64,000 bases of DNA from Chitinophagales bacterium (GCA_034440455.1 JAWXCB010000066.1:2807-66806), one strand, 5' to 3'; counted from the first letter of the stretch, positions 1 through 64,000 are shown. Program-made: numbers and translations. Notes: generated by a model from the letters alone, not told the origin.

Positions 1-219
1 TAGCCTTCCTTGCCGAAATAAAGCATGAGAAAGCCTTGCGACAGGAGCGTAAAGCACAGGAAACAACCCATCCATACTAAGAAAAAGAGACTCGTATTTT
101 GTTGCGGGGTTCGTTCGGAAGGATTCATTAGTTGCGGGAATGATAGCGAGTAGGCAGAAGCATTTTTTAATAGAGGAATGCGTGCGTAAATTTACATCTC
201 CAAAAAGAAAACGAACAGC

Positions 220-1230
220 GTGGTAAAAATCAGTAACATCGAATTGAGTGAATTCCCCCTGCTGCTTGCCCCGATGGAAGACGTGAGCGACCCTCCCTTC
301 CGCGGGCTGTGCAAGAAGCATGGCGCGGATTTGATGTACACCGAGTTCATCTCTTCCGAAGGGCTGATTCGCTTTGCCGATAAGAGCGTGAAGAAGCTCG
401 ACATCTTCGACTACGAGCGACCTATCGGCATCCAGATTTTTGGGGGCGAAATTGAATCCATGCGCAGGGCGGCAGAGATTGTTGAGGAAGCAAAGCCCGA
501 TATTCTCGACATCAACTACGGCTGCCCGGTGCATAAAGTGGTTTGTAAAGATGCCGGAGCGGGCATTCTGCGTGATATTCCAAAAATGATAAAGCTCACG
601 GAAGAAATCGTGAAATCCACCTCCTTGCCCGTTACCGTGAAGACACGCCTCGGGTGGGATGAAAACACAAAATATGTGGTGGAGGTTGCCGAGCGGCTGC
701 AAGACATTGGCATCAAAGCCATCTCCATTCACGGGCGCACACGCAAACAGATGTATAAGGGCGATGCCGACTGGACGCTCATCGCAGCGGTGAAGAATAA
801 CCCCCGCATGAAGATTCCCGTGTTTGGCAATGGCGATGTGGACACTCCCCAAAAGGCAAAGCTCATGCGCGATACTTATGGCGTTGACGGCATTATGATT
901 GGCAGGGCATCCATCGGGCATCCGTGGATTTTCCGCGAGATAAAACACTTTCTCAAAACCGGAGAAATCCTTGCCCCGCCTACTGTTGCAGAGCGCGTGG
1001 AAGCCTGCTGCGAACACGTAATGCGCTCCGTGGAGTGGAAGGGACCGAAACTTGGCATCCTCGAAATGCGCAGGCATTACGCTAACTATTTCAGGGGTTT
1101 CCATAATATCAAGCCCCTTCGCCAGCAATTAGTAATGGCGGAAACGCTTGATGCCGTAATGGATATTTTAAACACCGTCACTTCTTCCGGGCTTTCCCTT
1201 GTTGCAGAATTGCAGGAACAGGCTGCCTGA
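220..1230 (+). CDS. dusB: tRNA-dihydrouridine synthase (Dus family, DusB-like)
   Basis: 336-aa ORF. LAPMEDVSDPPFR near the N-terminus, DINYGCP (catalytic Cys) and IHGRTR segments are typical of the Dus FMN TIM-barrel family. Confidence 0.85.
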   Translation: MVKISNIELSEFPLLLAPMEDVSDPPFRGLCKKHGADLMYTEFISSEGLIRFADKSVKKLDIFDYERPIGIQIFGGEIESMRRAAEIVEEAKPDILDINYGCPVHKVVCKDAGAGILRDIPKMIKLTEEIVKSTSLPVTVKTRLGWDENTKYVVEVAERLQDIGIKAISIHGRTRKQMYKGDADWTLIAAVKNNPRMKIPVFGNGDVDTPQKAKLMRDTYGVDGIMIGRASIGHPWIFREIKHFLKTGEILAPPTVAERVEACCEHVMRSVEWKGPKLGILEMRRHYANYFRGFHNIKPLRQQLVMAETLDAVMDILNTVTSSGLSLVAELQEQAA

Positions 1231-1256
1231 AAAGGGTGACATTTTAACAGGAAAAC

Positions 1257-1297
1257 CGCAAGGCACGTAATTTGAAAACCTTGCGTTGTATTTTTTA
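1257..1297 (+). terminator. candidate rho-independent terminator after dusB
   Basis: CGCAAGG (1257-1263) / CCTTGCG (1279-1285) stem followed by the T-rich run TTGTATTTTTT. The 15-nt loop makes it weak. Confidence 0.35.
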
Positions 1298-1315
1298 AAC
1301 TAAAACTGACGCAAA

Positions 1316-1987
1316 ATGTACATGATTCTTATCCTTTTAATTATGGGTGCAAGCTGGGCGGTTGGCGCACGGCTCAAAAGCAAATTCCAGAAATATTCAC
1401 AAGTGCCCACCTCCTCAGGACTGAGCGGCAAGGAAATCGCTGAGAAGATGCTGCGTGAAAACAACATCAGTGATGTGCAGGTGATTTCTGTGCCGGGGCA
1501 ACTCACCGACCACTACAACCCGATGAAACGCACCGTGAACCTCAGCCCCGAAGTGTATCATGGAAGGCACGTTTCCGCTGCTGCCGTTGCCGCCCATGAA
1601 TGCGGGCACGCGGTGCAGCACGCCAAATCATACCTCTGGCTGCAGATGCGCTCCACGCTCGTGCCTGTCGTGAGTTTCACCTCCGGCTGGATGCAGTGGG
1701 TGCTGCTTGCGGGCATCCTGCTGATACAGGTTTCGATTATTCCGCTCACGATTGGCGTGGCGCTCTTTGCGATGACAACGCTCTTCAGCTTCATCACGCT
1801 GCCTGTCGAGTTTGACGCTTCGCATCGCGCCCTGGTGTGGCTGCAAAGCGCGCGTATCACTACTGCGCAGGAACAAACGCAGGCGAAAGACGCCCTCAAG
1901 TGGGCTGCAATGACATACGTGGTTGCCGCGCTCGCCTCACTCGCTACGCTGCTCTACTACATCAGCATGTTGAACAGGAGAAGGTAA
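1316..1987 (+). CDS. membrane zinc metallopeptidase (YugP / Zn_peptidase_2-like)
   Basis: 223 aa. HECGHAVQH zinc motif, N-terminal TM segment and hydrophobic C-terminal segments. Confidence 0.75.
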   Translation: MYMILILLIMGASWAVGARLKSKFQKYSQVPTSSGLSGKEIAEKMLRENNISDVQVISVPGQLTDHYNPMKRTVNLSPEVYHGRHVSAAAVAAHECGHAVQHAKSYLWLQMRSTLVPVVSFTSGWMQWVLLAGILLIQVSIIPLTIGVALFAMTTLFSFITLPVEFDASHRALVWLQSARITTAQEQTQAKDALKWAAMTYVVAALASLATLLYYISMLNRRR

Positions 1988-2000
1988 AAATTTTTTGCAT

Positions 2001-2036
2001 AAAAAAGGGACGCTCTATGCGTCCCTTTTTTGTTTT
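2001..2036. terminator. hairpin terminator, possibly bidirectional
   Basis: GGGACGC (2007-2013) / GCGTCCC (2019-2025) stem with an A6 run upstream and a T6 run downstream. It sits between convergent genes. Confidence 0.55.
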
Positions 2037-2044
2037 CTTCTTTG

Positions 2045-2164
2045 CCGTTGGCTTTAGCCAACGGAATAAATGGCGTAGTGAACAAGGCTTTAGCCGCAAT
2101 TGCCTGTTCCTTTTGGCTAAAGCCCTTTGCTTTTGCATCTGATTCCGTTGGCTGAAGCCAACGG
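2045..2164. repeat. 120-bp palindromic intergenic element with hairpin termini CCGTTGGCTNNAGCCAACGG
   Basis: Perfect 20-nt hairpins at 2045-2064 and 2145-2164, exactly 100 bp apart. Inner GGCTTTAGCC (2086-2095) and GGCTAAAGCC (2115-2124). The two ~55-nt arms are imperfect reverse complements. A solo half copy (AAGCCAACGGCAAT) lies near 3388-3405. Confidence 0.7.
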
Positions 2165-2195
2165 CAATGAATAATTTAGAGGGTCGCTCTACAAT

Positions 2196-3089
2196 TTACC
2201 GCTCCCGCACAATCCTCTTTGCCACACTCCCTTTCCCGCTCTTGATTTGCAAAAGGTAAATGCCTTCGGGATATTGCCGCATCTCTATTTGCATGTTGCC
2301 GGAATGTTTTTCGCAAAACAATTCAACGCCCAGCATGGAGGAAAGGCACACTTCCACTTCCTCATTTGAAGGCAGGTCAACAAACAGAACATCCGAAACG
2401 GGGTTGGGGTATGTTCTTACTTCCGCTTCTAAAATATTTTTATCCGAGAGATAAATGATGGTGTCATAAAAGCAATCATTGTAAGCCGGGTTTTGATAAA
2501 CCAGTGCCCCGTTTTCAGAATAACAAAGCACTCGGTATTCCCCACCGTCAAAAACAAAGTCACGCTCAAAAGGGAAATAAAAAGTCGGGTTGATATTCCC
2601 TATTCCTTCTATCCCTATTTCACTTTGATAGTTACCACAATCGTCACAACTGAGAAACATTCTTTTTCTTGTCCTTCCCAAAATCACTGTGTCAACAGAG
2701 TTCACTTTCAGAAAAGAGAAATAATTTGGTCCGTTCCTCACATCAAAAGAATCACCTACATTCAGAGTGAAATCATAGAGCAGACGCTCTTGCTGCTGGT
2801 AGTTGAGATAATAGACCTTGCCGGAATCCTGCCTAACCCAAACCGGGTCACCTCCTGAACTAATGGTTTGATAAGTATGGTTATCAAAAACAGCATCACC
2901 TGTCACAGAATAGGTTCCAGTGGATATCTCAATTATAAGTGGAGAAGACATTGACATTAGACTTTCTGTAATCTGCTACACTCCCGAAGTGTCGGCAAAG
3001 CGATGGCTTTGCTGCGCGTTTGCTTGAAAGCAAAGCAGAAGAAAACAGGTGAACGGCAGAAGTGTTTGTGAGATTAATTTGCAAAACAT
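2196..3089 (-). pseudogene. T9SS C-terminal-domain cargo protein interrupted by an in-frame TAG
   Basis: The C-terminal ~80 aa (YPNPVSDVLFVDLP...GIYLLQIKSGKG) form a T9SS sorting domain. The body ORF 2196-2957 has no signal peptide. An ATG at 3089, in the same frame, encodes MFCKLISQTLLPFTCFLLLCFQANAQ. It is separated from the body by a single TAG (plus-strand cta at 2976-2978). Confidence 0.6.
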
Positions 3090-3273
3090 GGTTTCCTGTT
3101 TCCTGCAATTTACTAAGAACATATCTTAAAATTCATCCCGCAGCCCAGAAATGACTTCCACATGACAAATTCTCTTTTCCCTACATCCTTTTCCATCCCT
3201 GTGCAAAACTCCCCTTGACACATAACCTATCTCCCGCATATCTTTCTGTGAAGAAGGGCGGTGCGCGAAATTT

Positions 3274-3365
3274 CTCCCCTCTCCTTTGGAGCTTGCCTAT
3301 GCACACATTTATTTAGGAACTAATTTGTGCAAGTGACCAGCCTTTGCAGAGGGGCGAGGTGAGGC
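3274..3365. repeat. CCCCTCTCC...GGTGAGGC family repeat, copy split by a nested ~50-nt hairpin insert
   Basis: CTCCCCTCTCCTTTGGAG ... GCAGAGGGGCGAGGTGAGGC. The halves match the compact copy at 17499-17534. Confidence 0.6.
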
Positions 3366-3509
3366 AACACAGAGTTGTGCAACAAGCGCGAAAGCCAACG
3401 GCAATTAAAAGCCGCAACAACAACGAACATTTAACCACACGCGGTGATCTTCTTCCTTCCCTCCATTAAATCAAATCTCCGATATTAGCAGCAAGAATAA
3501 TTGCAACGG

Positions 3510-4988
3510 ATGCCTGCCAAACCCAAATCACCCCACGTGCTCGAATTCAACACCGGCTGGAGCTATGCGCCCGCGCCCGAAGGCGCGGAGCATGTTGAAT
3601 TGAAGGAGCGCTACGACCTGTTCATCAATGGCAAATTCGTGAAGCCCTCGAAAGAAAAATATTTCAAAACCATCAATCCCGCTACCGAAGAAAGAATAAG
3701 CGAAGTGGGGGAAGCGACTTCGGAAGATGTTGACCGCGCAGTGCGAGCAGCACGTGGCGCTTATGAAAACGTGTGGTCGAAAATGTCCGCGAAAGAACGC
3801 GGGAAATATATCTACCGCATCGCACGGTTGATGCAGGAACGTGCGCGCGAATTTGCCGTGCTGGAATCGCTCGATGGCGGCAAGCCGATACGCGAAGCGA
3901 AAACGGTGGATGTGCCGCTGGCAGCCGCGCACTTTTTTTATTATGCAGGATGGGCGGATAAACTGCGCTATGCTTTTCCGGGGAAAAAACCTGCGCCTCT
4001 CGGTGTGGCAGCACAAATTATCCCGTGGAATTTTCCGCTGCTGATGGCGGCATGGAAAATTGCGCCCGCGCTCGCCACAGGAAATACCGTTGTATTAAAA
4101 CCTGCGGAAACCACGCCACTCACCGCGTTGAAGCTGGCTGAATTAATCCAGGAAGCCGACCTGCCGCCCGGTGTGGTGAATATTATTACAGGCGCGGGCA
4201 AAACGGGAGCCGCATTGGTGGAGCATCCTGACGTTGACAAAATCGCATTCACCGGCAGCACGCAAGTCGGAAAAATGATTCAGAAAGCAATTGCAGGCAC
4301 GCAGAAAAAATATACGCTCGAGCTGGGGGGCAAAGCCGCCAACATCGTGTTTGAAGATGCCGCGCTTGATGAGGCGGTGGAAGGCATCGTAAATGGAATT
4401 TTCTTTAATCAAGGGCATGTGTGCTGCGCAGGTTCGCGCCTTTTTGTGCAGGAAGGAATTTACGGAAAGCTGATTCGCAAGCTGAAGGACAGGATGGAAA
4501 CGCTCATCGTTGGCGACCCGCTCGACAAGAACACCGACATCGGTGCGATTAACTCGAAAGCGCAATTGGAAACCATCGAAGGTTATTTGAAACTCGGGAA
4601 AAAAGAAGGCGCGGAAATTTATCAGTCGTCCTGCGCACTGCCGCAGAAAGGATACTGGTGCAAACCCACGCTCTTTCTCAATTGCTCGCAATCGCACCGC
4701 ATCGTGCAGGAAGAAATCTTTGGACCCGTGCTTGCCGTGCAGACATTTCGCACGGTGGATGAGGCGATTGAAAAAGCAAACAACACGCCCTATGGATTGT
4801 CGGGTGGCGTATGGACGGACAAAGGCTCAAAGATTTTTAAAGTAGCAAGCAAACTGCGTTCGGGCGTGGTGTGGGCAAATACCTATAATAAGTTTGACCC
4901 TGCTTCACCCTTCGGAGGATATAAAGAAAGCGGCATCGGCAGAGAGGGCGGCTTGCACGGACTGGGGGGATATGTGGAGTTGAATTGA
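3510..4988 (+). CDS. NAD(P)-dependent aldehyde dehydrogenase
   Basis: ELGGK and FFNQGHVCCAGSR (catalytic Cys) motifs, plus the FTGST-type segment IAFTGSTQVG. ATG 3510 is preferred over TTG 3501. Confidence 0.9.
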   Translation: MPAKPKSPHVLEFNTGWSYAPAPEGAEHVELKERYDLFINGKFVKPSKEKYFKTINPATEERISEVGEATSEDVDRAVRAARGAYENVWSKMSAKERGKYIYRIARLMQERAREFAVLESLDGGKPIREAKTVDVPLAAAHFFYYAGWADKLRYAFPGKKPAPLGVAAQIIPWNFPLLMAAWKIAPALATGNTVVLKPAETTPLTALKLAELIQEADLPPGVVNIITGAGKTGAALVEHPDVDKIAFTGSTQVGKMIQKAIAGTQKKYTLELGGKAANIVFEDAALDEAVEGIVNGIFFNQGHVCCAGSRLFVQEGIYGKLIRKLKDRMETLIVGDPLDKNTDIGAINSKAQLETIEGYLKLGKKEGAEIYQSSCALPQKGYWCKPTLFLNCSQSHRIVQEEIFGPVLAVQTFRTVDEAIEKANNTPYGLSGGVWTDKGSKIFKVASKLRSGVVWANTYNKFDPASPFGGYKESGIGREGGLHGLGGYVELN

Positions 4989-5084
4989 GGAAAGGAGGCA
5001 GCGGTATTTCTGCTGTGCGCCAGCATGTGCGGCAAGGCAACTTGCAGATACATTATTCCACTTTTAATATAAGTTTGTGCAGTA

Positions 5085-5321
5085 ATGAAAAACGAACAGA
5101 AAATTAAGTCGAGCATCATCAACAGGCTGGATAAAATTTCGCAGCGCAAGTTGAAAGATGTGTTGCATTTCATTGAGAAACTGGAAAACAGCAGTTCTGA
5201 CAAGAGCGACATCCTTTCCTTTGCCGGCTCGTGGAAAGAGATGGATGATTCTACTTTCAACGACCTCACGAAGCATCTGCACAAAAGAAGGAAAGCAAAC
5301 ACCACAAGACGCATCCTGTGA
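5085..5321 (+). CDS. putative antitoxin partner of the downstream PIN toxin
   Basis: 78-aa ORF whose stop overlaps the PIN gene start (GTGA at 5318-5321). Size and position fit an antitoxin; no family could be assigned by eye. Confidence 0.55.
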   Translation: MKNEQKIKSSIINRLDKISQRKLKDVLHFIEKLENSSSDKSDILSFAGSWKEMDDSTFNDLTKHLHKRRKANTTRRIL

Positions 5322-5728
5322 ACGAGCGCCTCATTGACACCGATATCCTGTCGTATTATATAAAAGGGAACAGCGCGGTTGTTCAGCGATTCAGCAACTA
5401 CCTGAATCACTTCCCCGCCATTAAAATCAGCATCATCACTTATTATGAAATCAAAAGCGGATTGCAGTTCAAAGGCGTCAAAAAACAACTCAGCGATTTT
5501 GAAAAATTCAGCGGCAAATGTGAAATCATGTCGCTTACAGAGATAAGCGCTGATGTTGCCGCCTTCTGGTATGCGCTGCTAAGAAAAAAAGGAACTCTGG
5601 TGGATGATATTGATTTATTGATTGCCGGAATCGCAATAGAGAACGAGCTAAGGTTAGTTACGAACAATGAAAAACATTTCGCCAATATCAGCGAATTTGA
5701 AATCGAAAACTGGGCTATGCCGCAATAA
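5318..5728 (+). CDS. vapC: PIN-domain ribonuclease toxin (VapC-like)
   Basis: 136 aa. Acidic PIN pattern: LIDTDIL at the N-terminus, DDIDLLIAGIA, and TNNEKHF near the C-terminus. Confidence 0.8.
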   Translation: MNERLIDTDILSYYIKGNSAVVQRFSNYLNHFPAIKISIITYYEIKSGLQFKGVKKQLSDFEKFSGKCEIMSLTEISADVAAFWYALLRKKGTLVDDIDLLIAGIAIENELRLVTNNEKHFANISEFEIENWAMPQ

Positions 5729-5750
5729 TCCGGAAGTGTATATTTGAGAT

Positions 5751-6692
5751 ATGGCAAAAGCACTCCTGAAAAAAGTGAAAGTAAATCCCGAAACGCTTTC
5801 GCATATCGCCATGAACGGAAAGCAGAGCAACGGTGCGCGCCTGAAGGTGCAGAAGACGTATAAGATTTACATTGACGGGAAATTTCCGCGCACCGAGTCG
5901 GGCAGGTACTACAAGCTGAAAAATAAAAAGGGCGCAACTATCGCGAACATCTGCCGCTCATCGCGAAAAGATTTTCGTGATGCGGTTGTCGCTGCGCGAA
6001 ATGCGTTTGAAAAATGGGCATCGCTCACCGCGTTTAATCGCGGGCAGATTATTTATCGCATTGCCGAAATGCTCGAAGGCAGAAGTGCGCAGTTTGTTTC
6101 GGAAATGATACAACAGGGATATGGCATTGACGAAGCCACGCGCGAAGTGGCGCTCGCCATTGACAGGCTGGTGTATTACGCAGGCTGGGCTGACAAGTAT
6201 CAGCAAATCTTCAGCAGCGTGAACCCCGTGAATGCCTCTTACTTCAACTTTTCCCTCTGCGAACCCACCGGTGTGGTGAGCATCATTGCTCCCGAAGAAA
6301 ATACATTGGCGGGATTGATTTCAACGGTGATTCCAGTTATCGCAGGTGGAAATACGTGCATCGCGCTTGCTTCCGAATCACTGCCGCTCTGCGCGGTAAC
6401 GCTGGCAGAAGTGCTCCATTCATCCGATGTTCCGGGTGGCGTGGTAAATATTTTAACCGGATTCAGGAAAGAGTTGCTCGGGCATTTCGCTTCGCACATG
6501 GATGTGAACGCAATCGTGTTTTGCGGTGAGGATAAAAAAGAAATCAAAGCCGTGCAGGAAAACGCAACGCTAAATGTGAAGCGCGTCATCTTGCGCAGAA
6601 ATGCCGAATGGCTGAATGAGTCCTACCAAAATCCTTACTTCATTCTCGACACGCAGGAAACCAAAACCACCTGGCATCCCGTTGGAGTCTGA
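5751..6692 (+). CDS. aldehyde-dehydrogenase-family protein lacking the catalytic domain
   Basis: 313 aa. It aligns by eye to the NAD-binding half of the upstream ALDH (YYAGWADK..., GGVVNILTG) and to the extreme C-terminal strand. It has no ELGGK segment and no catalytic Cys segment. Confidence 0.7.
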   Translation: MAKALLKKVKVNPETLSHIAMNGKQSNGARLKVQKTYKIYIDGKFPRTESGRYYKLKNKKGATIANICRSSRKDFRDAVVAARNAFEKWASLTAFNRGQIIYRIAEMLEGRSAQFVSEMIQQGYGIDEATREVALAIDRLVYYAGWADKYQQIFSSVNPVNASYFNFSLCEPTGVVSIIAPEENTLAGLISTVIPVIAGGNTCIALASESLPLCAVTLAEVLHSSDVPGGVVNILTGFRKELLGHFASHMDVNAIVFCGEDKKEIKAVQENATLNVKRVILRRNAEWLNESYQNPYFILDTQETKTTWHPVGV

Positions 6693-6736
6693 TTCGGTGA
6701 TTTGTTAATTCGATGATTCGATAATGTAAAAACCGC

Positions 6737-8041
6737 CTAAATCACCTTGCCGAGTATCAATGGAGTATTCTTAGGTTTTGCGGGTGAAAATGAATATGCA
6801 GCGAGTAATTTTTCTTCTGCTTCCGCAAGTTTGCTTTCATTGTTGGTATAAAGAATTGCAAGCTTCTCTCCTATTTTAATCTTCTCGCCAGCTTTTTTAT
6901 GCAATACGATTCCCGCTGACAAATCAATGGCATCTCCTTTCTGCAATCTGCCCGCGCCCAGCAACATGGCGGCATTGCCTATCCCTTCCGCGCGGATGGA
7001 TTTTATAAAACCGCTTTTCGGAGCGGTAACAATATGCTGGATATGCGCTTGCGGCAACAATTCTGTCTTCTCCGCCTGACCCACATCCCCACCCTGCGCA
7101 ACAATAAACTCTTTGAATTTCCCGAAAGCCTTCCCGTTTGAAAGTAGTCTTTGCAATTTCTTTTTCGCCTCCCCTTCATTCTTTGCCGCTTTTGCAAGCA
7201 GCAGCATCTGTGCTCCCATAGCGATACACAAGTCTTGCAAATCCTTTGGACCGTTTCCACGCAGCGTTTCAATTGCTTCTTTCACTTCCAGCGCATTCCC
7301 GATTGCATTTCCCAAAGGCTGTTCCATGTCCGTAATCACCGCCATCGTTTTTTTGCCCATGCTATTGCCGATGTCAACAAGCAGACGCGCGAGTTCAGTC
7401 GCCTCCTTTTTGTTTTTCATAAACGCGCCATCACCGCATTTCACGTCAAGCACAATTGCATCTGCTCCTGATGCAAGCTTCTTGCTCATGATGCTGGCAG
7501 CGATCAACGATTTGTTCTCAACCGTTGCGGTAACATCGCGCAGCGCATACAACTTCTTGTCAGCAGGAACAAGGTTTGCGCTTTGCGCAGCCACAGCGAT
7601 ACCGATGGATTTTACCTGTTCCAAAAATTCTTCTTTTGTCAATTCCACATGAAATCCTCTAAAGGATTCCAACTTGTCAATCGTGCCGCCAGTATGCCCG
7701 AGTCCTCTTCCCGAAAGCTTTGCAACCGGAACACCTGCTGCTGCAACCAATGGCGCAAGCACAAGCGTAGTTTTATCTCCAACCCCGCCTGTGCTGTGCT
7801 TATCCACTTTAATTCCGCGAATTGAGGAGAGGTCAAGCACTTCCCCTGATGTAATCATTGACTGCGTAAGCGCAATCGTTTCTTTCTTATTTAATCCTTG
7901 AAAATAGATAGCCATCAACAACGCTGACGCCTGGTAATCAGGAATTCGGTTTCCGGTAAAACCATGCACGAAGAATTCAATCTCTGCGTCAGTCAGTGCA
8001 TCTCCGCTGCGCTTTTTTAAGAGGATGTCTTTGATGGACAT
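6737..8041 (-). CDS. deoA: thymidine / pyrimidine-nucleoside phosphorylase
   Basis: 434 aa. DKHSTGGVGDKT and GRGLGHTGGTIDKLES motifs. Confidence 0.9.
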   Translation of the reverse strand: MSIKDILLKKRSGDALTDAEIEFFVHGFTGNRIPDYQASALLMAIYFQGLNKKETIALTQSMITSGEVLDLSSIRGIKVDKHSTGGVGDKTTLVLAPLVAAAGVPVAKLSGRGLGHTGGTIDKLESFRGFHVELTKEEFLEQVKSIGIAVAAQSANLVPADKKLYALRDVTATVENKSLIAASIMSKKLASGADAIVLDVKCGDGAFMKNKKEATELARLLVDIGNSMGKKTMAVITDMEQPLGNAIGNALEVKEAIETLRGNGPKDLQDLCIAMGAQMLLLAKAAKNEGEAKKKLQRLLSNGKAFGKFKEFIVAQGGDVGQAEKTELLPQAHIQHIVTAPKSGFIKSIRAEGIGNAAMLLGAGRLQKGDAIDLSAGIVLHKKAGEKIKIGEKLAILYTNNESKLAEAEEKLLAAYSFSPAKPKNTPLILGKVI

Positions 8042-8111
8042 GAATGCAAACTAAGAAAAATGCAAATACGTCTAACTATTCATTGCTATCTTAGAGCCTT
8101 TAGAATAAGGA

Positions 8112-9125
8112 ATGGCGCAAATTCGATTGGTGAAATATGAACCCGCTTTAGCAGAAAGGTGGGACAGCTTCATTGATAATTCCATCAATGGCACGTTGTT
8201 TCACAGGCAGCGTTTTATGAGCTATCATCCAGTCGGGAAGTTTGCGGATGCTTCTCTGTTATTTTACGAGGGCAATAAACTACTCTCTGTTTTTCCCGCA
8301 GCCATTATTAAAGCAGCCGATGGAAAAAAAGTGCTGAAGTCGCACCCCGGAACATCCTATGGCGGACTTGTATTCGAGCAGACCTTACCGCTGGAAGATA
8401 TTTTCAGCATTTTGGAAAGTCTGCATGAATATGCAAATCAAGAACAAGTTAACCAGATTGAATTTCGGCAGGGTCCAAAGATTTTCAATAAAGTTTTAGT
8501 TGACCAATTTGATTTTGCGCTCGTGCATTTTAATTATGAGAGAAAAGAGCAAGAACTCGCGACATTCTTTCCGCTGGAGCAATTCACCTTCAATGAAAAT
8601 TTTGAAGAATTTCTGATGCAGTTTCCGCAGAAAAACCGGAATGAAATAAGAAAAGGAATTAAGGAAGAACTTGTTTTCAAAAATCTTTCTGGGAATGCTG
8701 AGTTGGCAAATTTTTATGAAATCCTCTGCAAGTCGCTGGAAATGCGCTTTCAGAAAAAGCCCACACATACCTTTGAGGAATTTGAAACGATATTACGACT
8801 CTATCCTGAGCAATGTTTTGTAGCAGGAATTTTTAAAGGAGATATATTAACCGCAGGTTTTTTCATTATGCAGTTGAATGAGCGCGGCTGGCATATTTTT
8901 TACGCTCCGATGAATTATGAATACCAAAATTTGCGTCCTTTGAATTTCGGAGTTGCGCAACTCATTCATCTTGCGATGAAGAAGGGAATGAAAGTATTGA
9001 ACTACGGCATCTCGACAGAGCAAGGCGGCAAGCATATCAACTGGCCTCTTTTTAAGTTCAAAGAAAACTTCAACGGCACAGGCGTCATCAGAACCTATTG
9101 GGTGAAACATCTGCAAGAAGCGTGA
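8112..9125 (+). CDS. FemAB/BioF2-like GNAT-fold transferase (tentative)
   Basis: 337-aa cytoplasmic ORF whose length and general pattern resemble FemAB-like acyl/aminoacyl transferases. The family assignment is by recollection only. The stop overlaps the next gene's start. Confidence 0.45.
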   Translation: MAQIRLVKYEPALAERWDSFIDNSINGTLFHRQRFMSYHPVGKFADASLLFYEGNKLLSVFPAAIIKAADGKKVLKSHPGTSYGGLVFEQTLPLEDIFSILESLHEYANQEQVNQIEFRQGPKIFNKVLVDQFDFALVHFNYERKEQELATFFPLEQFTFNENFEEFLMQFPQKNRNEIRKGIKEELVFKNLSGNAELANFYEILCKSLEMRFQKKPTHTFEEFETILRLYPEQCFVAGIFKGDILTAGFFIMQLNERGWHIFYAPMNYEYQNLRPLNFGVAQLIHLAMKKGMKVLNYGISTEQGGKHINWPLFKFKENFNGTGVIRTYWVKHLQEA

Positions 9126-9958
9126 AGGAACAATTTCAACTTTGTTTACTTGAAGGTTTTGACCGTTGCGGTTCCTCCATGATTGCGCGGGTTCTCTCCT
9201 TGCATCCTGAAGTGAATTTAATTTTCCAGCCGTTCAACAGCACGGAAGTTTCAAAAACACAATGGCAACGATGGCAGGTAAATGAACAACATCCGCTGAC
9301 CGCGCAGTTCATTGAACATCTATTGAAGGGGGAAATAGACCACGATTATATTCAATCGGATTGGTTCAAGAATTACAGTAGTTCGCAACAGGTACAGCCG
9401 AAACTGAATCTGATTAAAGACACGAAATTTCATTTTAAAATTGACTGGCTGCAACACCATTTTCCGGCAGTAAGTGTCTATGGAATCTGGCGGCAACCTG
9501 AAGAAATTCTACATTCACTCGTACGTAATGGTTTTCACAAAACATGGTATGATTATCTAACACCGGAAATGCTGAACTGCGCTGTCGCATCGTATGAAAA
9601 CCTCTCACCGTATGCTCCTCTGCTGGAAAAAAATCTTGAAGATTATGAGGTGATTGCAATTGGCATAGCGCTTCGCACGGAAATTTTGCTTCTATCGGTT
9701 GTTCCGAAAAATTGGCTTGTATATGAAGATGTCATTACCCACCCGAATTTAATTTTGAATCAATTTCTCAGGCGGTTTAACTTGCCCTCGTTTGATTTCA
9801 GCAGTGCAATGCAAGAAGACTTTAATGTTGCCGGAAAGTTTTCAGCCGACAGAGTTTCTTGGAAAGATTTTTTTTCTTCTGCACAGCAACAAAAAATAGC
9901 AGCAATCCTTCAGCCTCTCAACCATCGCCCAATTCCCAAGACATTGATGAATGAATAA
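9122..9958 (+). CDS. sulfotransferase-family protein
   Basis: GFDRCGSSMIARVLSLHPEV fits the 5'-PSB loop, and GIWRQPEEILHSLV fits the 3'-PB motif (RxPxxxxxS). The GTG at 9122 overlaps the upstream stop (GTGA). The ORF track starts at 9098. Confidence 0.6.
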   Translation: MKEQFQLCLLEGFDRCGSSMIARVLSLHPEVNLIFQPFNSTEVSKTQWQRWQVNEQHPLTAQFIEHLLKGEIDHDYIQSDWFKNYSSSQQVQPKLNLIKDTKFHFKIDWLQHHFPAVSVYGIWRQPEEILHSLVRNGFHKTWYDYLTPEMLNCAVASYENLSPYAPLLEKNLEDYEVIAIGIALRTEILLLSVVPKNWLVYEDVITHPNLILNQFLRRFNLPSFDFSSAMQEDFNVAGKFSADRVSWKDFFSSAQQQKIAAILQPLNHRPIPKTLMNE

Positions 9959-10667
9959 GCAAAGCTGGTCGGTCGTCATCCCGTGTTACAATGAAAAAGG
10001 AACGCTCGAAGAGGTGGTTCAGCGCGTGAAAACCGTGCTTCAGCAAATCGCATCTGAGTTTGAAATCATCGTGATTAATGATGGCAGTAACGATGGCTCG
10101 AAAGAATTGATTGATACATTAGTAAAAGGAGATGCACATCTGCGCTGTATTCATCACCGCGAAAATCAAGGCTTAGGAACCGTGCTACGAAAAGGCTATT
10201 TCACAGCGCGTTTTGAAAATCTGATTTCCGTGCCGGGTGACGGGCAGTTTGATGTGCAGGAAATTATTCCATACGCGATTGTTCCGCAGAAAACTTTCAT
10301 CTCTTTTTACAGACAGGAAAACCTCACCTATTCTTTTTTTCGCAACAAACTTTCGTACTTCAATAAGTTCTTGAACAAAAAGCTCATCGGGCTTGATTTG
10401 AAGGATGTGAACTGGGCGCTTATTATTAAGCGTAATGAATTAGAAAACCTAAACCTCGAAATGAAAAGTACATTGATTAAAAGTGAAATCTGCGCCAAGA
10501 TGCAGTTGCTCGGCTATAAGCCCATTGAAGTTCAATCATATTACCACCCCCGCACGTATGGCGTCAGTAAAGGTTCTTCCCTTAAAATGATTGCGCAAGC
10601 CATAGCCGACCTGTGGCAACTTTCCGGTAGTGTAAGGAGATTCAGAAAAAAAGTGTCCAACCCCTGA
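9951..10667 (+). CDS. family 2 glycosyltransferase (polyprenol-phosphate sugar transferase-like)
   Basis: SVVIPCYNE...IIVINDGSNDGS and PGDGQFD motifs. There is an 8-nt overlap with the upstream gene. Confidence 0.8.
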   Translation: MNKQSWSVVIPCYNEKGTLEEVVQRVKTVLQQIASEFEIIVINDGSNDGSKELIDTLVKGDAHLRCIHHRENQGLGTVLRKGYFTARFENLISVPGDGQFDVQEIIPYAIVPQKTFISFYRQENLTYSFFRNKLSYFNKFLNKKLIGLDLKDVNWALIIKRNELENLNLEMKSTLIKSEICAKMQLLGYKPIEVQSYYHPRTYGVSKGSSLKMIAQAIADLWQLSGSVRRFRKKVSNP

Positions 10668-10730
10668 AACATTATCTTTTTCTATCCGTATCAGAGCGAG
10701 ATTTTGTAAACCATTTAAAAACTGAGAACT

Positions 10731-11234
10731 ATGAGAGGGATGAAAAACGTAATGCTATTCGTGCTGTTCGGGCTGATGGGCGTTTCTACAACCTTTGCGC
10801 AAGACGCAACCGTAACAACCGACAACGAACTTTCTACAATGACCAAAGGAATCAAGCAAGATTCCGGCTGGTTTGAGGATGAAGAAAATTATCACAAGAG
10901 CCTTGCTTTCAAAAAGCAGGTGGGCATTACGCAAGTTGCTACTGGCAGCGTGTTCCTACCTGCGGGGTTGACCATGATTGGTGTTGGGATGCACAAAATG
11001 AATGTTGCAGACCGCGAAGCTTCAAACGCTGAAACCGTAACGGAAGAAGCAATCATGGGCAGAAAAGCAGGCATCATCATGATTACTACGGGCAGTTTGA
11101 CAAGCGTTGCCGGTGCGTTGTTGATGATGAAGGGATTTGACACTATCAAAGAAATAAAAAATCGTAAGGGCGATGTGGTGGGCGAAGTTGGTTTATCCAA
11201 CTCCGGCATCATTGGCATGTCCATGAAATTTTAA
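10731..11234 (+). CDS. hypothetical secreted/membrane protein
   Basis: Signal peptide MLFVLFGLMGVSTTFAQ and two Gly-rich hydrophobic segments. No recognisable family. Confidence 0.4.
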   Translation: MRGMKNVMLFVLFGLMGVSTTFAQDATVTTDNELSTMTKGIKQDSGWFEDEENYHKSLAFKKQVGITQVATGSVFLPAGLTMIGVGMHKMNVADREASNAETVTEEAIMGRKAGIIMITTGSLTSVAGALLMMKGFDTIKEIKNRKGDVVGEVGLSNSGIIGMSMKF

Positions 11235-11255
11235 GGTTAGAAAAATGAAGAACGT

Positions 11256-11286
11256 AAAAAGGGCTGCACATGCAGCCCTTTTTATT
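11256..11286 (+). terminator. rho-independent terminator
   Basis: AAAAAGGGCTGCACATGCAGCCCTTTTTATTTT: a GC-rich palindromic stem followed by a T run. Confidence 0.55.
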
Positions 11287-11325
11287 TTAGTGCAGGTGTT
11301 CATTGAGAATATCTCAATTCATAGT

Positions 11326-11397
11326 GTCATGGCGGACTTGTTCCGCCATCCCCATGTAAATAATAAAGAGGGGATGCCGGAACAAGTCCGGCATGAC
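11326..11397. repeat. dual-hairpin inverted-repeat element (GTCATGSCGGACTTGTTCCGSCATCCCC family), clean copy
   Basis: GTCATGGCGGACTTGTTCCGCCATCCCC, a 16-nt spacer, then GGGGATGCCGGAACAAGTCCGGCATGAC. Confidence 0.8.
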
Positions 11398-11424
11398 AAT
11401 TTCACGACCTAATTTTGCCCCAGC

Positions 11425-12480
11425 ATGAATGAGGAAAGCAGAAAACAAATCGCGTGGTGGCTGCTTGTTGGCGTAGTGATGATCTATTTTCAAATCGTGA
11501 TTGGTGGCATCACGCGCCTTACAGGTTCGGGATTGTCTATCACAAAATGGGAAATAGTAACGGGCACTCTTCCTCCACTGAATGCTGAAAAGTGGAACAG
11601 CGAATTCGACCACTATAAAGCCACCCCGCAATATCACAAGCTCAACCACGGGATGTCGCTCTCTGAATTCAAATTCATTTATTTCTGGGAATATTTTCAC
11701 CGCCTGTGGGCGCGGCTTATGGGATTTGTATTCGCCATTCCGTTTGCGCTATTTCTTTTTCAGAAAAAACTATCCGCAGCCTTAGTCAAGAAATTAATCA
11801 TCCTGATATTGCTCGCGAGTCTTGTAGCATCGTTTGGCTGGATAATGGTGCAGAGCGGATTGGTGAACCGCCCGTGGGTGGATGCCTATAAACTTACAAT
11901 GCACCTTTCTCTTGCGCTCATCACCTATGGTTATCTGCTCTGGCTTTTCTTCTCCGTGTTTTTTGAAGAACAACAATTCACTTACAACAACGGTCTGAAA
12001 AAATTCTCGCACACATTACTGCTGCTCTTATCTTTTCAACTTGTTCTGGGCGGCTTGATGTCGGGAATGCGTGCGGGACTGCTCTATCCTACGTTTCCTG
12101 ATATGCACGGAAAATTTATTCCCGATGTGCTGCTCACCGTTTCCAACTGGTCGCTCGAATCATTCAAGCATTATGATTCCAACACGTTCGCTCCCACGCT
12201 TGTGCAGTTTTTGCATCGGATGACAGCGTACATTCTTGTTCTGTTCATTGTTGTTTTTTATTTCCGCGCAAAAAAATTCTTCTTGCAAAAACCGCTGAAT
12301 GTGGGTGTTGTAGTATTGGTGTTTCTTGTATTTGTGCAAGCGCTGCTTGGAATTCTTACCGTGTTGAATTTTGCAGGTGAAACGCCCGTGCTGCTGGGCG
12401 TGCTGCATCAGGCAGTCGGGATATTATTACTCACTGCCATGATGTGGGTGAATTTTTTTCTAAAAAAGCAGCCGGACTGA
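11425..12480 (+). CDS. ctaA: heme A synthase (COX15/CtaA family)
   Basis: 351-aa polytopic membrane protein. N-terminal GGITRLTGSGLSITKWE motif and conserved His in HRLWA / HRMTAY / LHQAVG. Confidence 0.85.
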   Translation: MNEESRKQIAWWLLVGVVMIYFQIVIGGITRLTGSGLSITKWEIVTGTLPPLNAEKWNSEFDHYKATPQYHKLNHGMSLSEFKFIYFWEYFHRLWARLMGFVFAIPFALFLFQKKLSAALVKKLIILILLASLVASFGWIMVQSGLVNRPWVDAYKLTMHLSLALITYGYLLWLFFSVFFEEQQFTYNNGLKKFSHTLLLLLSFQLVLGGLMSGMRAGLLYPTFPDMHGKFIPDVLLTVSNWSLESFKHYDSNTFAPTLVQFLHRMTAYILVLFIVVFYFRAKKFFLQKPLNVGVVVLVFLVFVQALLGILTVLNFAGETPVLLGVLHQAVGILLLTAMMWVNFFLKKQPD

Positions 12481-12491
12481 TTGCCTGAATG

Positions 12492-12995
12492 TCAGTGGTG
12501 GTGATGACCGCCTTCATGCACATGCCTGTGCGCTATCTCTTCGGGATGCGCAGCGCGCACTTCGATAATTTCTCCTGAAAAGAAAAGCGTTTTCCCGGCA
12601 AGCGGATGGTTCATATCAAACACCACTTCGGTTTCTGAGATAGACGTGACGCGCCCTTCAAACTGGTTGCCTTCCTGATCTTGCAATGGGATGACATTGC
12701 CCACGAAGAGCAACTGTTCCTGCGGCACGGGGCTGCCGGCAAACATTGCTTTGTCCACTTTCACGATTGCATTAAAATCATATTCTCCATAGCCTTCCTC
12801 AGCCGTTAATTCAAATTTGAACTGCTCGCCTGCGATCAGACCTTCAATGTTTTTTTCAAATTTTTCTAACAAGTTTCCATGCCCGTGCAGAAATGTCAGT
12901 GGATTGTCGCTTCCTGCGGTATCAAAGATTTCGCCCTGTGGCTCGGTTCTTAATTCATAAGTGATTTTAACTACGGTGTTAAAGGCTGCTTTCAT
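12492..12995 (-). CDS. slyD: FKBP-type peptidyl-prolyl isomerase, SlyD-like
   Basis: 167 aa. FKBP core with an insert-in-flap region and the His-rich tail HRHVHEGGHHHH. Confidence 0.85.
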   Translation of the reverse strand: MKAAFNTVVKITYELRTEPQGEIFDTAGSDNPLTFLHGHGNLLEKFEKNIEGLIAGEQFKFELTAEEGYGEYDFNAIVKVDKAMFAGSPVPQEQLLFVGNVIPLQDQEGNQFEGRVTSISETEVVFDMNHPLAGKTLFFSGEIIEVRAAHPEEIAHRHVHEGGHHHH

Positions 12996-13094
12996 AAAAT
13001 GAATTTCATTTTTTTGGGGTTCAAAAGTAGGGTTTTGGGTTGATTTCGGGTGAGGAATAACAACAGGTCGATCTTCCGAGGCAATAAAAAAAGA

Positions 13095-13523
13095 GGCTGC
13101 ATGACTGTAAGCCGGGTTCTGTTTCCCTGATTGCTCAGGGCTTCTATCATTTATCTGGGGCTGTAATCACTTACAGCCTCTATCAGCCAACCCCCTCCGG
13201 CATCCGCTTGCGCGAATTTGAGCGAGCCGCTCTGCCTGCCGAAACAGACCGGAGTATATTTGGCTTTTCAACTTGCAAGGTTTACCCCACCAGTGTGTTA
13301 CCACAACGATGCGTGAGCTTTTACCTCACGTTTTCACCTTTACCCACCGAAGCTTTAGCGAAGGCGGGCTTTACCAGCCTCGCAAAACTTCAACAGGCAG
13401 TTATTCTCTGTGGCACTCTCTGTATTCCGCTTGCGCGAAACCCCTGCCGTTAGCAGGTGCAACGCTCTTTGTTGCCCGGACTTTCCTCCCCGATTGCTCA
13501 AGGCGATAGAACATCATGCAGCC
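13095..13523 (-). ncRNA. rnpB: RNase P RNA (bacterial type A)
   Basis: The minus strand reads GGAGGAAAGTCCGGGC (plus 13474-13489) and ACAGAACCCGGCTTA (plus 13108-13122), the universal CR-I and CR-V motifs. A 10-bp P1 helix pairs GGCUGCAUGA (5' end, 13523-13514) with UCAUGCAGCC (3' end, 13104-13095). There are two GCAA-tetraloop hairpins. The ends are approximate. Confidence 0.85.
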
Positions 13524-13567
13524 ATATTTTCAAGGAACTGATTTAGAGGGCAAATCTAAATAGATAC

Positions 13568-13646
13568 CGTCATTCTGAGGGAGCGCAGCGACCGAAGAAT
13601 CTCACAAATAGGAAGAAGGAGATTCTTCGCTTCGCTCAGAATGACG
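13568..13646. repeat. inverted-repeat element CGTCATTCTGAG...GAAGAATCTC / GAGATTCTTC...CTCAGAATGACG
   Basis: ~33-nt arms around a 15-nt spacer. It shares the GTCAT...ATGAC termini with the dual-hairpin family. Confidence 0.7.
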
Positions 13647-13653
13647 AATCTAT

Positions 13654-14070
13654 TTACTTAAACACCACTTCCGTTGCGCCACCCTGCCGCGCTTTATCTT
13701 CCAGCAGGCGATAGTTTTTCACTGCGGGATGGTGCTTTAAATATTTCTCCACTGCGGCTTTCAGTTTTCCTGCGCCTTTGCCGTGAATCACTTCGATTTT
13801 GTGGTTGCCATTTGCGATGGCGCGGTTGATTTGTTTTTCCAAATGCTGGAGTTGCGCGTCTAATTTTTCGCTGTCAGCAAGCAGGTCATAATCGCGGGAA
13901 GTTTCATCAAGGTGCAAGTCAACTTTTGCGGAATGTTTTTTTGAAATTCGTTGCGCGTCTTTATCACTCGTGCCGCCCAGCATGAAATGGCGAATAAGGT
14001 CGGTGTCAATCTTCTCGCTCTTATTTTCAGACTTCTTTGACATCAGGGCAAATTTAAACTTGTAGCTCAT
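13654..14070 (-). CDS. Smr-domain protein
   Basis: The C-terminal ~80 aa (KIEVIHGKGAGKLKAAVEKYLKHHP...) fit the Smr domain. The N-terminal half is Lys/Ser-rich. Confidence 0.7.
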   Translation of the reverse strand: MSYKFKFALMSKKSENKSEKIDTDLIRHFMLGGTSDKDAQRISKKHSAKVDLHLDETSRDYDLLADSEKLDAQLQHLEKQINRAIANGNHKIEVIHGKGAGKLKAAVEKYLKHHPAVKNYRLLEDKARQGGATEVVFK

Positions 14071-14124
14071 GCAATTGAAACCATTCCTTACTCTTGTTGT
14101 TTATTGACGTAAATTGAAACTGCA

Positions 14125-15216
14125 ATGCTGGGTTATCATTTTTCCAAATTCATCCCCAATCCCGAAGGACAATCACCATTTGACAAGCTGTTGAATTTGT
14201 TCAAAGAGATGCTCGTTTACACATCAGGCGATGTGCAGGAAGCGCTTAGTTGGCTCAATGAAGTGGACAAAGAATACAAGCTCACCAAGGATGAGTATGG
14301 TATGGGTGACTTTATTGAAGATTTGAAGAAGGAGGGCTACATCAAAGAAAACGAGCAGGGTGAGTTTAAAATCACTTCTAAAACTGAGCAGACGATTCGC
14401 CAGAGTGCGCTCGAAGATGTGTTCGGCAAACTCCGCAAAACACGCAAAGGAAGTCACAGCACACCTTATACAGGTGTAGGCGATGAACAGGGCACTGACC
14501 GCAGACCATACGCATTTGGTGATTCGCTTGACCAGATTTCCGCTACCGACAGCATTCGCAATGCGCAAATCAATCAGGGCATCGGCAGCTTTTCGCTTAC
14601 TGAAAACGATTTGGAAATCATCGAAAAGGAAAATAAGTCGCAGGTGAGTACAGTGATGATGATTGACATTTCGCACAGCATGATTCTCTATGGCGAAGAC
14701 AGGATTACTCCTGCGAAAAAAGTGGCGATGGCATTAGCGGAGTTGATTACAACTAAATATCAAAAAGACACACTCGACATCATCGTGTTTGGTGATGATG
14801 CCTGGCAAATCGAAATCAAGGACTTGCCGTATTTACAAGTGGGTCCCTACCACACTAACACAGTTGCTGGTCTTGAACTCGCCATGGATATTTTGCGCAG
14901 GCGCAAAAATCCAAACAAGCAAATCTTCATGGTGACGGATGGCAAGCCCACGTGTATGAAAGAAGGTGGGCGTTATTATAAAAACAGTTTTGGTCTTGAC
15001 CGCAAAATCATCAACAAAACATTGACGCTCGCCAAATCATGCAGGCGTTTAAAGATGCCTATCACTACCTTCATGCTTGCCCGTGACCCGCATTTACAAC
15101 GGTTTGTGCGCGAGTTCACGGAAACCAACCACGGCAGGGCGTTCTATACCAGCCTGAAAGGGTTAGGTGAATATATTTTTGAGGATTACGAAAGGAATAA
15201 AAAGAAATGGATTTGA
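14125..15216 (+). CDS. VWA-domain protein (CoxE-like)
   Basis: MIDAS DxSxS motif in MMIDISHSM, and a later FMVTDGKPT segment. Confidence 0.75.
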   Translation: MLGYHFSKFIPNPEGQSPFDKLLNLFKEMLVYTSGDVQEALSWLNEVDKEYKLTKDEYGMGDFIEDLKKEGYIKENEQGEFKITSKTEQTIRQSALEDVFGKLRKTRKGSHSTPYTGVGDEQGTDRRPYAFGDSLDQISATDSIRNAQINQGIGSFSLTENDLEIIEKENKSQVSTVMMIDISHSMILYGEDRITPAKKVAMALAELITTKYQKDTLDIIVFGDDAWQIEIKDLPYLQVGPYHTNTVAGLELAMDILRRRKNPNKQIFMVTDGKPTCMKEGGRYYKNSFGLDRKIINKTLTLAKSCRRLKMPITTFMLARDPHLQRFVREFTETNHGRAFYTSLKGLGEYIFEDYERNKKKWI

Positions 15217-15363
15217 TGATATGCTAATGTGCCGATATGCCGATGCAGCGATTCGGAAAGTCCCCCTTGCGCACAGGCATTGCGTATATGCGAAGGGGGC
15301 TGCGCAAGCCACGAGCGTTTGCGGGGGGATGATGATTCGATAATTAAAAATGAAATAACTGAA

Positions 15364-16896
15364 ATGGAAAAAACTGTAATACAAAAACTGACTTCAATCA
15401 AAACTCTCGGAGAGTTGAAACGCTCAGGCTATCGCACGCGCACGATTAAAGATGAACTGCGTGAAAATCTTATCACGCATCTCAAAGGGAAGAAGCCGAT
15501 GTTTAGGGGTGTGCTCGGTTTCGACACGACTGTTATTCCGGATATTCAGCGCGCACTGCTTTCGCGCCACAATATGATTTTGCTCGGCTTGCGCGGACAA
15601 GCAAAGACACGCATCGCGCGCCAAATGACGCATCTGCTTGATGAGTATATTCCGGTAGTGGAAGGCTCCGAATTGAATGACGACCCGTTTCATCCCATTT
15701 CAAAATATGCCCGCGACCTTCTTGCTGAGAAAGGAGATGAAACGCCAATCGCGTGGCTGCACCGCGAGGAGCGTTATGCTGAAAAGCTCGCCACGCCAGA
15801 TGTTTCCGTGGCTGATTTAATAGGTGATGTTGACCCGATTCGCGCTGCGAATTTGAAACTCTCTTATGCCGATGAGCGTGTGATTCACTACGGATTGATT
15901 CCCCGTTCGAACCGCTGCATTTTTGTGATTAATGAATTGCCTGATTTGCAGCCGCGCATCCAGGTTTCGTTGTTTAACATTTTGCAGGAAGGCGATATTC
16001 AGATTCGTGGATTCAAGTTGCGCTTGCCGTTAGACATTCAGTTTGTATTCACTGCCAATCCGGAAGATTACACCAATCGCGGTTCAATAGTTACTCCGCT
16101 GAAAGACCGTATCGAAAGCCAAATCCTTACGCACTACCCAAAAGACATTGAAACCTCAAAGAAGATTACTGTTCAGGAAGTGCGCTCGCACGAAGCGCAG
16201 AAGTCTGCGGTGAAATACAACGATTTGATTTTAAACCTGAATGAGCAAATTGCAGTTGAAGCACGCAAAAGCGAATACGTGGATAAGAAAAGCGGAGTGT
16301 CAGCACGGCTCACCATTTCTTCTTTTGAAAATCTCCTGAGCGCAGCCGAAAGGCGTACGTTGCTGAACAATGAAGCAGAAACATTTGTGCGCATGAGTGA
16401 TTTCTGGGGCGTGGTTCCTGCTATCACAGGGAAGATTGAACTCGTATATGAAGGCGAGCAGGAAGGACCGATGATAGTGGCGCAAAATCTTATCAGCAAA
16501 GCAATCAGGACATTGTTTGTTCAGCATTTTCCCGACCCGGGAAAATTGAAAAAACAAAAACAGGAGAATCCCTATCGGAAAATTGGAGATTGGTTTGGCT
16601 CAGGAAATTCGATTGATTTAATGATGGACATTCCGGCAAAGCAATATGCCGCTGAGTTGAAAAAAGTGGTAGGGCTTGAAGAAGTCGTTAACAAATTTTA
16701 TCCCGATACGAAAGGCGATGAGAAACTTTTTTTGATGGAGTTTGTGTTGCATGGCTTGGCAGAACATTCGTTGTTAAGTAAATACATGCTGGAAGCGGGC
16801 ATACAATTTAAAGATGTGCTGGGCGCTATGTTCACCGGAAAGACAACTGATTTTGATAAGGAAGATGATTTTAATGATGAAGAGTTCAATAATTAA
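15364..16896 (+). CDS. ChlI/BchI/MoxR-like AAA+ ATPase (often annotated as magnesium chelatase or sigma-54-interaction-domain protein)
   Basis: LLGLRGQAKTR (deviant Walker A), CIFVINELPDL (Walker B-like) and FVFTANPEDYTNRGSIVTPLKDR. ATG 15364 is preferred; the ORF-track extension from 15229 runs through a hairpin-rich spacer. Confidence 0.7.
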   Translation: MEKTVIQKLTSIKTLGELKRSGYRTRTIKDELRENLITHLKGKKPMFRGVLGFDTTVIPDIQRALLSRHNMILLGLRGQAKTRIARQMTHLLDEYIPVVEGSELNDDPFHPISKYARDLLAEKGDETPIAWLHREERYAEKLATPDVSVADLIGDVDPIRAANLKLSYADERVIHYGLIPRSNRCIFVINELPDLQPRIQVSLFNILQEGDIQIRGFKLRLPLDIQFVFTANPEDYTNRGSIVTPLKDRIESQILTHYPKDIETSKKITVQEVRSHEAQKSAVKYNDLILNLNEQIAVEARKSEYVDKKSGVSARLTISSFENLLSAAERRTLLNNEAETFVRMSDFWGVVPAITGKIELVYEGEQEGPMIVAQNLISKAIRTLFVQHFPDPGKLKKQKQENPYRKIGDWFGSGNSIDLMMDIPAKQYAAELKKVVGLEEVVNKFYPDTKGDEKLFLMEFVLHGLAEHSLLSKYMLEAGIQFKDVLGAMFTGKTTDFDKEDDFNDEEFNN

Positions 16897-17410
16897 AACA
16901 GGGACATTGTTTGTTGATAGAGGGTTGATGCCTTTTCTATTTTTATTACTCACATTCAGTTTCGTGTCATCCGCTCAGATTGTCCCTGTTCTTACCTTCG
17001 ATGTATTTCAAAAGCATCTTCAGCCCGCCAATGATAACGACACTGTTTATGTCATCAACTTCTGGGCTACATGGTGCAAGCCGTGTGTTGAAGAACTGCC
17101 TGCATTTGAAAAGCTCAATGAAACCTACGCAAATCAAAAAGTAAAAGTGCTGCTCGTGAGCATTGATTTCAGAAGCCAGTATGAAAAGCAGGTTGTTCCG
17201 TTTGTACAAAAGAACAAACTCAAATCACAGGTCATGCTTATGGACGCGCAAGGCGATAACGATTTCATAGACAAAGTGAATCCAGCATGGCAGGGTACAA
17301 TTCCCGCAACGACTGTCATTCAGGCAAGTTCCAAGACAAATAAGTTCTACGAAAAGCAATTCACTTTCGAGGAATTGGAAAATATTATTCAACCACTTAT
17401 AAAAAAGTAA
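16874..17410 (+). CDS. TlpA-like thiol:disulfide oxidoreductase (thioredoxin fold)
   Basis: VINFWATWCKPCVEELP (WCxPC active site) and a signal peptide ending SSAQ. The start is ambiguous (16865, 16874, 16877 or 16928). Confidence 0.7.
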   Translation: MMKSSIIKTGTLFVDRGLMPFLFLLLTFSFVSSAQIVPVLTFDVFQKHLQPANDNDTVYVINFWATWCKPCVEELPAFEKLNETYANQKVKVLLVSIDFRSQYEKQVVPFVQKNKLKSQVMLMDAQGDNDFIDKVNPAWQGTIPATTVIQASSKTNKFYEKQFTFEELENIIQPLIKK

Positions 17411-17413
17411 ATC

Positions 17414-18079
17414 ATGAGATTAATCAAATCAACATTGTCATTTCTGACTGTTATCGTAGTAGCACTCTTTTCGTTTGGATTTATCAATCATGCAAGGACT
17501 CCCCTCTCCTTTGGAGAGGGTGCGCGGGTGAGGCAGCCCGGCTATAATGTTGGTGATTATGCAGCTGACTTCAAACTGAAAAACATTGACGACAAAATGG
17601 TTTCACTTGCAGATTATACAGAAGCCATAGGCTTTGTTGTTGTATTTACTTGTAATCATTGCCCCTATGCGAAGTTGTATGAAGACCGTCTTGTTGCGCT
17701 TGACAAGGTTTCCAAAAAGAAAGGTTATCCGGTTATTGCTATCAATCCGAATGATGCGGCAAGCCATCCTGAAGATTCATTTGACAACATGAAGAAACGC
17801 GCGAAAGACAAAGGCTTCACATTTCCGTATCTCGTTGACGAAACGCAGGAAGTAGCACAGGCTTTTGGCGCAGCAAAAACTCCGCATGTTTATCTCTTAC
17901 AAAAAGAAGAAGGCAAGTTGAAAGTCGTCTATATCGGTGCAATCGATGACGATACCGAAAACACGAAGAAAGATAAAGTGAAGTATGTAGAAAATGCGAT
18001 TGATGCAGTGGAGAAAGGAGAAAAACCGAATCCTGATTTTACAAAAGCTGTTGGATGTACGATTAAGTGGAAAAGCTGA
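17414..18079 (+). CDS. thioredoxin-fold protein, peroxiredoxin-like (PRX_like1-type, CxxC)
   Basis: Signal/anchor MRLIKSTLSFLTVIVVALFSFGF, then an AhpC/TSA-like fold with VVFTCNHCPYAK. It carries an in-frame repeat insertion (see findings). Confidence 0.75.
   Translation: MRLIKSTLSFLTVIVVALFSFGFINHARTPLSFGEGARVRQPGYNVGDYAADFKLKNIDDKMVSLADYTEAIGFVVVFTCNHCPYAKLYEDRLVALDKVSKKKGYPVIAINPNDAASHPEDSFDNMKKRAKDKGFTFPYLVDETQEVAQAFGAAKTPHVYLLQKEEGKLKVVYIGAIDDDTENTKKDKVKYVENAIDAVEKGEKPNPDFTKAVGCTIKWKS
17499..17534. repeat. CCCCTCTCC...GGTGAGGC family repeat, compact 36-nt copy inside a CDS
   Basis: CTCCCCTCTCCTTTGGAGAGGGTGCGCGGGTGAGGC, translated in frame as ..TPLSFGEGARVRQ.. Confidence 0.75.
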
Positions 18080-18098
18080 GATATATTTTTCAATTTGG

Positions 18099-18128
18099 AA
18101 AGCCTGCCGAACTCCGGCAGGCTTTTTC
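18099..18128 (+). terminator. rho-independent terminator
   Basis: AGCCTGCCG (18101-18109) / CGGCAGGCT (18115-18123) stem followed by TTTTT. Confidence 0.6.
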
Positions 18129-18165
18129 ATTTCATTGAAACGTAAAGCTATTTTTGCCACCGCCA

Positions 18166-19191
18166 ATGACTGCCATTTCAAAAAAGAAGAAACACTTTCT
18201 TATTAACGAACAATTACGGGGGTATCTGAAAAAATACGACCGTGAATCAAAACTGCCCGTGAGCTACAATGATTTGCTGCGCTACAACGAAACTGTGCCG
18301 CACCGCGATAAGAGCGGGAAAGAAACGCTGTGGGAAACGGTGATTTACGACCGCTCCATGACAGATGAGTTGAACAAGGGGCTAACGATGATTTATTCCA
18401 TCCTGAAGTCGGATGGAGATACGGATGTTTTGGAGCACCTTTATGTTTCGCGCATTGACTATTGCACCTTTGGGAATTCAAATCCGTTTCGTGTTCGCAT
18501 TGTCAACCTGTTTAATGACAACTATGATTATTTCTATGTAAAGAAAGATGACGCTTCGCGTGTTTATGGGCTTGAATTAGAGCATATCCTTTCTCCCAAC
18601 CGCATCAATTATTTTGTGGACGATGACACGCTGATTGAAGAACACATTCCCGGCATTCCCGGTAATGACTTTATTGCGGGTTATCTAAAAAAACCAGAAT
18701 GCAATAAAGTGCGCATCGCCAAAGAATTTGTGAAATTCAACGAGCGCTGCTTTGTGCGGCTGCTGGGCGACATGCGTTCCTATAATTATGTCGTTGACAT
18801 CACGCCCGATTTTGAGGATGAGCAATACCGCATTCGCCCGATTGATTTCGACCAGCAATCTTATGAAGGGAAGAAAACGATGTATCTCCCGCAGTTTTTC
18901 AAAGAAAACAACGCGGTGGTCAACCTGTGCATGGAATTGATGACTCCCGAAACATTCAGCCAATACCGCAACGAGGAAAGAACGTTGATTGCGCACCGCT
19001 TAAAAGCCGAACGTACCCGTTTTGAAGAACTGCTGGCATGCATGAAAAATGATACGATTTCACTTGCTGACAAAGAAGAACAACTCAAACAGGAACTTGC
19101 AAAGCACCACAACGACCCCGCCTTCAAAGCTTGTAAGAACATGGGCGAAATTGTGAGCTATCACCTTGAAGTGGTGCTTGCGGGTAAATAG
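18166..19191 (+). CDS. hypothetical protein with kinase-like catalytic-loop pattern
   Basis: 341-aa cytoplasmic ORF from ATG 18166 (the ORF track starts at TTG 18154). LLGDMRSYNYVVD ... IRPIDFDQ resembles the D-x4-N catalytic loop plus metal-binding Asp of atypical kinases. No family assigned. Confidence 0.5.
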   Translation: MTAISKKKKHFLINEQLRGYLKKYDRESKLPVSYNDLLRYNETVPHRDKSGKETLWETVIYDRSMTDELNKGLTMIYSILKSDGDTDVLEHLYVSRIDYCTFGNSNPFRVRIVNLFNDNYDYFYVKKDDASRVYGLELEHILSPNRINYFVDDDTLIEEHIPGIPGNDFIAGYLKKPECNKVRIAKEFVKFNERCFVRLLGDMRSYNYVVDITPDFEDEQYRIRPIDFDQQSYEGKKTMYLPQFFKENNAVVNLCMELMTPETFSQYRNEERTLIAHRLKAERTRFEELLACMKNDTISLADKEEQLKQELAKHHNDPAFKACKNMGEIVSYHLEVVLAGK

Positions 19192-19272
19192 CTTTAGTTT
19201 TAACGAAATTTTTAGCAAACGGCTTGACATTCTTGATTTTCTTCCGTTTCTTTACGAGCGAAAATTGTACAG

Positions 19273-19326
19273 ATGTATTCAAGGGTCTCCATTGTTATCG
19301 TCATTAGCGTCACGCGCAAGCGGTGA
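19273..19326 (+). promoter_or_regulatory. ilv operon leader peptide (MYSRVSIVIVISVTRKR)
   Basis: 17-codon ORF with 7 Ile/Val codons. It lies upstream of a terminator and of ilvE. Confidence 0.65.
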
Positions 19327-19351
19327 GGATGGATACGTATTAATAAAACGG

Positions 19352-19390
19352 GAGCCATTCTCACAGCGGGAATGGCTCTTTTGTTTTTTA
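19352..19390 (+). terminator. attenuator terminator of the ilv leader
   Basis: GAGCCATTC (19352-19360) / GAATGGCTC (19370-19378) stem followed by TTTTGTTTTTT. The alternative pairing 19323-19332 with 19355-19364 is possible. Confidence 0.7.
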
Positions 19391-19418
19391 AAGGTTTGAG
19401 TATTAAAAAACCCAGCGT

Positions 19419-20309
19419 ATGTATTTCTCAGACAAAACAGTCGTCTTCGTAAACGGAAAGTTCGTGCAGGCGAAAGATGCTACGGCAAGTCTTTACAACC
19501 AGACAATTCATTATGGCAATGGAGTGTTTGAAGGGATACGCTCTTATTCTAATCCCTTTGGTACAAGAATTTTCAAGGCAAAAGAGCATTATGAACGTCT
19601 CAGAGAGTCTGCCAAAAAGATGCATATGAAATTTGATTACTCCGTGCAAGACCTCGTGGATGCTTCTTATGAATTGCTCAAGAAAAATAACCTCACGGAT
19701 GCTTACATCAGACCGGTTGTTTATTCAGGCATCAATATGAAATTGCTTCCGAGTAATGAGTCAAATATTTTTATTGGTGGATGGAAATGGGGGAGGTATT
19801 TGGGCAACAAGTTGTTGAATGTTACCGTGTCGCCCTATGAGCGTCCAAATCCTCATTCCTGCCATGTGGAAGCGAAGGTGACGGGGCATTATGTGAACTC
19901 AATTCTTGCAACAACAGAAGCAAGAAAAAGAGGCTTTGACGAAGCACTGTTGCTTGATTTGAATGGCTATGTTGCCGAAGGTCCCGGAACGAATTTTTTC
20001 TACGAAAAGAACAAGGTGTTATACACAGCGCCATTAGGAAGCATTCTCGCGGGGATTACGCGCGCAACCGTAATGGAAATTGCAAAGGACCTGCATCTCG
20101 AAGTGAAAGAAAAATTCTTCACTACCGATGAGCTTTTTGAAGGCGACAGTGCTTTTTTCACAGGAACAGCGTCAGAGGTTGCGGGCATCGCAAGCATTGA
20201 CGGTTATAAATTTCCTTTAGCATGGGAGAATTCATTGGGAAATATTTTGGCGCAGAAATATAAACAGTTAATTAAAACAGGAGATTACACACATAGCACG
20301 ATAATATAG
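19419..20309 (+). CDS. ilvE: branched-chain amino acid aminotransferase (class IV)
   Basis: 296 aa. Fold-type IV aminotransferase pattern (EGIRSY..., GTNFF, GITR, TGTA). Confidence 0.9.
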   Translation: MYFSDKTVVFVNGKFVQAKDATASLYNQTIHYGNGVFEGIRSYSNPFGTRIFKAKEHYERLRESAKKMHMKFDYSVQDLVDASYELLKKNNLTDAYIRPVVYSGINMKLLPSNESNIFIGGWKWGRYLGNKLLNVTVSPYERPNPHSCHVEAKVTGHYVNSILATTEARKRGFDEALLLDLNGYVAEGPGTNFFYEKNKVLYTAPLGSILAGITRATVMEIAKDLHLEVKEKFFTTDELFEGDSAFFTGTASEVAGIASIDGYKFPLAWENSLGNILAQKYKQLIKTGDYTHSTII

Positions 20310-20383
20310 TCGCGGGTTTACGGGTCGCGAGTTACGAGTCAATAAAATGGTTTGACTCGTGACTGAATGACTCGTGACTCGCA
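20310..20383. repeat. stutter/hairpin repeat between ilvE and ilvD
   Basis: GCGAGTTACGAGTC (20327-20340) is the near-perfect complement of GACTCGTGACTCGC (20369-20382). There is also a tandem GACTCGTGACT. Confidence 0.6.
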
Positions 20384-20398
20384 GACCAAACAGTACAA

Positions 20399-22078
20399 AT
20401 GAACGAACTCAATAAATATTCTCGCACAATCACGCAAGACGAAACGCAGCCTGCCGCGCAAGCGATGCTGCATGGCATCGGTTTGTCAGATGCGGATATG
20501 AAAAAAGCGCAGGTAGGAATTGCCAGCACCTGGTATGAAGGTAATACCTGCAACATGCACCTGAATGATTTGTCAGATTGGGTTAAAAATGGAGTAAAAG
20601 AATCAGGATTTGTTGGTTTGCGATTCAACACGATTGGCGTGAGCGATGGTATCTCGATGGGCACAAAAGGAATGCGCTACTCGCTTCCTTCTCGCGAAAT
20701 CATTGCCGATTCAATTGAAACTGTCGTCAGTGCGCATTGGTATGATGGCGTGATTACGATTGCCGGTTGTGATAAAAATATGCCCGGAGCATTGATTGCG
20801 ATGGCGCGCTTGAACCGTCCGTCACTGATGGTGTATGGCGGTACGATTGCTTCGGGAAAATACAAAGGTAAAAAGTTGGATGTTGTTTCTGCGTTTGAAG
20901 CATTAGGTGAAAAGTTTGCCGGAAAAATTTCAGATGAAGATTTTCACAATATCATAAAAAATGCCTGTCCCGGGGCGGGAGCATGTGGCGGTATGTACAC
21001 TGCAAATACAATGGCATCCGCGATTGAAGCGATGGGAATGAGTTTACCTTATAGCTCATCCAATCCTGCGTTGAGCGCGGAAAAGAAAAACGAGTGTGTG
21101 CAAGCGGGGAAAGCCATTCGCTTGTTACTTGAAAAAAATATCAAGCCGAGCGATATCATGACGAAGAAAGCGTTTGAAAACGCAATGACGATTGTAATGA
21201 TTCTGGGTGGTTCCACGAATGCAGTGCTGCATTTGATTGCAATGGCAAAAGCTATTGGAGTGAAATTGACGATTGATGATTTCCAGAAAATCAGCGATAA
21301 GACCCCTTTCCTTGCAGATTTAAAACCAAGCGGAAAATTTTTGATGGAAGATTTATACGCAGTGGGCGGAGTGCCGGCTGTACTCAAAATGTTGCTGAAA
21401 GAAAAAATGATTCATGGAGATTGTCTGACAGTAACCGGAAAAACGATTGCCGAAAATCTGAAAGAAGCAAAACCGCTTTCCGATGGACAGCAAGTGATTC
21501 TTTCTATTAAAAATCCAATTAAGAAAAGCGGGCACATTCAAATCTTGTATGGCAATCTCGCGCCACAAGGTTCTGTCGCAAAGATTACCGGAAAAGAAGG
21601 GGAAAAATTTGAAGGCACAGCGCGGGTGTTTGATGACGAGTTCGCAGCGATTGAAGGTATCCAAAAAGGAAAAGTGAAAAAGGGAGATGTCATTGTCATC
21701 CGCTACGAAGGACCCAAAGGCGGACCCGGTATGCCGGAAATGCTGAAGCCAACTTCTGCAATCATGGGCGCGGGATTAGGAACTGAAGTAGCGCTGATTA
21801 CCGATGGCAGATTTTCAGGTGGCACACACGGTTTTGTAGTAGGACATATCACACCTGAAGCACAGGAAGGCGGGTTGATTGGCTTGTTGAAAAATGGCGA
21901 CCGCATCACGATAGATGGAACAAAGAATAAAATTCAGGCGCATCTCACAGGCGAAGAAATAAAAAAACGAAAAGCAAATTGGAAACCGCGCAAGATAAAA
22001 GTGAAAAACGGATACTTGTATAAATATATGAAGTTGGTTTCTTCGGCTTCGGAGGGATGCGTGACGGATGGGGACTAA
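20399..22078 (+). CDS. ilvD: dihydroxy-acid dehydratase
   Basis: 559 aa. The [22 protein letters not shown] and TDGRFSGGT motifs are all present. Confidence 0.95.
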
Positions 22079-22103
22079 GAATAGAAATTAACTTTGATCG
22101 AAT

Positions 22104-22406
22104 ATGAAGCTCGAAAAAAATAAGCTGCAATCCTTAAAGGTTTTTTTCTCGGACAAGCCGGTGAAGCGAGCATACTTATTTGGCTCTTTTGCGCGGGGTG
22201 ATGCAAATGAGAGGAGCGATGTAGATATTTTGGTTGAGTTGGACTATTCGCAAAAAATCGGATTGAAATTTCTGAGCATGCAAATCGCATTGGAAGAAAT
22301 GCTTGAAAGGAAAGTGGACTTTGTTACGGATCGCTCGCTTGAGGCTTTTATGAAGCCATTTGTTGACAAAGAAAAAATGCTTCTTTATGAAAGGCAAAGC
22401 GGCTGA
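22104..22406 (+). CDS. MNT-type nucleotidyltransferase (antitoxin of a HEPN/MNT pair)
   Basis: LFGSFARGDANERSDVDILVE, i.e. the GSxxRG...SDxD motif. Confidence 0.8.
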   Translation: MKLEKNKLQSLKVFFSDKPVKRAYLFGSFARGDANERSDVDILVELDYSQKIGLKFLSMQIALEEMLERKVDFVTDRSLEAFMKPFVDKEKMLLYERQSG

Positions 22407-22734
22407 CAAAACGCGACTCCGGCATATTCTTGAAGCAATCAGGGAAATTGAAAAGTATCTCGCTGTTGCCGGAAGTGAGGATGATTTTTACAATAATTCC
22501 GCATTGAAGTTTGCAACAGTTAAACAATTGGAAATTATCGGTGAAGCGGCAGGGAAACTTTCTAACGAAATATAAAAACGTGCAGTAGAATTAAACTGGA
22601 AAGCCATCATTTCAATGCGTAACAGGTTAGTGCATGATTATGAAAATATTGATTTCACGATTGTCTATCAGATTGCAGCAGATGAGTTACCTGCCTTGAA
22701 AGAAGCAGTTGATAAAATGCTTCTTGCTTTTTAA
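22387..22734 (+). pseudogene. HEPN (DUF86) toxin gene with an in-frame TAA
   Basis: The single frame reads MKGKAADKTRLRHILEAIREIEKY...IIGEAAGKLSNEI * KRAVELNWKAIISMRNRLVHDYENID...LLAF. The stop is at 22573-22575. The catalytic R-x4-H motif (RNRLVH) lies downstream of it. Confidence 0.7.
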
Positions 22735-22757
22735 TTAGTTAAAAGAATATAAATTCA

Positions 22758-24494
22758 ATGACCGAAACCCTCACAAAAAAGAAGTCAACTCAAAAGCAGC
22801 CCAAAAAGAAAACCATCACCGGCTCTGAAGCAGTGATTCTCTCCTTGCTTGAAGAAGGCGTTGACACCATCTTCGGCTACCCCGGTGGCGCGATTATGCC
22901 GATTTATGATGCGCTCTATCATTACCGGAATAAAATCAATCACATCCTCGTGCGCCATGAACAAGGCGCAACACATGCTGCTCAGGGATATGCCCGCGTA
23001 AAGGGAAAGGCAGGAGTTTGCTTTGCAACATCAGGTCCCGGAGCTACAAATTTGATTACAGGAATTGCTGATGCGCAGATTGATTCTACTCCAATGGTGT
23101 GTATCACAGGGCAAGTGCCGGTTCATCTTCTCGGCACGGATGCTTTTCAGGAAACAGATGTGATTGGCATTTCAATGCCCATCACAAAATGGAATTACAA
23201 AGTCACCAAGCCTGAAGAAATTCCGTGGGCGATTGCACAAGCGTTTTATATCGCCAACAATGGTCGTCCCGGTCCTGTGCTGATTGACATTGCAAAGAAT
23301 GCGCAATTCGGAGAACTGGAATATTCGTATGAAAAGTGTCAGAAGATTCGCAGCTATCGCCCCAAGCCGAAGGCGCATGAAAAGGATATTACTGCGGCCG
23401 CTGAACTTATTAATCAGGCGAAAAAACCATTCTTACTTATTGGTCATGGTGTGTTGATTTCAGGCGCAGAAAAGGAGTTGCAAAAATTTATTGAGAAAAC
23501 AGGAATCCCTTCCGCATCAACGCTGCTTGGATTATCTGCAATGCCATGTGACCATCCGCTGTATGTCGGCTATCTCGGGATGCATGGCAATTATGGACCT
23601 AACATCAAAACAAACGAATGTGATTTACTTATTGCTATCGGAATGCGCTTTGATGATCGCGTGACGGGTGATTTAAAAAAATATGCGCGACAGGCAAAAG
23701 TGATTCACATTGAAATTGATCCTTCGGAGATTGATAAAAACGTAAAGACTACTGTCGGGATAAATGCAGACGCGAAAGAAGCGCTGAAAGCATTGCTTCC
23801 TAAAGTGAAAAAAAATAATCACAAAAAGTGGTTGCAGGAATTCAGGGATTGCGACAAGATTGAATTTGATAAAGTAACCCGCCATGAATTTTTTCCCGGA
23901 AAAGGAGAAATAAAAATGGCGGAAATCATCAACGTGCTTTCTGAAAAAACGAAAGGAGAAGCGGTGCTTGTGACAGATGTGGGTCAGCACCAGATGGTCG
24001 CAACCCGTTATTACAAATTCAAAAAACCAAACAGCAACATTTCATCCGGTGGTCTTGGTACAATGGGTTTTGCATTGCCCGCAGCGCTGGGCGCTAAAAT
24101 CGGAAGACCTGATAGACAAGTAGTTGCCGTGATTGGTGATGGCGGTTTCCAAATGACGTTGCAGGAGATGGCGACTATTTTTCAAACGCAAGCCGCAGTG
24201 AAAATCATTATTCTGAACAATGACTTTCTTGGCATGGTGCGTCAGTGGCAGCAATTATTTTTCGAGAAAAGGTATTCTTTCACCGAAATCGTGAATCCTG
24301 ATTTCGTTGCGCTTTCAAAGGCATTCGGAATTGAGGCGCACCAACTTTCTAAGCGCGAGAATATTAATTCATCAATAGATAAACTGCTTTCACACAAAGG
24401 ACCTTATCTGCTTGAAGTGAAGGTGGAGAAAGAAGAGAATGTTTTCCCGATGGTTCCTTCGGGGGCGAGTGTTTCTGAAATAAGACTTGAATAA
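22758..24494 (+). CDS. ilvB: acetolactate synthase, large (catalytic) subunit
   Basis: 578 aa. ThDP enzyme: FGYPGGAIMPIYD and the GDGGFQM...NN ThDP-binding motif. Confidence 0.92.
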   Translation: MTETLTKKKSTQKQPKKKTITGSEAVILSLLEEGVDTIFGYPGGAIMPIYDALYHYRNKINHILVRHEQGATHAAQGYARVKGKAGVCFATSGPGATNLITGIADAQIDSTPMVCITGQVPVHLLGTDAFQETDVIGISMPITKWNYKVTKPEEIPWAIAQAFYIANNGRPGPVLIDIAKNAQFGELEYSYEKCQKIRSYRPKPKAHEKDITAAAELINQAKKPFLLIGHGVLISGAEKELQKFIEKTGIPSASTLLGLSAMPCDHPLYVGYLGMHGNYGPNIKTNECDLLIAIGMRFDDRVTGDLKKYARQAKVIHIEIDPSEIDKNVKTTVGINADAKEALKALLPKVKKNNHKKWLQEFRDCDKIEFDKVTRHEFFPGKGEIKMAEIINVLSEKTKGEAVLVTDVGQHQMVATRYYKFKKPNSNISSGGLGTMGFALPAALGAKIGRPDRQVVAVIGDGGFQMTLQEMATIFQTQAAVKIIILNNDFLGMVRQWQQLFFEKRYSFTEIVNPDFVALSKAFGIEAHQLSKRENINSSIDKLLSHKGPYLLEVKVEKEENVFPMVPSGASVSEIRLE

Positions 24495-24503
24495 AATAAG
24501 ACA

Positions 24504-25079
24504 ATGAGCAATCTCAATTCCATTTACAACGACCAAACCGATTTTTCGCGTGAGCGGGAATTCACGATTTCCGTTTTTACCGAAAATAATATCGGTCTGT
24601 TGAATCACATCACTATTGTGTTCACGCGCAGAAATTTGAATATCAATAGTCTTACAACTTCAGAATCAGAGATTAAAGGCATTTTTCGTTTCACCATCAC
24701 CATTCGCACTACGCACGACACTGTTAAAAAACTTATCAAGCAATTGGAGAAGATAGTGGATGTCATCAAAGCGTTTGTACACGAGGAGAAAGATATTATC
24801 ACTCAGGAAATTGCACTCTACAAAGTTCCGGTGAAGGCAGCGCACAACGGAGTGAACATCGAGCAAATCGTTCGCGAAAGTCACGCGCGCATTCTGGCGA
24901 TTGAGAACGGATATATCGTGATTGAAAAAACGGGACATCAGCGTGATACGCAGAAGTTGTTTGAGAAATTAGAACCGCACGGTGTGCTGGAGTTCGCACG
25001 TTCGGGAAGGGTTGCAGTAATGCGCTCGGCAGATAACTTGGATAAATTTTTAAAAGAGATAGAGAAGAAGCATAAATAA
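24504..25079 (+). CDS. ilvN: acetolactate synthase, small (regulatory) subunit
   Basis: 191 aa. ACT-domain start FTISVFTENNIGLLNHITIVFTRRNLNI, immediately after ilvB. Confidence 0.85.
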   Translation: MSNLNSIYNDQTDFSREREFTISVFTENNIGLLNHITIVFTRRNLNINSLTTSESEIKGIFRFTITIRTTHDTVKKLIKQLEKIVDVIKAFVHEEKDIITQEIALYKVPVKAAHNGVNIEQIVRESHARILAIENGYIVIEKTGHQRDTQKLFEKLEPHGVLEFARSGRVAVMRSADNLDKFLKEIEKKHK

Positions 25080-25102
25080 ACCATAAACAACAAACGAATA
25101 AC

Positions 25103-26140
25103 ATGGCACAAATTTATTTTGGCGGAGTTCTTGAAAACGTAGTGACGCGAGAAGAATTCCCTTTGAAAAAAGCGCTCGACATTCTGAAAGATGAAACAAT
25201 CGCTATTCTCGGCTATGGCGTTCAGGGTCCGGGGCAGGCGTTGAATCTGAAAGACAATGGATTCAACGTGATTGTCGGGCAGCGCAAAGGCACAAAAAGC
25301 TGGGACAAAGCAGTGAAAGATGGTTTTGTTGAAGGCAAAAATCTTTTTGAATTGGAAGAAGCAGCAAACAAAGGAACCATTCTGCAATTCCTTTTATCTG
25401 ATGCAGGACAAATTTCGTTTTGGCCCACGCTGAAAAAGTATCTTACGAAGGAGAAAACTCTTTATTTCTCCCACGGCTTTGGTATCACTTACAACGACCA
25501 AACCGGAATCAATCCACCTGCCGATGTAGATGTAGTGCTTGTTGCACCGAAAGGTTCAGGCACGAGTCTGCGCAGAAAATTCTTGCAAGGCAAAGGCTTG
25601 AATGCAAGTTTTGCGATTTATCAGGATGCAAGTGGTAATGCAAAAGACAAAGTCGTTGCGCTGGGTATCGGTATCGGTTCAGGATTTTTGTTTGAAACAA
25701 ATTTCAAAAAAGAAGTTTTCAGCGACCTTACCGGTGAGCGAGGAACATTAATGGGTGCACTTGCAGGAATTCTTGAAGCGCAGTATAATCTATTGCGCAA
25801 AAAGGGACATCTGCCGAGTGAAGCATTTAATGAAACAGTTGAAGAACTCACCGAAAGTTTGATTTTGCTTGTTGCTGAAAATGGCATGGATTGGATGTTT
25901 GCGAATTGCTCCACCACTGCACAACGTGGCGCTTTGGATTGGCGGCACAAATTCAGAAAAGCGGTTGAGCCTGTGTTTGAAGAACTGTATGAAAGCGTAG
26001 CCTCCGGGGAGCAAGCGAAAATTGTTATCAAAGCAAACAGCGACCCGGATTATCGCGCGAAACTTGAAGAGGAATTGAAAGAAATGCGTGAATCGGAAAT
26101 GTGGAAGGCGGGAGCGCAGGTGCGGAAGTTGAGACCGTAA
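25103..26140 (+). CDS. ilvC: ketol-acid reductoisomerase
   Basis: 345 aa. ILGYGVQGPGQALNL Rossmann motif and the HGF...APKG.G segments. Confidence 0.95.
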   Translation: MAQIYFGGVLENVVTREEFPLKKALDILKDETIAILGYGVQGPGQALNLKDNGFNVIVGQRKGTKSWDKAVKDGFVEGKNLFELEEAANKGTILQFLLSDAGQISFWPTLKKYLTKEKTLYFSHGFGITYNDQTGINPPADVDVVLVAPKGSGTSLRRKFLQGKGLNASFAIYQDASGNAKDKVVALGIGIGSGFLFETNFKKEVFSDLTGERGTLMGALAGILEAQYNLLRKKGHLPSEAFNETVEELTESLILLVAENGMDWMFANCSTTAQRGALDWRHKFRKAVEPVFEELYESVASGEQAKIVIKANSDPDYRAKLEEELKEMRESEMWKAGAQVRKLRP

Positions 26141-26189
26141 ACTCAAGTTGCCTGGCTATTTAAACAATGAAAATCTGTAATTTGGAGCT

Positions 26190-26423
26190 ATGCTAAACAT
26201 TCAAAATTATATTGAGTCAGACCCCAAAATCATAATGGGCAAGCCTGTCATTAAGGGAATGAGAATAACGGTTGAGTTGATTTTGGAAAAATTGTCGGAA
26301 GGGGAAACGGTGGAAGATTTATTGGAAGCGCATCCCCGCCTTACGACTGAGGGCATCAATGTCGCGCTTGCTTTTGCGGCTCATAACCTCAGAGCGGATA
26401 ACATCTATCCAATAGCAAGTTGA
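26190..26423 (+). CDS. DUF433-family protein (antitoxin-like)
   Basis: DPKIIMGKPVIKGMRITVELILEKLSEGETVEDLLEAHPRLT matches the DUF433 pattern. Confidence 0.75.
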   Translation: MLNIQNYIESDPKIIMGKPVIKGMRITVELILEKLSEGETVEDLLEAHPRLTTEGINVALAFAAHNLRADNIYPIAS

Positions 26424-26776
26424 TGCTCCAGTTTGTTGCTGATAAAGGTGTTGACGCGCCAATTGTGCATGTCTTGGGAGGTGCGGGGTATAATGTTCTT
26501 TACATCGCAGAAGAAGCCCCAAAGACAGGCGATGATAAAGTTCTTCTCATGGCAAACGACCAGCAACGTATCTTAATCACTCTTGATAAGGATTTCGGTG
26601 AGTTGGTTTATAGGTTGCATCAATCACATACAGGGGTTATGCAGGTGAGATTAGGCGGATTCAAGCCGAAACGTAAAGCTGAGATTGTGTTGGAAGCGGT
26701 TAAAAAGCATGAAGAAAAGTTGATTGATGCTTTCACTGTAATTCATAAAGGAATAATTAAGCTAAGAAACAGGTGA
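26423..26776 (+). CDS. DUF5615-family PIN-like protein (toxin-like partner of DUF433)
   Basis: FVADKGVD...GYNVLYI...DDKVLLMANDQQRILITLDKDFGELV pattern. ATG 26423 shares one base with the upstream TGA. The ORF track starts at TTG 26420. Confidence 0.7.
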   Translation: MLQFVADKGVDAPIVHVLGGAGYNVLYIAEEAPKTGDDKVLLMANDQQRILITLDKDFGELVYRLHQSHTGVMQVRLGGFKPKRKAEIVLEAVKKHEEKLIDAFTVIHKGIIKLRNR

Positions 26777-28029
26777 ATTCAATTAAACTCATTCCGATTG
26801 AGCAAATCCGAAAAGCGCATGAGCGGCTGTGCAAAATTGTAACGCGCACCCCGCTCGTGTACAGTGCGAATCTCTCGCAAGAGTATGGATGCAATGTTTA
26901 TCTGAAACGCGAGGATTTACAGGTGGTACGCTCTTACAAATTGCGTGGCGCTTACAACAAAATTTCAACCTTACCGAAAGAAGTAACTGCAAAAGGTGTG
27001 GTGTGTGCAAGCGCAGGTAATCATGCGCAGGGCGTTGCATACTCGTGCAACGCGCTCGGCATTCACGGAAAGATTTACATGCCGAATCCCACCACCAAAC
27101 AGAAAGTGGACAAGGTGAAGATGTTCGGGAAAGAATTTGTCGAAGTGATTCTCACGGGCGATACCTACGATGATGCGTATCGCGAAGCAATGGAGGATTG
27201 CAATCGCAATGGCAAAACATTCATCCATCCTTTTGAGGATGAAAAAGTGATGGAAGGGCAGGGCACCGTTGGCTTAGAAATTCTCGAAGACATCCAGGTG
27301 CCGATTGATTATTTGTTTGTGCCGATTGGCGGGGGAGGCTTGGCATCGGGAACAGGAAGTTGTTTCAAACAATTAAGCCCTGATACAAAAATCATCGGGG
27401 TGGAACCGGCAGGCGCGCCTGCAATGGAGAAATCGCTGAAGCTGGGCAACGTGGTAACGCTCGAGGAGATTGATAGCTTCGTAGATGGCGCAGCAGTAAA
27501 GAGAGTAGGGGAGAAGACATTTGAAATCTGTAAAGAAGTGCTGGATGATATGGTGCTTGTTCCTGAGGGAAAAGTTTGCACAATTATCTTGCGTCTGTAT
27601 AACGAAGAAGGAATTGTGGTAGAGCCGGCTGGCGCGCTCACTGTCAGTGCGCTGGGTTTTTGCAAAGAAAAAATAAAAGGGAAGAATGTAGTGTGCGTGG
27701 TGAGCGGTGGCAACAACGACATCATGCGTACTGCTGAAATCAAAGAGCGCTCGATGCTCTATGAAGGCTTGAAGCATTACTTCATTATCCGCTTTCCGCA
27801 ACGTGCGGGCGCATTGCGTGAGTTTTTAAATCATGTGCTCAGTCCAACAGACGACATCTGCCATTTTGAATACACCAAAAAGAACAGCCGTGAAAACGGT
27901 CCCGCTTTAATCGGCATTGAATTGGTAAAGCGCGATGACTATGACGGATTGATTGAGCGAATGAAAAAGTATCACATCAATTTCGAAGAGGTGAACAGTA
28001 ACCCGAATCTGTTTAATTATTTTGTGTAG
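26773..28029 (+). CDS. ilvA: threonine ammonia-lyase (threonine dehydratase)
   Basis: 418 aa. PLP-lysine motif VVRSYKLRGAYN, SGGNND, and a C-terminal ACT-like regulatory domain. The GTG start overlaps the upstream stop (GTGA). Confidence 0.9.
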   Translation: MNSIKLIPIEQIRKAHERLCKIVTRTPLVYSANLSQEYGCNVYLKREDLQVVRSYKLRGAYNKISTLPKEVTAKGVVCASAGNHAQGVAYSCNALGIHGKIYMPNPTTKQKVDKVKMFGKEFVEVILTGDTYDDAYREAMEDCNRNGKTFIHPFEDEKVMEGQGTVGLEILEDIQVPIDYLFVPIGGGGLASGTGSCFKQLSPDTKIIGVEPAGAPAMEKSLKLGNVVTLEEIDSFVDGAAVKRVGEKTFEICKEVLDDMVLVPEGKVCTIILRLYNEEGIVVEPAGALTVSALGFCKEKIKGKNVVCVVSGGNNDIMRTAEIKERSMLYEGLKHYFIIRFPQRAGALREFLNHVLSPTDDICHFEYTKKNSRENGPALIGIELVKRDDYDGLIERMKKYHINFEEVNSNPNLFNYFV

Positions 28030-28030
28030 C

Positions 28031-28110
28031 ACGATGCTGCACTTGTTCCGGCATCCTCTGATTTTTAGTTGTAATGGCTTCAGGGGTTTGTGGAACAAGT
28101 CCGCAATGAC
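28031..28110. repeat. dual-hairpin element, degenerate copy
   Basis: ...GATGCTGCACTTGTTCCGGCATCCTC, a spacer, then GGGGTTTGTGGAACAAGTCCGCAATGAC. Confidence 0.6.
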
Positions 28111-28119
28111 AAACAAATC

Positions 28120-29046
28120 CTACGGCTTCATAATCTTTGCATACTTACCGCTGTTCACAGGGTCGCATTTGTAGAGCAACTGCACTGCGTTTGCTTTCTC
28201 ATTTGGTGGCGCAGCGGCAAAAATATTAATCAGCTCTTCTGACTTTGCATTGAAAATAAGCCGGATAAAAGGGGAATTGGGGTATTCCGCTGCAACTTCA
28301 CCAATCTGGCGCAAGCAATTCAACACCACCTGCCTGCCATTGTTCATGTTATCATACATCACATCCATGCCGCTGCGGTGATAGAGATACATGGATTCAC
28401 GAATAGGGCTGAGGCGTGTGTTCAGCAAATTGTCAATTATCCAGTAGCGATTATTCACGTTTTCAAACGGTCGCCAGCCGGGAGCAATATCACTGCTTAA
28501 GTTGCTGGGAATACTATTTACTACTGCTTGCGCTTTTTGATAGTAAGGTGTGCCCGCATTCAGCGAGTAGGTGTCATAATCAAGTCCGATAATGAGATAG
28601 GCATAGTAGGCAAGCATCGCAGTGAGGTTCGAGCGGAAATCATTATCGCTGAACTCCAATTGCTCAAATTCTTTGTATTCAAAAATCCAGTCCTTATCGG
28701 CATAGTTGAAAACTACCGAATTGTAATCGCTGTTAAACACCGGACGCGATGACTGAATGCTCACCTGTGCGCGAAAAATATTTGCGCTCGATTCTTCGGT
28801 AACATTGATAAAGATGCTGCACTCAATTTTTTCTTCCAACTTGAAAACATCACTCGTCCACTTGCGGGTGTTCATGAATTCAAAAATGGCGGTCTCAAGC
28901 GTTTGAAAAACCCTGACATCCGTGGTTTGCAGCTTCTGCGCAATAATCTCCACCGTGCATTTCAATTCCTGAGCGCGAATTGTTGCAGACGAAAATAAAA
29001 ACAGTACAACTGCAAGGAGTTTTAAGGGAAGAAATTTTCGCGTCAA
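28120..29046 (-). CDS. DUF4835-family protein (T9SS-associated, PorD-like)
   Basis: Signal peptide ...LLAVVLFLFSSATIRAQ, then ELKCTVEIIAQKLQTTDVRVFQTLE... The position after coaBC matches the conserved Bacteroidetes synteny. The TTG start at 29046 is preferred because the ORF-track N-terminus (to 29103) translates a stutter repeat. Confidence 0.6.
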   Translation of the reverse strand: MTRKFLPLKLLAVVLFLFSSATIRAQELKCTVEIIAQKLQTTDVRVFQTLETAIFEFMNTRKWTSDVFKLEEKIECSIFINVTEESSANIFRAQVSIQSSRPVFNSDYNSVVFNYADKDWIFEYKEFEQLEFSDNDFRSNLTAMLAYYAYLIIGLDYDTYSLNAGTPYYQKAQAVVNSIPSNLSSDIAPGWRPFENVNNRYWIIDNLLNTRLSPIRESMYLYHRSGMDVMYDNMNNGRQVVLNCLRQIGEVAAEYPNSPFIRLIFNAKSEELINIFAAAPPNEKANAVQLLYKCDPVNSGKYAKIMKP

Positions 29047-29079
29047 CTTCAAACTATAAACTTCAAACTGTAAACTCGC
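29044..29079. repeat. ACTTCAAAC stutter repeat
   Basis: CAACTTCAAACTATAAACTTCAAACTGTAAACTCGC. The same word family occurs at 30314-30401. Confidence 0.55.
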
Positions 29080-29095
29080 AAAGCCCGTGCGCTGA

Positions 29096-30313
29096 TTAAG
29101 CATTCATCATATTTATTACTTCGTCAATAATGTCTCTTGCAACATCGGACTTGCCTTTAAGAGAGTAGGAGTGTTCATCTCCTTTTTTGTTGATGACGGT
29201 GATTTTATTGGTATCAAATCCAAACCCTGCGCCTTTGTCGCGTAACGAGTTCAGCACAATCATGTCGAGGTTTTTCTTTTTCAGTTTGGCGCGGGCGTTG
29301 TTCAGTTCATCTTCTGTTTCAAGCGCGAAGCCGACTAAAAACTGTTTCTTGGTTTTCTTCTTTCCTAAGCTTTCCAAAATGTCAGGATTTTTCACCAATT
29401 GGATAAGCAGAGAATCATCAGCCTTTTTGATTTTTTGATTGGATACCGAAACAGGTCTGTAATCCGAAACTGCCCCTGCAAGAATCGCCACGTCTGCTTT
29501 TGGAAATGCCTTCACCGAAGCGTCATACATTTCCTGCGCTGTGGTAACGGGAATAATTTTAATTCCTTTCACTTGTGGGTTGAATGATGTAGGACCTTTC
29601 ACCACCGTAACCTGCGCGCCCAATGCGGCTAAACCTTCGGCAAGCGCAAGCCCCATTTTTCCGGTGGAGTGATTGCTGATAAAACGAACAGGGTCAATTG
29701 GCTCAACGGTGGGACCAGCGGTAATTAATATCTGTTTGCCTACAATTTTTTTATAGGTGTCCTCTCTTTTTTTTTGAACTGCAAAATGCTTCTCAAGCCA
29801 GTCGAAAATTTCTTCCGGCTCTGCCATTCTTCCCTCGCCCACTAAGCCGCTTGCCAACTCACCGGCATTCACGGAGATTACTTCATTTCCGAATCGCTTC
29901 AGCGCATTCAAATTATATTGCGTTGCAGGATGCTTCCACATGTCTAAGTCCATTGCGGGAGCAAGCAGGACTAAACACTTTGCTGACAGATAAGTGGCAG
30001 CGAGCAGGTTATCGCACATCCCTGAAGCCAGCTTGGCAATGGTGTTTGCTGAAGCGGGCGCAATCAGAAAAACATCAGCCCACAAACCAAGCTCTACATG
30101 ACTGTTCCAGGTTTTGTCATCGCGGGTGAAAGAAGTAAGCACCGGGTTTTTTGAAAGCGTGGAGAAGGTAAGCGGGTCAACGAAATCATGAGCCGATTGC
30201 GTCATCACCACCTTCACTTCCGCGCCTGCCTTCACCAGCAACCGCACGAGAAAAGCGCTTTTGTATGCGGCAATGCTGCCACATACGCCTAAGAGTATTT
30301 TCTTTCCTTTCAT
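29096..30313 (-). CDS. coaBC: bifunctional phosphopantothenoylcysteine decarboxylase / phosphopantothenate-cysteine ligase
   Basis: 405 aa. Flavoprotein N-domain (ILLGVCGSIAAYK, PAMD..MW) and CoaB C-domain (ITAGPT.EPIDPVRFISNHSTGKMG). Confidence 0.92.
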   Translation of the reverse strand: MKGKKILLGVCGSIAAYKSAFLVRLLVKAGAEVKVVMTQSAHDFVDPLTFSTLSKNPVLTSFTRDDKTWNSHVELGLWADVFLIAPASANTIAKLASGMCDNLLAATYLSAKCLVLLAPAMDLDMWKHPATQYNLNALKRFGNEVISVNAGELASGLVGEGRMAEPEEIFDWLEKHFAVQKKREDTYKKIVGKQILITAGPTVEPIDPVRFISNHSTGKMGLALAEGLAALGAQVTVVKGPTSFNPQVKGIKIIPVTTAQEMYDASVKAFPKADVAILAGAVSDYRPVSVSNQKIKKADDSLLIQLVKNPDILESLGKKKTKKQFLVGFALETEDELNNARAKLKKKNLDMIVLNSLRDKGAGFGFDTNKITVINKKGDEHSYSLKGKSDVARDIIDEVINMMNA

Positions 30314-30401
30314 TGCTCAGTTTGAAGTTTGAAGTCTCAAGTTTGAAGTGAGTTCAAAGTTGCTCTAAAACTTCAAACCTCAAACTTTAACCTCTAAACT
30401 T
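30314..30401. repeat. inverted stutter repeat (GTTTGAAGT / ACTTCAAAC words)
   Basis: AGTTTGAAGTTTGAAGTCTCAAGTTTGAAGTGAG faces CTAAAACTTCAAACCTCAAACTTTAACCTCTAAACT, which gives a long imperfect hairpin between rpoZ and coaBC. Confidence 0.6.
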
Positions 30402-30734
30402 TTACTGTTGGGGTTGTTCGGATTCCGGCTCGCGGAAATAAATATCGCCTTCCAAAAATTCTTTAGTGGCAACGAGCGCGGGATTCGGCATCCTTTCATA
30501 GTGGCGTGAAATTTCAATCTGTTCGCGGTTTTCAAACACTTCTTCCAGATTGTCGCTTGCAGAGGCAAACTCATTCAGCTTTGAATGAAGTTCTTCGCGC
30601 GTCTTGAGATTAATCTGGTTCGCGCGTTTTGACATCACCACTAATGACTTGTAGAGATTTCCGGTCTTGTTGGTGATTTCTTCCAAATCTCTCGTTTCAA
30701 TAAACGAGGATGTTGACGGCACATTCTTTTTCAT
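30402..30734 (-). CDS. rpoZ: DNA-directed RNA polymerase subunit omega (Bacteroidetes type)
   Basis: 110 aa. The NLYKSLVVMSKRANQI segment, and a position between bamD and coaBC as in other Bacteroidetes. Confidence 0.7.
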   Translation of the reverse strand: MKKNVPSTSSFIETRDLEEITNKTGNLYKSLVVMSKRANQINLKTREELHSKLNEFASASDNLEEVFENREQIEISRHYERMPNPALVATKEFLEGDIYFREPESEQPQQ

Positions 30735-30737
30735 ATT

Positions 30738-31577
30738 TCAATTGGGATTTTTAAGTTTTTCAATTTTCTCCATTGCCGAATCGTAAAATTCAGTTACGTC
30801 TTTCAGATACTTGCTTTCTTTATAGCGGTACAAAAATTCATCATAATATTTTCGCGCCTCCTGAAATCGCTCCAACTGTTTTTCGGGAATGCTATTGTTT
30901 GCATAGAGATAATGTGCTTTCACTACGAGAAAAGATGCTTCTTCAGCATACCCTGTATCCGGATATTTTCTAAGCAAATTAGTGAACGCGTTTGCCGCAG
31001 CGCGGTATTGACCTGTTTTCAAATAAAGCTGCGCACTTTTAAAATCTTTCGTTTCTAACTTCTTTCTGAGGTTATCAATCAGGTTATTGCACTCCGGGAT
31101 TTTGGCGCTTTCAGGATAGCTGTTAATGAACAGTTGAAAGTAATCCATCGCTTTCTCGGTGTAGGTTTGATCGAGGTTTGCTTCCGGTGAAAGCATGTAG
31201 TGGCAGTAGGCATTCATGTAAAGACATTCCTCTGCATACGTGCTCAAAGGATAAGAGTCGTAGATATTCTTGAAGTGAAAAGCCGCGATGAGATAGTCGC
31301 CCTGCTGAAAATGACAATCTGCATATTGATAGTAGATGTCGTCAATGCTTTTGGTGCCTTTGTAAATCGGAATCACTTCTTCAAAAAGCGGAATTGCTTT
31401 CATGCAATCGCCCTTCTCGTAAAGTTCCTTCGCTGTGGCGAGTTTCTTGTCCGGGTCGCTTCCCTTCGCAATCTTTTGATAACTGTTGTTGCAGGAAAAG
31501 GAAAGGAAAACGGCAGACATAAATAAAGCGTAAGTACCTGATTTTGACACGGGCTGCAAAGATAAGGAGTTCCGCAT
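30738..31577 (-). CDS. bamD: outer membrane protein assembly factor BamD (TPR lipoprotein)
   Basis: Lipobox FLSFSC, then TPR-like repeats (AKELYEKGDCMKAIPLFE...). Start at M45 of the ORF-track protein; the longer ORF would overlap dapA by about 100 nt. Confidence 0.75.
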   Translation of the reverse strand: MRNSLSLQPVSKSGTYALFMSAVFLSFSCNNSYQKIAKGSDPDKKLATAKELYEKGDCMKAIPLFEEVIPIYKGTKSIDDIYYQYADCHFQQGDYLIAAFHFKNIYDSYPLSTYAEECLYMNAYCHYMLSPEANLDQTYTEKAMDYFQLFINSYPESAKIPECNNLIDNLRKKLETKDFKSAQLYLKTGQYRAAANAFTNLLRKYPDTGYAEEASFLVVKAHYLYANNSIPEKQLERFQEARKYYDEFLYRYKESKYLKDVTEFYDSAMEKIEKLKNPN

Positions 31578-31606
31578 GAACGCCAAATGCAGAAAGTTAT
31601 TCTGTT

Positions 31607-32512
31607 TTATGCCGGAACCTTCGATTTCAGGGCGTTTATCGCCCCCTGCAAATCTTTCCGCAGGCTGTCGGTAGCGGGAGCGAGCGGCATCCGCACCTCT
31701 GAGCCACATACGCCCAGAATTTCGAGCGCGGCTTTGATGCCCGCAGGGTTTCCTTCGCGGAAAATTAACGACATGACTTCAAGCAGTTTGTAGTGTAGTT
31801 TTCTGCCGCGCACCACATCATAGTTTAACGCTGCGCGCACCATCTCGCTGAACTCTTTCGGGAAGGCATTTGCCACCACTGAAATCACGCCATCGCAGCC
31901 GAGGAAAACGAGCGGAAACGTGATGGCATCATCGCCTGATATTACGCAGAAATCCTGCTGCTTATCGCGGAGAATCGTCATCACCTGCTGAAAATCGCCT
32001 GATGCTTCTTTGATACCGATAATGTTTTTGGAGTCTTTTGCCAAGCGCAAAGTAGTAGCTGCCAGAATATTTGATGCAGTACGACTCGGCACGTTGTAAA
32101 GAATCACAGGCACGGGCGAAGCATCCGCAATTGCGCGGTAGTGCCTGTAAATTCCTTCCTGCGTAGGTTTGTTATAGTAAGGACTTACTGATAATACTGC
32201 GTCAATTCCCCTGAGTTCGGTGTATTTCAGGGTATCAATAATCTCAGCAGTGTTGTTTCCACCAAAGCCTGCCACCAAAGGCACACGACCCTTCACGGCT
32301 TCAACGGTAAATTCAAGCACCTTGCTCTTTTCTTCTTTAGTTAGCGTCACCGACTCGCCCGTGGTGCCGAGTGTAACTAAATATTCCACCTTGCCCTTGA
32401 TGGTATGGTCAATCACGCGCTTCAGCCCGACATAATCCACCGAGCCATTTTCTTTGAAAGGCGTTACGAGCGCCACCCCTGTTCCTCTGAATTTACGCAG
32501 CATATTTTTCAC
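31607..32512 (-). CDS. dapA: 4-hydroxy-tetrahydrodipicolinate synthase
   Basis: 301 aa. GTGVALVTPF, LGTTGES and GIKEASGD (Schiff-base Lys) motifs. Confidence 0.92.
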   Translation of the reverse strand: MKNMLRKFRGTGVALVTPFKENGSVDYVGLKRVIDHTIKGKVEYLVTLGTTGESVTLTKEEKSKVLEFTVEAVKGRVPLVAGFGGNNTAEIIDTLKYTELRGIDAVLSVSPYYNKPTQEGIYRHYRAIADASPVPVILYNVPSRTASNILAATTLRLAKDSKNIIGIKEASGDFQQVMTILRDKQQDFCVISGDDAITFPLVFLGCDGVISVVANAFPKEFSEMVRAALNYDVVRGRKLHYKLLEVMSLIFREGNPAGIKAALEILGVCGSEVRMPLAPATDSLRKDLQGAINALKSKVPA

Positions 32513-32685
32513 TGAATTATTTTCTGAAATGAGTGCGCTAAGTTAAGGTGAGTTAGAGAGAAGAACAAAGCAGTTTGCGGCAGAGAGAATGTGGAGTATT
32601 ACCTTTATAGCAGCGCGAGAGATTACTGCGGAAGGAAAGCGTTAATAAAAAAAGGTACTCCACGACCTGTTTCCTTATTGTACCT

Positions 32686-32944
32686 TGTGCTGAGGCACTT
32701 CGATTTCGTCCATCTTTTTTTGCCAAGCCTTACCACAGTTGGGAGCGGGGGAATCAATGAAAACTATAACAGGCTGCTCAGACAATATTTTCCTAAAAAA
32801 ACATCCTTTGAAAATATTACTGAGAAAGAATTGAAAGCGGTGCAGGACAAACTCAACCACCGTGTAAGAAAACGATTAGGCTTTCTGTCGCCTATTCAAT
32901 ATCTTCATTCCCTTTTACTCACCAAAGTTGCATTTGCAACTTGA
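32686..32944 (+). mobile_element. IS30-family transposase 3' remnant (5'-truncated, frameshifted)
   Basis: Two frames read ..AEALRFRPSFFAKPYHSWERG and INENYNRLLRQYFPKKTSFENITEKELKAVQDKLNHRVRKRLGFLSPIQY...KVAFAT*. This is the conserved C-terminal third of IS30 DDE transposases. The frames join if one G is removed from GGGGG at 32747-32751. The DDE N-terminal two-thirds are absent. Confidence 0.65.
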
Positions 32945-33055
32945 ATTTTAGATACAATTCATCACAAGATTACGTTAAGGCTTGCGTCTGCCTTTATTGA
33001 AGTGACGAAACTCTGCTAATTTTATTTCAATAAATTTCAACAGACCTTCCTGCTA

Positions 33056-34027
33056 ATGAGAAAAACTCTTTCTCTGTTTTTTTTATTTTTAGTTTATCAA
33101 TTTTCTGCTGCGCAAAACTCGCCTGTCCTTTCACATTTCATGTTTTTTAAGCAACAGGTAAATCCTGCATCGGTTGGAAGTGAAGACGCTTTGGATATTG
33201 CCGCAGTATATCGTGCACAATGGGTAGGGATTAGTGGAAACCCAACCGTTCAGGCGTTGTCCGTTCAGTCTCCGCTTAATGTGCTTAATTCCAGCGCGGG
33301 TCTTATTGTCATTAATGAAATGCAAGGCGAGGAACGCTATACGTCTGCAATGCTTTCGTATGCGTATCGCCATTCGTTTAAAAAAATCAGTTTAGCAGGA
33401 GGTGTAAGCGCAGGCATTTTTCAGAGAGCGATTGATGGAAGTAAATTGAGGTCACCTGAGGGCAATTATGCAGATGGAGGAATTAACCATGGAGATGATT
33501 TTATTCCTGATAAATTATCAAGCGCTGTTGCTGCTGATTTGAATGTAGGTATTTATTTAAGTTCAAGAAAACTATATGCTGGTATCTCGGCAAATAATGT
33601 TTTAGAAAGCAACGTGAAATTAGTTGGGCAAGGATTGCAAACGGAGATTGAAAATCCCCGCTATTACACGGCTGTGGCGGGTTACAGGATAAAAGTGGGA
33701 AAGAAACTAAACCTTATTCCAAACGTATCATTGCGCACTGATTTTATCAACACCCAGGCTGAAGTCAATACAATTTTACAATTCAAAGACAATATCTACG
33801 GGGGCATGTCGTTTAGAGGGTTTGCACCAAACTTAAAAGATGCAGTTGTGTTGATGGCAGGTTTCAAAATATTTAAGAACTTGAGAGTGGGATATAGTTA
33901 TGATATAGCGCTTTCATCGTTGAATGAAGTCAACAGCGGTTCCCATGAAGTTTATTTGCGCTACGCGATAAATATCAAGGAACTTATGAATCCGGGTAAA
34001 ATAATTTACAACCCGAGAAATTTGTAG
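33056..34027 (+). CDS. PorP/SprF-family T9SS membrane protein
   Basis: 323 aa. Signal peptide, then the SHFMFFKQQVNPASVGS...YRAQWVGISGNP pattern. It lies directly upstream of gldK. Confidence 0.8.
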   Translation: MRKTLSLFFLFLVYQFSAAQNSPVLSHFMFFKQQVNPASVGSEDALDIAAVYRAQWVGISGNPTVQALSVQSPLNVLNSSAGLIVINEMQGEERYTSAMLSYAYRHSFKKISLAGGVSAGIFQRAIDGSKLRSPEGNYADGGINHGDDFIPDKLSSAVAADLNVGIYLSSRKLYAGISANNVLESNVKLVGQGLQTEIENPRYYTAVAGYRIKVGKKLNLIPNVSLRTDFINTQAEVNTILQFKDNIYGGMSFRGFAPNLKDAVVLMAGFKIFKNLRVGYSYDIALSSLNEVNSGSHEVYLRYAINIKELMNPGKIIYNPRNL

Positions 34028-34189
34028 GCAGGTAAATTGTTTGGAAAATATTATTTTGGCGGGCGACTATGTTGATTGTGGAAGGTGTTGGAAATAAAGG
34101 GGAGAAGATTTTTTTGTTTTTTGCCAAAACGTGTATATTTACACGCCTTATCAGGGGCGTTTACCTTTAAGTTTAAAACAAACATTAGA

Positions 34190-35467
34190 ATGAAAAGGAA
34201 TCTCGTAATCTTATCAGCAATTACAGCGCTGTTTCTTACAGGCTGTAGCAGCGGTTACAACGGACAACTCATCGGAACGCAAGACCGTCCAGGTTGGACA
34301 AATGTTATTCCATTTGGAATGATTTATGTTCCATCCGGCACATTGCATATCGGTCCCAGCGATCAGGATGTGAATAACTCCATGATTCAAAGAAGCAAAT
34401 CTATTTCGATTCAGGGCTTCTATATGGATGACACAGAAATTACTAACAACGAGTATCGCCAGTTTGTGAACTGGGTAAGAGACTCTATTACTGCAAAAAC
34501 AATCGGAGAAGATTATCTCTTGTCTGACGAAAATGATGACGGCAGTGTTGACGAAGGAAGGATTGATTGGGAAAGAATGCAAAATTTTGATTATGCTGAT
34601 GAGGAAAATGCGGAAACAATTGAAGACATGTATTATGCGGAGAACGAAAGATTGATGGGTAAAAAAGAGTTTGATGTCAGCAAGTTCACGTATGAGTATT
34701 ACTGGGTGGACATCAAAGAAGCGGCTAAAGTTTCAAATAGAGGAAAGCCAAGAAGCGAATTTTTCAAGAAAGCCAGCGTGAATGCCTATCCCGATACGCT
34801 CGTTTGGGTGAGGGATTTCTCTTACTCTTATAATGAGCCGATGACGAGAAATTACTTTTGGCATCCTGCATTTGATGATTATCCAGTTGTAGGTGTTACT
34901 TGGGATCAGGCAAACGCTTTCAGCGCGTGGAGAACAAGATTTTGGGATGATTATAGAACCCAAAAAGGAGAAGTTATCAATGATCCATTCAGACTGCCGA
35001 CAGAACAAGAATGGGAATATGCTGCAAGGGGTGGAAAGAAGTTGGCTCCTTATCCGTGGGGAGGTCCTTACTTAAGAAATACAAAAGGGTGTTTGTTGGC
35101 AAACTTCAAACCTGGTAGAGGAAATTATCCTGAGGATGGTGGATTCTACACTGTTAGAGCCGATGCTTATTGGCCCAATGATTATGGTCTTTACTGCATG
35201 GCAGGAAATGTTTCAGAATGGACATCTACGGCTTTTTATGAAAATGCCTATGCATTCGTGCATGATTTAAACCCTGATATCAGATATGATGCAGACGAGA
35301 ATGACCCGATTACAATGAAGAGAAAAGTAATCAGAGGCGGCTCATGGAAAGATATCGGATATTATCTGCAAACGGGAGCGAGGCACTGGGAATATCAGGA
35401 CTCTGCGAAATCCTATGTTGGGTTCAGAAACGTACTTACCTTCCTCGGAAGATCATTTAATGATTAA
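34190..35467 (+). CDS. gldK: gliding motility/T9SS lipoprotein GldK (FGE-sulfatase/SUMF1 fold)
   Basis: Lipobox LFLTGCSSG and FGE-like segments (RGGSW, GFR). First gene of the gldKLMN order. ATG 34190. Confidence 0.85.
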   Translation: MKRNLVILSAITALFLTGCSSGYNGQLIGTQDRPGWTNVIPFGMIYVPSGTLHIGPSDQDVNNSMIQRSKSISIQGFYMDDTEITNNEYRQFVNWVRDSITAKTIGEDYLLSDENDDGSVDEGRIDWERMQNFDYADEENAETIEDMYYAENERLMGKKEFDVSKFTYEYYWVDIKEAAKVSNRGKPRSEFFKKASVNAYPDTLVWVRDFSYSYNEPMTRNYFWHPAFDDYPVVGVTWDQANAFSAWRTRFWDDYRTQKGEVINDPFRLPTEQEWEYAARGGKKLAPYPWGGPYLRNTKGCLLANFKPGRGNYPEDGGFYTVRADAYWPNDYGLYCMAGNVSEWTSTAFYENAYAFVHDLNPDIRYDADENDPITMKRKVIRGGSWKDIGYYLQTGARHWEYQDSAKSYVGFRNVLTFLGRSFND

Positions 35468-35549
35468 TGAATTGGTAAGTTTTTTTATTTCAATCAGATA
35501 TTGTACTTCATTTTAACCTTTAAATAAAATTTAAAACACAATACTAATT

Positions 35550-36356
35550 ATGAGAAATCTTGCAATTTTCTTTGAATCTGAAAAAGGAAAGCGCCTTAAA
35601 AACATGATTATCGGTGTAGGTGCTGCCGTGGTGATGATGGGTGCATTGTTTAAATTGGAATCATGGCCTGGTGCGAGTCAAATGTTGATTGCCGGTCTTA
35701 GTGTAGAAGCATTCATCTTCATGTTGCAAGGGATATTGCCCCCGCACAAAGATTATTACTGGGAGAAGGTTTACCCTGACCTTGATGTTGCTCCTGAGTT
35801 GGAAGGCGGTGCAGGAGCGCATGGTTTTAAAAAATCTATTACTGAAGAATTAGACAGCATGTTAGAGAAATCCAACGTGGAGTCAAAGTTGATTGAAAGA
35901 CTTGGCGCAAATTTGGGTAAATTAGGAAGCAGTGTTGAGAAAATGGCTGAAATGGGAGATGTGTCCGCAGCAACTTCTCAATATGCGGCTAAAGCTAAAG
36001 AAGCTACTATTGCATTGAGCAGTATGAAAGACGCATATGTTGGCGCAACCAGTTCAATTACTGCGCTTGCAGGCGCTGCTGGGGATGTTAAGAATTTTCA
36101 TACGCAGATGCAGTTGGTTACAAAAAACTTATCGTCTTTGAACTCAATCTACGAAGTGGAATTGCAAGATGCTACTAAACACATTTCGGTAATTAATAAA
36201 TTCTACGGAACACTTGTTGATACAACTGAAAACCTTAAAGGTTCGGCTAATGATGCGAAGGCTGCTAAAGAACAGATGAGCAAACTTGCCGGCAACTTAG
36301 CATCCTTGAATGCAGTTTACGGCAATATGTTATCGGCAATGGCTGTAAGACAATAA
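35550..36356 (+). CDS. gldL: gliding motility/T9SS motor protein GldL
   Basis: Two N-terminal TM helices (GVGAAVVMMGALFKLESWPGA...AGLSVEAFIFML) and a YPDL segment. Position within gldKLMN. Confidence 0.8.
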   Translation: MRNLAIFFESEKGKRLKNMIIGVGAAVVMMGALFKLESWPGASQMLIAGLSVEAFIFMLQGILPPHKDYYWEKVYPDLDVAPELEGGAGAHGFKKSITEELDSMLEKSNVESKLIERLGANLGKLGSSVEKMAEMGDVSAATSQYAAKAKEATIALSSMKDAYVGATSSITALAGAAGDVKNFHTQMQLVTKNLSSLNSIYEVELQDATKHISVINKFYGTLVDTTENLKGSANDAKAAKEQMSKLAGNLASLNAVYGNMLSAMAVRQ

Positions 36357-36414
36357 GGATTAAAGCACTTCGTTTAGAAATAATTTCCCCACTTAAAAAA
36401 AATTCTGAAAAGAA

Positions 36415-38061
36415 ATGGGTATTCCTAAAGAGCCACGGCAACAGATGATCAACATGATGTATCTGGTGCTCACCGCCCTTCTCGCACTGAACATCTCTGC
36501 CGAAGTGTTGAACGCTTTTAAACTTGTAAGCGATGGCATGCAAACAAGCAACAATGCGATTGACAAGAAGAACTTTTCTTTGATGGACGCATTTCAAAGA
36601 CAAAGTGATAATGACAAAGATAAAACCGCCAAGTATATTCGCGATGCTAAAAAAGCCATGATATATTCGGATCAGTTTGTCGTAAATGTGCAATCCATAA
36701 GAGATTTGGTGATTAAGAAGAGTGGTGGGTTTATTGATAATGATAGTATATCCGGTGAGTTAAAAGGCAAGCGCAATTACGATGTGCCGACACGATTATT
36801 AGTTGATGAAGAAAATGGACGTAACTTGAAAGCTGCAATTACAGCACTAAGAGATTCGTTGCTTGCTCTTCCTGCTTTAGATCAAGCTGATAAAGATGCG
36901 CTTTCAAAACAATTTACTCTCAGTACGGAATATAATGAGAGTGCTGCAAAGAAATTAGGCAAAAAAAGTTGGGAAGAATATCTTTTTGACCACGTTCCCG
37001 TTATTGCTGTAAATACAATTCTCACTAAATTTCAGGGAGATGCAAAAAATTCATCCGGTTTGGTAGTTGAAACGCTTTACAAGAAGATTGGTGCTGCTGA
37101 TTACAAATTCGATGCGCTTTCTGCCAAAGTAATTGCGCCCAGTAGTTATGTGCTTGCCGGTCAGGAATATAAAGCAGACATTTTCGTTTCTGCAACAAGT
37201 TCAACTCAAAATCCCGAAGTTTTTCTTGGATCTTTCGATCCGAAATTTAATTTGAATACAAAAGCGGTAGGTCCACTTCCTAAGTTGGAAGAAAATCCTT
37301 TGAAGCCAGGCTTTGAAACAGTCCCTGTGAGTGGTGGAATGGGTCTATATTCGGATAAATCGTCTGCGGTAGGGATGAAAGAAAAAACGGGTGTTATTAA
37401 AGTAAAGAAGCCACAAGGCGATGGTTATGATTATTACCCGTTTAAATTAGAATACCAAATTGCGGAAGCGGGTCTTGTAGTTTCTCCCGATAAGATGAAC
37501 GTGTTCTATATTGGCGTAGATAATCCTGTATCTGTTTCAGTTCCTGGATTTCCGGCTGATAAGGTAACTGCTGCGTTTAATAAAAACGGAACACTCAAGC
37601 AAGTAAAGCCCGGTAACTTCATTGCAAATGTTACAACTGTAGATTTAAAAGGAGAAACAGAAGTTCAGGTGTATGTTCAAACACCTGATGGTTCAAAAAA
37701 AATGATGGGTTCAAAGCCTTTCCGTATCAAACGCGTTCCGGATCCGACTGCTATGATTGGTCCTGATAAAGGGGGTAGCGTAAAAGCTCCAAACTTCAAA
37801 GTACAAAAGGGGATGCAAGCGGTGCTTGAAAATTTTGATTTTGATATTCGTTTTAATATCGTGAGTTTTGAAATGACTTATGCTGCCGCTCGTCAGGATT
37901 TGTTGAGTACCTCAACGGACGGTCCACTTTTTTCACAAAAGATGACTGATTATCTTTCAAAGGCTAAACCGGGAGATGTTTTTTACTTTGATAAAATCAA
38001 AGCGAAAGGTCCTGATGGAACTATCAGAAATCTTCCTGGTATTGTGTTCAAATTAATGTAA
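36415..38061 (+). CDS. gldM: gliding motility/T9SS protein GldM
   Basis: N-terminal PRQQMINMMYLVLTALLALNIS signature and a length of 548 aa. Confidence 0.85.
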   Translation: MGIPKEPRQQMINMMYLVLTALLALNISAEVLNAFKLVSDGMQTSNNAIDKKNFSLMDAFQRQSDNDKDKTAKYIRDAKKAMIYSDQFVVNVQSIRDLVIKKSGGFIDNDSISGELKGKRNYDVPTRLLVDEENGRNLKAAITALRDSLLALPALDQADKDALSKQFTLSTEYNESAAKKLGKKSWEEYLFDHVPVIAVNTILTKFQGDAKNSSGLVVETLYKKIGAADYKFDALSAKVIAPSSYVLAGQEYKADIFVSATSSTQNPEVFLGSFDPKFNLNTKAVGPLPKLEENPLKPGFETVPVSGGMGLYSDKSSAVGMKEKTGVIKVKKPQGDGYDYYPFKLEYQIAEAGLVVSPDKMNVFYIGVDNPVSVSVPGFPADKVTAAFNKNGTLKQVKPGNFIANVTTVDLKGETEVQVYVQTPDGSKKMMGSKPFRIKRVPDPTAMIGPDKGGSVKAPNFKVQKGMQAVLENFDFDIRFNIVSFEMTYAAARQDLLSTSTDGPLFSQKMTDYLSKAKPGDVFYFDKIKAKGPDGTIRNLPGIVFKLM

Positions 38062-38073
38062 AAATTATTGAGT

Positions 38074-38901
38074 ATGAAATTACTTACATCAGCTTTTTTG
38101 ATTTCAATTTTGATTGTTTCAAGTTTGTTTGCGCAGACGGTACAATCACAAACTCCCAGAGATGGAGCTTATGATGAGGTTACCATTGAAGAAAGACAGA
38201 TTGTTCCTTATGACCATATTCGTGAAGCTGACGTGTTTTGGTCAAAAAGGATTTGGAGAGTTGTTGATACTCGTGAAAAAATGAATCTCTCGTTCAAGTA
38301 TCCTAAACAATATTTGGTAGATATCCTTAGGAAAAATGCTATGGAGGGAGTTATTACAGTGTATGACCCGATTGATGATGAGTTCACAAGACCAAATACA
38401 CCTGATGAGGTTGCAAAATTGGGAGTAGGTGAAGCGGATACAATTCGCGTAATTGACCCGGTTACGCTCGAAGAAAAAATTGAAATTACAAAACCTGAAT
38501 TTGATGCCAATAAGGTTACCAAATTCAGAATAAAAGAAGATTGGATTTTTGATGAAGAAACTTCTACGATGGTTGTCCGCATTATCGGAATTGCTCCTAT
38601 CATGGAAGAATATAACTCAGATGGTTCATTCCGAGGTGATAAGGTGTTGTTTTGGGCTTATTATCCGGAACTGCGCCCTGTGTTAGCTAAGTATCAGGTG
38701 TTCAATAACCAGAATGATGCCGTTACCATCAGTTGGGAAGACCTCTTTGAGATGCGCTATTTTTCCAGCTACATTTACAAAGAATCAAATGTGCATGATC
38801 GCAGAGTGCAGGATTACGTTTCAGGCGTGGATGCATTACTCGAATCAGACAATATCAAGAACAAGATTTTTACCTTCGAGCATGACCTTTGGTCATACTG
38901 A
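38074..38901 (+). CDS. gldN: gliding motility/T9SS protein GldN
   Basis: Signal peptide, the KRIWRVVDTREKMNLSFKYP segment, and last position in the gldKLMN order. Confidence 0.8.
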   Translation: MKLLTSAFLISILIVSSLFAQTVQSQTPRDGAYDEVTIEERQIVPYDHIREADVFWSKRIWRVVDTREKMNLSFKYPKQYLVDILRKNAMEGVITVYDPIDDEFTRPNTPDEVAKLGVGEADTIRVIDPVTLEEKIEITKPEFDANKVTKFRIKEDWIFDEETSTMVVRIIGIAPIMEEYNSDGSFRGDKVLFWAYYPELRPVLAKYQVFNNQNDAVTISWEDLFEMRYFSSYIYKESNVHDRRVQDYVSGVDALLESDNIKNKIFTFEHDLWSY

Positions 38902-40692
38902 TTTGGTAGCTTGGGCAGAATAGTATTCAATTACTTTCTTCGCCTTCGCAGAACCTATCAATGCGGCAAGTTCATCGAAAGATGCTTGTCGCATTTTTTT
39001 TTCAGAGCGAAATATTTTTAACAACAACTCGCTTGTCTTTTTTCCGATGCCTGTAATCTCTGTCAAGGAAGTTTTTAGTGTAGCATCGTCCCGCTTCTTT
39101 TTATGAAATGTTATTGCAAAACGATGAGTCTCATCCCGTATCTGCTGAACCAATTTCAAAGCCGGTGAGCGCTTATTAATATGGAGCGGCAATGGGTCAT
39201 CGGGGAAATAAATTTCTTCTAATCGCTTTGCAATTCCAGCAAGAGGAATTTTCCCCTCAAGATTTAGTTTTGCTAACGCGCTTCTTGCTGCGCTTAGTTG
39301 TCCTTTTCCTCCATCAATTATGGTAAGTTGTGGAAGCGGTAATTTTTCTTCTACTAATTTGAAATATCTACGGTAAACGACTTCTTCCATTGACGCGAAA
39401 TCATTAGGACCTTCTACAGTTTTAATATTGAAGAGGCGGTAATCTTTTTTTGCTGGTTTGCCATTTTTAAAAACAACAAGCGCTGCAACGGGATTGCTCC
39501 CTTGGAAATTTGAGTTATCAAAACACTCGATATGCACAGGTAACGCGGCAAGGCGAAACTCTTTTTGCAAAATTTCCAGCACAGCTTCACGCTTGGGTCT
39601 GTCTTTATCCGGTTGGTGTGCTTGCTTATAATAAGCGGCATTGGCAGAGGACAGCTCAAGCAGTTTTTTCTTATCTCCACGCTGAGGCACAGTAATACTT
39701 AGTGTTTCATCGGGTAGTGTAATAGGAAAGGGTAGAATCAATTCCATTGAGTTGCTTTCAAATTCTACCCGTAGCGCGGTAATCGCAAAGACTAAAACTT
39801 CTTCAGCGGATTCATTCAGCTTTTTGCGCAGCTCAATGGTTTTTGTTTGGGTGATGCCGCCATTCACTACTTTCAGATAATTTACAAACGCGCTTTGCTC
39901 TTCATTGAGAATTGAAAATACATCTACGTTTTCAATCATGGGGCTGACTACTGTAGATTTGCTCTGGTATTCTTCCAGCAGCGTGATTTTATGCTTAATA
40001 AGATGCGCCTTTTCAAATTTAAAACTTTCAGAAAACTCCTGCATCAGCTTTTTTAAATCGCGCATCACTGCGGAGATATTCCCTCTGAGGATGCTGCGGA
40101 TGTGCGCAATATTTTCGTTGTAAGATTCTTCCGTTTGCTTGCTTTCGCAGGGGCCCAAGCAATTGCCAATGTGATATTCGAGACACACTTTGAATTTGCC
40201 CTCGTTGATTTTGCGTTGAGCAAGGTTGAGATTGCACGTGCGTAAAGGAAAAATATTTTGGAGTAACTGAATGATGCTGCGCACTTTTTTCACAGATGTA
40301 TAGGGACCAAGATACTCGGAGCCGTCCCGGATAAAAGTTCTTGTGAGGAAAATGCGGGGAAAGCGTTCTTTTTTGATACAGATGTGCGGATAGGTCTTAT
40401 CATCGCGCAGTTGAATATTGTATCGAGGCTGGTTTTCTTTAATCAGTAGGTTTTCAAGCAGCAGCGCGTCTTTCTCTGTTTCTACTATCGTGCATTCCAG
40501 GCGTGTTGCTTTCTTTACAAGCGTATAGGTTTTATAGTTGTCGTGGTTTGCTTTGAAATAAGAAGAAACCCGGTTTCGCAGGTTTTTGGCTTTGCCTACA
40601 TAAATCAAAACATCCTGCTCGTCAATGAATTTATAAATGCCGGGCGCGGTGGGGAGGGTAGGCTGAATTTCCCTGAAATCTTCGGCTGTCAT
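38893..40692 (-). CDS. uvrC: excinuclease ABC subunit C
   Basis: GIY-YIG motif (PGIYKFIDEQDVLIYVGKAKNLRNRV), UVR domain, and C-terminal RNase H-like and HhH segments. ATG 40692 is preferred over TTG 40743. There is a 9-nt convergent overlap with gldN. Confidence 0.92.
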   Translation of the reverse strand: MTAEDFREIQPTLPTAPGIYKFIDEQDVLIYVGKAKNLRNRVSSYFKANHDNYKTYTLVKKATRLECTIVETEKDALLLENLLIKENQPRYNIQLRDDKTYPHICIKKERFPRIFLTRTFIRDGSEYLGPYTSVKKVRSIIQLLQNIFPLRTCNLNLAQRKINEGKFKVCLEYHIGNCLGPCESKQTEESYNENIAHIRSILRGNISAVMRDLKKLMQEFSESFKFEKAHLIKHKITLLEEYQSKSTVVSPMIENVDVFSILNEEQSAFVNYLKVVNGGITQTKTIELRKKLNESAEEVLVFAITALRVEFESNSMELILPFPITLPDETLSITVPQRGDKKKLLELSSANAAYYKQAHQPDKDRPKREAVLEILQKEFRLAALPVHIECFDNSNFQGSNPVAALVVFKNGKPAKKDYRLFNIKTVEGPNDFASMEEVVYRRYFKLVEEKLPLPQLTIIDGGKGQLSAARSALAKLNLEGKIPLAGIAKRLEEIYFPDDPLPLHINKRSPALKLVQQIRDETHRFAITFHKKKRDDATLKTSLTEITGIGKKTSELLLKIFRSEKKMRQASFDELAALIGSAKAKKVIEYYSAQATKSV

Positions 40693-40802
40693 GTAAGGTA
40701 AAATTACGAAGAGCGCATTATGCCATCTTTCTGTTTCGCTCAAAAGATACTTTGCTTGCCTAACTCAGAATTATGCGAGGGCATTGAAATGCAAGTGCCT
40801 CT

Positions 40803-41192
40803 TTAATTTTTTTCTTCCGGTTCCTGCGCAAACTTCAGCAGCATCCACGTTTCAAACGCCTTATAAATAATAAAGAGGAGAAAAAATGGTACCACAAACA
40901 TTTTGCTTTCGGGTTTGAATCCAAATAAGAAAACAACAATGAACATGAGGCTTAAAAAAAACTTTAACGCCAGCGTACCCATATAGATATTGAAGAAGAA
41001 GGGCTTTTTGATGCTGCGCGAATTATAATAGCCGGAGACCAATGTGATTGCAAAGAAGAACACCAATGCTGCCCACGTAAACAACCGGAACGGCTGGAAA
41101 AACTCAAATGCAGGCGCACTCAAAATCGAAAGCGCGATGATGAGGACGAACGTGAGCTTCAGGATTTTCTTTACAAAGTTGCGATACTTCAT
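40803..41192 (-). CDS. hypothetical 4-TM membrane protein
   Basis: 129 aa from MKYRNFVKK. The 32 upstream codons of the ORF-track call are translation of a repeat element. Confidence 0.4.
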   Translation of the reverse strand: MKYRNFVKKILKLTFVLIIALSILSAPAFEFFQPFRLFTWAALVFFFAITLVSGYYNSRSIKKPFFFNIYMGTLALKFFLSLMFIVVFLFGFKPESKMFVVPFFLLFIIYKAFETWMLLKFAQEPEEKN

Positions 41193-41210
41193 TGCTGCGT
41201 TTTTCCTTGA

Positions 41211-41286
41211 GTCATGCCGGACTTGTTGCGGCATCCCCACCAAAGGCGTCAATTTTAAGGAGATGGCGGAATAAATTCGCCATGAC
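41211..41286. repeat. dual-hairpin element
   Basis: GTCATGCCGGACTTGTTGCGGCATCCCC, a 20-nt spacer, then GGAGATGGCGGAATAAATTCGCCATGAC. Confidence 0.75.
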
Positions 41287-41292
41287 AAAAAC

Positions 41293-41517
41293 TTACGACT
41301 TCTTCAAAAGGTCTTTCACCGTCAAAACTAATGAAGCGATTACAAAAAAAAGAGAAAGGGTGATAGTAAACACGGGCTTTTCAGTGTTGAATTTTCTATC
41401 AAGCCACTGCCCAAGAAATACCCCGAGTAGAATAGCACCGAGAAACTGGAATGCCATTCCGGAGTATTTGAGGTAGTCGTTAGACGGCTTCTTTTTTGAA
41501 GGCGGAAGATTGCTCAT
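41293..41517 (-). CDS. AtpZ/AtpI-family small membrane protein
   Basis: 74 aa. KKKPSNDYLKYSGMAFQFLGAILLGVFLG pattern and two TM helices. Confidence 0.6.
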   Translation of the reverse strand: MSNLPPSKKKPSNDYLKYSGMAFQFLGAILLGVFLGQWLDRKFNTEKPVFTITLSLFFVIASLVLTVKDLLKKS

Positions 41518-41887
41518 TTTCCATTTGGTAAACGCCCATGCTGCACGTGCCGTTGAAGCGCGCCCCCGCTTCCACTACGAGTTTGGTGGCGATAATATCG
41601 CCCTCAACAAATGCGGTGGCTTTGAGGAAAAGCATGTCTTGCACCGTTACGCGACCTTTCACTGTTCCTGAGATGTCGGCATTCTGGCAACGCAACTCGC
41701 CTTCCAGCTTGCCCTTTTGCCCGATTACCACTTTGGCGCTTGAAATTACATTGCCCTGCACAGAGCCGTCAAGGCGGATGTCGTTGCTGGATTTAATTTC
41801 TCCTTCAATCACCGTTCCTTCGCAAAACTGGTTGGTGGCGTTGGGGTTCTGGGGTTTTGGAGTTTCTTTGGCGTTGAACATGCCCAT
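41480..41887 (-). CDS. bactofilin (polymer-forming cytoskeletal protein)
   Basis: 135 aa. Repetitive beta-helix pattern: G.V.G.I.S...V.I...G.V.G.L.. repeated. Confidence 0.8.
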   Translation of the reverse strand: MGMFNAKETPKPQNPNATNQFCEGTVIEGEIKSSNDIRLDGSVQGNVISSAKVVIGQKGKLEGELRCQNADISGTVKGRVTVQDMLFLKATAFVEGDIIATKLVVEAGARFNGTCSMGVYQMENEQSSAFKKEAV

Positions 41888-41898
41888 CGGAATTTATT

Positions 41899-42765
41899 TT
41901 AAAATACGATGTAATCCTCGGGGTTCACAGGCGAGCCTTCATGCCACAGTTCAAAGTGCAAATGCGGACCTGTTGTCAACTCGCCACTGCTGCCGATAAT
42001 TGCTATTGCGTCACCGGCTTTCACGAAGTTACCTGTTTTCTTTAAAAGAACGGAGTTATGCTTATAGAAGGAAACTAAGTTGTACTCATGCTGAATGCCA
42101 ATGACATATCCTGTTTCCAGCGTCCATGTAGCAAGGATAACGTACCCGTCCATCGCGTTTTTAATCGGAACATCTACAGCAGCCACAATATCAACGCCAA
42201 AATGGTCTTCCTGCGCATTAAAGCCGGAAGTGATGTATCCTAAAAGGGGTGGAAAGAAATTCAACTGCGAAAGCGAGACTTCACCTTTCTTTTGCAGGTT
42301 TGAAAAACTGAGCGAATACCGCTGCTCTTGCTCCATCTCCTCGCGCAGCCGCAATTCTTCTTCTGAAACATTCTCCAGATTTATGGTGTCATAATATCCC
42401 GTTTTCCCGCTCACAATCTGCGCTGCCGTATCAATATTCCCAGTCAGGATATTTCGCATGTTGGTAATCCATAATTCCTGCTGTCGCACCACGCGTTGCA
42501 GCGAATCAGACCGCAATTCCATTTCTACTAAATCTTTTCGCAGATGCACATCGCCATAGCCGGGAATATATTCTTTAAGAGGAGTAAATACGACCAAAGA
42601 AAAGATGGCAGAAACAGTAATTACTAAAATGCTGCTGAACAGCACATACACATTAAACCGATTAAGCCGGAACGATGCGCGCTCTTCAAAGGTCTGGTCA
42701 TCAAGAATCACCAGGCGGTATCTGTTCCGCAACTTGTCCAAAAACCGTTTCTTTTGCTCGCTCAC
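41899..42765 (-). CDS. M23-family peptidoglycan metalloendopeptidase
   Basis: N-terminal membrane anchor and C-terminal LytM motifs (HFGVDI..., GSSGELTTGPHLHFELW). Confidence 0.85.
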   Translation of the reverse strand: MSEQKKRFLDKLRNRYRLVILDDQTFEERASFRLNRFNVYVLFSSILVITVSAIFSLVVFTPLKEYIPGYGDVHLRKDLVEMELRSDSLQRVVRQQELWITNMRNILTGNIDTAAQIVSGKTGYYDTINLENVSEEELRLREEMEQEQRYSLSFSNLQKKGEVSLSQLNFFPPLLGYITSGFNAQEDHFGVDIVAAVDVPIKNAMDGYVILATWTLETGYVIGIQHEYNLVSFYKHNSVLLKKTGNFVKAGDAIAIIGSSGELTTGPHLHFELWHEGSPVNPEDYIVF

Positions 42766-42846
42766 CGTTGATTATCAGATTATTCTTTTGGGAAAAATTA
42801 AAATAATTTTGGTGTTTAGGAGTTTATCAGTGACTAAAAATACCGC

Positions 42847-45657
42847 GTGATCAAGGCAGCCAAAGTACCGTTTTTTTGGGCGATTTTCTTTGCCATTTTA
42901 ATTTCTGTAGGATGTTCCTCCGGGAAAAAGTCGCAAGACCCTTCCCTCGCTGGGCAGGTTTATCATGACATCACCGCCCGCAACAATGCCTACTTCAACG
43001 GCACGCAGAAAATAAAAACCATCCAGAAAAGCATCGAAACATCCTACCAGGATAATTTCGACACCATCCTTGTGTTGCGCACCAACCGCGATCCTGCTAT
43101 GGCAAAAACCTACGGCAGCGATTTGGATGAAGTGGTAAAGAAAGCCTCTGCCGCCATCAAGCGCCACGAACCCAGCAAATGGACGGACGATGCCTATCTG
43201 CTTGTGGGCAAATCTTATTTCCTCAAAGGCGATTATGACGCTGCGCTGGAAACATTCAAGTTCGTGAACACCACCTTCAAAGAAGAGTTGAAGAAATCAG
43301 AGAAGAAAAAAGAGGTGAAGAAAAAAAAGAAGAAAAAATCAAACAGTAAAAAGAAGAAGAGCAGCAAAAAGAAAAAGAAGAAGAAAAAATCAAGCAGCAA
43401 GAAAAATATTCCGATAAAGACAACAAGCACACAGCCGCAACCCACCGCCATAGCTAAAAAGCCCGCAGATGAAAAGAAGAAGTCAAGCTCAGGTTTGTTG
43501 AAGCCTGTGCCCGTGCGCCCGCAGGCATGGGTTTGGCTGGTTGACACTTACACTGAAATAGACAAGTTTAAAGAAGCCGATGCGGTAGTTACGTTTATCG
43601 AAGCCGATGAAGAGTTTCCGAAAAAACTGAAGCGCGAGTTTGAAATATCAAAAGCGCATCTGGCAGTCAAACGCGGCAACTTGGAAAGTGCCATTGAGCC
43701 GCTCACGCAGGCAATTGAATTTACAAAGAAGAAAAAATACAAAGCGCGTTATTACTATGTGCTTGCGCAGATTTATGAAAACACTGCTCAATATCCCAAC
43801 GCGATTACAAATTATCAGGAGGTGTTGAAGAATCGTCCCAAGTTTGATTTGGAGTTTAATGCCAAAATCAGCATCGCGCGTATTGCAAGAAAAGACCGGT
43901 CGCTTTCAACAAATGAAATCACCGTGCTGCTCAAGAAGCTGCTGAAGGATGCCAAGAATCAGGACTTCTTTGACCAGGTGTATTATTCGCTTGCCGAGTT
44001 TGCCCTAAGCCGAGGCAATAAAGAGGAAGCGCTTGATTACCTTGAAAAGTCAGTGAAAAGCTCAACAACCAACGTGCTGCAAAAAGCGCTTTCCTACAAT
44101 AAGATGACAGAGATTTATTTCAACGACCAGTTGTATGTAAAAGCGCAGCCATACTCCGATAGCACGATGGCGATTCTCCCTACCGATTATAAGGGCTTTG
44201 ATGCCATTGCGCAGCGCGATGAAGTGCTGCGCGAGTTGGTGCGCCACTTGCAAACCATTGAAGAGCAGGATAGCATGTTGCGCATCGCCTCCATGACGGA
44301 AGACGAGCGTGAAAAGCTTGTGGATGATATCATCCGCAAGAAAGAAAAAGAGTTGGAAAGAAATGATATTGCTAACGACCCTTCGCAAATTGACCCGATG
44401 GTAAATGATAAGACGAAGCGGGAAGACCCCAATGCAACAGCTTCCACATCAGGATGGTATTTCTATAACGTCAATGCAAAATCAACAGGATTTAACAACT
44501 TCATCAAGCGCTGGGGCAACCGCAATTTAGAAGACGACTGGAGGCGCAACAATAAAAGTTCAGCCGCCTTTGATGATCAGGCAAGTTTCGATGATGACAG
44601 CTTGCAGCAAACAGCGAGCCTCTCCGATGCAAACCTTGATAAAGAAGCATTGCTGAAAGCCATCCCGCTCACCAATGAACAGGTGCAGAGATCCAATGCT
44701 TATATCATTGATGCGCTCTATCGCCTTGGAAATATTTACCGCATTGATTTGAAGAACTACAAAAAAGCGGTGGAGGCTTTTGAAGAATTGCTCAAGCGTT
44801 TCCCCGGCAACAAACATGAGCCGGAAACTTATTACAGCCTTTATCTGCTTCATGCGGAAATGGGCAATGCAGGCAAAGCTGTAGATTACAAAAACAGCTT
44901 GCTCAACAAATATCCCAACAGCCGCTATGCGCAGTATTTATTAAACCCTGATTTGCTTGAAACAGAAAAACGCAAAGACAGAAAGTTGCAGGATTATTAC
45001 AGTGGCGCGTATGAAATGTATCTGAATAATCAGCTTGCAGAAGCACTCGTTACCATCAATCAGGCTGACAGCATTTTTCCGCGTAATGAACTGCAATCAA
45101 AGTTTGCGCTGCTTGAAGCGCAGGTGATTGCAAAAACGCAGGATGTGCCAAAATATCTTGATGCGCTGCAAAGCGTGATTGACGATTTTCCCACCACACC
45201 GGAGCGCAACAAAGCCGAAGAAATTCTCAACTACCTGAAGGTGAAGGAAGATTCTTCTTTCCTTATGCAAATCAACATCAGCGAATACAAATATGATGTG
45301 GATGCCACGCACTTCTTCGTTGCATCTTACAATACCGATTCGGTGAACACAAATAATTTAATCAACGCAGTTGCTTCCTACAACGACCTCAACCGCAGCC
45401 TCGAAGATTTAAAAATCAACTCCGTTGCGCTGGATGATAAACATGCGTTTCTTGTGGTGAAGAGTTTCAAGAACATGAAAACCTCCATCAATTATTACAA
45501 TGCCATTTCCGCCAGCGCAGATACGTTTAAAGATTTCCCACCCGGCACGCTTGAGTTCTGCGTTATCTCCGATGTCAACTTCAACAAAGTAATCATGCAC
45601 TCCGAAATCGAATCCTATTTCAGATTTTTTGAAGCGCGTTACATCACGAATCAATAA
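42847..45657 (+). CDS. large TPR lipoprotein, PorW/SprE-like (tentative)
   Basis: GTG start, lipobox LISVGCSSG, the N-terminal YHDITARNNAYFNG pattern, multiple TPR-like repeats, 936 aa. It contains a Lys/Ser low-complexity insert. Confidence 0.55.
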   Translation: MIKAAKVPFFWAIFFAILISVGCSSGKKSQDPSLAGQVYHDITARNNAYFNGTQKIKTIQKSIETSYQDNFDTILVLRTNRDPAMAKTYGSDLDEVVKKASAAIKRHEPSKWTDDAYLLVGKSYFLKGDYDAALETFKFVNTTFKEELKKSEKKKEVKKKKKKKSNSKKKKSSKKKKKKKKSSSKKNIPIKTTSTQPQPTAIAKKPADEKKKSSSGLLKPVPVRPQAWVWLVDTYTEIDKFKEADAVVTFIEADEEFPKKLKREFEISKAHLAVKRGNLESAIEPLTQAIEFTKKKKYKARYYYVLAQIYENTAQYPNAITNYQEVLKNRPKFDLEFNAKISIARIARKDRSLSTNEITVLLKKLLKDAKNQDFFDQVYYSLAEFALSRGNKEEALDYLEKSVKSSTTNVLQKALSYNKMTEIYFNDQLYVKAQPYSDSTMAILPTDYKGFDAIAQRDEVLRELVRHLQTIEEQDSMLRIASMTEDEREKLVDDIIRKKEKELERNDIANDPSQIDPMVNDKTKREDPNATASTSGWYFYNVNAKSTGFNNFIKRWGNRNLEDDWRRNNKSSAAFDDQASFDDDSLQQTASLSDANLDKEALLKAIPLTNEQVQRSNAYIIDALYRLGNIYRIDLKNYKKAVEAFEELLKRFPGNKHEPETYYSLYLLHAEMGNAGKAVDYKNSLLNKYPNSRYAQYLLNPDLLETEKRKDRKLQDYYSGAYEMYLNNQLAEALVTINQADSIFPRNELQSKFALLEAQVIAKTQDVPKYLDALQSVIDDFPTTPERNKAEEILNYLKVKEDSSFLMQINISEYKYDVDATHFFVASYNTDSVNTNNLINAVASYNDLNRSLEDLKINSVALDDKHAFLVVKSFKNMKTSINYYNAISASADTFKDFPPGTLEFCVISDVNFNKVIMHSEIESYFRFFEARYITNQ

Positions 45658-45703
45658 AGTGAATAGAATTTTTCTTGCTTTTGGAAAAGCGTTACAGTTT
45701 GGA

Positions 45704-45737
45704 CTCCCTCGCCCTTGGGAGAGGGGCGGGGTGAGGC
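45704..45737. repeat. CCCTC...GGTGAGGC family repeat flanked by a 10-bp direct repeat
   Basis: CTCCCTCGCCCTTGGGAGAGGGGCGGGGTGAGGC. AAGCGTTACA occurs at 45687-45696 and again at 45747-45756. Confidence 0.7.
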
Positions 45738-45771
45738 AATTCAAAGAAGCGTTACAACAGTGAATTAATAA

Positions 45772-48033
45772 ATGAGCAACCCCAAAAAGAAATCCTCTAA
45801 AGGCAGTTCAAATGACTTGTGGAAATATAACGCGTATTTCTGGCTTTTCTTTCTCGCGTGTGTCGGCTCGGTAGGTTTGTTTTTCTATTTGATTTCGATT
45901 GATGTGTTTGGCAAGCTGCCTACGTTTGAATCGCTTGAAAACCCCAAGAGCGAGCTTGCTTCTGAAATCATCTCCAGCGATGGCGAGGTGCTGGGGAAAT
46001 ATTTCAGCCAAAACAGAACCAACGCAAAATACAGCGAGTTGCCGCCCAATTTGGTAAACGCGCTGATTGCGACCGAAGATATCAGGTTTTATAATCACAG
46101 CGGAGTAGATGTGCGGGCTATTGCCAGAGCTGTCAGCGGGTTAGGCAGTAAGGGTGGCGGCAGCACGTTATCGCAACAGTTGGCAAAAAATCTTTTCCCC
46201 CGTGAGAACCTCAACAAGATAAAATTGATCATTCGGAAGTTAAAGGAATGGATTATCGCGGTGCGACTGGAGAAGTGCTACACGAAAGATGAAATCCTCA
46301 CGATGTATCTCAACACGGTGGAGTTCAGCAGCAATTCTTACGGTATCAAATCAGCGGCAAAAACCTATTTCAATAAGCAGGTGGATTCATTGAATGTAGA
46401 AGAAGGAGCAATATTAGTAGGGATGCTGCAGGCTCCATCTAAATATAACCCCAAACGAAATCCCGAACGCGCATTCAATCGCAGGAATACCGTGCTCGCG
46501 CAAATGAAGAAATATGAATACCTCAAGCCCGAAGAATTCGACAGCCTCAAATCGCTTCCCATCACGCTCAATTATCAAGCGCCTTCACACACCGAAGGGC
46601 TTGCGCCTTACTTCCGCGAGCGCCTGCGCCTTGAAGTGCAGCAGTGGCTCAATGAGTATGGAAAGCTGGATACTTCCCGTAAGTATAATCTCTACACCGA
46701 TGGATTAAAAATTTACACCACCATTGATTCACGCCTGCAGAGCCTTGCGGAGAAAGCAGTGACGCAGCACATGAAAATGCTGCAAACAGAATTCGCCAAG
46801 CAATGGGAAAAAGATGACCCGTGGAAAGACCAGAAAGAAGAATTTCAAAAAGCCATTAAAAACTCAGAGCGCTATCGCGCCATGAAAGAGCAGGGCGCAT
46901 CGCATGATTCCATCATGGCGAGTTTCAAAACAAAAATTCCCATGAGCATCTTCACATGGGAAGGCGAGCGCGACACCGTTATCACCCCGCTTGATTCGCT
47001 GCGCCATCACCGCATGTTTTTGCAGGCAGGCTTCCTTGCTGTTGACCCGCTCAACGGGCAGGTGCGCGCATGGGTGGGCGGCATCAACTATAAATATTTT
47101 CAGTATGACCACGTCACCACGCATCGCCAAATCGGCTCCACGTTCAAGCCTTTCATTTATACCGCAGCGATTGATAACGGCTGGTCGCCCTGTTTCAAGA
47201 TTCTTGATGTAGCCTACACGTTTGAAGATTTTAATAACTGGACTCCGCAAAATGCCGAGCGCGAAGGATTTACCAACGAGCGCTACACGCTCATGGATTG
47301 CCTTGCCGATTCGCGCAACTCCTGCTCAGCCTACCTGATGAAGCAAATCGGTCCGCAGCCTATTATTGACCTTGTGCGTAAGCTCGGCATCGAAAGCCAC
47401 ATTGATCCTTATCCTTCTATTTGCCTCGGCACGCCCGACCTCACGCTGCAAGAGATGGTGGGCGCATACACCGCATTTGCAAACAAGGGCGTTTTCTCAA
47501 AGCCCACTTACATCACGCGCATTGAAGATAAAAACGGCAACGTCATCCAGGAGTTTCCCACCGAATCCATCGAGGCGATGAGCGAGCAAACCGCCTTCAT
47601 CATGGTGGAGATGTTGCGCTATGTGGTGAGGCACGGCACGGGCGTGCGCCTGTGGATTCCCAAATATGAATATCAACTGCAAGCCGACATGGGCGGCAAA
47701 ACCGGCACCACGCAAAACCATAGCGATGGCTGGTTTATGGGCATCACCCCGCAGCTTATCGCTGGCGTGTGGGTGGGAGGTGAAGACCGCTTCATGCGCT
47801 TCGAGAGCATGAAATACGGGCAGGGCGCAAGTTCTGCGCTGCCCATCTGGGCGCTGTTTTTCAAGAGCCTCTATGCAGATTCTACATTAGGATACAGTCA
47901 GGAGGTGTTATTTGAACGCCCGCAGGAACGCCTCACCATCGAGCTTGACTGCTCCAAGTATGGCAAGTTCGGCACCAAAGAAGACCCCTTCAAATCCCCG
48001 AAGGGTTATGGGGAAGCTGAGTTTGAGAAATAG
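45772..48033 (+). CDS. mrcA: penicillin-binding protein 1A (bifunctional transglycosylase/transpeptidase)
   Basis: GT51 motifs EDIRFYNHSGVD, GGSTLSQQ and RKLKEW. Transpeptidase motifs STFKP, SRNS and KTGTT. Confidence 0.9.
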   Translation: MSNPKKKSSKGSSNDLWKYNAYFWLFFLACVGSVGLFFYLISIDVFGKLPTFESLENPKSELASEIISSDGEVLGKYFSQNRTNAKYSELPPNLVNALIATEDIRFYNHSGVDVRAIARAVSGLGSKGGGSTLSQQLAKNLFPRENLNKIKLIIRKLKEWIIAVRLEKCYTKDEILTMYLNTVEFSSNSYGIKSAAKTYFNKQVDSLNVEEGAILVGMLQAPSKYNPKRNPERAFNRRNTVLAQMKKYEYLKPEEFDSLKSLPITLNYQAPSHTEGLAPYFRERLRLEVQQWLNEYGKLDTSRKYNLYTDGLKIYTTIDSRLQSLAEKAVTQHMKMLQTEFAKQWEKDDPWKDQKEEFQKAIKNSERYRAMKEQGASHDSIMASFKTKIPMSIFTWEGERDTVITPLDSLRHHRMFLQAGFLAVDPLNGQVRAWVGGINYKYFQYDHVTTHRQIGSTFKPFIYTAAIDNGWSPCFKILDVAYTFEDFNNWTPQNAEREGFTNERYTLMDCLADSRNSCSAYLMKQIGPQPIIDLVRKLGIESHIDPYPSICLGTPDLTLQEMVGAYTAFANKGVFSKPTYITRIEDKNGNVIQEFPTESIEAMSEQTAFIMVEMLRYVVRHGTGVRLWIPKYEYQLQADMGGKTGTTQNHSDGWFMGITPQLIAGVWVGGEDRFMRFESMKYGQGASSALPIWALFFKSLYADSTLGYSQEVLFERPQERLTIELDCSKYGKFGTKEDPFKSPKGYGEAEFEK

Positions 48034-48844
48034 ATGATTTAGAGAATTAGGAATTACGAATTATTTTTCATTCGCCTCCCTCCACACATATTTGGCGCGT
48101 ACTTATCTTCTTTCATTTGTGGCTCTGTTTGGCAGCGCTGACAGCGGAAAATCAACACTTTTTTTTTGCGAAAACAAAAAGCGCCTTCCGGTTTTAGCGG
48201 TGAGCGCTTTTGAAATTTGTGAGCGCATTACGCGCGAAGTTGAAAGACTTCTCACCATCCTTCGCGCCAAGTCTCCCTGCGGAAGAATTGATACAACCGA
48301 GGTGTTTAGATGTCTGTATCAGTAGTGCAACTATGATAGCGCAATTCAGGCTGCACTCACTGCCTGCGGGGAATCCTGCGCTAAAATGACGAGCGCTTCT
48401 TTCCCAAATCTTTCTACTTTTGTCAGAACCTCCTTCTTACCTGAATGCGCCCGACAAGAATCAACATCTTTCTTGCACTATTTTTTTCAGCGTCAGCGTT
48501 TGCGACAACGATCCCAACCGACTCAACAAACAATGGCAATGATTCCATTCAACATTCTATTTCCGGATTTGAATCTTATTTTGAAAAGGATGTAATCCAA
48601 CAATCTCTGCTTGAACGGCTTTCGTTCAGAAGTATTAACCGGCTTGTGTTGTTACAGCCGGGTTCATTTTATGTCGGCAATGACACCTATTCTTCCTTCG
48701 GGTTGCTGTATGGAGAAAATGCAAATGAAAGCAAGATGATGGCGTGTTCGATGTTATGAGGAGTACTTGGATGCTAATAACTTCTATGTATGGAGAAGCC
48801 GACTGTGAAGTAGCGCAGCTTTCTTATTTCGTATAGTATCACTG

Positions 48845-51800
48845 CTAAAAAAGTTTCTGTTGAGAGTTATCAGCAATCTCTTTTTCATTGAATTGCTTTC
48901 CGAATTTCATTTTCCAGTAGGTATCGAGAATTTTCTTTTGAAGTTTTGATTCACTGGAAATTTCACGCGCAAGTTTTTCAAGTTGCTTGGCAAATTTCAA
49001 AGTGTCTTTTGCTTCATAATTCCCTTCGATAAGCAGTTGTTTAAGTTGCTCAACATATACGCTGAACTCAACTTTATTTCGTTGAGCTTTTACTCCTTTC
49101 ATGCTTTGCGCTTTGAGCAGTCGCGCGTCAATGAGTTTATAGGTAGCGCGATAAAGCTCAAGTAAAGTTTCATCGCGTTCTTTTTTGTTTTTATATCCAA
49201 GAGCTTCAAGTATAACGCTGTCTAATTTTATCCTTTGGGGATTTACTGTTTTCAGCGAATCAAGCGCGCCCAGTTCTTCTTTGTAGTTTTTTGTTTCTCC
49301 AAGTTCAACTTCTAAATGGTCAATGTTAATGTCAGGAACAAGAAAAGCAGCTAACTCATAAGTTTCAATTTTTCCTGCGCCATCTCCTAAGTTGCTGCGC
49401 ATAATCAGTTGTTGGATGAGCCAACTGATCGTTGAGTTCATGTAAAGCCAAATTGAATTTGTGTGTTTACGGGGATAGATGTTGTGAAAATTGTTGTTGG
49501 TGAAAACTTTGCCCTTGAATGTTCTGCCAAAATCGTTAATCATGTAATTGAAGGACATTGCAGGCAAGTCATGTTCGCCTAAATCATACCATAGTTTTCT
49601 TGAACTGCAAGTTGGACGGTGATGAATGTTTTGGCGTTCCCCATGCTTTATGTATTTGAATAAAAGCGGAAAGTCATTACGTAATGATTTTTTTGCTTCA
49701 TGCGTCAGCACGAATTTATTTTGAACCGCCTTTTGGCTTATCAGGTAAGCGCTAACGTCTTTCGGGCTGGTAAGAATTGGTTGCAAGCATTCTTCTTCAA
49801 TCAGCCACAACTCGCTGTAGCCGTTAAGCATCAACTTCAGTTTTGCATCCTTCAACTGTTTTGTAGAAGTGAACGCGTCCGTATTATTCATTGCTGCTTG
49901 TAGCAGAGCGCTGTTAGCAGTAGCTGTTTTGTCTTCTAAAATAAAAAACTCATTGCATCCGGTCTTTATCCCAAATTTTACATCAGCTAATTGTTTGAGT
50001 GGAACAAATTTGTTCGCGCCTTTTTCAATGATGTCGAAATAAACTTTTGGAGCTTTCAGAAATTGCCCCCACTTGGTAAAATTGGAGAGCGTTTCTTGTT
50101 TAACGCAATTGATGCGAAAAAAATCATTAGTCGTGTTTTCAGTTACATTCTCTAAAAATTCCTGCAACTGCGTTACTCCTTTATGGTTTTTAATTGCGTT
50201 GGCAACGGGCGCTGTGAACCAAATAAACTTTACGGTGCTGTTGTTTCTAACTTCTTCAATTCGCTGCTTCCGCAAAATAACAATCGTAGTGTTGACGGAA
50301 GCGGAAGGGAAAAAGCGTTCTACTTCACTATCCATAATGGCTACAATTTCAAAATTGCGCATCAGGTAGCGTTGCATATCAATTCCGTAATCTGTATCCA
50401 GCCAAGAGTTTTGACAGATGTAAGCAAGATAGCCGCCATCTTTTAAGAATGCGCTTGCATGGTAAAAGAAGTAAGCAAAGATGGATGTGCGCTGCGATGG
50501 TTCAAAACCACACTCAGATTTAATCAGTGCTTGAATTTTTGTTTTGCCAACTGTGCCGTGCATTGTCCCGATGTCCTCTTGTCGGGTATAGGGCGGGTTC
50601 CCTATCACTGCATCGAACTTTGGCAATGTTTTATTTTCCTTTTCACCTTGTTGATTGTGCAGTTCAATTTTTGTGTGCTCAGAAATCGCAAAAAAATCTT
50701 TGTTTGAAATGCGTGGGTAACTTGGCTTGCGCGTGTTGCGTATTGCGAGGTTAAGCATACTGAGGTATGCCGGGTAATTTGAAAGGTCGTTGCCGTAAAT
50801 CTCATTTAGCAAAATATCGTGCTTTGCTCCTTTCTCCTCTTTTGCGCACAACATTTTTTTGCGCTCGTAGGCGCGAACTAAAAAAGTGCCTGAGCCGCAA
50901 GATGGGTCGAAAACTTTATCGTTGCTTTTGCGAATAGCAAAGGCATTGATTAAGTCAATTACGTGTGGCGGTGTAAAGTATTGTCCGAGTTTGTGCCGCT
51001 CATCTTCACGGATGAGTTCTTCAAAAATTCGTCCGATGATGTCAAAGGGAATGTTGCTGAAATTGTAATGACCGCCTGTGTCAAGAATTTCTTTAACTAA
51101 ATCAAGAACAGCATCGCTGACAAAAGGGATTTTGAAAATAATATCGGAGCGTTCACCGATTAGGAGCTCAAAGTTTCCCGTTACCTCTTTAAACTCGTCA
51201 AAGTATTTCCAAATGAGTTCTTCCAAGCTGTCGGGGGTATTGACAGATTCGGGAACTTGCATAGGATGAAGCGCGTGCCATGTCTGATTGTCAACATACG
51301 TTTTATAAAAAATGAGTTTTGAAATCAGCATCAGCACACCAATGTGCGTGAGGTTTTCTATTTCCTCAAAGGTGGTGGGCTTATTCCATAACTGACTTTG
51401 CGCGTATCTCGTAATATCTTTTTCAAACGATTTGTTATGCTTGTATTTGTCCCAAACCTTGTTGCTGATTGGATGCGAATAAACTTCAATCAGCTTTCGA
51501 GTCTTGAAAATGAAAAGTTCATCAAGGTTGCTGAACTTAATCGGCTTACGCTCTAAAATTTCAATAGCGCGGTCAAGATAAAATTCCGCAATGCTGTGGA
51601 GTTTTGCGAGAACTTCTTTATTTGGCGCGTAGCTCTGGCTTAGTCGCGCAATGTCAGTAAGGGTAAAAAAACCTTCATTGACGCTCACTTTTTCATAGAG
51701 CTTGTCTTTGTCGAAAAATGCGCAAGCAAGAAAATTGCAGTTGCCAAAATATTTTATGTCAATGCGCTGCGCTCTTTCTACTTCCCGCATTAGAACGCTG

Positions 51801-52009
51801 CTGTCAAAAACACTTTTGCCGTCTTTTGCTGTCGGGTCTTTCAACTCGATAAAGAAAAGCGGAGTGCCGTTTTTATTTTTGAGCGTGATATCTGCGCGAT
51901 TCTCTTCTAAAGCAGGGTAAGGCAAAATCCGACCTTCCAATCCTCTTGCCTTAATGAGTTCTGTGAAGATTGTATTGAGCGTTCCCTGTAATTGGCGTTC
52001 TATCTGCAT
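48845..52009 (-). CDS. Type IIG restriction-modification enzyme (fused PD-ExK nuclease, N6-adenine methyltransferase and TaqI_C-like specificity domain)
   Basis: 1054 aa. N-terminal ADITL...FFIELKDP (D...ExK), FDPSCGSGTFLV (SAM motif I), VIGNPPYTRQED (motif IV NPPY), LADVKFGIKTGCNEFF (TaqI_C-type TRD). Confidence 0.8.
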   Translation of the reverse strand: MQIERQLQGTLNTIFTELIKARGLEGRILPYPALEENRADITLKNKNGTPLFFIELKDPTAKDGKSVFDSSVLMREVERAQRIDIKYFGNCNFLACAFFDKDKLYEKVSVNEGFFTLTDIARLSQSYAPNKEVLAKLHSIAEFYLDRAIEILERKPIKFSNLDELFIFKTRKLIEVYSHPISNKVWDKYKHNKSFEKDITRYAQSQLWNKPTTFEEIENLTHIGVLMLISKLIFYKTYVDNQTWHALHPMQVPESVNTPDSLEELIWKYFDEFKEVTGNFELLIGERSDIIFKIPFVSDAVLDLVKEILDTGGHYNFSNIPFDIIGRIFEELIREDERHKLGQYFTPPHVIDLINAFAIRKSNDKVFDPSCGSGTFLVRAYERKKMLCAKEEKGAKHDILLNEIYGNDLSNYPAYLSMLNLAIRNTRKPSYPRISNKDFFAISEHTKIELHNQQGEKENKTLPKFDAVIGNPPYTRQEDIGTMHGTVGKTKIQALIKSECGFEPSQRTSIFAYFFYHASAFLKDGGYLAYICQNSWLDTDYGIDMQRYLMRNFEIVAIMDSEVERFFPSASVNTTIVILRKQRIEEVRNNSTVKFIWFTAPVANAIKNHKGVTQLQEFLENVTENTTNDFFRINCVKQETLSNFTKWGQFLKAPKVYFDIIEKGANKFVPLKQLADVKFGIKTGCNEFFILEDKTATANSALLQAAMNNTDAFTSTKQLKDAKLKLMLNGYSELWLIEEECLQPILTSPKDVSAYLISQKAVQNKFVLTHEAKKSLRNDFPLLFKYIKHGERQNIHHRPTCSSRKLWYDLGEHDLPAMSFNYMINDFGRTFKGKVFTNNNFHNIYPRKHTNSIWLYMNSTISWLIQQLIMRSNLGDGAGKIETYELAAFLVPDINIDHLEVELGETKNYKEELGALDSLKTVNPQRIKLDSVILEALGYKNKKERDETLLELYRATYKLIDARLLKAQSMKGVKAQRNKVEFSVYVEQLKQLLIEGNYEAKDTLKFAKQLEKLAREISSESKLQKKILDTYWKMKFGKQFNEKEIADNSQQKLF

Positions 52010-52126
52010 GTGAAATCTTCAACTCAAAAGTAGGTTTTTATACCATCCTGAATAGCTTCAGTTATCCTTTCTATGAAACAGTAGCAGGTTGCCTAACATA
52101 CAAAATGCGTATTCGTAATTTTCACA

Positions 52127-54562
52127 TCACGGGTCAACATCCACGTCCACTCGCACTGATTTGTATTCTACTTTCAACTTCAGCTTTTCAATGCTTTGCA
52201 CGAGTGCATGTTTATTCGCATTGAGTGCTGCCGTCTTTGGAATTTTCAAAAGGATGTCCTGTAAGTAAAGATTCTTCATCATACTGATGGGCGGAGTAAC
52301 CGGTCCAAGAATTGTTCCCTGAAAATTTTCAGCGAGCAGCCGCGCGAAATCCCGTGCGGCATTCTGCACAGTTTTCCGCTCTTTGTGTTTCAGCACAAGA
52401 TGAATCAGCCGCGTGTAAGGCGGATAGTCAAACTCTTTCCTGAAATTCATTTCGCGGTAAAAGAAATTCTCAAAATCATTTTTCAGGATAAAATCCAACA
52501 CAGGATGTTCGGCATCAAAGGTCTGAATAAGCACTTTGCTCGCATGTCCCTTTCTGCCTGCGCGTCCGCTCACCTGTTGTATCAATTGAAAGCCGCGCTC
52601 ATTCGCTCGAAAGTCGGGGAAGCCAAGCAGTTGGTCAGCGCTCAGGATGCCGACTAAACTTACCGTGTCGAAATCCAATCCCTTTGTCACCATCTGTGTG
52701 CCCACGAGAATATCAAACTTCCTGTTTTCAAAATCAGCGATGATTTGCTCGTAAGCCTCGCGTGAACGCGCAGCATCCAAATCGAGGCGCATCACGCCCG
52801 CATCCGGAAAAAAGATTTTGATTTCTTCTTCAATCTTTTCCGTGCCGAAGCCGCGAATGCGAATGTCGGTTGATTCGCACTCCACGCATTTATTCACTAC
52901 TTCCGTTGCGTAACCGCAATAGTGGCAGCGCAATGTGTTGAGATGTTTGTGATAAGAAAGGCTCACATCACAGTTCACGCATTTCGGAATCCAGCCGCAA
53001 TGATAACAACTCAGGTATGGGGCAAACCCGCGCCTGTTTTGAAACAGAATCACCTGCTCTTTTTTTACAAGCGTTGCTTTGATTTCTTCGAGCAGCACAG
53101 AAGAAAAGTCAGATTGCATTTTATGCTTCTTCGTTTCCTCGCGCAGGTTCACGATTTCCATGCGCGGCAGTTGCACACCTCCAAAGCGCTCGGTGAGTTT
53201 CACGAAACCATACTTGCCATGCCGCGCATTTTCATAACTCTCCAACGAAGGAGTTCCTGTGCCGAGCAAAACTTTCGCGCCTGTATCATGCGCGAGATAA
53301 ATCGCAGCATCACGCGCCTGGTAGCGTGGCGCAGGGTCGAATTGCTTGTAAGAGGGATCATGCTCTTCATCAACGATTACCAAACCAAGCTCGGAGAAAG
53401 GCAGGAACAACGCGGAGCGCGCGCCAATCACGGCTTTATATTCTTTGCGCAACAGTTTATTCCAAATTTCCACGCGCTCGTTTGCCGTGAACTTAGAGTG
53501 ATAAATGCCAATCGTTTCTCCAAACACTTCGCGCAGCCGCCTGACAAGTTGCGTGGTCAGCGCAATTTCAGGAAGCAGGTAGAGCGCTTGTTTCCCATTG
53601 GCGAGCGCCTCTTTTATCAACTCCATGTAGAGTTGCGTTTTCCCCGATGATGTCACGCCATGCAGGAGAACAACATCCTTTTTCTCAAACCATGTTTTTA
53701 TTTCGTGTAAAGATTTCTGCTGCACTTCGCTTAAAATGTATTCCTTCTTTTCAGAAACCACAACATCCCACGTAAGCCTGTCTACTTCTTTTTTCTGCTC
53801 ATGCAGAATACCTTTTTGTATCAACTGTTTAAGAGCGGCAGATGAAATACCTGATGTTTCAATGAGTTTCGACTTTTTGATTTCTGCTGCGCCCGCCTGG
53901 AGAAAAGCCATCAACGCTTCTTGCTGCCGTTTGGCTTTGTTTAATTCATCTAATGTTTTATTCAGTAGTTCTTCATCGCTGTATTCTGCGGCAAGCTCGA
54001 TATAGTTCTCTGTTTTCGGCTTGTATTTCTCCACGAGTTTTTCAAACGCATACACCGCATTTTTTTCAATCAGTGATTTAATCAGCGCGTGAACTGTTTT
54101 CCTCCGCGTCAGTTTTTCAAGCTGTTGAACGCTCAGCGACTTTTTAATGCGCAATGCTTCCATCACTAAAAACTGCGCATTGTCCAGCTTCGATTCGTCT
54201 TCATCCCATTCGGGATGCAGCGCGATATTGGTTTCGCTGTCGAGCTTCAAGCCTTGCGGCATGGCGGCATTCATCACTTCGCCCAGCGTACACAGGTAGT
54301 AGGATGCAATCCATTTCCAGAACTCAATGTTATGCGGATGCACCACCGGCTCGTCATCAAGCACTTCAAGAATTGGTTTTGCTTTGTGCAGTTCCGGTTG
54401 GTTGTTGTGCAGCCTGCCGACCAACGCGGTATAAATCTTTCGTGCGCCAAACTGCACCACCACGCGCTTGCCGATAGCAATGTGTTCGCTGAATTCCTGC
54501 GGAACCAAGTAAGTGAACATTCCCGGAACGGGAAGCGGAAGAATAACGTCAGCGAAGAGCAT
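52127..54562 (-). CDS. priA: primosomal protein N' (replication restart helicase PriA)
   Basis: 811 aa. Walker A GVTSSGKT, VDEEH box, and the Cys-rich zinc region CYHCG..CVNCD...CHYCG. Confidence 0.92.
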   Translation of the reverse strand: MLFADVILPLPVPGMFTYLVPQEFSEHIAIGKRVVVQFGARKIYTALVGRLHNNQPELHKAKPILEVLDDEPVVHPHNIEFWKWIASYYLCTLGEVMNAAMPQGLKLDSETNIALHPEWDEDESKLDNAQFLVMEALRIKKSLSVQQLEKLTRRKTVHALIKSLIEKNAVYAFEKLVEKYKPKTENYIELAAEYSDEELLNKTLDELNKAKRQQEALMAFLQAGAAEIKKSKLIETSGISSAALKQLIQKGILHEQKKEVDRLTWDVVVSEKKEYILSEVQQKSLHEIKTWFEKKDVVLLHGVTSSGKTQLYMELIKEALANGKQALYLLPEIALTTQLVRRLREVFGETIGIYHSKFTANERVEIWNKLLRKEYKAVIGARSALFLPFSELGLVIVDEEHDPSYKQFDPAPRYQARDAAIYLAHDTGAKVLLGTGTPSLESYENARHGKYGFVKLTERFGGVQLPRMEIVNLREETKKHKMQSDFSSVLLEEIKATLVKKEQVILFQNRRGFAPYLSCYHCGWIPKCVNCDVSLSYHKHLNTLRCHYCGYATEVVNKCVECESTDIRIRGFGTEKIEEEIKIFFPDAGVMRLDLDAARSREAYEQIIADFENRKFDILVGTQMVTKGLDFDTVSLVGILSADQLLGFPDFRANERGFQLIQQVSGRAGRKGHASKVLIQTFDAEHPVLDFILKNDFENFFYREMNFRKEFDYPPYTRLIHLVLKHKERKTVQNAARDFARLLAENFQGTILGPVTPPISMMKNLYLQDILLKIPKTAALNANKHALVQSIEKLKLKVEYKSVRVDVDVDP

Positions 54563-54572
54563 TGTTCAAATT

Positions 54573-54605
54573 TCACGTAAAGGAGCGAAGGCGCAAAGCG
54601 GAAGT
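54573..54605. repeat. GCAAAG-word repeat
   Basis: TCACGTAAAGGAGCGAAGGCGCAAAGCGGAAGT. A related inverted copy lies at 55907-55934. Confidence 0.4.
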
Positions 54606-54676
54606 GTCCTGCCGGACTTGTTCCGGCATCCGCAAATTATTCTGATGAGGGGATGGCGGAACGAGTCCGCCATGAC
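54606..54676. repeat. dual-hairpin element
   Basis: GTCCTGCCGGACTTGTTCCGGCATCCGC, a 15-nt spacer, then GGGGATGGCGGAACGAGTCCGCCATGAC. Confidence 0.75.
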
Positions 54677-54682
54677 AACGAA

Positions 54683-55598
54683 TCACTTAAACAAAAAATC
54701 AAGCGCGCCTTCGGGCTTGTAAATGCCACCCTCCGAATAGTTTCCCAACACGGGATTTTTCGGATAGAGCGGGTCTTGGTTCAGCAGCTTTTTCATGGAG
54801 GCATACACTTCGGGAAGTTCAGTATTAAATTGTTGCGGCAGTTCAAAAAAACATTCCGCGCATACGGCAAGAAACTCATCGCGGTTTTGCACGAGTCGGT
54901 TTTTTAGAAATTCAATCTTTTTGCTTTTGAGTTTCAGCATCTCCACAGTAGCAAGTTTTTCGATGATTTCATTGTTGTCATAAAAAGTGAAATCAACATG
55001 GTGTTGCAGCGCATATACTTTCAGCGTGCATGAGTTCGTGCAAGCCGAGGTTCACGCCATCATCAGGAAAGAGATAACCCTTTTCAAAGTTGTTCCACGA
55101 AAGATGAATGCTGCCATATTCGGAAACATGCCCTCTGAATTTTACTTTGTAATGCTTGTAGAGATAGGATTCGGGATACACATAAATCTGATGAAATTCT
55201 TTCAGCCGGAAATAGCTCAACCCGAACGTGAGTTGAATTGCAGAGGCGCTGATGAGAATCTTCATGCGCTCCGTAAGAATTAACCCGTTTTTAGGAATAA
55301 ATTTTTTGCTTTGCATGAACATTAGCAGGCGCAACTCAAACCTGCGCCTGTTCGCATTATCCAATTTGTTGTAATAAGGAAAATACTGCACCAGTGTGCG
55401 GATAATTTCAGGAGGATGGTGATAGGAGAAAAAATTATAGCGCCAGTAAACCAGTTTATCTCTCACCGGAGAGATGATGAAGTAAGCGATACCGATGAAG
55501 GGAAGGGAAAGGAAAGTATTCCCATGAATATCAGCAGAAAGACAAACCCGAATAGGAGACCGAGGATTTCTTCCAAAGTAGTGCAGTGTTTTCCTCAA
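54683..55598 (-). pseudogene. M90 (MtfA-like) zinc peptidase split by a frameshift
   Basis: ORF 54993-55598 carries the family N-terminal pattern up to NLGLHELMHA (HExxH). ORF 54683-54946 and its upstream extension carry YALQHHVDF...DEFLAVCAECFFELPQQF...LYPK, the family C-terminus. The frames meet at GCTGAAAGTATATGCG, around 54995-55010. Confidence 0.6.
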
Positions 55599-55649
55599 GA
55601 TAAAAATATCTCAGGAAAAAATCAGCAAACTATTTTGTTGCAGTTAGAA

Positions 55650-55847
55650 TTAAGCGGTCAGGATTTTTTCTGCCATCTCAAGCACACTCACAGCCTGTTT
55701 ATGCTTCACGCTGGAAAATTCATCCAGAAATTTTTCAAGCGGATGTCCTGCTTCCAAATAATCAAAAAGGTTCTTCACGGGTACGCGGATGCCGGTAAAC
55801 ACAGGTGTTCCACTTAACACATCTTTTTTTACGGAGATAATATTCAT
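55650..55847 (-). CDS. DUF433-family protein (orphan, antitoxin-like)
   Basis: KDVLSGTPVFTGIRVPVKNLFDYLEAGHPLEKFLDEF matches the DUF433 core. Confidence 0.7.
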   Translation of the reverse strand: MNIISVKKDVLSGTPVFTGIRVPVKNLFDYLEAGHPLEKFLDEFSSVKHKQAVSVLEMAEKILTA

Positions 55848-55906
55848 GATTTCAAATTTTAAACTTCTTCACCGCTCATTGGCTATCCCCGCCAGCCGCA
55901 ACCATT

Positions 55907-55934
55907 CCTTAGCGTCTTTGCGCCTTTGCGTGAA
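55907..55934. repeat. GCAAAG-word repeat (inverted copy)
   Basis: The minus strand reads TTTCACGCAAAGGCGCAAAGACGCTAAGG. Confidence 0.4.
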
Positions 55935-55941
55935 ATCATTC

Positions 55942-57102
55942 TCACTCCTCCAGCTTCGCCCGTTTGAACTCTTTTGTTTCATCAAACAGCTTGCGATACG
56001 TAGCGTGAGTTTTGATGATACGCGCGCCAAGATTTTCAGCCACTTTCATCATTTTGGGATTGAAGTCGGCAATCCAGGTGAGTTCGATGTCGTCCCAGCG
56101 AAGTTGCGGCTGCACTATATAATTCGCTGCAATCACAATGCTACCTTCCACACCCTTGCCTTGAAAATCCGGTATCACGCCAAATACGAAACCAAACACT
56201 TTGCGGCATGTTCCCTTCCATCGGTGATACGCGAACTTCAACTTGCCAAATAAATCCATCTTGCCATTGACATACTTGAAATACTTGTTCAATTCCGGCA
56301 GCATAAAGAAAATCGCAATCGGCTCTTCCTTGTGATAGCCAAACCAAAACAAATCTTCCACAATCACGGGCTTCATTGATTGCATCAGCTTGGTTGCCTG
56401 CTCTTTGCTTAATTCTTTCACGCCTGCTCTGCCGCTAAACGCTTTATTATAGATGTAGCGAAAGTCTTCCGCAAACTTGTCCACGCGCTTCATGTCGAGA
56501 TGGCAAAACGAAAAGTCCTTGTCTTCCATCAGCTTCTCCGATTTTTCATAAAACTTTTTCGGACGCGGCTCATTCATTCCCAATCCATAAGAATATTGAT
56601 AGAAATAAACCTGAAACCCATATGCATCAAACAACTCTTTATAGTAAGGCAGGTTGTAATTTATTTGATAGGTAGGCTCGGTGAATCCGTCAATCAACAT
56701 ACCCCACCAGGCGTTGCGCTCGCCAAAATTCACCGGACCGTCCATCGCTTCCATTTTCCGTTCTTTCAGCCACTCCTTGCATTTATCAAAAAGCAGGAAC
56801 GCAGCTTTCTTATCATTGACGCACTCAAAAAATCCCATGCCGCCCGTAGGCTGCTCAAAGGTGTATGCCTTGCTTTCATTGATGAAAGCAGCCACACGAC
56901 CGATTATTTTCCCCGAAATGTCTTTTAATATCCAACGCACAGCAGAGCCGTGTTTGAAAAACTTGTTGCGCTCCGTGTCAAACACCTTGCGGATGTCATC
57001 ATCAAGCGGGCGGATATAGTTGAGGTCATTTTTATAAAGCGGAACAGGAAAGGTGATAAACTCCTCGCCCACTGCTTTGGTCGTTACTTCGATTAATTGC
57101 AT
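55942..57102 (-). CDS. conserved hypothetical protein, possibly GNAT-fold
   Basis: 386-aa cytoplasmic ORF. The C-terminal third (VFGFVFGVIPDFQGKGVEGSIV) loosely resembles an acetyl-CoA-binding GNAT segment. No firm family. Confidence 0.45.
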   Translation of the reverse strand: MQLIEVTTKAVGEEFITFPVPLYKNDLNYIRPLDDDIRKVFDTERNKFFKHGSAVRWILKDISGKIIGRVAAFINESKAYTFEQPTGGMGFFECVNDKKAAFLLFDKCKEWLKERKMEAMDGPVNFGERNAWWGMLIDGFTEPTYQINYNLPYYKELFDAYGFQVYFYQYSYGLGMNEPRPKKFYEKSEKLMEDKDFSFCHLDMKRVDKFAEDFRYIYNKAFSGRAGVKELSKEQATKLMQSMKPVIVEDLFWFGYHKEEPIAIFFMLPELNKYFKYVNGKMDLFGKLKFAYHRWKGTCRKVFGFVFGVIPDFQGKGVEGSIVIAANYIVQPQLRWDDIELTWIADFNPKMMKVAENLGARIIKTHATYRKLFDETKEFKRAKLEE

Positions 57103-57217
57103 GGGCGCAAAAGTAGTGAACAGTCAACTCAGAAAGCACAGATTCTATTTTTCAAAGAGATTGAATCTGTTTTATGCTGCATGAAATTTTGAAAACAGTT
57201 TTTGTAATTTTAACCCT

Positions 57218-57460
57218 ATGATTCTCGAATACATGCAAGCTGCAATGCGCAAAGCCCGCTATGAGTATTTGCCTGATGATAAGTTGTATTCTGGTGAAAT
57301 CCCCGGATTCAAAGGCGTGTATGCTTCATCAAAACATCTTGAAGATTGCCGCAAAGAATTACATGCAGTGCTGGAAGACTGGCTGCTTATCAGCCTGCAA
57401 AGAAACCTTCCCATTCCGGTAGTAAATAAGATTTCTCTTAAAATCAAGAACGTGGCATAG
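57218..57460 (+). CDS. hicB: HicB-family antitoxin
   Basis: 80 aa. The YSGEIPGFKGVYASSKHLEDCRKELHAVLEDWL pattern is typical of short HicB proteins. Its stop abuts the next ATG. Confidence 0.7.
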   Translation: MILEYMQAAMRKARYEYLPDDKLYSGEIPGFKGVYASSKHLEDCRKELHAVLEDWLLISLQRNLPIPVVNKISLKIKNVA

Positions 57461-57678
57461 ATGCCATCGCTGAAACCCGTAAAAAGAAATGAGCTTATCC
57501 GCTTTTTACAAATGCGCGGATTTGAAGAACCGTTTGCAGGAGGGAAACATCAGTTTCTGATTAAAGGGCCACTACGCCTTACATTACTCAATCCACACCA
57601 TCAGATATTGGAGTGAACCTGCTTGCTAAAATTCTTAAACAAGCGGAGATACCTAAATCGGAGTGGAACAAAATCTAA
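57461..57678 (+). pseudogene. hicA: HicA-family toxin gene with a frameshift
   Basis: MPSLKPVKRNELIRFLQMRGFEEPFAGGKHQFLIKGPLRLTLLNPHHQ reads into a stop at 57614-57616. The family C-terminus DIGVNLLAKILKQAEIPKSEWNKI* continues in the +1 frame from 57604. Adding one A after 57603 restores NPHHQDIG. Confidence 0.65.
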
Positions 57679-57761
57679 GTCAGGTTTGCTGCAAGAAAAT
57701 TTTTGCGTTCAACTAAATTTCATTCAATTCCATAAATTAGTGTAATCAAAATCTCATTCCC

Positions 57762-60557
57762 ATGAAATGTCTTTCAGTATCCTTCTCCATTCTTTTCAGT
57801 TTCGTATTAATTGTAAATGCACAGGTCAATCAGGACGCACCTTCTGTGCTTCATCAAATGGAAAACCTCAACAGCTATTGGAAAGGAAAACAAATCCAGG
57901 AGCCGATTCTAAAGGAAAAAACTTTTCTGCCGGATGATGTTTCGCTCATTCAAACGCATTTGTCGCTCGTTGAAAAAACATTGCGGGAAAAAGACACAAA
58001 GAATCTTTCAGCAGAACAACAGTACAACAGAAATCAGTGTTTGAATATTTTGCATGATTACAGGCTGAATGGTGTTTTTCCAAAGAATACACATCATGCC
58101 GCGCGCACACCTTATTTCATTGACAACTTCGGCACTGCCTGCGCAGTGGGGCAGTTGATTGTTTCAACAGGCTATGAAAGCGTTGCGCAAAAAATCCGCT
58201 CAGGAAATAATTACGCATACATCAGTGAACTGAATCAGCAATATCCTGAACTGCAACTCTGGGCTGATGCCTATGGTTTTGAAATAGATGAACTGGCGTG
58301 GATACAGCCGGGGTATTGCTTCAACCCCTGCGTTGGTTATATCCGGAATGTAAGTTGCTATGGCGTCAATGATGGCTGCATCGGCACATATCCAGACATG
58401 ACCGGTGTGGGCGTTTCGCCCTATGTTTATCAAGAGCAGATGTGGAATGGCAATCAATGGGGACAACCACCCATGTTTAGTTCGGGCTTGTGCGATTTAC
58501 CCGCAGGTCTCTACCGTCATTTGGTGATTGATGCCGTGAGCGATTCCTTTTCATTTGAATACACGCTCACTCAACCTGATTCTATTTCCATTGCTATCAG
58601 TTCAACCGATGATGCAGGCGGTTGTCATGGCACCGCGTTTGCGCAGGCTTCGGGCGGTGTGCCTCCTTATTCTTATCTGTGGTCAACAGGTGACACAACA
58701 CAATCTATTGCTGATGCTTGCTTCGGAACCTATTCCCTTACTGTAACTGACTCCAACGACTGCGAAAAATATGCAAGCATTATCGTTACTTCAATTTCAA
58801 CACCAACAGCATCAGTCACCCACGGTCCGATTATCGGAGGTGTTACTCCAACTATTGCGCGTGTTTTCGTGCGCACAGATTCTGTTGCAACTGTGGCGAT
58901 TCAATTTTCCACCGACAATACTTTTTCTTCCATCGCAAAAACCGTTTCCGGGCAAACGCTTGCTGCGCGTGATTCATCCAATATCTTTAACGCAACCGGA
59001 CTTGCGCCCGACACGCGCTATCATGTGCGTGTGCTTATCAACGGAACAGAATCAGGCAATCGTTCTTCCTTTAAAACATTTCCGCAAGCAGGACAGCCGG
59101 GGCATTACAAATTTTTATTCGGCTCGTGTCAATATGAATTGTCTGATTTTGACAGCTCGCTGTTTGTGCAAATGAAAACGGAAGATGCTAATATCTATAC
59201 GCCCACGGGCGACTGGGGCTATCCTGACAAAGACGATGGCACAAACGATTTGTATCTCGCAAATCCACCTACCTCGTGGGCTGTTGATTACAACAAGATA
59301 AGCGCGATTTACAAGGAGCGGTACGCGAGCAGCAACAGCGCGTTTTTCATCCGCAACATCGCGATGGATTACACGCATGATGACCATGATTATCTGAATG
59401 ATAATTCAGCGCGTGATGCCGCAAACATTTTTGAAATCAATCCCTTCGGGGGAAATTTTGGTGAGCCCAAAGTAGCTTCGCAACCACCGCAGGCGCGGTT
59501 GAATCTTCTGCAAGCATACCGGGAAATTTTCCCAAGCTATTCACTTGTTGATTCAACTGAAGGAATTTTTCACAGCTACGTGATGGGTAATTGTGAAGTG
59601 TTTGTATTGGATACAAGAAGCGCGCGCAGCCCGCAACATGCTGCGATTGTAGAATCGGGCGGTGAGTGGATGATTCAGGAACCCGCTGGACATTCCCTCC
59701 TTGGGCAAATACAAATGAACTGGCTGCTCAACGGCTTGCTCAACTCCACTGCCGATTGGAAAATCATTGTGTCGAGCGTTACGTTCAATGCTGGTTACAA
59801 AGCGGTGATGGACTCGCTTTTTTCAATCGGGAAAGGTTCCAGTCCGATATTGGGAGCCGATGTGGGCGGAATCTATATTTCAACCGGATTGCTTGGAGCA
59901 TCACAGATGTCTGATTTGTGGTTAGGCTTTCCTTCCGACCAACAAGCGCTGCTTGATTTGGTGGAGACGAATAATTTGAAAAACATTTTCATCGTGAGCG
60001 GTGATGCGCACTCTGCCGCTTTGGATGATGGCACAAACTCCGGCATTCCAGAATTGATGTCGGCAAACCTCAAGAAGTCGAACAGTCAGGACCCGCTCAT
60101 TCTCAGCAATTTCATCGGCTATCCGCTATGGAATAAAGGCGCAAGCGGCATGGGCAATCAAAATTTCAACAGCACGTATGGAAAGGTAGAAGTGTTTGGC
60201 AGCGATTCCGTGCGCTTAAGCGCGGTAGATGCTGATGGCGTAGAAGTGTGCGGGCATACGTTCAACTATGAATCTGCGGATACGAATACAAGCGTTGCGC
60301 CTGTTGCTTCAAAAGAAAAATTCAAAGTGTTCCCCAATCCCTCGTCTGATAAATTATTTGTGGAGACAACAAACCCGGAGCAACAATTCTATTTTATCCT
60401 TATCTCTCCCGAAGGAAAAGAAATCAGCAGGAAATTTTTCTCCGGCAAAGGCGAACTGGATTTAAGCGGTTTGCCTAACGGCAATTATCTCTATCGCATT
60501 CTGAATGAAAAATATTTGCACCTGAGTTCGGGCGTGGTGAGCGTGATAAAGCATTGA
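57762..60557 (+). CDS. PhoD-like phosphatase with SprB-type repeat and T9SS C-terminal sorting domain
   Basis: Signal peptide. GGCHGTAFAQASGGVPPYSYLWSTGDT...TVTDSNDCE (SprB-type repeat). PhoD_N-like beta domain. Metallophosphatase motifs (FLFGSCQ, HDDHDY, SGDAHSAA). C-terminal FKVFPNPSSDKLFVE...NGNYLYRI. Confidence 0.8.
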   Translation: MKCLSVSFSILFSFVLIVNAQVNQDAPSVLHQMENLNSYWKGKQIQEPILKEKTFLPDDVSLIQTHLSLVEKTLREKDTKNLSAEQQYNRNQCLNILHDYRLNGVFPKNTHHAARTPYFIDNFGTACAVGQLIVSTGYESVAQKIRSGNNYAYISELNQQYPELQLWADAYGFEIDELAWIQPGYCFNPCVGYIRNVSCYGVNDGCIGTYPDMTGVGVSPYVYQEQMWNGNQWGQPPMFSSGLCDLPAGLYRHLVIDAVSDSFSFEYTLTQPDSISIAISSTDDAGGCHGTAFAQASGGVPPYSYLWSTGDTTQSIADACFGTYSLTVTDSNDCEKYASIIVTSISTPTASVTHGPIIGGVTPTIARVFVRTDSVATVAIQFSTDNTFSSIAKTVSGQTLAARDSSNIFNATGLAPDTRYHVRVLINGTESGNRSSFKTFPQAGQPGHYKFLFGSCQYELSDFDSSLFVQMKTEDANIYTPTGDWGYPDKDDGTNDLYLANPPTSWAVDYNKISAIYKERYASSNSAFFIRNIAMDYTHDDHDYLNDNSARDAANIFEINPFGGNFGEPKVASQPPQARLNLLQAYREIFPSYSLVDSTEGIFHSYVMGNCEVFVLDTRSARSPQHAAIVESGGEWMIQEPAGHSLLGQIQMNWLLNGLLNSTADWKIIVSSVTFNAGYKAVMDSLFSIGKGSSPILGADVGGIYISTGLLGASQMSDLWLGFPSDQQALLDLVETNNLKNIFIVSGDAHSAALDDGTNSGIPELMSANLKKSNSQDPLILSNFIGYPLWNKGASGMGNQNFNSTYGKVEVFGSDSVRLSAVDADGVEVCGHTFNYESADTNTSVAPVASKEKFKVFPNPSSDKLFVETTNPEQQFYFILISPEGKEISRKFFSGKGELDLSGLPNGNYLYRILNEKYLHLSSGVVSVIKH

Positions 60558-60636
60558 GGTTTAATTATCAGACTTAACTTTCATTATGCGCATGTTTATT
60601 GTAAATTTTCCCCTCAAATTAATTAGAAGAAGAGCG

Positions 60637-61062
60637 ATGATTAACAAAGTTTTCTTTTTCCTCCTGCTTTTATCCTGTTGTCTTTCTTCCTGCAAAGACG
60701 AAGAGCAACTTGACGCAACTCTCTTTGGCACATGGAATGTAACCAAAGTGCATGGGCAGCAATATGTAAACGGCAACGCGGGACTGCAACTTACTGACAA
60801 CAATCCCACCGGCTACATCCGATTTGATGAAGATGGCACAGGCGAGCAGAATTATACATTTACGCTGTTCGGCACAGCCTATCCCACCGTAAATGAATTC
60901 AGTTGGGAAGCAGATGCTGCCGAAATACGAGTTGACCGCTTCAATGCATCTGACCTTGTGTGGCGCAGAATCACCAATGAAGCCAACAAGCAGGAAGCCA
61001 CCTACAACATCGTGGTGGATGCAACTCAAAACTGGGACTACACGCTTACCCTTGAGAAGTAA
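60637..61062 (+). CDS. hypothetical lipoprotein
   Basis: MINKVFFFLLLLSCCLSSC lipobox and a mature protein of about 140 aa. No family assigned. Confidence 0.5.
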   Translation: MINKVFFFLLLLSCCLSSCKDEEQLDATLFGTWNVTKVHGQQYVNGNAGLQLTDNNPTGYIRFDEDGTGEQNYTFTLFGTAYPTVNEFSWEADAAEIRVDRFNASDLVWRRITNEANKQEATYNIVVDATQNWDYTLTLEK

Positions 61063-61440
61063 TCGCTCTGTTTGAAACTTTTTTTCACAACACACGTTTG
61101 TGTTGAAAATATTTCTGAAAAATATTGCAGGAATAATAATTTTACTCCTTCAAATTTTTGCTAAGACATAGATGAAGAAAATCAGGCACAATGAAATCAA
61201 TTCCTTCGCGCAGGGCGTAGCAGGGAATTTAGTGTCATCTCTCCTCAAAGGCGAAGTGCTTGCCTTCAACTCGCACTCGTTCAATCCCATTATCCTTCCA
61301 TTTTTTATCAGGCTCTGAATCGCGGCAATGTTTCGTGCCGGAGGTTGCCAGACAGCCGAACGTGTTTTCGTTTTTTCCTGTTGCGGGAAAATTCGTTCTC
61401 ATTTTTTTATTTGTTTGATTTAAAAATGTTCAGTTAGTAA

Positions 61441-62076
61441 ATGGAAGAAAAAAAATTCAACATTCTTGTTGCAAATGAAAGCCACAGCAGCTTTGCAGAG
61501 ACCATCTGCGCAGAAATTGAATCCTCTGCAAAAGCGCGCGGCACGGGAATCGCAAAACGTTCGCCCGAATACATCTGCAAAAAAATGAGCGAAGGAAAAG
61601 CGGTGATTGCTTTTTCCAACGAGGGCGAATGGGCGGGCTTTTGCTACATCGAAACCTGGAGCGATGAAACGCAGGTGGTGAATTCGGGTTTGATTGTGGC
61701 GCCTGCTTTCAGAAAAGACGGCTTGGCGAAAGCCATCAAAACAAAAATTTTCGAGCTGTCGCGAAAAAAATATCCACACGCAAAAATTTTCGGACTTACC
61801 ACAGGGCTTGCCGTAATGAAAATAAACTCCGATTTGGGCTACGAGCCGGTGACATATTCCGAACTGACAACTGACGAAGCATTTTGGAATGGCTGCAAAA
61901 GCTGCGTGAATTATGAAATCCTGATGAGTAAAGAGCGGAAGAACTGTCTGTGTACTGCGATGCTTTATGACCCGGTAGAAAAGGAAATAGAAAAAGAAGC
62001 GAAGGTGGTTGAAATGCAACGCAAAGCAGGTCTGTTTAGACGACTGAAACAAGTCGTAAATTTTCTTTTCTTTTAA
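61441..62076 (+). CDS. GNAT-family N-acyltransferase of the arginine cluster (putative N-acyl-glutamate synthase)
   Basis: 211 aa. VAPAFRKDGLAKAI (R-x-x-G-x-A acyl-CoA motif). It sits immediately upstream of argG-argC, as in Bacteroidetes arg clusters. Confidence 0.65.
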   Translation: MEEKKFNILVANESHSSFAETICAEIESSAKARGTGIAKRSPEYICKKMSEGKAVIAFSNEGEWAGFCYIETWSDETQVVNSGLIVAPAFRKDGLAKAIKTKIFELSRKKYPHAKIFGLTTGLAVMKINSDLGYEPVTYSELTTDEAFWNGCKSCVNYEILMSKERKNCLCTAMLYDPVEKEIEKEAKVVEMQRKAGLFRRLKQVVNFLFF

Positions 62077-62091
62077 GCAACAATTCCTGAG

Positions 62092-63294
62092 ATGAAAAAA
62101 GAAAAAGTAGCGCTCGCCTTCAGTGGCGGGCTTGACACGTCCTTCTGTGTATTGTATCTGAAGAACAAATTGAATCTTGAAGTGCATGCGCTCACCGTGA
62201 ACACAGGCGGATTCAGCGAGGAGGAAATAGAAAAGATAAAGCAACACGCGCTTGCGCTTGGCGCTGCATCCTTTCAATGTGTGGATGCGAGAGATGAATA
62301 TTATCAAAAGGTGATTCGCTTTTTGATTTTCGGAAATGTGCTGAAGAACAACACATACCCGCTTTCTGTCAGCGCAGAACGTATCGTGCAGGCATTGGCA
62401 ACTGCGCGTTTCGCGAAAGAAATCGGTGCGGAGCATGTTGCACACGGCAGTACGGGAGCAGGGAATGACCAGGTGCGCTTCGATATGGTGTTCAATATTA
62501 TTCTGCCAAATGCAAAAATCATTACGCCCATTCGTGATTTGAAATTGTCGCGCGAAGAGGAAATTAACTTCCTGAAAGAAAATGGCGTGCAGATGAATTT
62601 TGAAAAAGCAAAGTACAGTATCAATAAAGGAATCTGGGGTACATCGGTAGGCGGCAGAGAAACATTAAACTCAAAAGATTCTTTACCTGAAGATGCTTTT
62701 CCTACACAACTTTCAAAAAAGGAAAATCAAAACATTACTCTGCATTTTGACAAAGGCGAATTGAAAGGAGTGAACGAGCAGCAATTTGAAAATCCTGTTG
62801 TCGCAATTCAAAAGGTAAACGAAATTGCCGCGCCTTTCGCAATCGGCAGGGATATTCATGTTGGCGATACGATTATTGGTATTAAAGGTCGTGTTGGATT
62901 TGAAGCTGCCGCACCACTCATTATTGTGAAGGCGCATCATCTTTTGGAAAAGCACGTGCTCACCAAATGGCAGATCTATTGGAAAGACCAAATGGCTGCG
63001 TGGTATGGCAACTGGCTGCATGAAGGTCAGTATCTTGACCCGGTGATGCGCGATATGGAAGCATTCATGGCGCACATGCAACAGAATGTTACAGGCGATG
63101 TTTTTGTCACGCTGAAGCCTTACCAATTTTCTGTAACGGGCATTGAATCAGCGCATGATTTGATGTCAGCTAAATTCGGAAGCTATGGCGAAATGAATCG
63201 CACCTGGAGCGGTGATGACGTAAAAGGCTTCACCAAAATTTTCGGCAATCAAGCGAGCATTTATTATCAGGTGAACAACGAGACCATAGAGTGA
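62092..63294 (+). CDS. argG: argininosuccinate synthase
   Basis: 400 aa. AFSGGLDTS ATP-binding motif and GSTGAGNDQVRF. Confidence 0.95.
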   Translation: MKKEKVALAFSGGLDTSFCVLYLKNKLNLEVHALTVNTGGFSEEEIEKIKQHALALGAASFQCVDARDEYYQKVIRFLIFGNVLKNNTYPLSVSAERIVQALATARFAKEIGAEHVAHGSTGAGNDQVRFDMVFNIILPNAKIITPIRDLKLSREEEINFLKENGVQMNFEKAKYSINKGIWGTSVGGRETLNSKDSLPEDAFPTQLSKKENQNITLHFDKGELKGVNEQQFENPVVAIQKVNEIAAPFAIGRDIHVGDTIIGIKGRVGFEAAAPLIIVKAHHLLEKHVLTKWQIYWKDQMAAWYGNWLHEGQYLDPVMRDMEAFMAHMQQNVTGDVFVTLKPYQFSVTGIESAHDLMSAKFGSYGEMNRTWSGDDVKGFTKIFGNQASIYYQVNNETIE

Positions 63295-64000
63295 AGAGTA
63301 AAACTGCTCGGATTCCCTTTAGGAGCGGGGTGAGGCTTTCAGCCGGCATCATCGGCAGCGGAGGCTACACAGGTGGTGAGTTGATTCGCTTGCTGGTAAA
63401 TCATCCGTCTGTTGAAATTGCTTTTGCGCATAGTAAAAGCAATGCGGGTGAATTTATTTACAAGGTGCATACTGACTTGCTTGGAGAAACCGATTTGAAA
63501 TTCACCAACAAAATTGGAAGCGATATTGATGTTTTATTTCTCTGCACGAGTCATAACGATTCAAGGAAATTTCTGGACGCAAATTCTATTTCTCACAAAA
63601 CAAAAATTATTGACTTGAGCCAGGATTTCCGGCTGAAGAAAAATAACGGAATTAAAGGGAGAGAATTTATCTACGGTTTGCCGGAATTGAATCGCGGTGA
63701 AATAAAAAAGTCAAACAGCATTGCCAATCCCGGATGCTTTGCGACTTGCATTCAATTGGCTTTGCTTCCGCTTGCGAAACAAAAATTATTAAACGGAGAA
63801 GTTCATGTTTCTGCAACAACCGGCTCAACCGGTGCAGGACAAGCGCCAAGCGAAACCACGCATTTCAGTTGGCGGCAAAATAATCTCTCTGTTTACAAAG
63901 CTTTCGAGCATCAGCATTTAAATGAGATTGGCGAATCGCTTAAACAACTTCAAAAGAATTTTGAGTGTGAAATCAACTTCATTCCGCATCGCGGAAGTTT
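63291..64000 (+). CDS. argC: N-acetyl-gamma-glutamyl-phosphate reductase (partial; runs off the window)
   Basis: GIIGSGGYTGGELIRLL Rossmann start and NPGCFATCIQLAL (catalytic Cys). The start is either GTG 63291 (overlapping the argG stop) or GTG 63330 (inside the repeat). There is no stop before the window end. Confidence 0.9.
   Translation, partial: MKSKTARIPFRSGVRLSAGIIGSGGYTGGELIRLLVNHPSVEIAFAHSKSNAGEFIYKVHTDLLGETDLKFTNKIGSDIDVLFLCTSHNDSRKFLDANSISHKTKIIDLSQDFRLKKNNGIKGREFIYGLPELNRGEIKKSNSIANPGCFATCIQLALLPLAKQKLLNGEVHVSATTGSTGAGQAPSETTHFSWRQNNLSVYKAFEHQHLNEIGESLKQLQKNFECEINFIPHRGS
63313..63336. repeat. partial CCCTC...GGTGAGGC family repeat at the argG/argC junction
   Basis: TTCCCTTTAGGAGCGGGGTGAGGC. 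Confidence 0.5.

What the first reader, a model, noticed from the sequence alone, without database searches (positions are those of the whole stretch)
48034..52126. AT-rich, gene-poor scar plus a single-polypeptide Type IIG R-M enzyme inserted between PBP1A and priA
Two core genes, mrcA (ends 48033) and priA (ends 52127), are separated by about 4.1 kb.

The first ~810 bp (48034-48844) have no convincing gene. One ORF there (48445-48759) has a good signal peptide (RINIFLALFFSASAFA) but no recognisable continuation, so it may be the stump of an outer-membrane protein gene.

The rest is a 1054-aa protein combining several modules:
- a PD-ExK-like N-terminus (ADITL...FFIELKDP);
- gamma-class N6-adenine methyltransferase motifs (FDPSCGSGTFLV, GNPPYTRQ);
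- a TaqI_C-type target-recognition segment (FGIKTGCNEFF);
- a coiled-coil-like tail.

By eye the R-M gene is clearly more AT-rich than priA or mrcA; this was not computed. That fits horizontal acquisition. No separate methyltransferase, specificity subunit or controller gene is present.
Basis: partly seen in the sequence, partly recalled or inferred. Interest (0 to 1): 0.55.

Follow-up and report, generated by a model that had tools for sequence, protein, structure and literature searches.

The report
Solitary restriction-methylase gene beside deletion scar
The 1054-residue gene is an ordinary, though uncharacterised, single-chain restriction-modification enzyme acquired horizontally, and the 'empty' 810 bases beside it are the joint left where sibling genomes carry 6.8 kb of envelope genes between two 327-bp repeats.

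Summary
The coordinates and motifs are correct. The ORF at 48845-52009 (-) encodes a 1054-aa fusion of five modules:
- an N-terminal PD-ExK nuclease (D40-x14-E55-x-K57, invariant in 46 homologues)
- a helical connector
- a gamma-class N6-adenine methyltransferase (DPSCGSG, NPPY)
- a C-terminal target-recognition domain
- a helical tail

The AlphaFold model (pLDDT 85.5) matches the Type IIG enzyme BpuSI best, over its whole length.

The gene is solitary here and in five homologue loci, each in a different context.

Horizontal acquisition is supported by synteny and phylogeny, not by composition:
- It is absent downstream of priA in the closest priA relative (89% identity).
- It is 73-74% identical to Mucilaginibacter homologues, where priA is only about 50% identical.
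- GC (0.402, z about -1.2) and codon usage (rank 23 of 32) are within the window's range.

The 810-bp gap is not AT-rich (GC 0.430 against 0.441 for the window). Contigs 99.8% identical to the window carry 6.8 kb there, between two 327-bp direct repeats: a priA 3' remnant, a phasin-like gene, mlaEFD and a split TonB-receptor-like gene. The window keeps one hybrid repeat copy. The 104-aa ORF is the 5' stump of that receptor-like gene.

This is a new member of a known kind, of low to moderate interest.

The parts
48845..52009 (-). Complete 1054-aa gene for a single-chain (Type IIG-like) restriction-modification enzyme
   Evidence: ORF. Pfam N6_Mtase 2.1e-27, Eco57I 2e-21, MmeI_Mtase 2.5e-10. PADLOC REase_MTase_IIG 6e-39. 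AF2 model pLDDT 85.5; top Foldseek hit is BpuSI 3s1s, E 6.5e-24 over 1040 columns. More than 100 full-length homologues.
51635..52009 (-). N-terminal PD-(D/E)xK nuclease domain (aa 1-125). Catalytic D40-x14-E55-L-K57 is encoded at 51839-51892.
   Evidence: D40, E55, K57, D58 and P59 are invariant in 46 homologues of 36-78% identity. [quoted passage not shown] The N-terminal model (pLDDT 92) hits BpuSI at 3e-4, then DrdV, EcoR124I HsdR, V. vulnificus HsdR, RecU and Rai1. Sub-threshold Pfam HSDR_N over aa 35-61.
51065..51634 (-). Helical connector (aa 126-315) between the nuclease and the methyltransferase
   Evidence: All-helical in both AF2 models. It aligns with the BpuSI nuclease-plus-connector region. 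The BpuSI connector spans residues 175-289 (PMC3185434).
50135..51064 (-). Gamma-class N6-adenine methyltransferase domain (aa 316-625). Motif I DPSCGSG is at 50888-50908; motif IV NPPY is at 50588-50599.
   Evidence: Pfam hits cover aa 323-605. D368, P369, C371, G372, S373, G374 and N471-P-P-Y474 are invariant. PDB sequence hits to M.BseCI, Type I HsdM, BsaXI and M.TaqI.
49190..50134 (-). Target-recognition domain (aa 626-940), starting near FGIKTGCNEFF
   Evidence: Aligns with the M.BseCI TRD entry motif. Fold matches to M.BseCI and CamA methyltransferase-plus-TRD. Precomputed PF22837 M_Eco57I_C. It is the least conserved domain: 58% identity in the 10 closest homologues against 77-81% for the other domains.
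48845..49189 (-). C-terminal helical tail (aa 941-1054), including a 54-residue helix
   Evidence: AF2 helices 942-995, 1004-1017, 1021-1036 and 1042-1053. No Pfam or PDB sequence match. A role as an HsdS-like conserved helix is inference only.
52010..52126 (.). 117-bp spacer between the priA stop and the R-M start (GC 0.342); presumed promoter region
   Evidence: DNA homology to other R-M loci stops at the ORF ends. Similarity between the priA 3' end and its remnant in sibling contigs ends a few bases after the stop codon.
48728..48844 (.). 117-bp unique spacer between the R-M stop and the repeat. It holds the last 10 codons of the stump ORF and a weak terminator-like hairpin at 48803-48818.
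   Evidence: The same spacer is present in L001-L005 next to repeat copy R1.
48401..48727 (.). Single hybrid copy of a 327-bp repeat. The repeat is direct and occurs twice in sibling contigs, where it brackets 6.8 kb.
   Evidence: blastn: this stretch matches both L001 13283-13609 and L001 20087-20413. The window carries R1 alleles at 48622, 48673 and 48725 and R2 alleles at 48404-48534. Relative to L001, L003 and L005 the crossover lies between 48535 and 48621.
48445..48759 (+). 104-aa stump ORF: signal peptide plus the first 94 codons of the 454-aa secreted (TonB-receptor-like N-terminal) protein, then 10 unrelated codons. Pseudogene.
   Evidence: tblastn of p454 against the window gives 90% identity over aa 1-103. 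Alignment. The partner protein p640 hits TIGR01786 TonB-dependent receptor at E 1.1e-7, below the curated cut-off.
48034..48400 (.). Native intergenic DNA between mrcA and the 454-aa gene. The 77-aa ORF at 48092-48325 has no family hit.
   Evidence: Collinear with L001 20414-20780 at 99.7%. No Pfam hit for the 77-aa ORF.

Best explanation
**The gene (48845-52009, minus strand)**
- It encodes a solitary Type IIG-like restriction-modification enzyme in one chain.
- The C-terminal target-recognition domain reads a short, probably asymmetric, DNA site.
- The central gamma-class methyltransferase uses S-adenosylmethionine to make N6-methyladenine in that site on host DNA.
- On unmodified incoming DNA, the N-terminal PD-ExK nuclease, positioned by the helical connector, cuts at a fixed distance from the site.
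- Shown here: the domain architecture, the conserved catalytic residues, the fold match and the absence of partner genes.
- Inferred by analogy with BpuSI, Eco57I and MmeI: the enzymatic activities, the site and the cleavage geometry.

**How it got there**
- The gene was acquired horizontally as a bare ORF, directly downstream of priA.

**The 810-bp gap beside it**
- It is a deletion joint, not degraded DNA.
- In sibling genomes the R-M gene is followed by this series:
  - a 5' duplicate of the 454-aa gene (repeat R1)
  - a decayed priA 3' remnant
  - a phasin-like gene
  - mlaE, mlaF and mlaD
  - a 640-aa plus 454-aa TonB-receptor-like pair, which carries repeat R2
  - mrcA
- Recombination between R1 and R2 removed 6.8 kb in the window's lineage and left one hybrid repeat.
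For: **Architecture and catalytic residues**
- Searches give the methyltransferase and Type IIG profile hits.
- One search shows invariant D40, E55, K57, DPxCGSG and NPPY in 46 homologues.
- the full-length model (pLDDT 85.5) has BpuSI as its top hit (E 6.5e-24, 1040 columns). DrdV and MmeI are also hit.
- the N-terminal model (pLDDT 92) hits BpuSI first, then Type I HsdR nuclease domains.
- the nuclease is as conserved as the methyltransferase, and the TRD is the most variable domain.

**Solitary gene**
- Searches show six different genomic contexts with no shared neighbour.

**Horizontal acquisition**
- the 89% priA relative keeps the upstream synteny but has no R-M gene downstream.
- the R-M protein is 73-74% identical to Mucilaginibacter proteins, against about 50% for priA.
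- homologues exist in Pyrococcus and on haloarchaeal plasmids.
- DNA homology stops at the ORF ends.

**Deletion joint**
- Searches show the two repeats, the 6.8 kb between them and the hybrid alleles in the window.
- the Logan k=31 contig L091 is 100% identical to the window across the joint. Four other Logan assemblies break 33 nt into the repeat.
- Searches identify the priA remnant.
Against: - No activity, methylation motif or cleavage data exist for any member of this family in what I could search.
- The N-terminal fold match is modest on its own: E 3e-4, TM 0.39, and no sequence-level PDB hit.
- Composition gives no support for recent transfer.
- The window-type joint could still come from a single sample, if the window was assembled from the same reads as L091.
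- A path that skips a repeat-bounded loop is a known assembler behaviour.
- The direction of the event cannot be told from the hybrid alleles. It could be deletion from the long form, or integration of a circle into the short form.
- The repeat alleles are themselves shuffled between copies in L002 and L004.
Confidence: 0.8

Rival explanations
1. The protein is only a DNA methyltransferase: an orphan or regulatory enzyme whose N-terminal nuclease-like domain is inactive or structural. Public annotations call it 'N-6 DNA methylase' or 'HsdM family'.
For: - All source names call it a methylase.
- The strongest sequence and fold hits after BpuSI are pure methyltransferases: M.BseCI and CamA.
- No nuclease family passes a curated threshold.
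Against: - D40, E55 and K57 are invariant.
- The nuclease domain is as conserved as the methyltransferase domain across 36-78% identity.
- M.BseCI and CamA lack the 315 N-terminal residues.
- The N-terminal module occurs almost only at the N-terminus of 1000-1260-aa fusion proteins.
Confidence: 0.1
2. The protein is the methyltransferase component of a multi-gene defence system (BREX PglX, DISARM DrmMI, MADS MAD2 or Type I HsdM) whose partner genes lie elsewhere.
For: Partial hits to MAD2, PglX and DrmMI profiles. Fold hits to BrxX/PglX.
Against: - Scores are far below the curated cut-offs: MAD2 77.6 against 720, PglX 43.9 against 500.
- The hits cover only the methyltransferase core.
- No BREX, DISARM, MADS or Hsd partner lies within 10 kb here, nor in five homologue loci.
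Confidence: 0.04
3. The short mrcA-to-R-M joint in the window is an assembly artefact. The assembler skipped the 6.8-kb loop between two near-identical 327-bp repeats, and only the long form exists in nature.
For: - Five longer contigs from other assemblies all show the long form.
- Several contigs break at the repeat edges.
- Allele shuffling between the repeat copies in L002 and L004 suggests assembler mixing.
Against: - An independent k=31 Logan contig (L091, SRR6448214) runs straight through the repeat from mrcA into the R-M gene and is 100% identical to the window.
- In samples with both contexts, Logan contigs stop 33 nt into the repeat.
Confidence: 0.2
4. The R-M gene is ancestral at this locus and was lost from relatives, rather than being acquired.
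For: Host-like GC and codon usage. All contigs of this species carry it.
Against: - It is absent downstream of priA in relatives at 89%, 83%, 82% and 76% priA identity.
- Its identity to homologues in other classes far exceeds that of priA.
- A decayed priA 3' remnant beyond the gene in sibling contigs marks a rearrangement at exactly this point.
Confidence: 0.08

Closest known systems
RM.BpuSI (Bacillus pumilus; PDB 3S1S), a Type IIG/IIS/IIC enzyme
   Same: - Same order of modules in one chain: PD-x(14-15)-ExK nuclease, helical connector, gamma-class N6-adenine methyltransferase with NPPY, then a C-terminal TRD.
- Best Foldseek hit for both the whole model and the N-terminal 310 residues (domain limits from PMC3185434).
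   Different: - Only 12-13% sequence identity, and no sequence-level hit to the N-terminus.
- BpuSI is 878 aa and is encoded with two companion methyltransferases (PMC3185434); this gene has none.
- This protein has an extra helical tail of about 110 residues.
MmeI family (Type IIL; PDB 5HR4) and DrdV (PDB 7LO5)
   Same: Solitary single-chain R-M enzymes that need no companion methyltransferase. The MmeI_Mtase Pfam domain passes its cut-off (40.4 bits against 27). Both are fold hits.
   Different: The Pfam scan returned no family outside aa 323-605, so no MmeI-type N-terminal, helical, TRD or C-terminal module was detected. The Eco57I and N6_Mtase profiles score higher. Fold E-values are 1e-13 to 1e-15, against 6.5e-24 for BpuSI.
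M.BseCI and CamA (methyltransferase plus TRD, no nuclease)
   Same: Best sequence-level PDB hit: M.BseCI at 2.9e-10 over aa 342-693, including the G-I-K-T motif that opens the TRD. TM-score normalised to the target is 0.58-0.68.
   Different: They lack the N-terminal nuclease, the connector (315 aa) and the C-terminal tail. They are modification-only enzymes.
Predicted Type IIG fusions related to Haloferax HVO_A0006 (PD-x14-ExK N-terminus; roughly 1040-aa bacterial homologues such as Melioribacter roseus WP_014855429)
   Same: The same D-x14-ExK spacing and a similar length of about 1040-1050 aa, predicted as Type IIG in REBASE according to PMC4389544. Haloarchaeal megaplasmid homologues are 25-28% identical over aa 37-892.
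   Different: That paper's members are likewise uncharacterised as nucleases.
R-M insertion with long target duplication, and R-M-linked rearrangements (Furuta et al. 2010, PMC2853133)
   Same: The R-M unit has no integrase, transposase or terminal repeats. In sibling contigs it is bracketed by two direct copies of the target's priA 3' end, about 160 bp.
   Different: The two copies are only about 67-75% identical. The bracketed unit also holds a 327-bp piece of a gene from 6.8 kb away. No empty site is available for comparison. The criteria of that paper were therefore not met in full.

Membership tests
Type IIG (single-chain R-M-S fusion) restriction-modification enzymes | Nuclease, methyltransferase and target-recognition modules in one polypeptide | tested here: met
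   AF2 models and Foldseek: BpuSI is the top hit over 1040 columns. Pfam and PADLOC profiles agree.
Type IIG (single-chain R-M-S fusion) restriction-modification enzymes | Intact nuclease catalytic motif (PD-(D/E)xK) | tested here: met
   D40-x14-E55-L-K57 is invariant in 46 homologues. [quoted passage not shown] Weak HSDR_N hit over aa 35-61.
Type IIG (single-chain R-M-S fusion) restriction-modification enzymes | N6-adenine methyltransferase motifs I (xGxG) and IV (NPPY) in gamma order, with the TRD C-terminal | tested here: met
   DPSCGSG at aa 368-374 precedes NPPY at aa 471-474; both are invariant. N6_Mtase 96.7 bits and Eco57I 77.3 bits.
Type IIG (single-chain R-M-S fusion) restriction-modification enzymes | Site-specific cleavage at a fixed distance, SAM-dependent or SAM-stimulated, with self-protective methylation | not testable with these tools
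   Needs enzyme assays and methylome data.
MmeI-like Type IIL subfamily | MmeI-type methyltransferase domain together with MmeI-type N-terminal, helical, TRD and C-terminal modules | tested here: not met
   Only MmeI_Mtase is hit (40.4 bits). The Pfam scan reported no family outside aa 323-605. The fold match to MmeI 5hr4 is weaker than to BpuSI.
BREX PglX / BrxX | Full-length PglX profile match and linked BREX genes (brxA, brxB, brxC, pglZ, brxL) | tested here: not met
   NCBIfam BREX_1_MTaseX scores 43.9 bits against a cut-off of 500. No such genes lie within 10 kb.
MADS MAD2 methyltransferase | Equivalog-level profile match and linked MADS genes | tested here: not met
   77.6 bits against a cut-off of 720. 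No linked genes.
Type I HsdM | Separate hsdS and hsdR partner genes; an M subunit of about 500 aa | tested here: not met
   Only the methyltransferase core aligns with HsdM. The protein is 1054 aa with its own nuclease and TRD. No hsdS or hsdR nearby.
Type ISP (LlaGI / LlaBIII) | A helicase-like ATPase motor between the nuclease and the methyltransferase | tested here: not met
   No helicase or ATPase family hit. Residues 126-315 form a helical bundle. The LlaBIII fold hit covers the methyltransferase and TRD only.
R-M insertion with long target duplication (Furuta et al. 2010) | The R-M unit is flanked by direct repeats longer than 30 bp that occur once in an empty-site genome | tested here: inconclusive
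   Direct priA 3' copies flank the R-M gene plus stump in L001-L005, but at only about 67-75% identity. No empty-site relative was found.

The most novel reading that the evidence does not exclude
Arrival of the R-M gene would have built the 327-bp duplication, for example by homology-anchored illegitimate recombination that used the priA 3' end as its anchor. That duplication would now act as a recombination switch. It would repeatedly delete, and possibly re-insert by way of a circle, a 6.8-kb block holding the Mla lipid transporter and a TonB-receptor-like gene. A defence-gene insertion would thus create standing cell-envelope heterogeneity in a natural population. Separately, the protein would found a distinct Type IIG subfamily with an unknown recognition site and a new C-terminal helical module. 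Only about 233 clusters at 50% identity share its N-terminal module.
Probability: 0.15. Interest if true: 0.45.

Novelty: new member of a known kind. Interest (0 to 1): 0.25.

Why it matters
**The enzyme**
- It adds one more predicted specificity to a well-understood class.
- The family is compact and well conserved. It is spread across Bacteroidota and reaches Archaea, and it moves as a bare ORF.
- It could be a convenient source of new Type IIG specificities if it is characterised.

**The locus**
- It is a clean natural example of R-M-linked genome rearrangement. A priA 3' remnant and a duplicated gene stump mark the arrival. The duplicate then mediates loss of 6.8 kb of envelope genes in part of the population.

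**Annotation**
- Public records label the protein as a plain methylase or HsdM. That label misses the conserved nuclease.
- A 'gene-poor gap' in a MAG can be a repeat-mediated structural variant, or a collapsed repeat, rather than degraded DNA.

Tried and rejected
- **RNA genes.** Rfam at permissive E-values and ARAGORN over the gap and gene found nothing. An RNA gene in the gap is rejected.
- **Promoters and terminators.** The consensus scan found no more sites than in shuffled sequence, so it is uninformative. Bacteroidota promoters are not covered by that scan.
- **Mobile-element signatures.** A search for terminal inverted or direct repeats around the R-M gene gave only short chance-level matches. 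No transposase or integrase lies nearby.
- **Compositional test for transfer.** GC, GC3 and codon distance show no outlier.
- **N-terminal profile against PDB sequences.** No hit.
- **C-terminal 429 aa against Pfam and PDB.** No meaningful hit.
- **Genome-contig scan with priA.** The nearest relatives (82% and 76% identity) share no downstream synteny, so no ancestral empty site was recovered.
- **Metagenome-contig scan with the 640-aa protein.** Only remote hits at 33-34% identity.
- **The 6.8-kb segment elsewhere in the window.** blastn found no copy.
- **Polarising deletion against integration from the repeat alleles.** This is symmetric by construction and further blurred by allele shuffling in L002 and L004.

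Full report
**1. Observation**

The stated anatomy is correct.
- mrcA (753 aa, Transgly plus Transpeptidase) ends at 48033.
- priA (811 aa, with all PriA domains) occupies 52127-54562 on the minus strand.
- One 1054-aa ORF lies at 48845-52009 on the minus strand.
- The 811 bp at 48034-48844 hold only short ORFs. None has a Pfam or NCBIfam hit, and the region has no Rfam or tRNA hit.
- All four quoted peptide motifs are present.

The composition claim holds only relative to the two neighbours.
- The R-M gene has GC 0.402 and GC3 0.425. mrcA has GC 0.496 and priA 0.472.
- The window's 34 long ORFs average GC 0.445 with sd 0.035. Several gld genes are lower than the R-M gene.
- The gene's synonymous-codon distance from the rest ranks 23rd of 32.
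- The gap itself has GC 0.430, against 0.441 for the whole window. It is not AT-rich.

**2. The protein**

*Sequence-level hits*
- aa 323-605 match N6_Mtase (2.1e-27), Eco57I (2e-21) and MmeI_Mtase (2.5e-10).
- PADLOC's best model is REase_MTase_IIG at 6e-39.
- NCBIfam hits to MAD2 and PglX fall far below their curated cut-offs and cover only the methyltransferase core.
- The best PDB sequence hit is M.BseCI over aa 342-693. It runs through the G-I-K-T motif that opens the TRD.

*Family conservation*
- More than 100 full-length homologues of about 1050 aa exist at 36-78% identity.
- Three motifs are invariant in an alignment of 46 of them:
  - D40, E55-L-K57-D58-P59 (that is, D-x14-ExK)
  - D368-P-x-C-G-S-G374
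  - N471-P-P-Y474
- The nuclease domain is as conserved as the methyltransferase: 81% against 80% in the ten closest homologues.
- The TRD (aa 626-940) is the most variable domain, at 58%. This pattern is expected when the catalytic modules are maintained and specificity diverges.

*Structure*
- The full-length AlphaFold model has mean pLDDT 85.5 and pTM 0.70.
- Its best PDB match is the Type IIG enzyme BpuSI (E 6.5e-24 over 1040 columns). M.BseCI and CamA follow, then BrxX, DrdV, LlaBIII and MmeI.
- A separate model of aa 1-310 (pLDDT 92) again hits BpuSI first (3e-4). DrdV, the nuclease domains of EcoR124I and V. vulnificus HsdR, RecU and Rai1 follow. All of these are PD-(D/E)xK folds.
- A sub-threshold Pfam HSDR_N hit lies exactly over aa 35-61.
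- BpuSI has the same layout: nuclease residues 6-174 with PD-x15-ExK, connector 175-289, methyltransferase 293-579, then the TRD (PMC3185434).
- The last 110 residues are predicted as long helices with no detectable relative.

*Spread of the N-terminal module*
- A profile of the N-terminal module finds only 233 representative clusters among 1.84 billion. In nearly all full-length proteins it sits at the N-terminus of a 1000-1260-aa chain.

**3. Solitary and mobile**

- Within 10 kb on either side lie PhoD, a HicB/HicA-like pair, DUF433, Peptidase_M90, priA, mrcA, a TPR protein, M23, bactofilin, UvrC and GldN/GldM. There is no second methyltransferase, specificity subunit, controller, BREX or DISARM gene.
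- Five homologues sit in five unrelated contexts with no shared neighbour.
- DNA similarity to those loci starts and stops at the ORF ends.
- No terminal repeats, integrase or transposase flank the gene.
- The closest priA relative (89% identity, L104) keeps the upstream order PhoD, p386, M90, priA, but a 1592-aa secreted protein follows priA. Relatives at 83%, 82% and 76% also lack the R-M gene there.
- The R-M protein is 73-74% identical to Mucilaginibacter proteins, while priA is only about 50% identical to Mucilaginibacter priA.
- Homologues occur in Pyrococcus (41%) and on haloarchaeal megaplasmids (25-28%).
- Horizontal acquisition is therefore well supported, without any help from composition.

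**4. The 810-bp gap**

*The long form*
- Sixteen public contigs encode exactly this protein. The five longest are 99.8% identical to the window but have 7.6 kb between the R-M gene and mrcA.
- In R-M orientation that interval holds, in order:
  - the same 104-aa stump
  - a 56-aa ORF
  - a 121-aa phasin-related gene
  - mlaE, mlaF and mlaD
  - a 640-aa gene
  - a 454-aa gene
  - the 77-aa ORF

*The repeat*
- blastn shows that window 48401-48727 matches two places in those contigs, L001 13283-13609 (R1) and L001 20087-20413 (R2).
- R1 and R2 are direct repeats, 98-99% identical. Each consists of the 44 bp upstream of the 454-aa gene plus its first 283 bp.
- The window has one copy. It carries R1 alleles on the R-M side (48622, 48673, 48725) and R2 alleles on the mrcA side (48404-48534).
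- This is the product expected from a single crossover between R1 and R2 that removes 6.8 kb.

*The stump ORF*
- The 104-aa ORF is the first 94 codons of the 454-aa gene followed by 10 unrelated codons.
- The 640-aa partner has a weak TonB-dependent-receptor barrel hit (TIGR01786, 1.1e-7, below the cut-off).

*Real variant or artefact*
- Logan contig L091 (SRR6448214, k=31) is 100% identical to the window from 47501 to 49500, across the joint.
- Four other Logan assemblies end 33 nt into the repeat, and one ends 32 nt before its far edge. That is what happens when both contexts are present in a sample.
- This favours a real variant. An artefact, or a single-sample origin, is not excluded.
- The 6.8-kb block is not elsewhere in the window.

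**5. Traces of the arrival**

- In the long-form contigs, the 56-aa ORF abutting R1 is a remnant of the priA C-terminus. It is 72% identical to aa 759-808 (E 3e-21), with about 67-75% DNA identity and a 6-bp deletion.
- Similarity to the live priA ends a few bases after the stop codon.
- The R-M gene plus stump therefore lies between two direct copies of the priA 3' end. This recalls R-M 'insertion with long target duplication' (PMC2853133).
- It is also compatible with homology-anchored illegitimate recombination in which incoming DNA replaced the end of priA. That is inference only.
- No empty-site genome was found. The order of events therefore stays open, as does the choice between deletion of the 6.8 kb and its re-insertion.
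- Repeat alleles at 48510-48534 swap between R1 and R2 in L002 and L004. This reflects either gene conversion or assembler mixing.

**6. Mechanism**

The best-supported reading is a solitary Type IIG-like enzyme.
- The TRD binds a short site.
- The gamma-class methyltransferase methylates an adenine in that site on host DNA.
- The PD-ExK domain cleaves unmodified DNA at a distance set by the connector.
- Shown: the architecture, the residues, the fold and the solitary context.
- Inferred from BpuSI, Eco57I and MmeI: the activities, the site and the cut geometry.
- Whether it modifies one strand like MmeI, or needs two sites, cannot be told.

**7. Comparison, novelty and verdict**

- It works like BpuSI, Eco57I and MmeI. 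It meets every testable Type IIG criterion.
- It is not an MmeI-family member in the strict sense, because only the methyltransferase domain profile matches.
- It fails the tests for PglX, MAD2, HsdM and Type ISP.
- It probably belongs with the predicted PD-x14-ExK Type IIG fusions of about 1040 aa noted around Haloferax HVO_A0006 (PMC4389544). That link was not tested.
- Verdict: a new, uncharacterised member of a known kind, beside an ordinary but neatly documented repeat-mediated structural variant. Interest is low to moderate.

Noticed in passing
window 54683-55598 (-): The Peptidase_M90 gene is split in the window. tblastn gives two pieces in different frames, 55508-55008 and 55027-54686. 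It is an intact 296-aa ORF in L001-L003, and is also truncated in L004. This is a frameshift pseudogene or a sequencing error.
   Followed up: partly
L001 13609-13779 (+); absent from the window: A 56-aa ORF that is a decayed copy of the priA C-terminus: 72% aa identity to aa 759-808, with a weak PriA_C hit. It abuts repeat R1, so the R-M gene plus stump is bracketed by two direct priA 3' ends.
   Followed up: yes
window 48510, 48516, 48519, 48534 and the matching positions in L002 and L004: The alleles that distinguish the two repeat copies are swapped in some assemblies. R1 in L002 looks like R2, and R2 in L004 looks like R1. The cause is gene conversion between the copies or assembler mixing.
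   Followed up: partly
L004 19005-20364: The 454-aa secreted-protein gene is split into 229-aa and 230-aa ORFs in the NCBI MAG GCA_964539155.1. The 454-aa and 640-aa pair may itself be a split TonB-dependent-receptor-like gene that is decaying.
   Followed up: no
window 57218-57616 (+): An 80-aa UPF0150 (HicB-like) ORF is followed immediately by a 51-aa ORF. The second ORF's sequence (…FLQMRGFEEPFAGGKHQFL…) looks like a short HicA toxin by eye. This is a probable toxin-antitoxin pair between PhoD and the 386-aa gene.
   Followed up: no
window 55650-55847 (-): A 65-aa DUF433 protein, a family often found in small antitoxin-like modules. It stands alone between the 386-aa gene and Peptidase_M90.
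   Followed up: no
window 42847-45657 (+): The 936-aa TPR-like protein upstream of mrcA has a long lysine/serine low-complexity run (…KKSEKKKEVKKKKKKKSNSKKKKSSKKKKKKKKSSSKK…). The strong AT skew at about 43000-43750 comes from this run.
   Followed up: no
P0080, P0110 and hits H1-H3: Family members are labelled Rotaria sordida (66% identity, on a 1.45-Mb contig, probably a bacterial contig in a rotifer assembly) and Pyrococcus kukulkanii (41%). Others lie on haloarchaeal megaplasmids (25-28%). This points to cross-domain spread of the family.
   Followed up: no
L098 5921-6001: The Mucilaginibacter homologue P0029 is called 27 residues short. DNA homology to the window gene begins 80 bp upstream of its annotated start, so the true start is probably at L098 5921.
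   Followed up: partly
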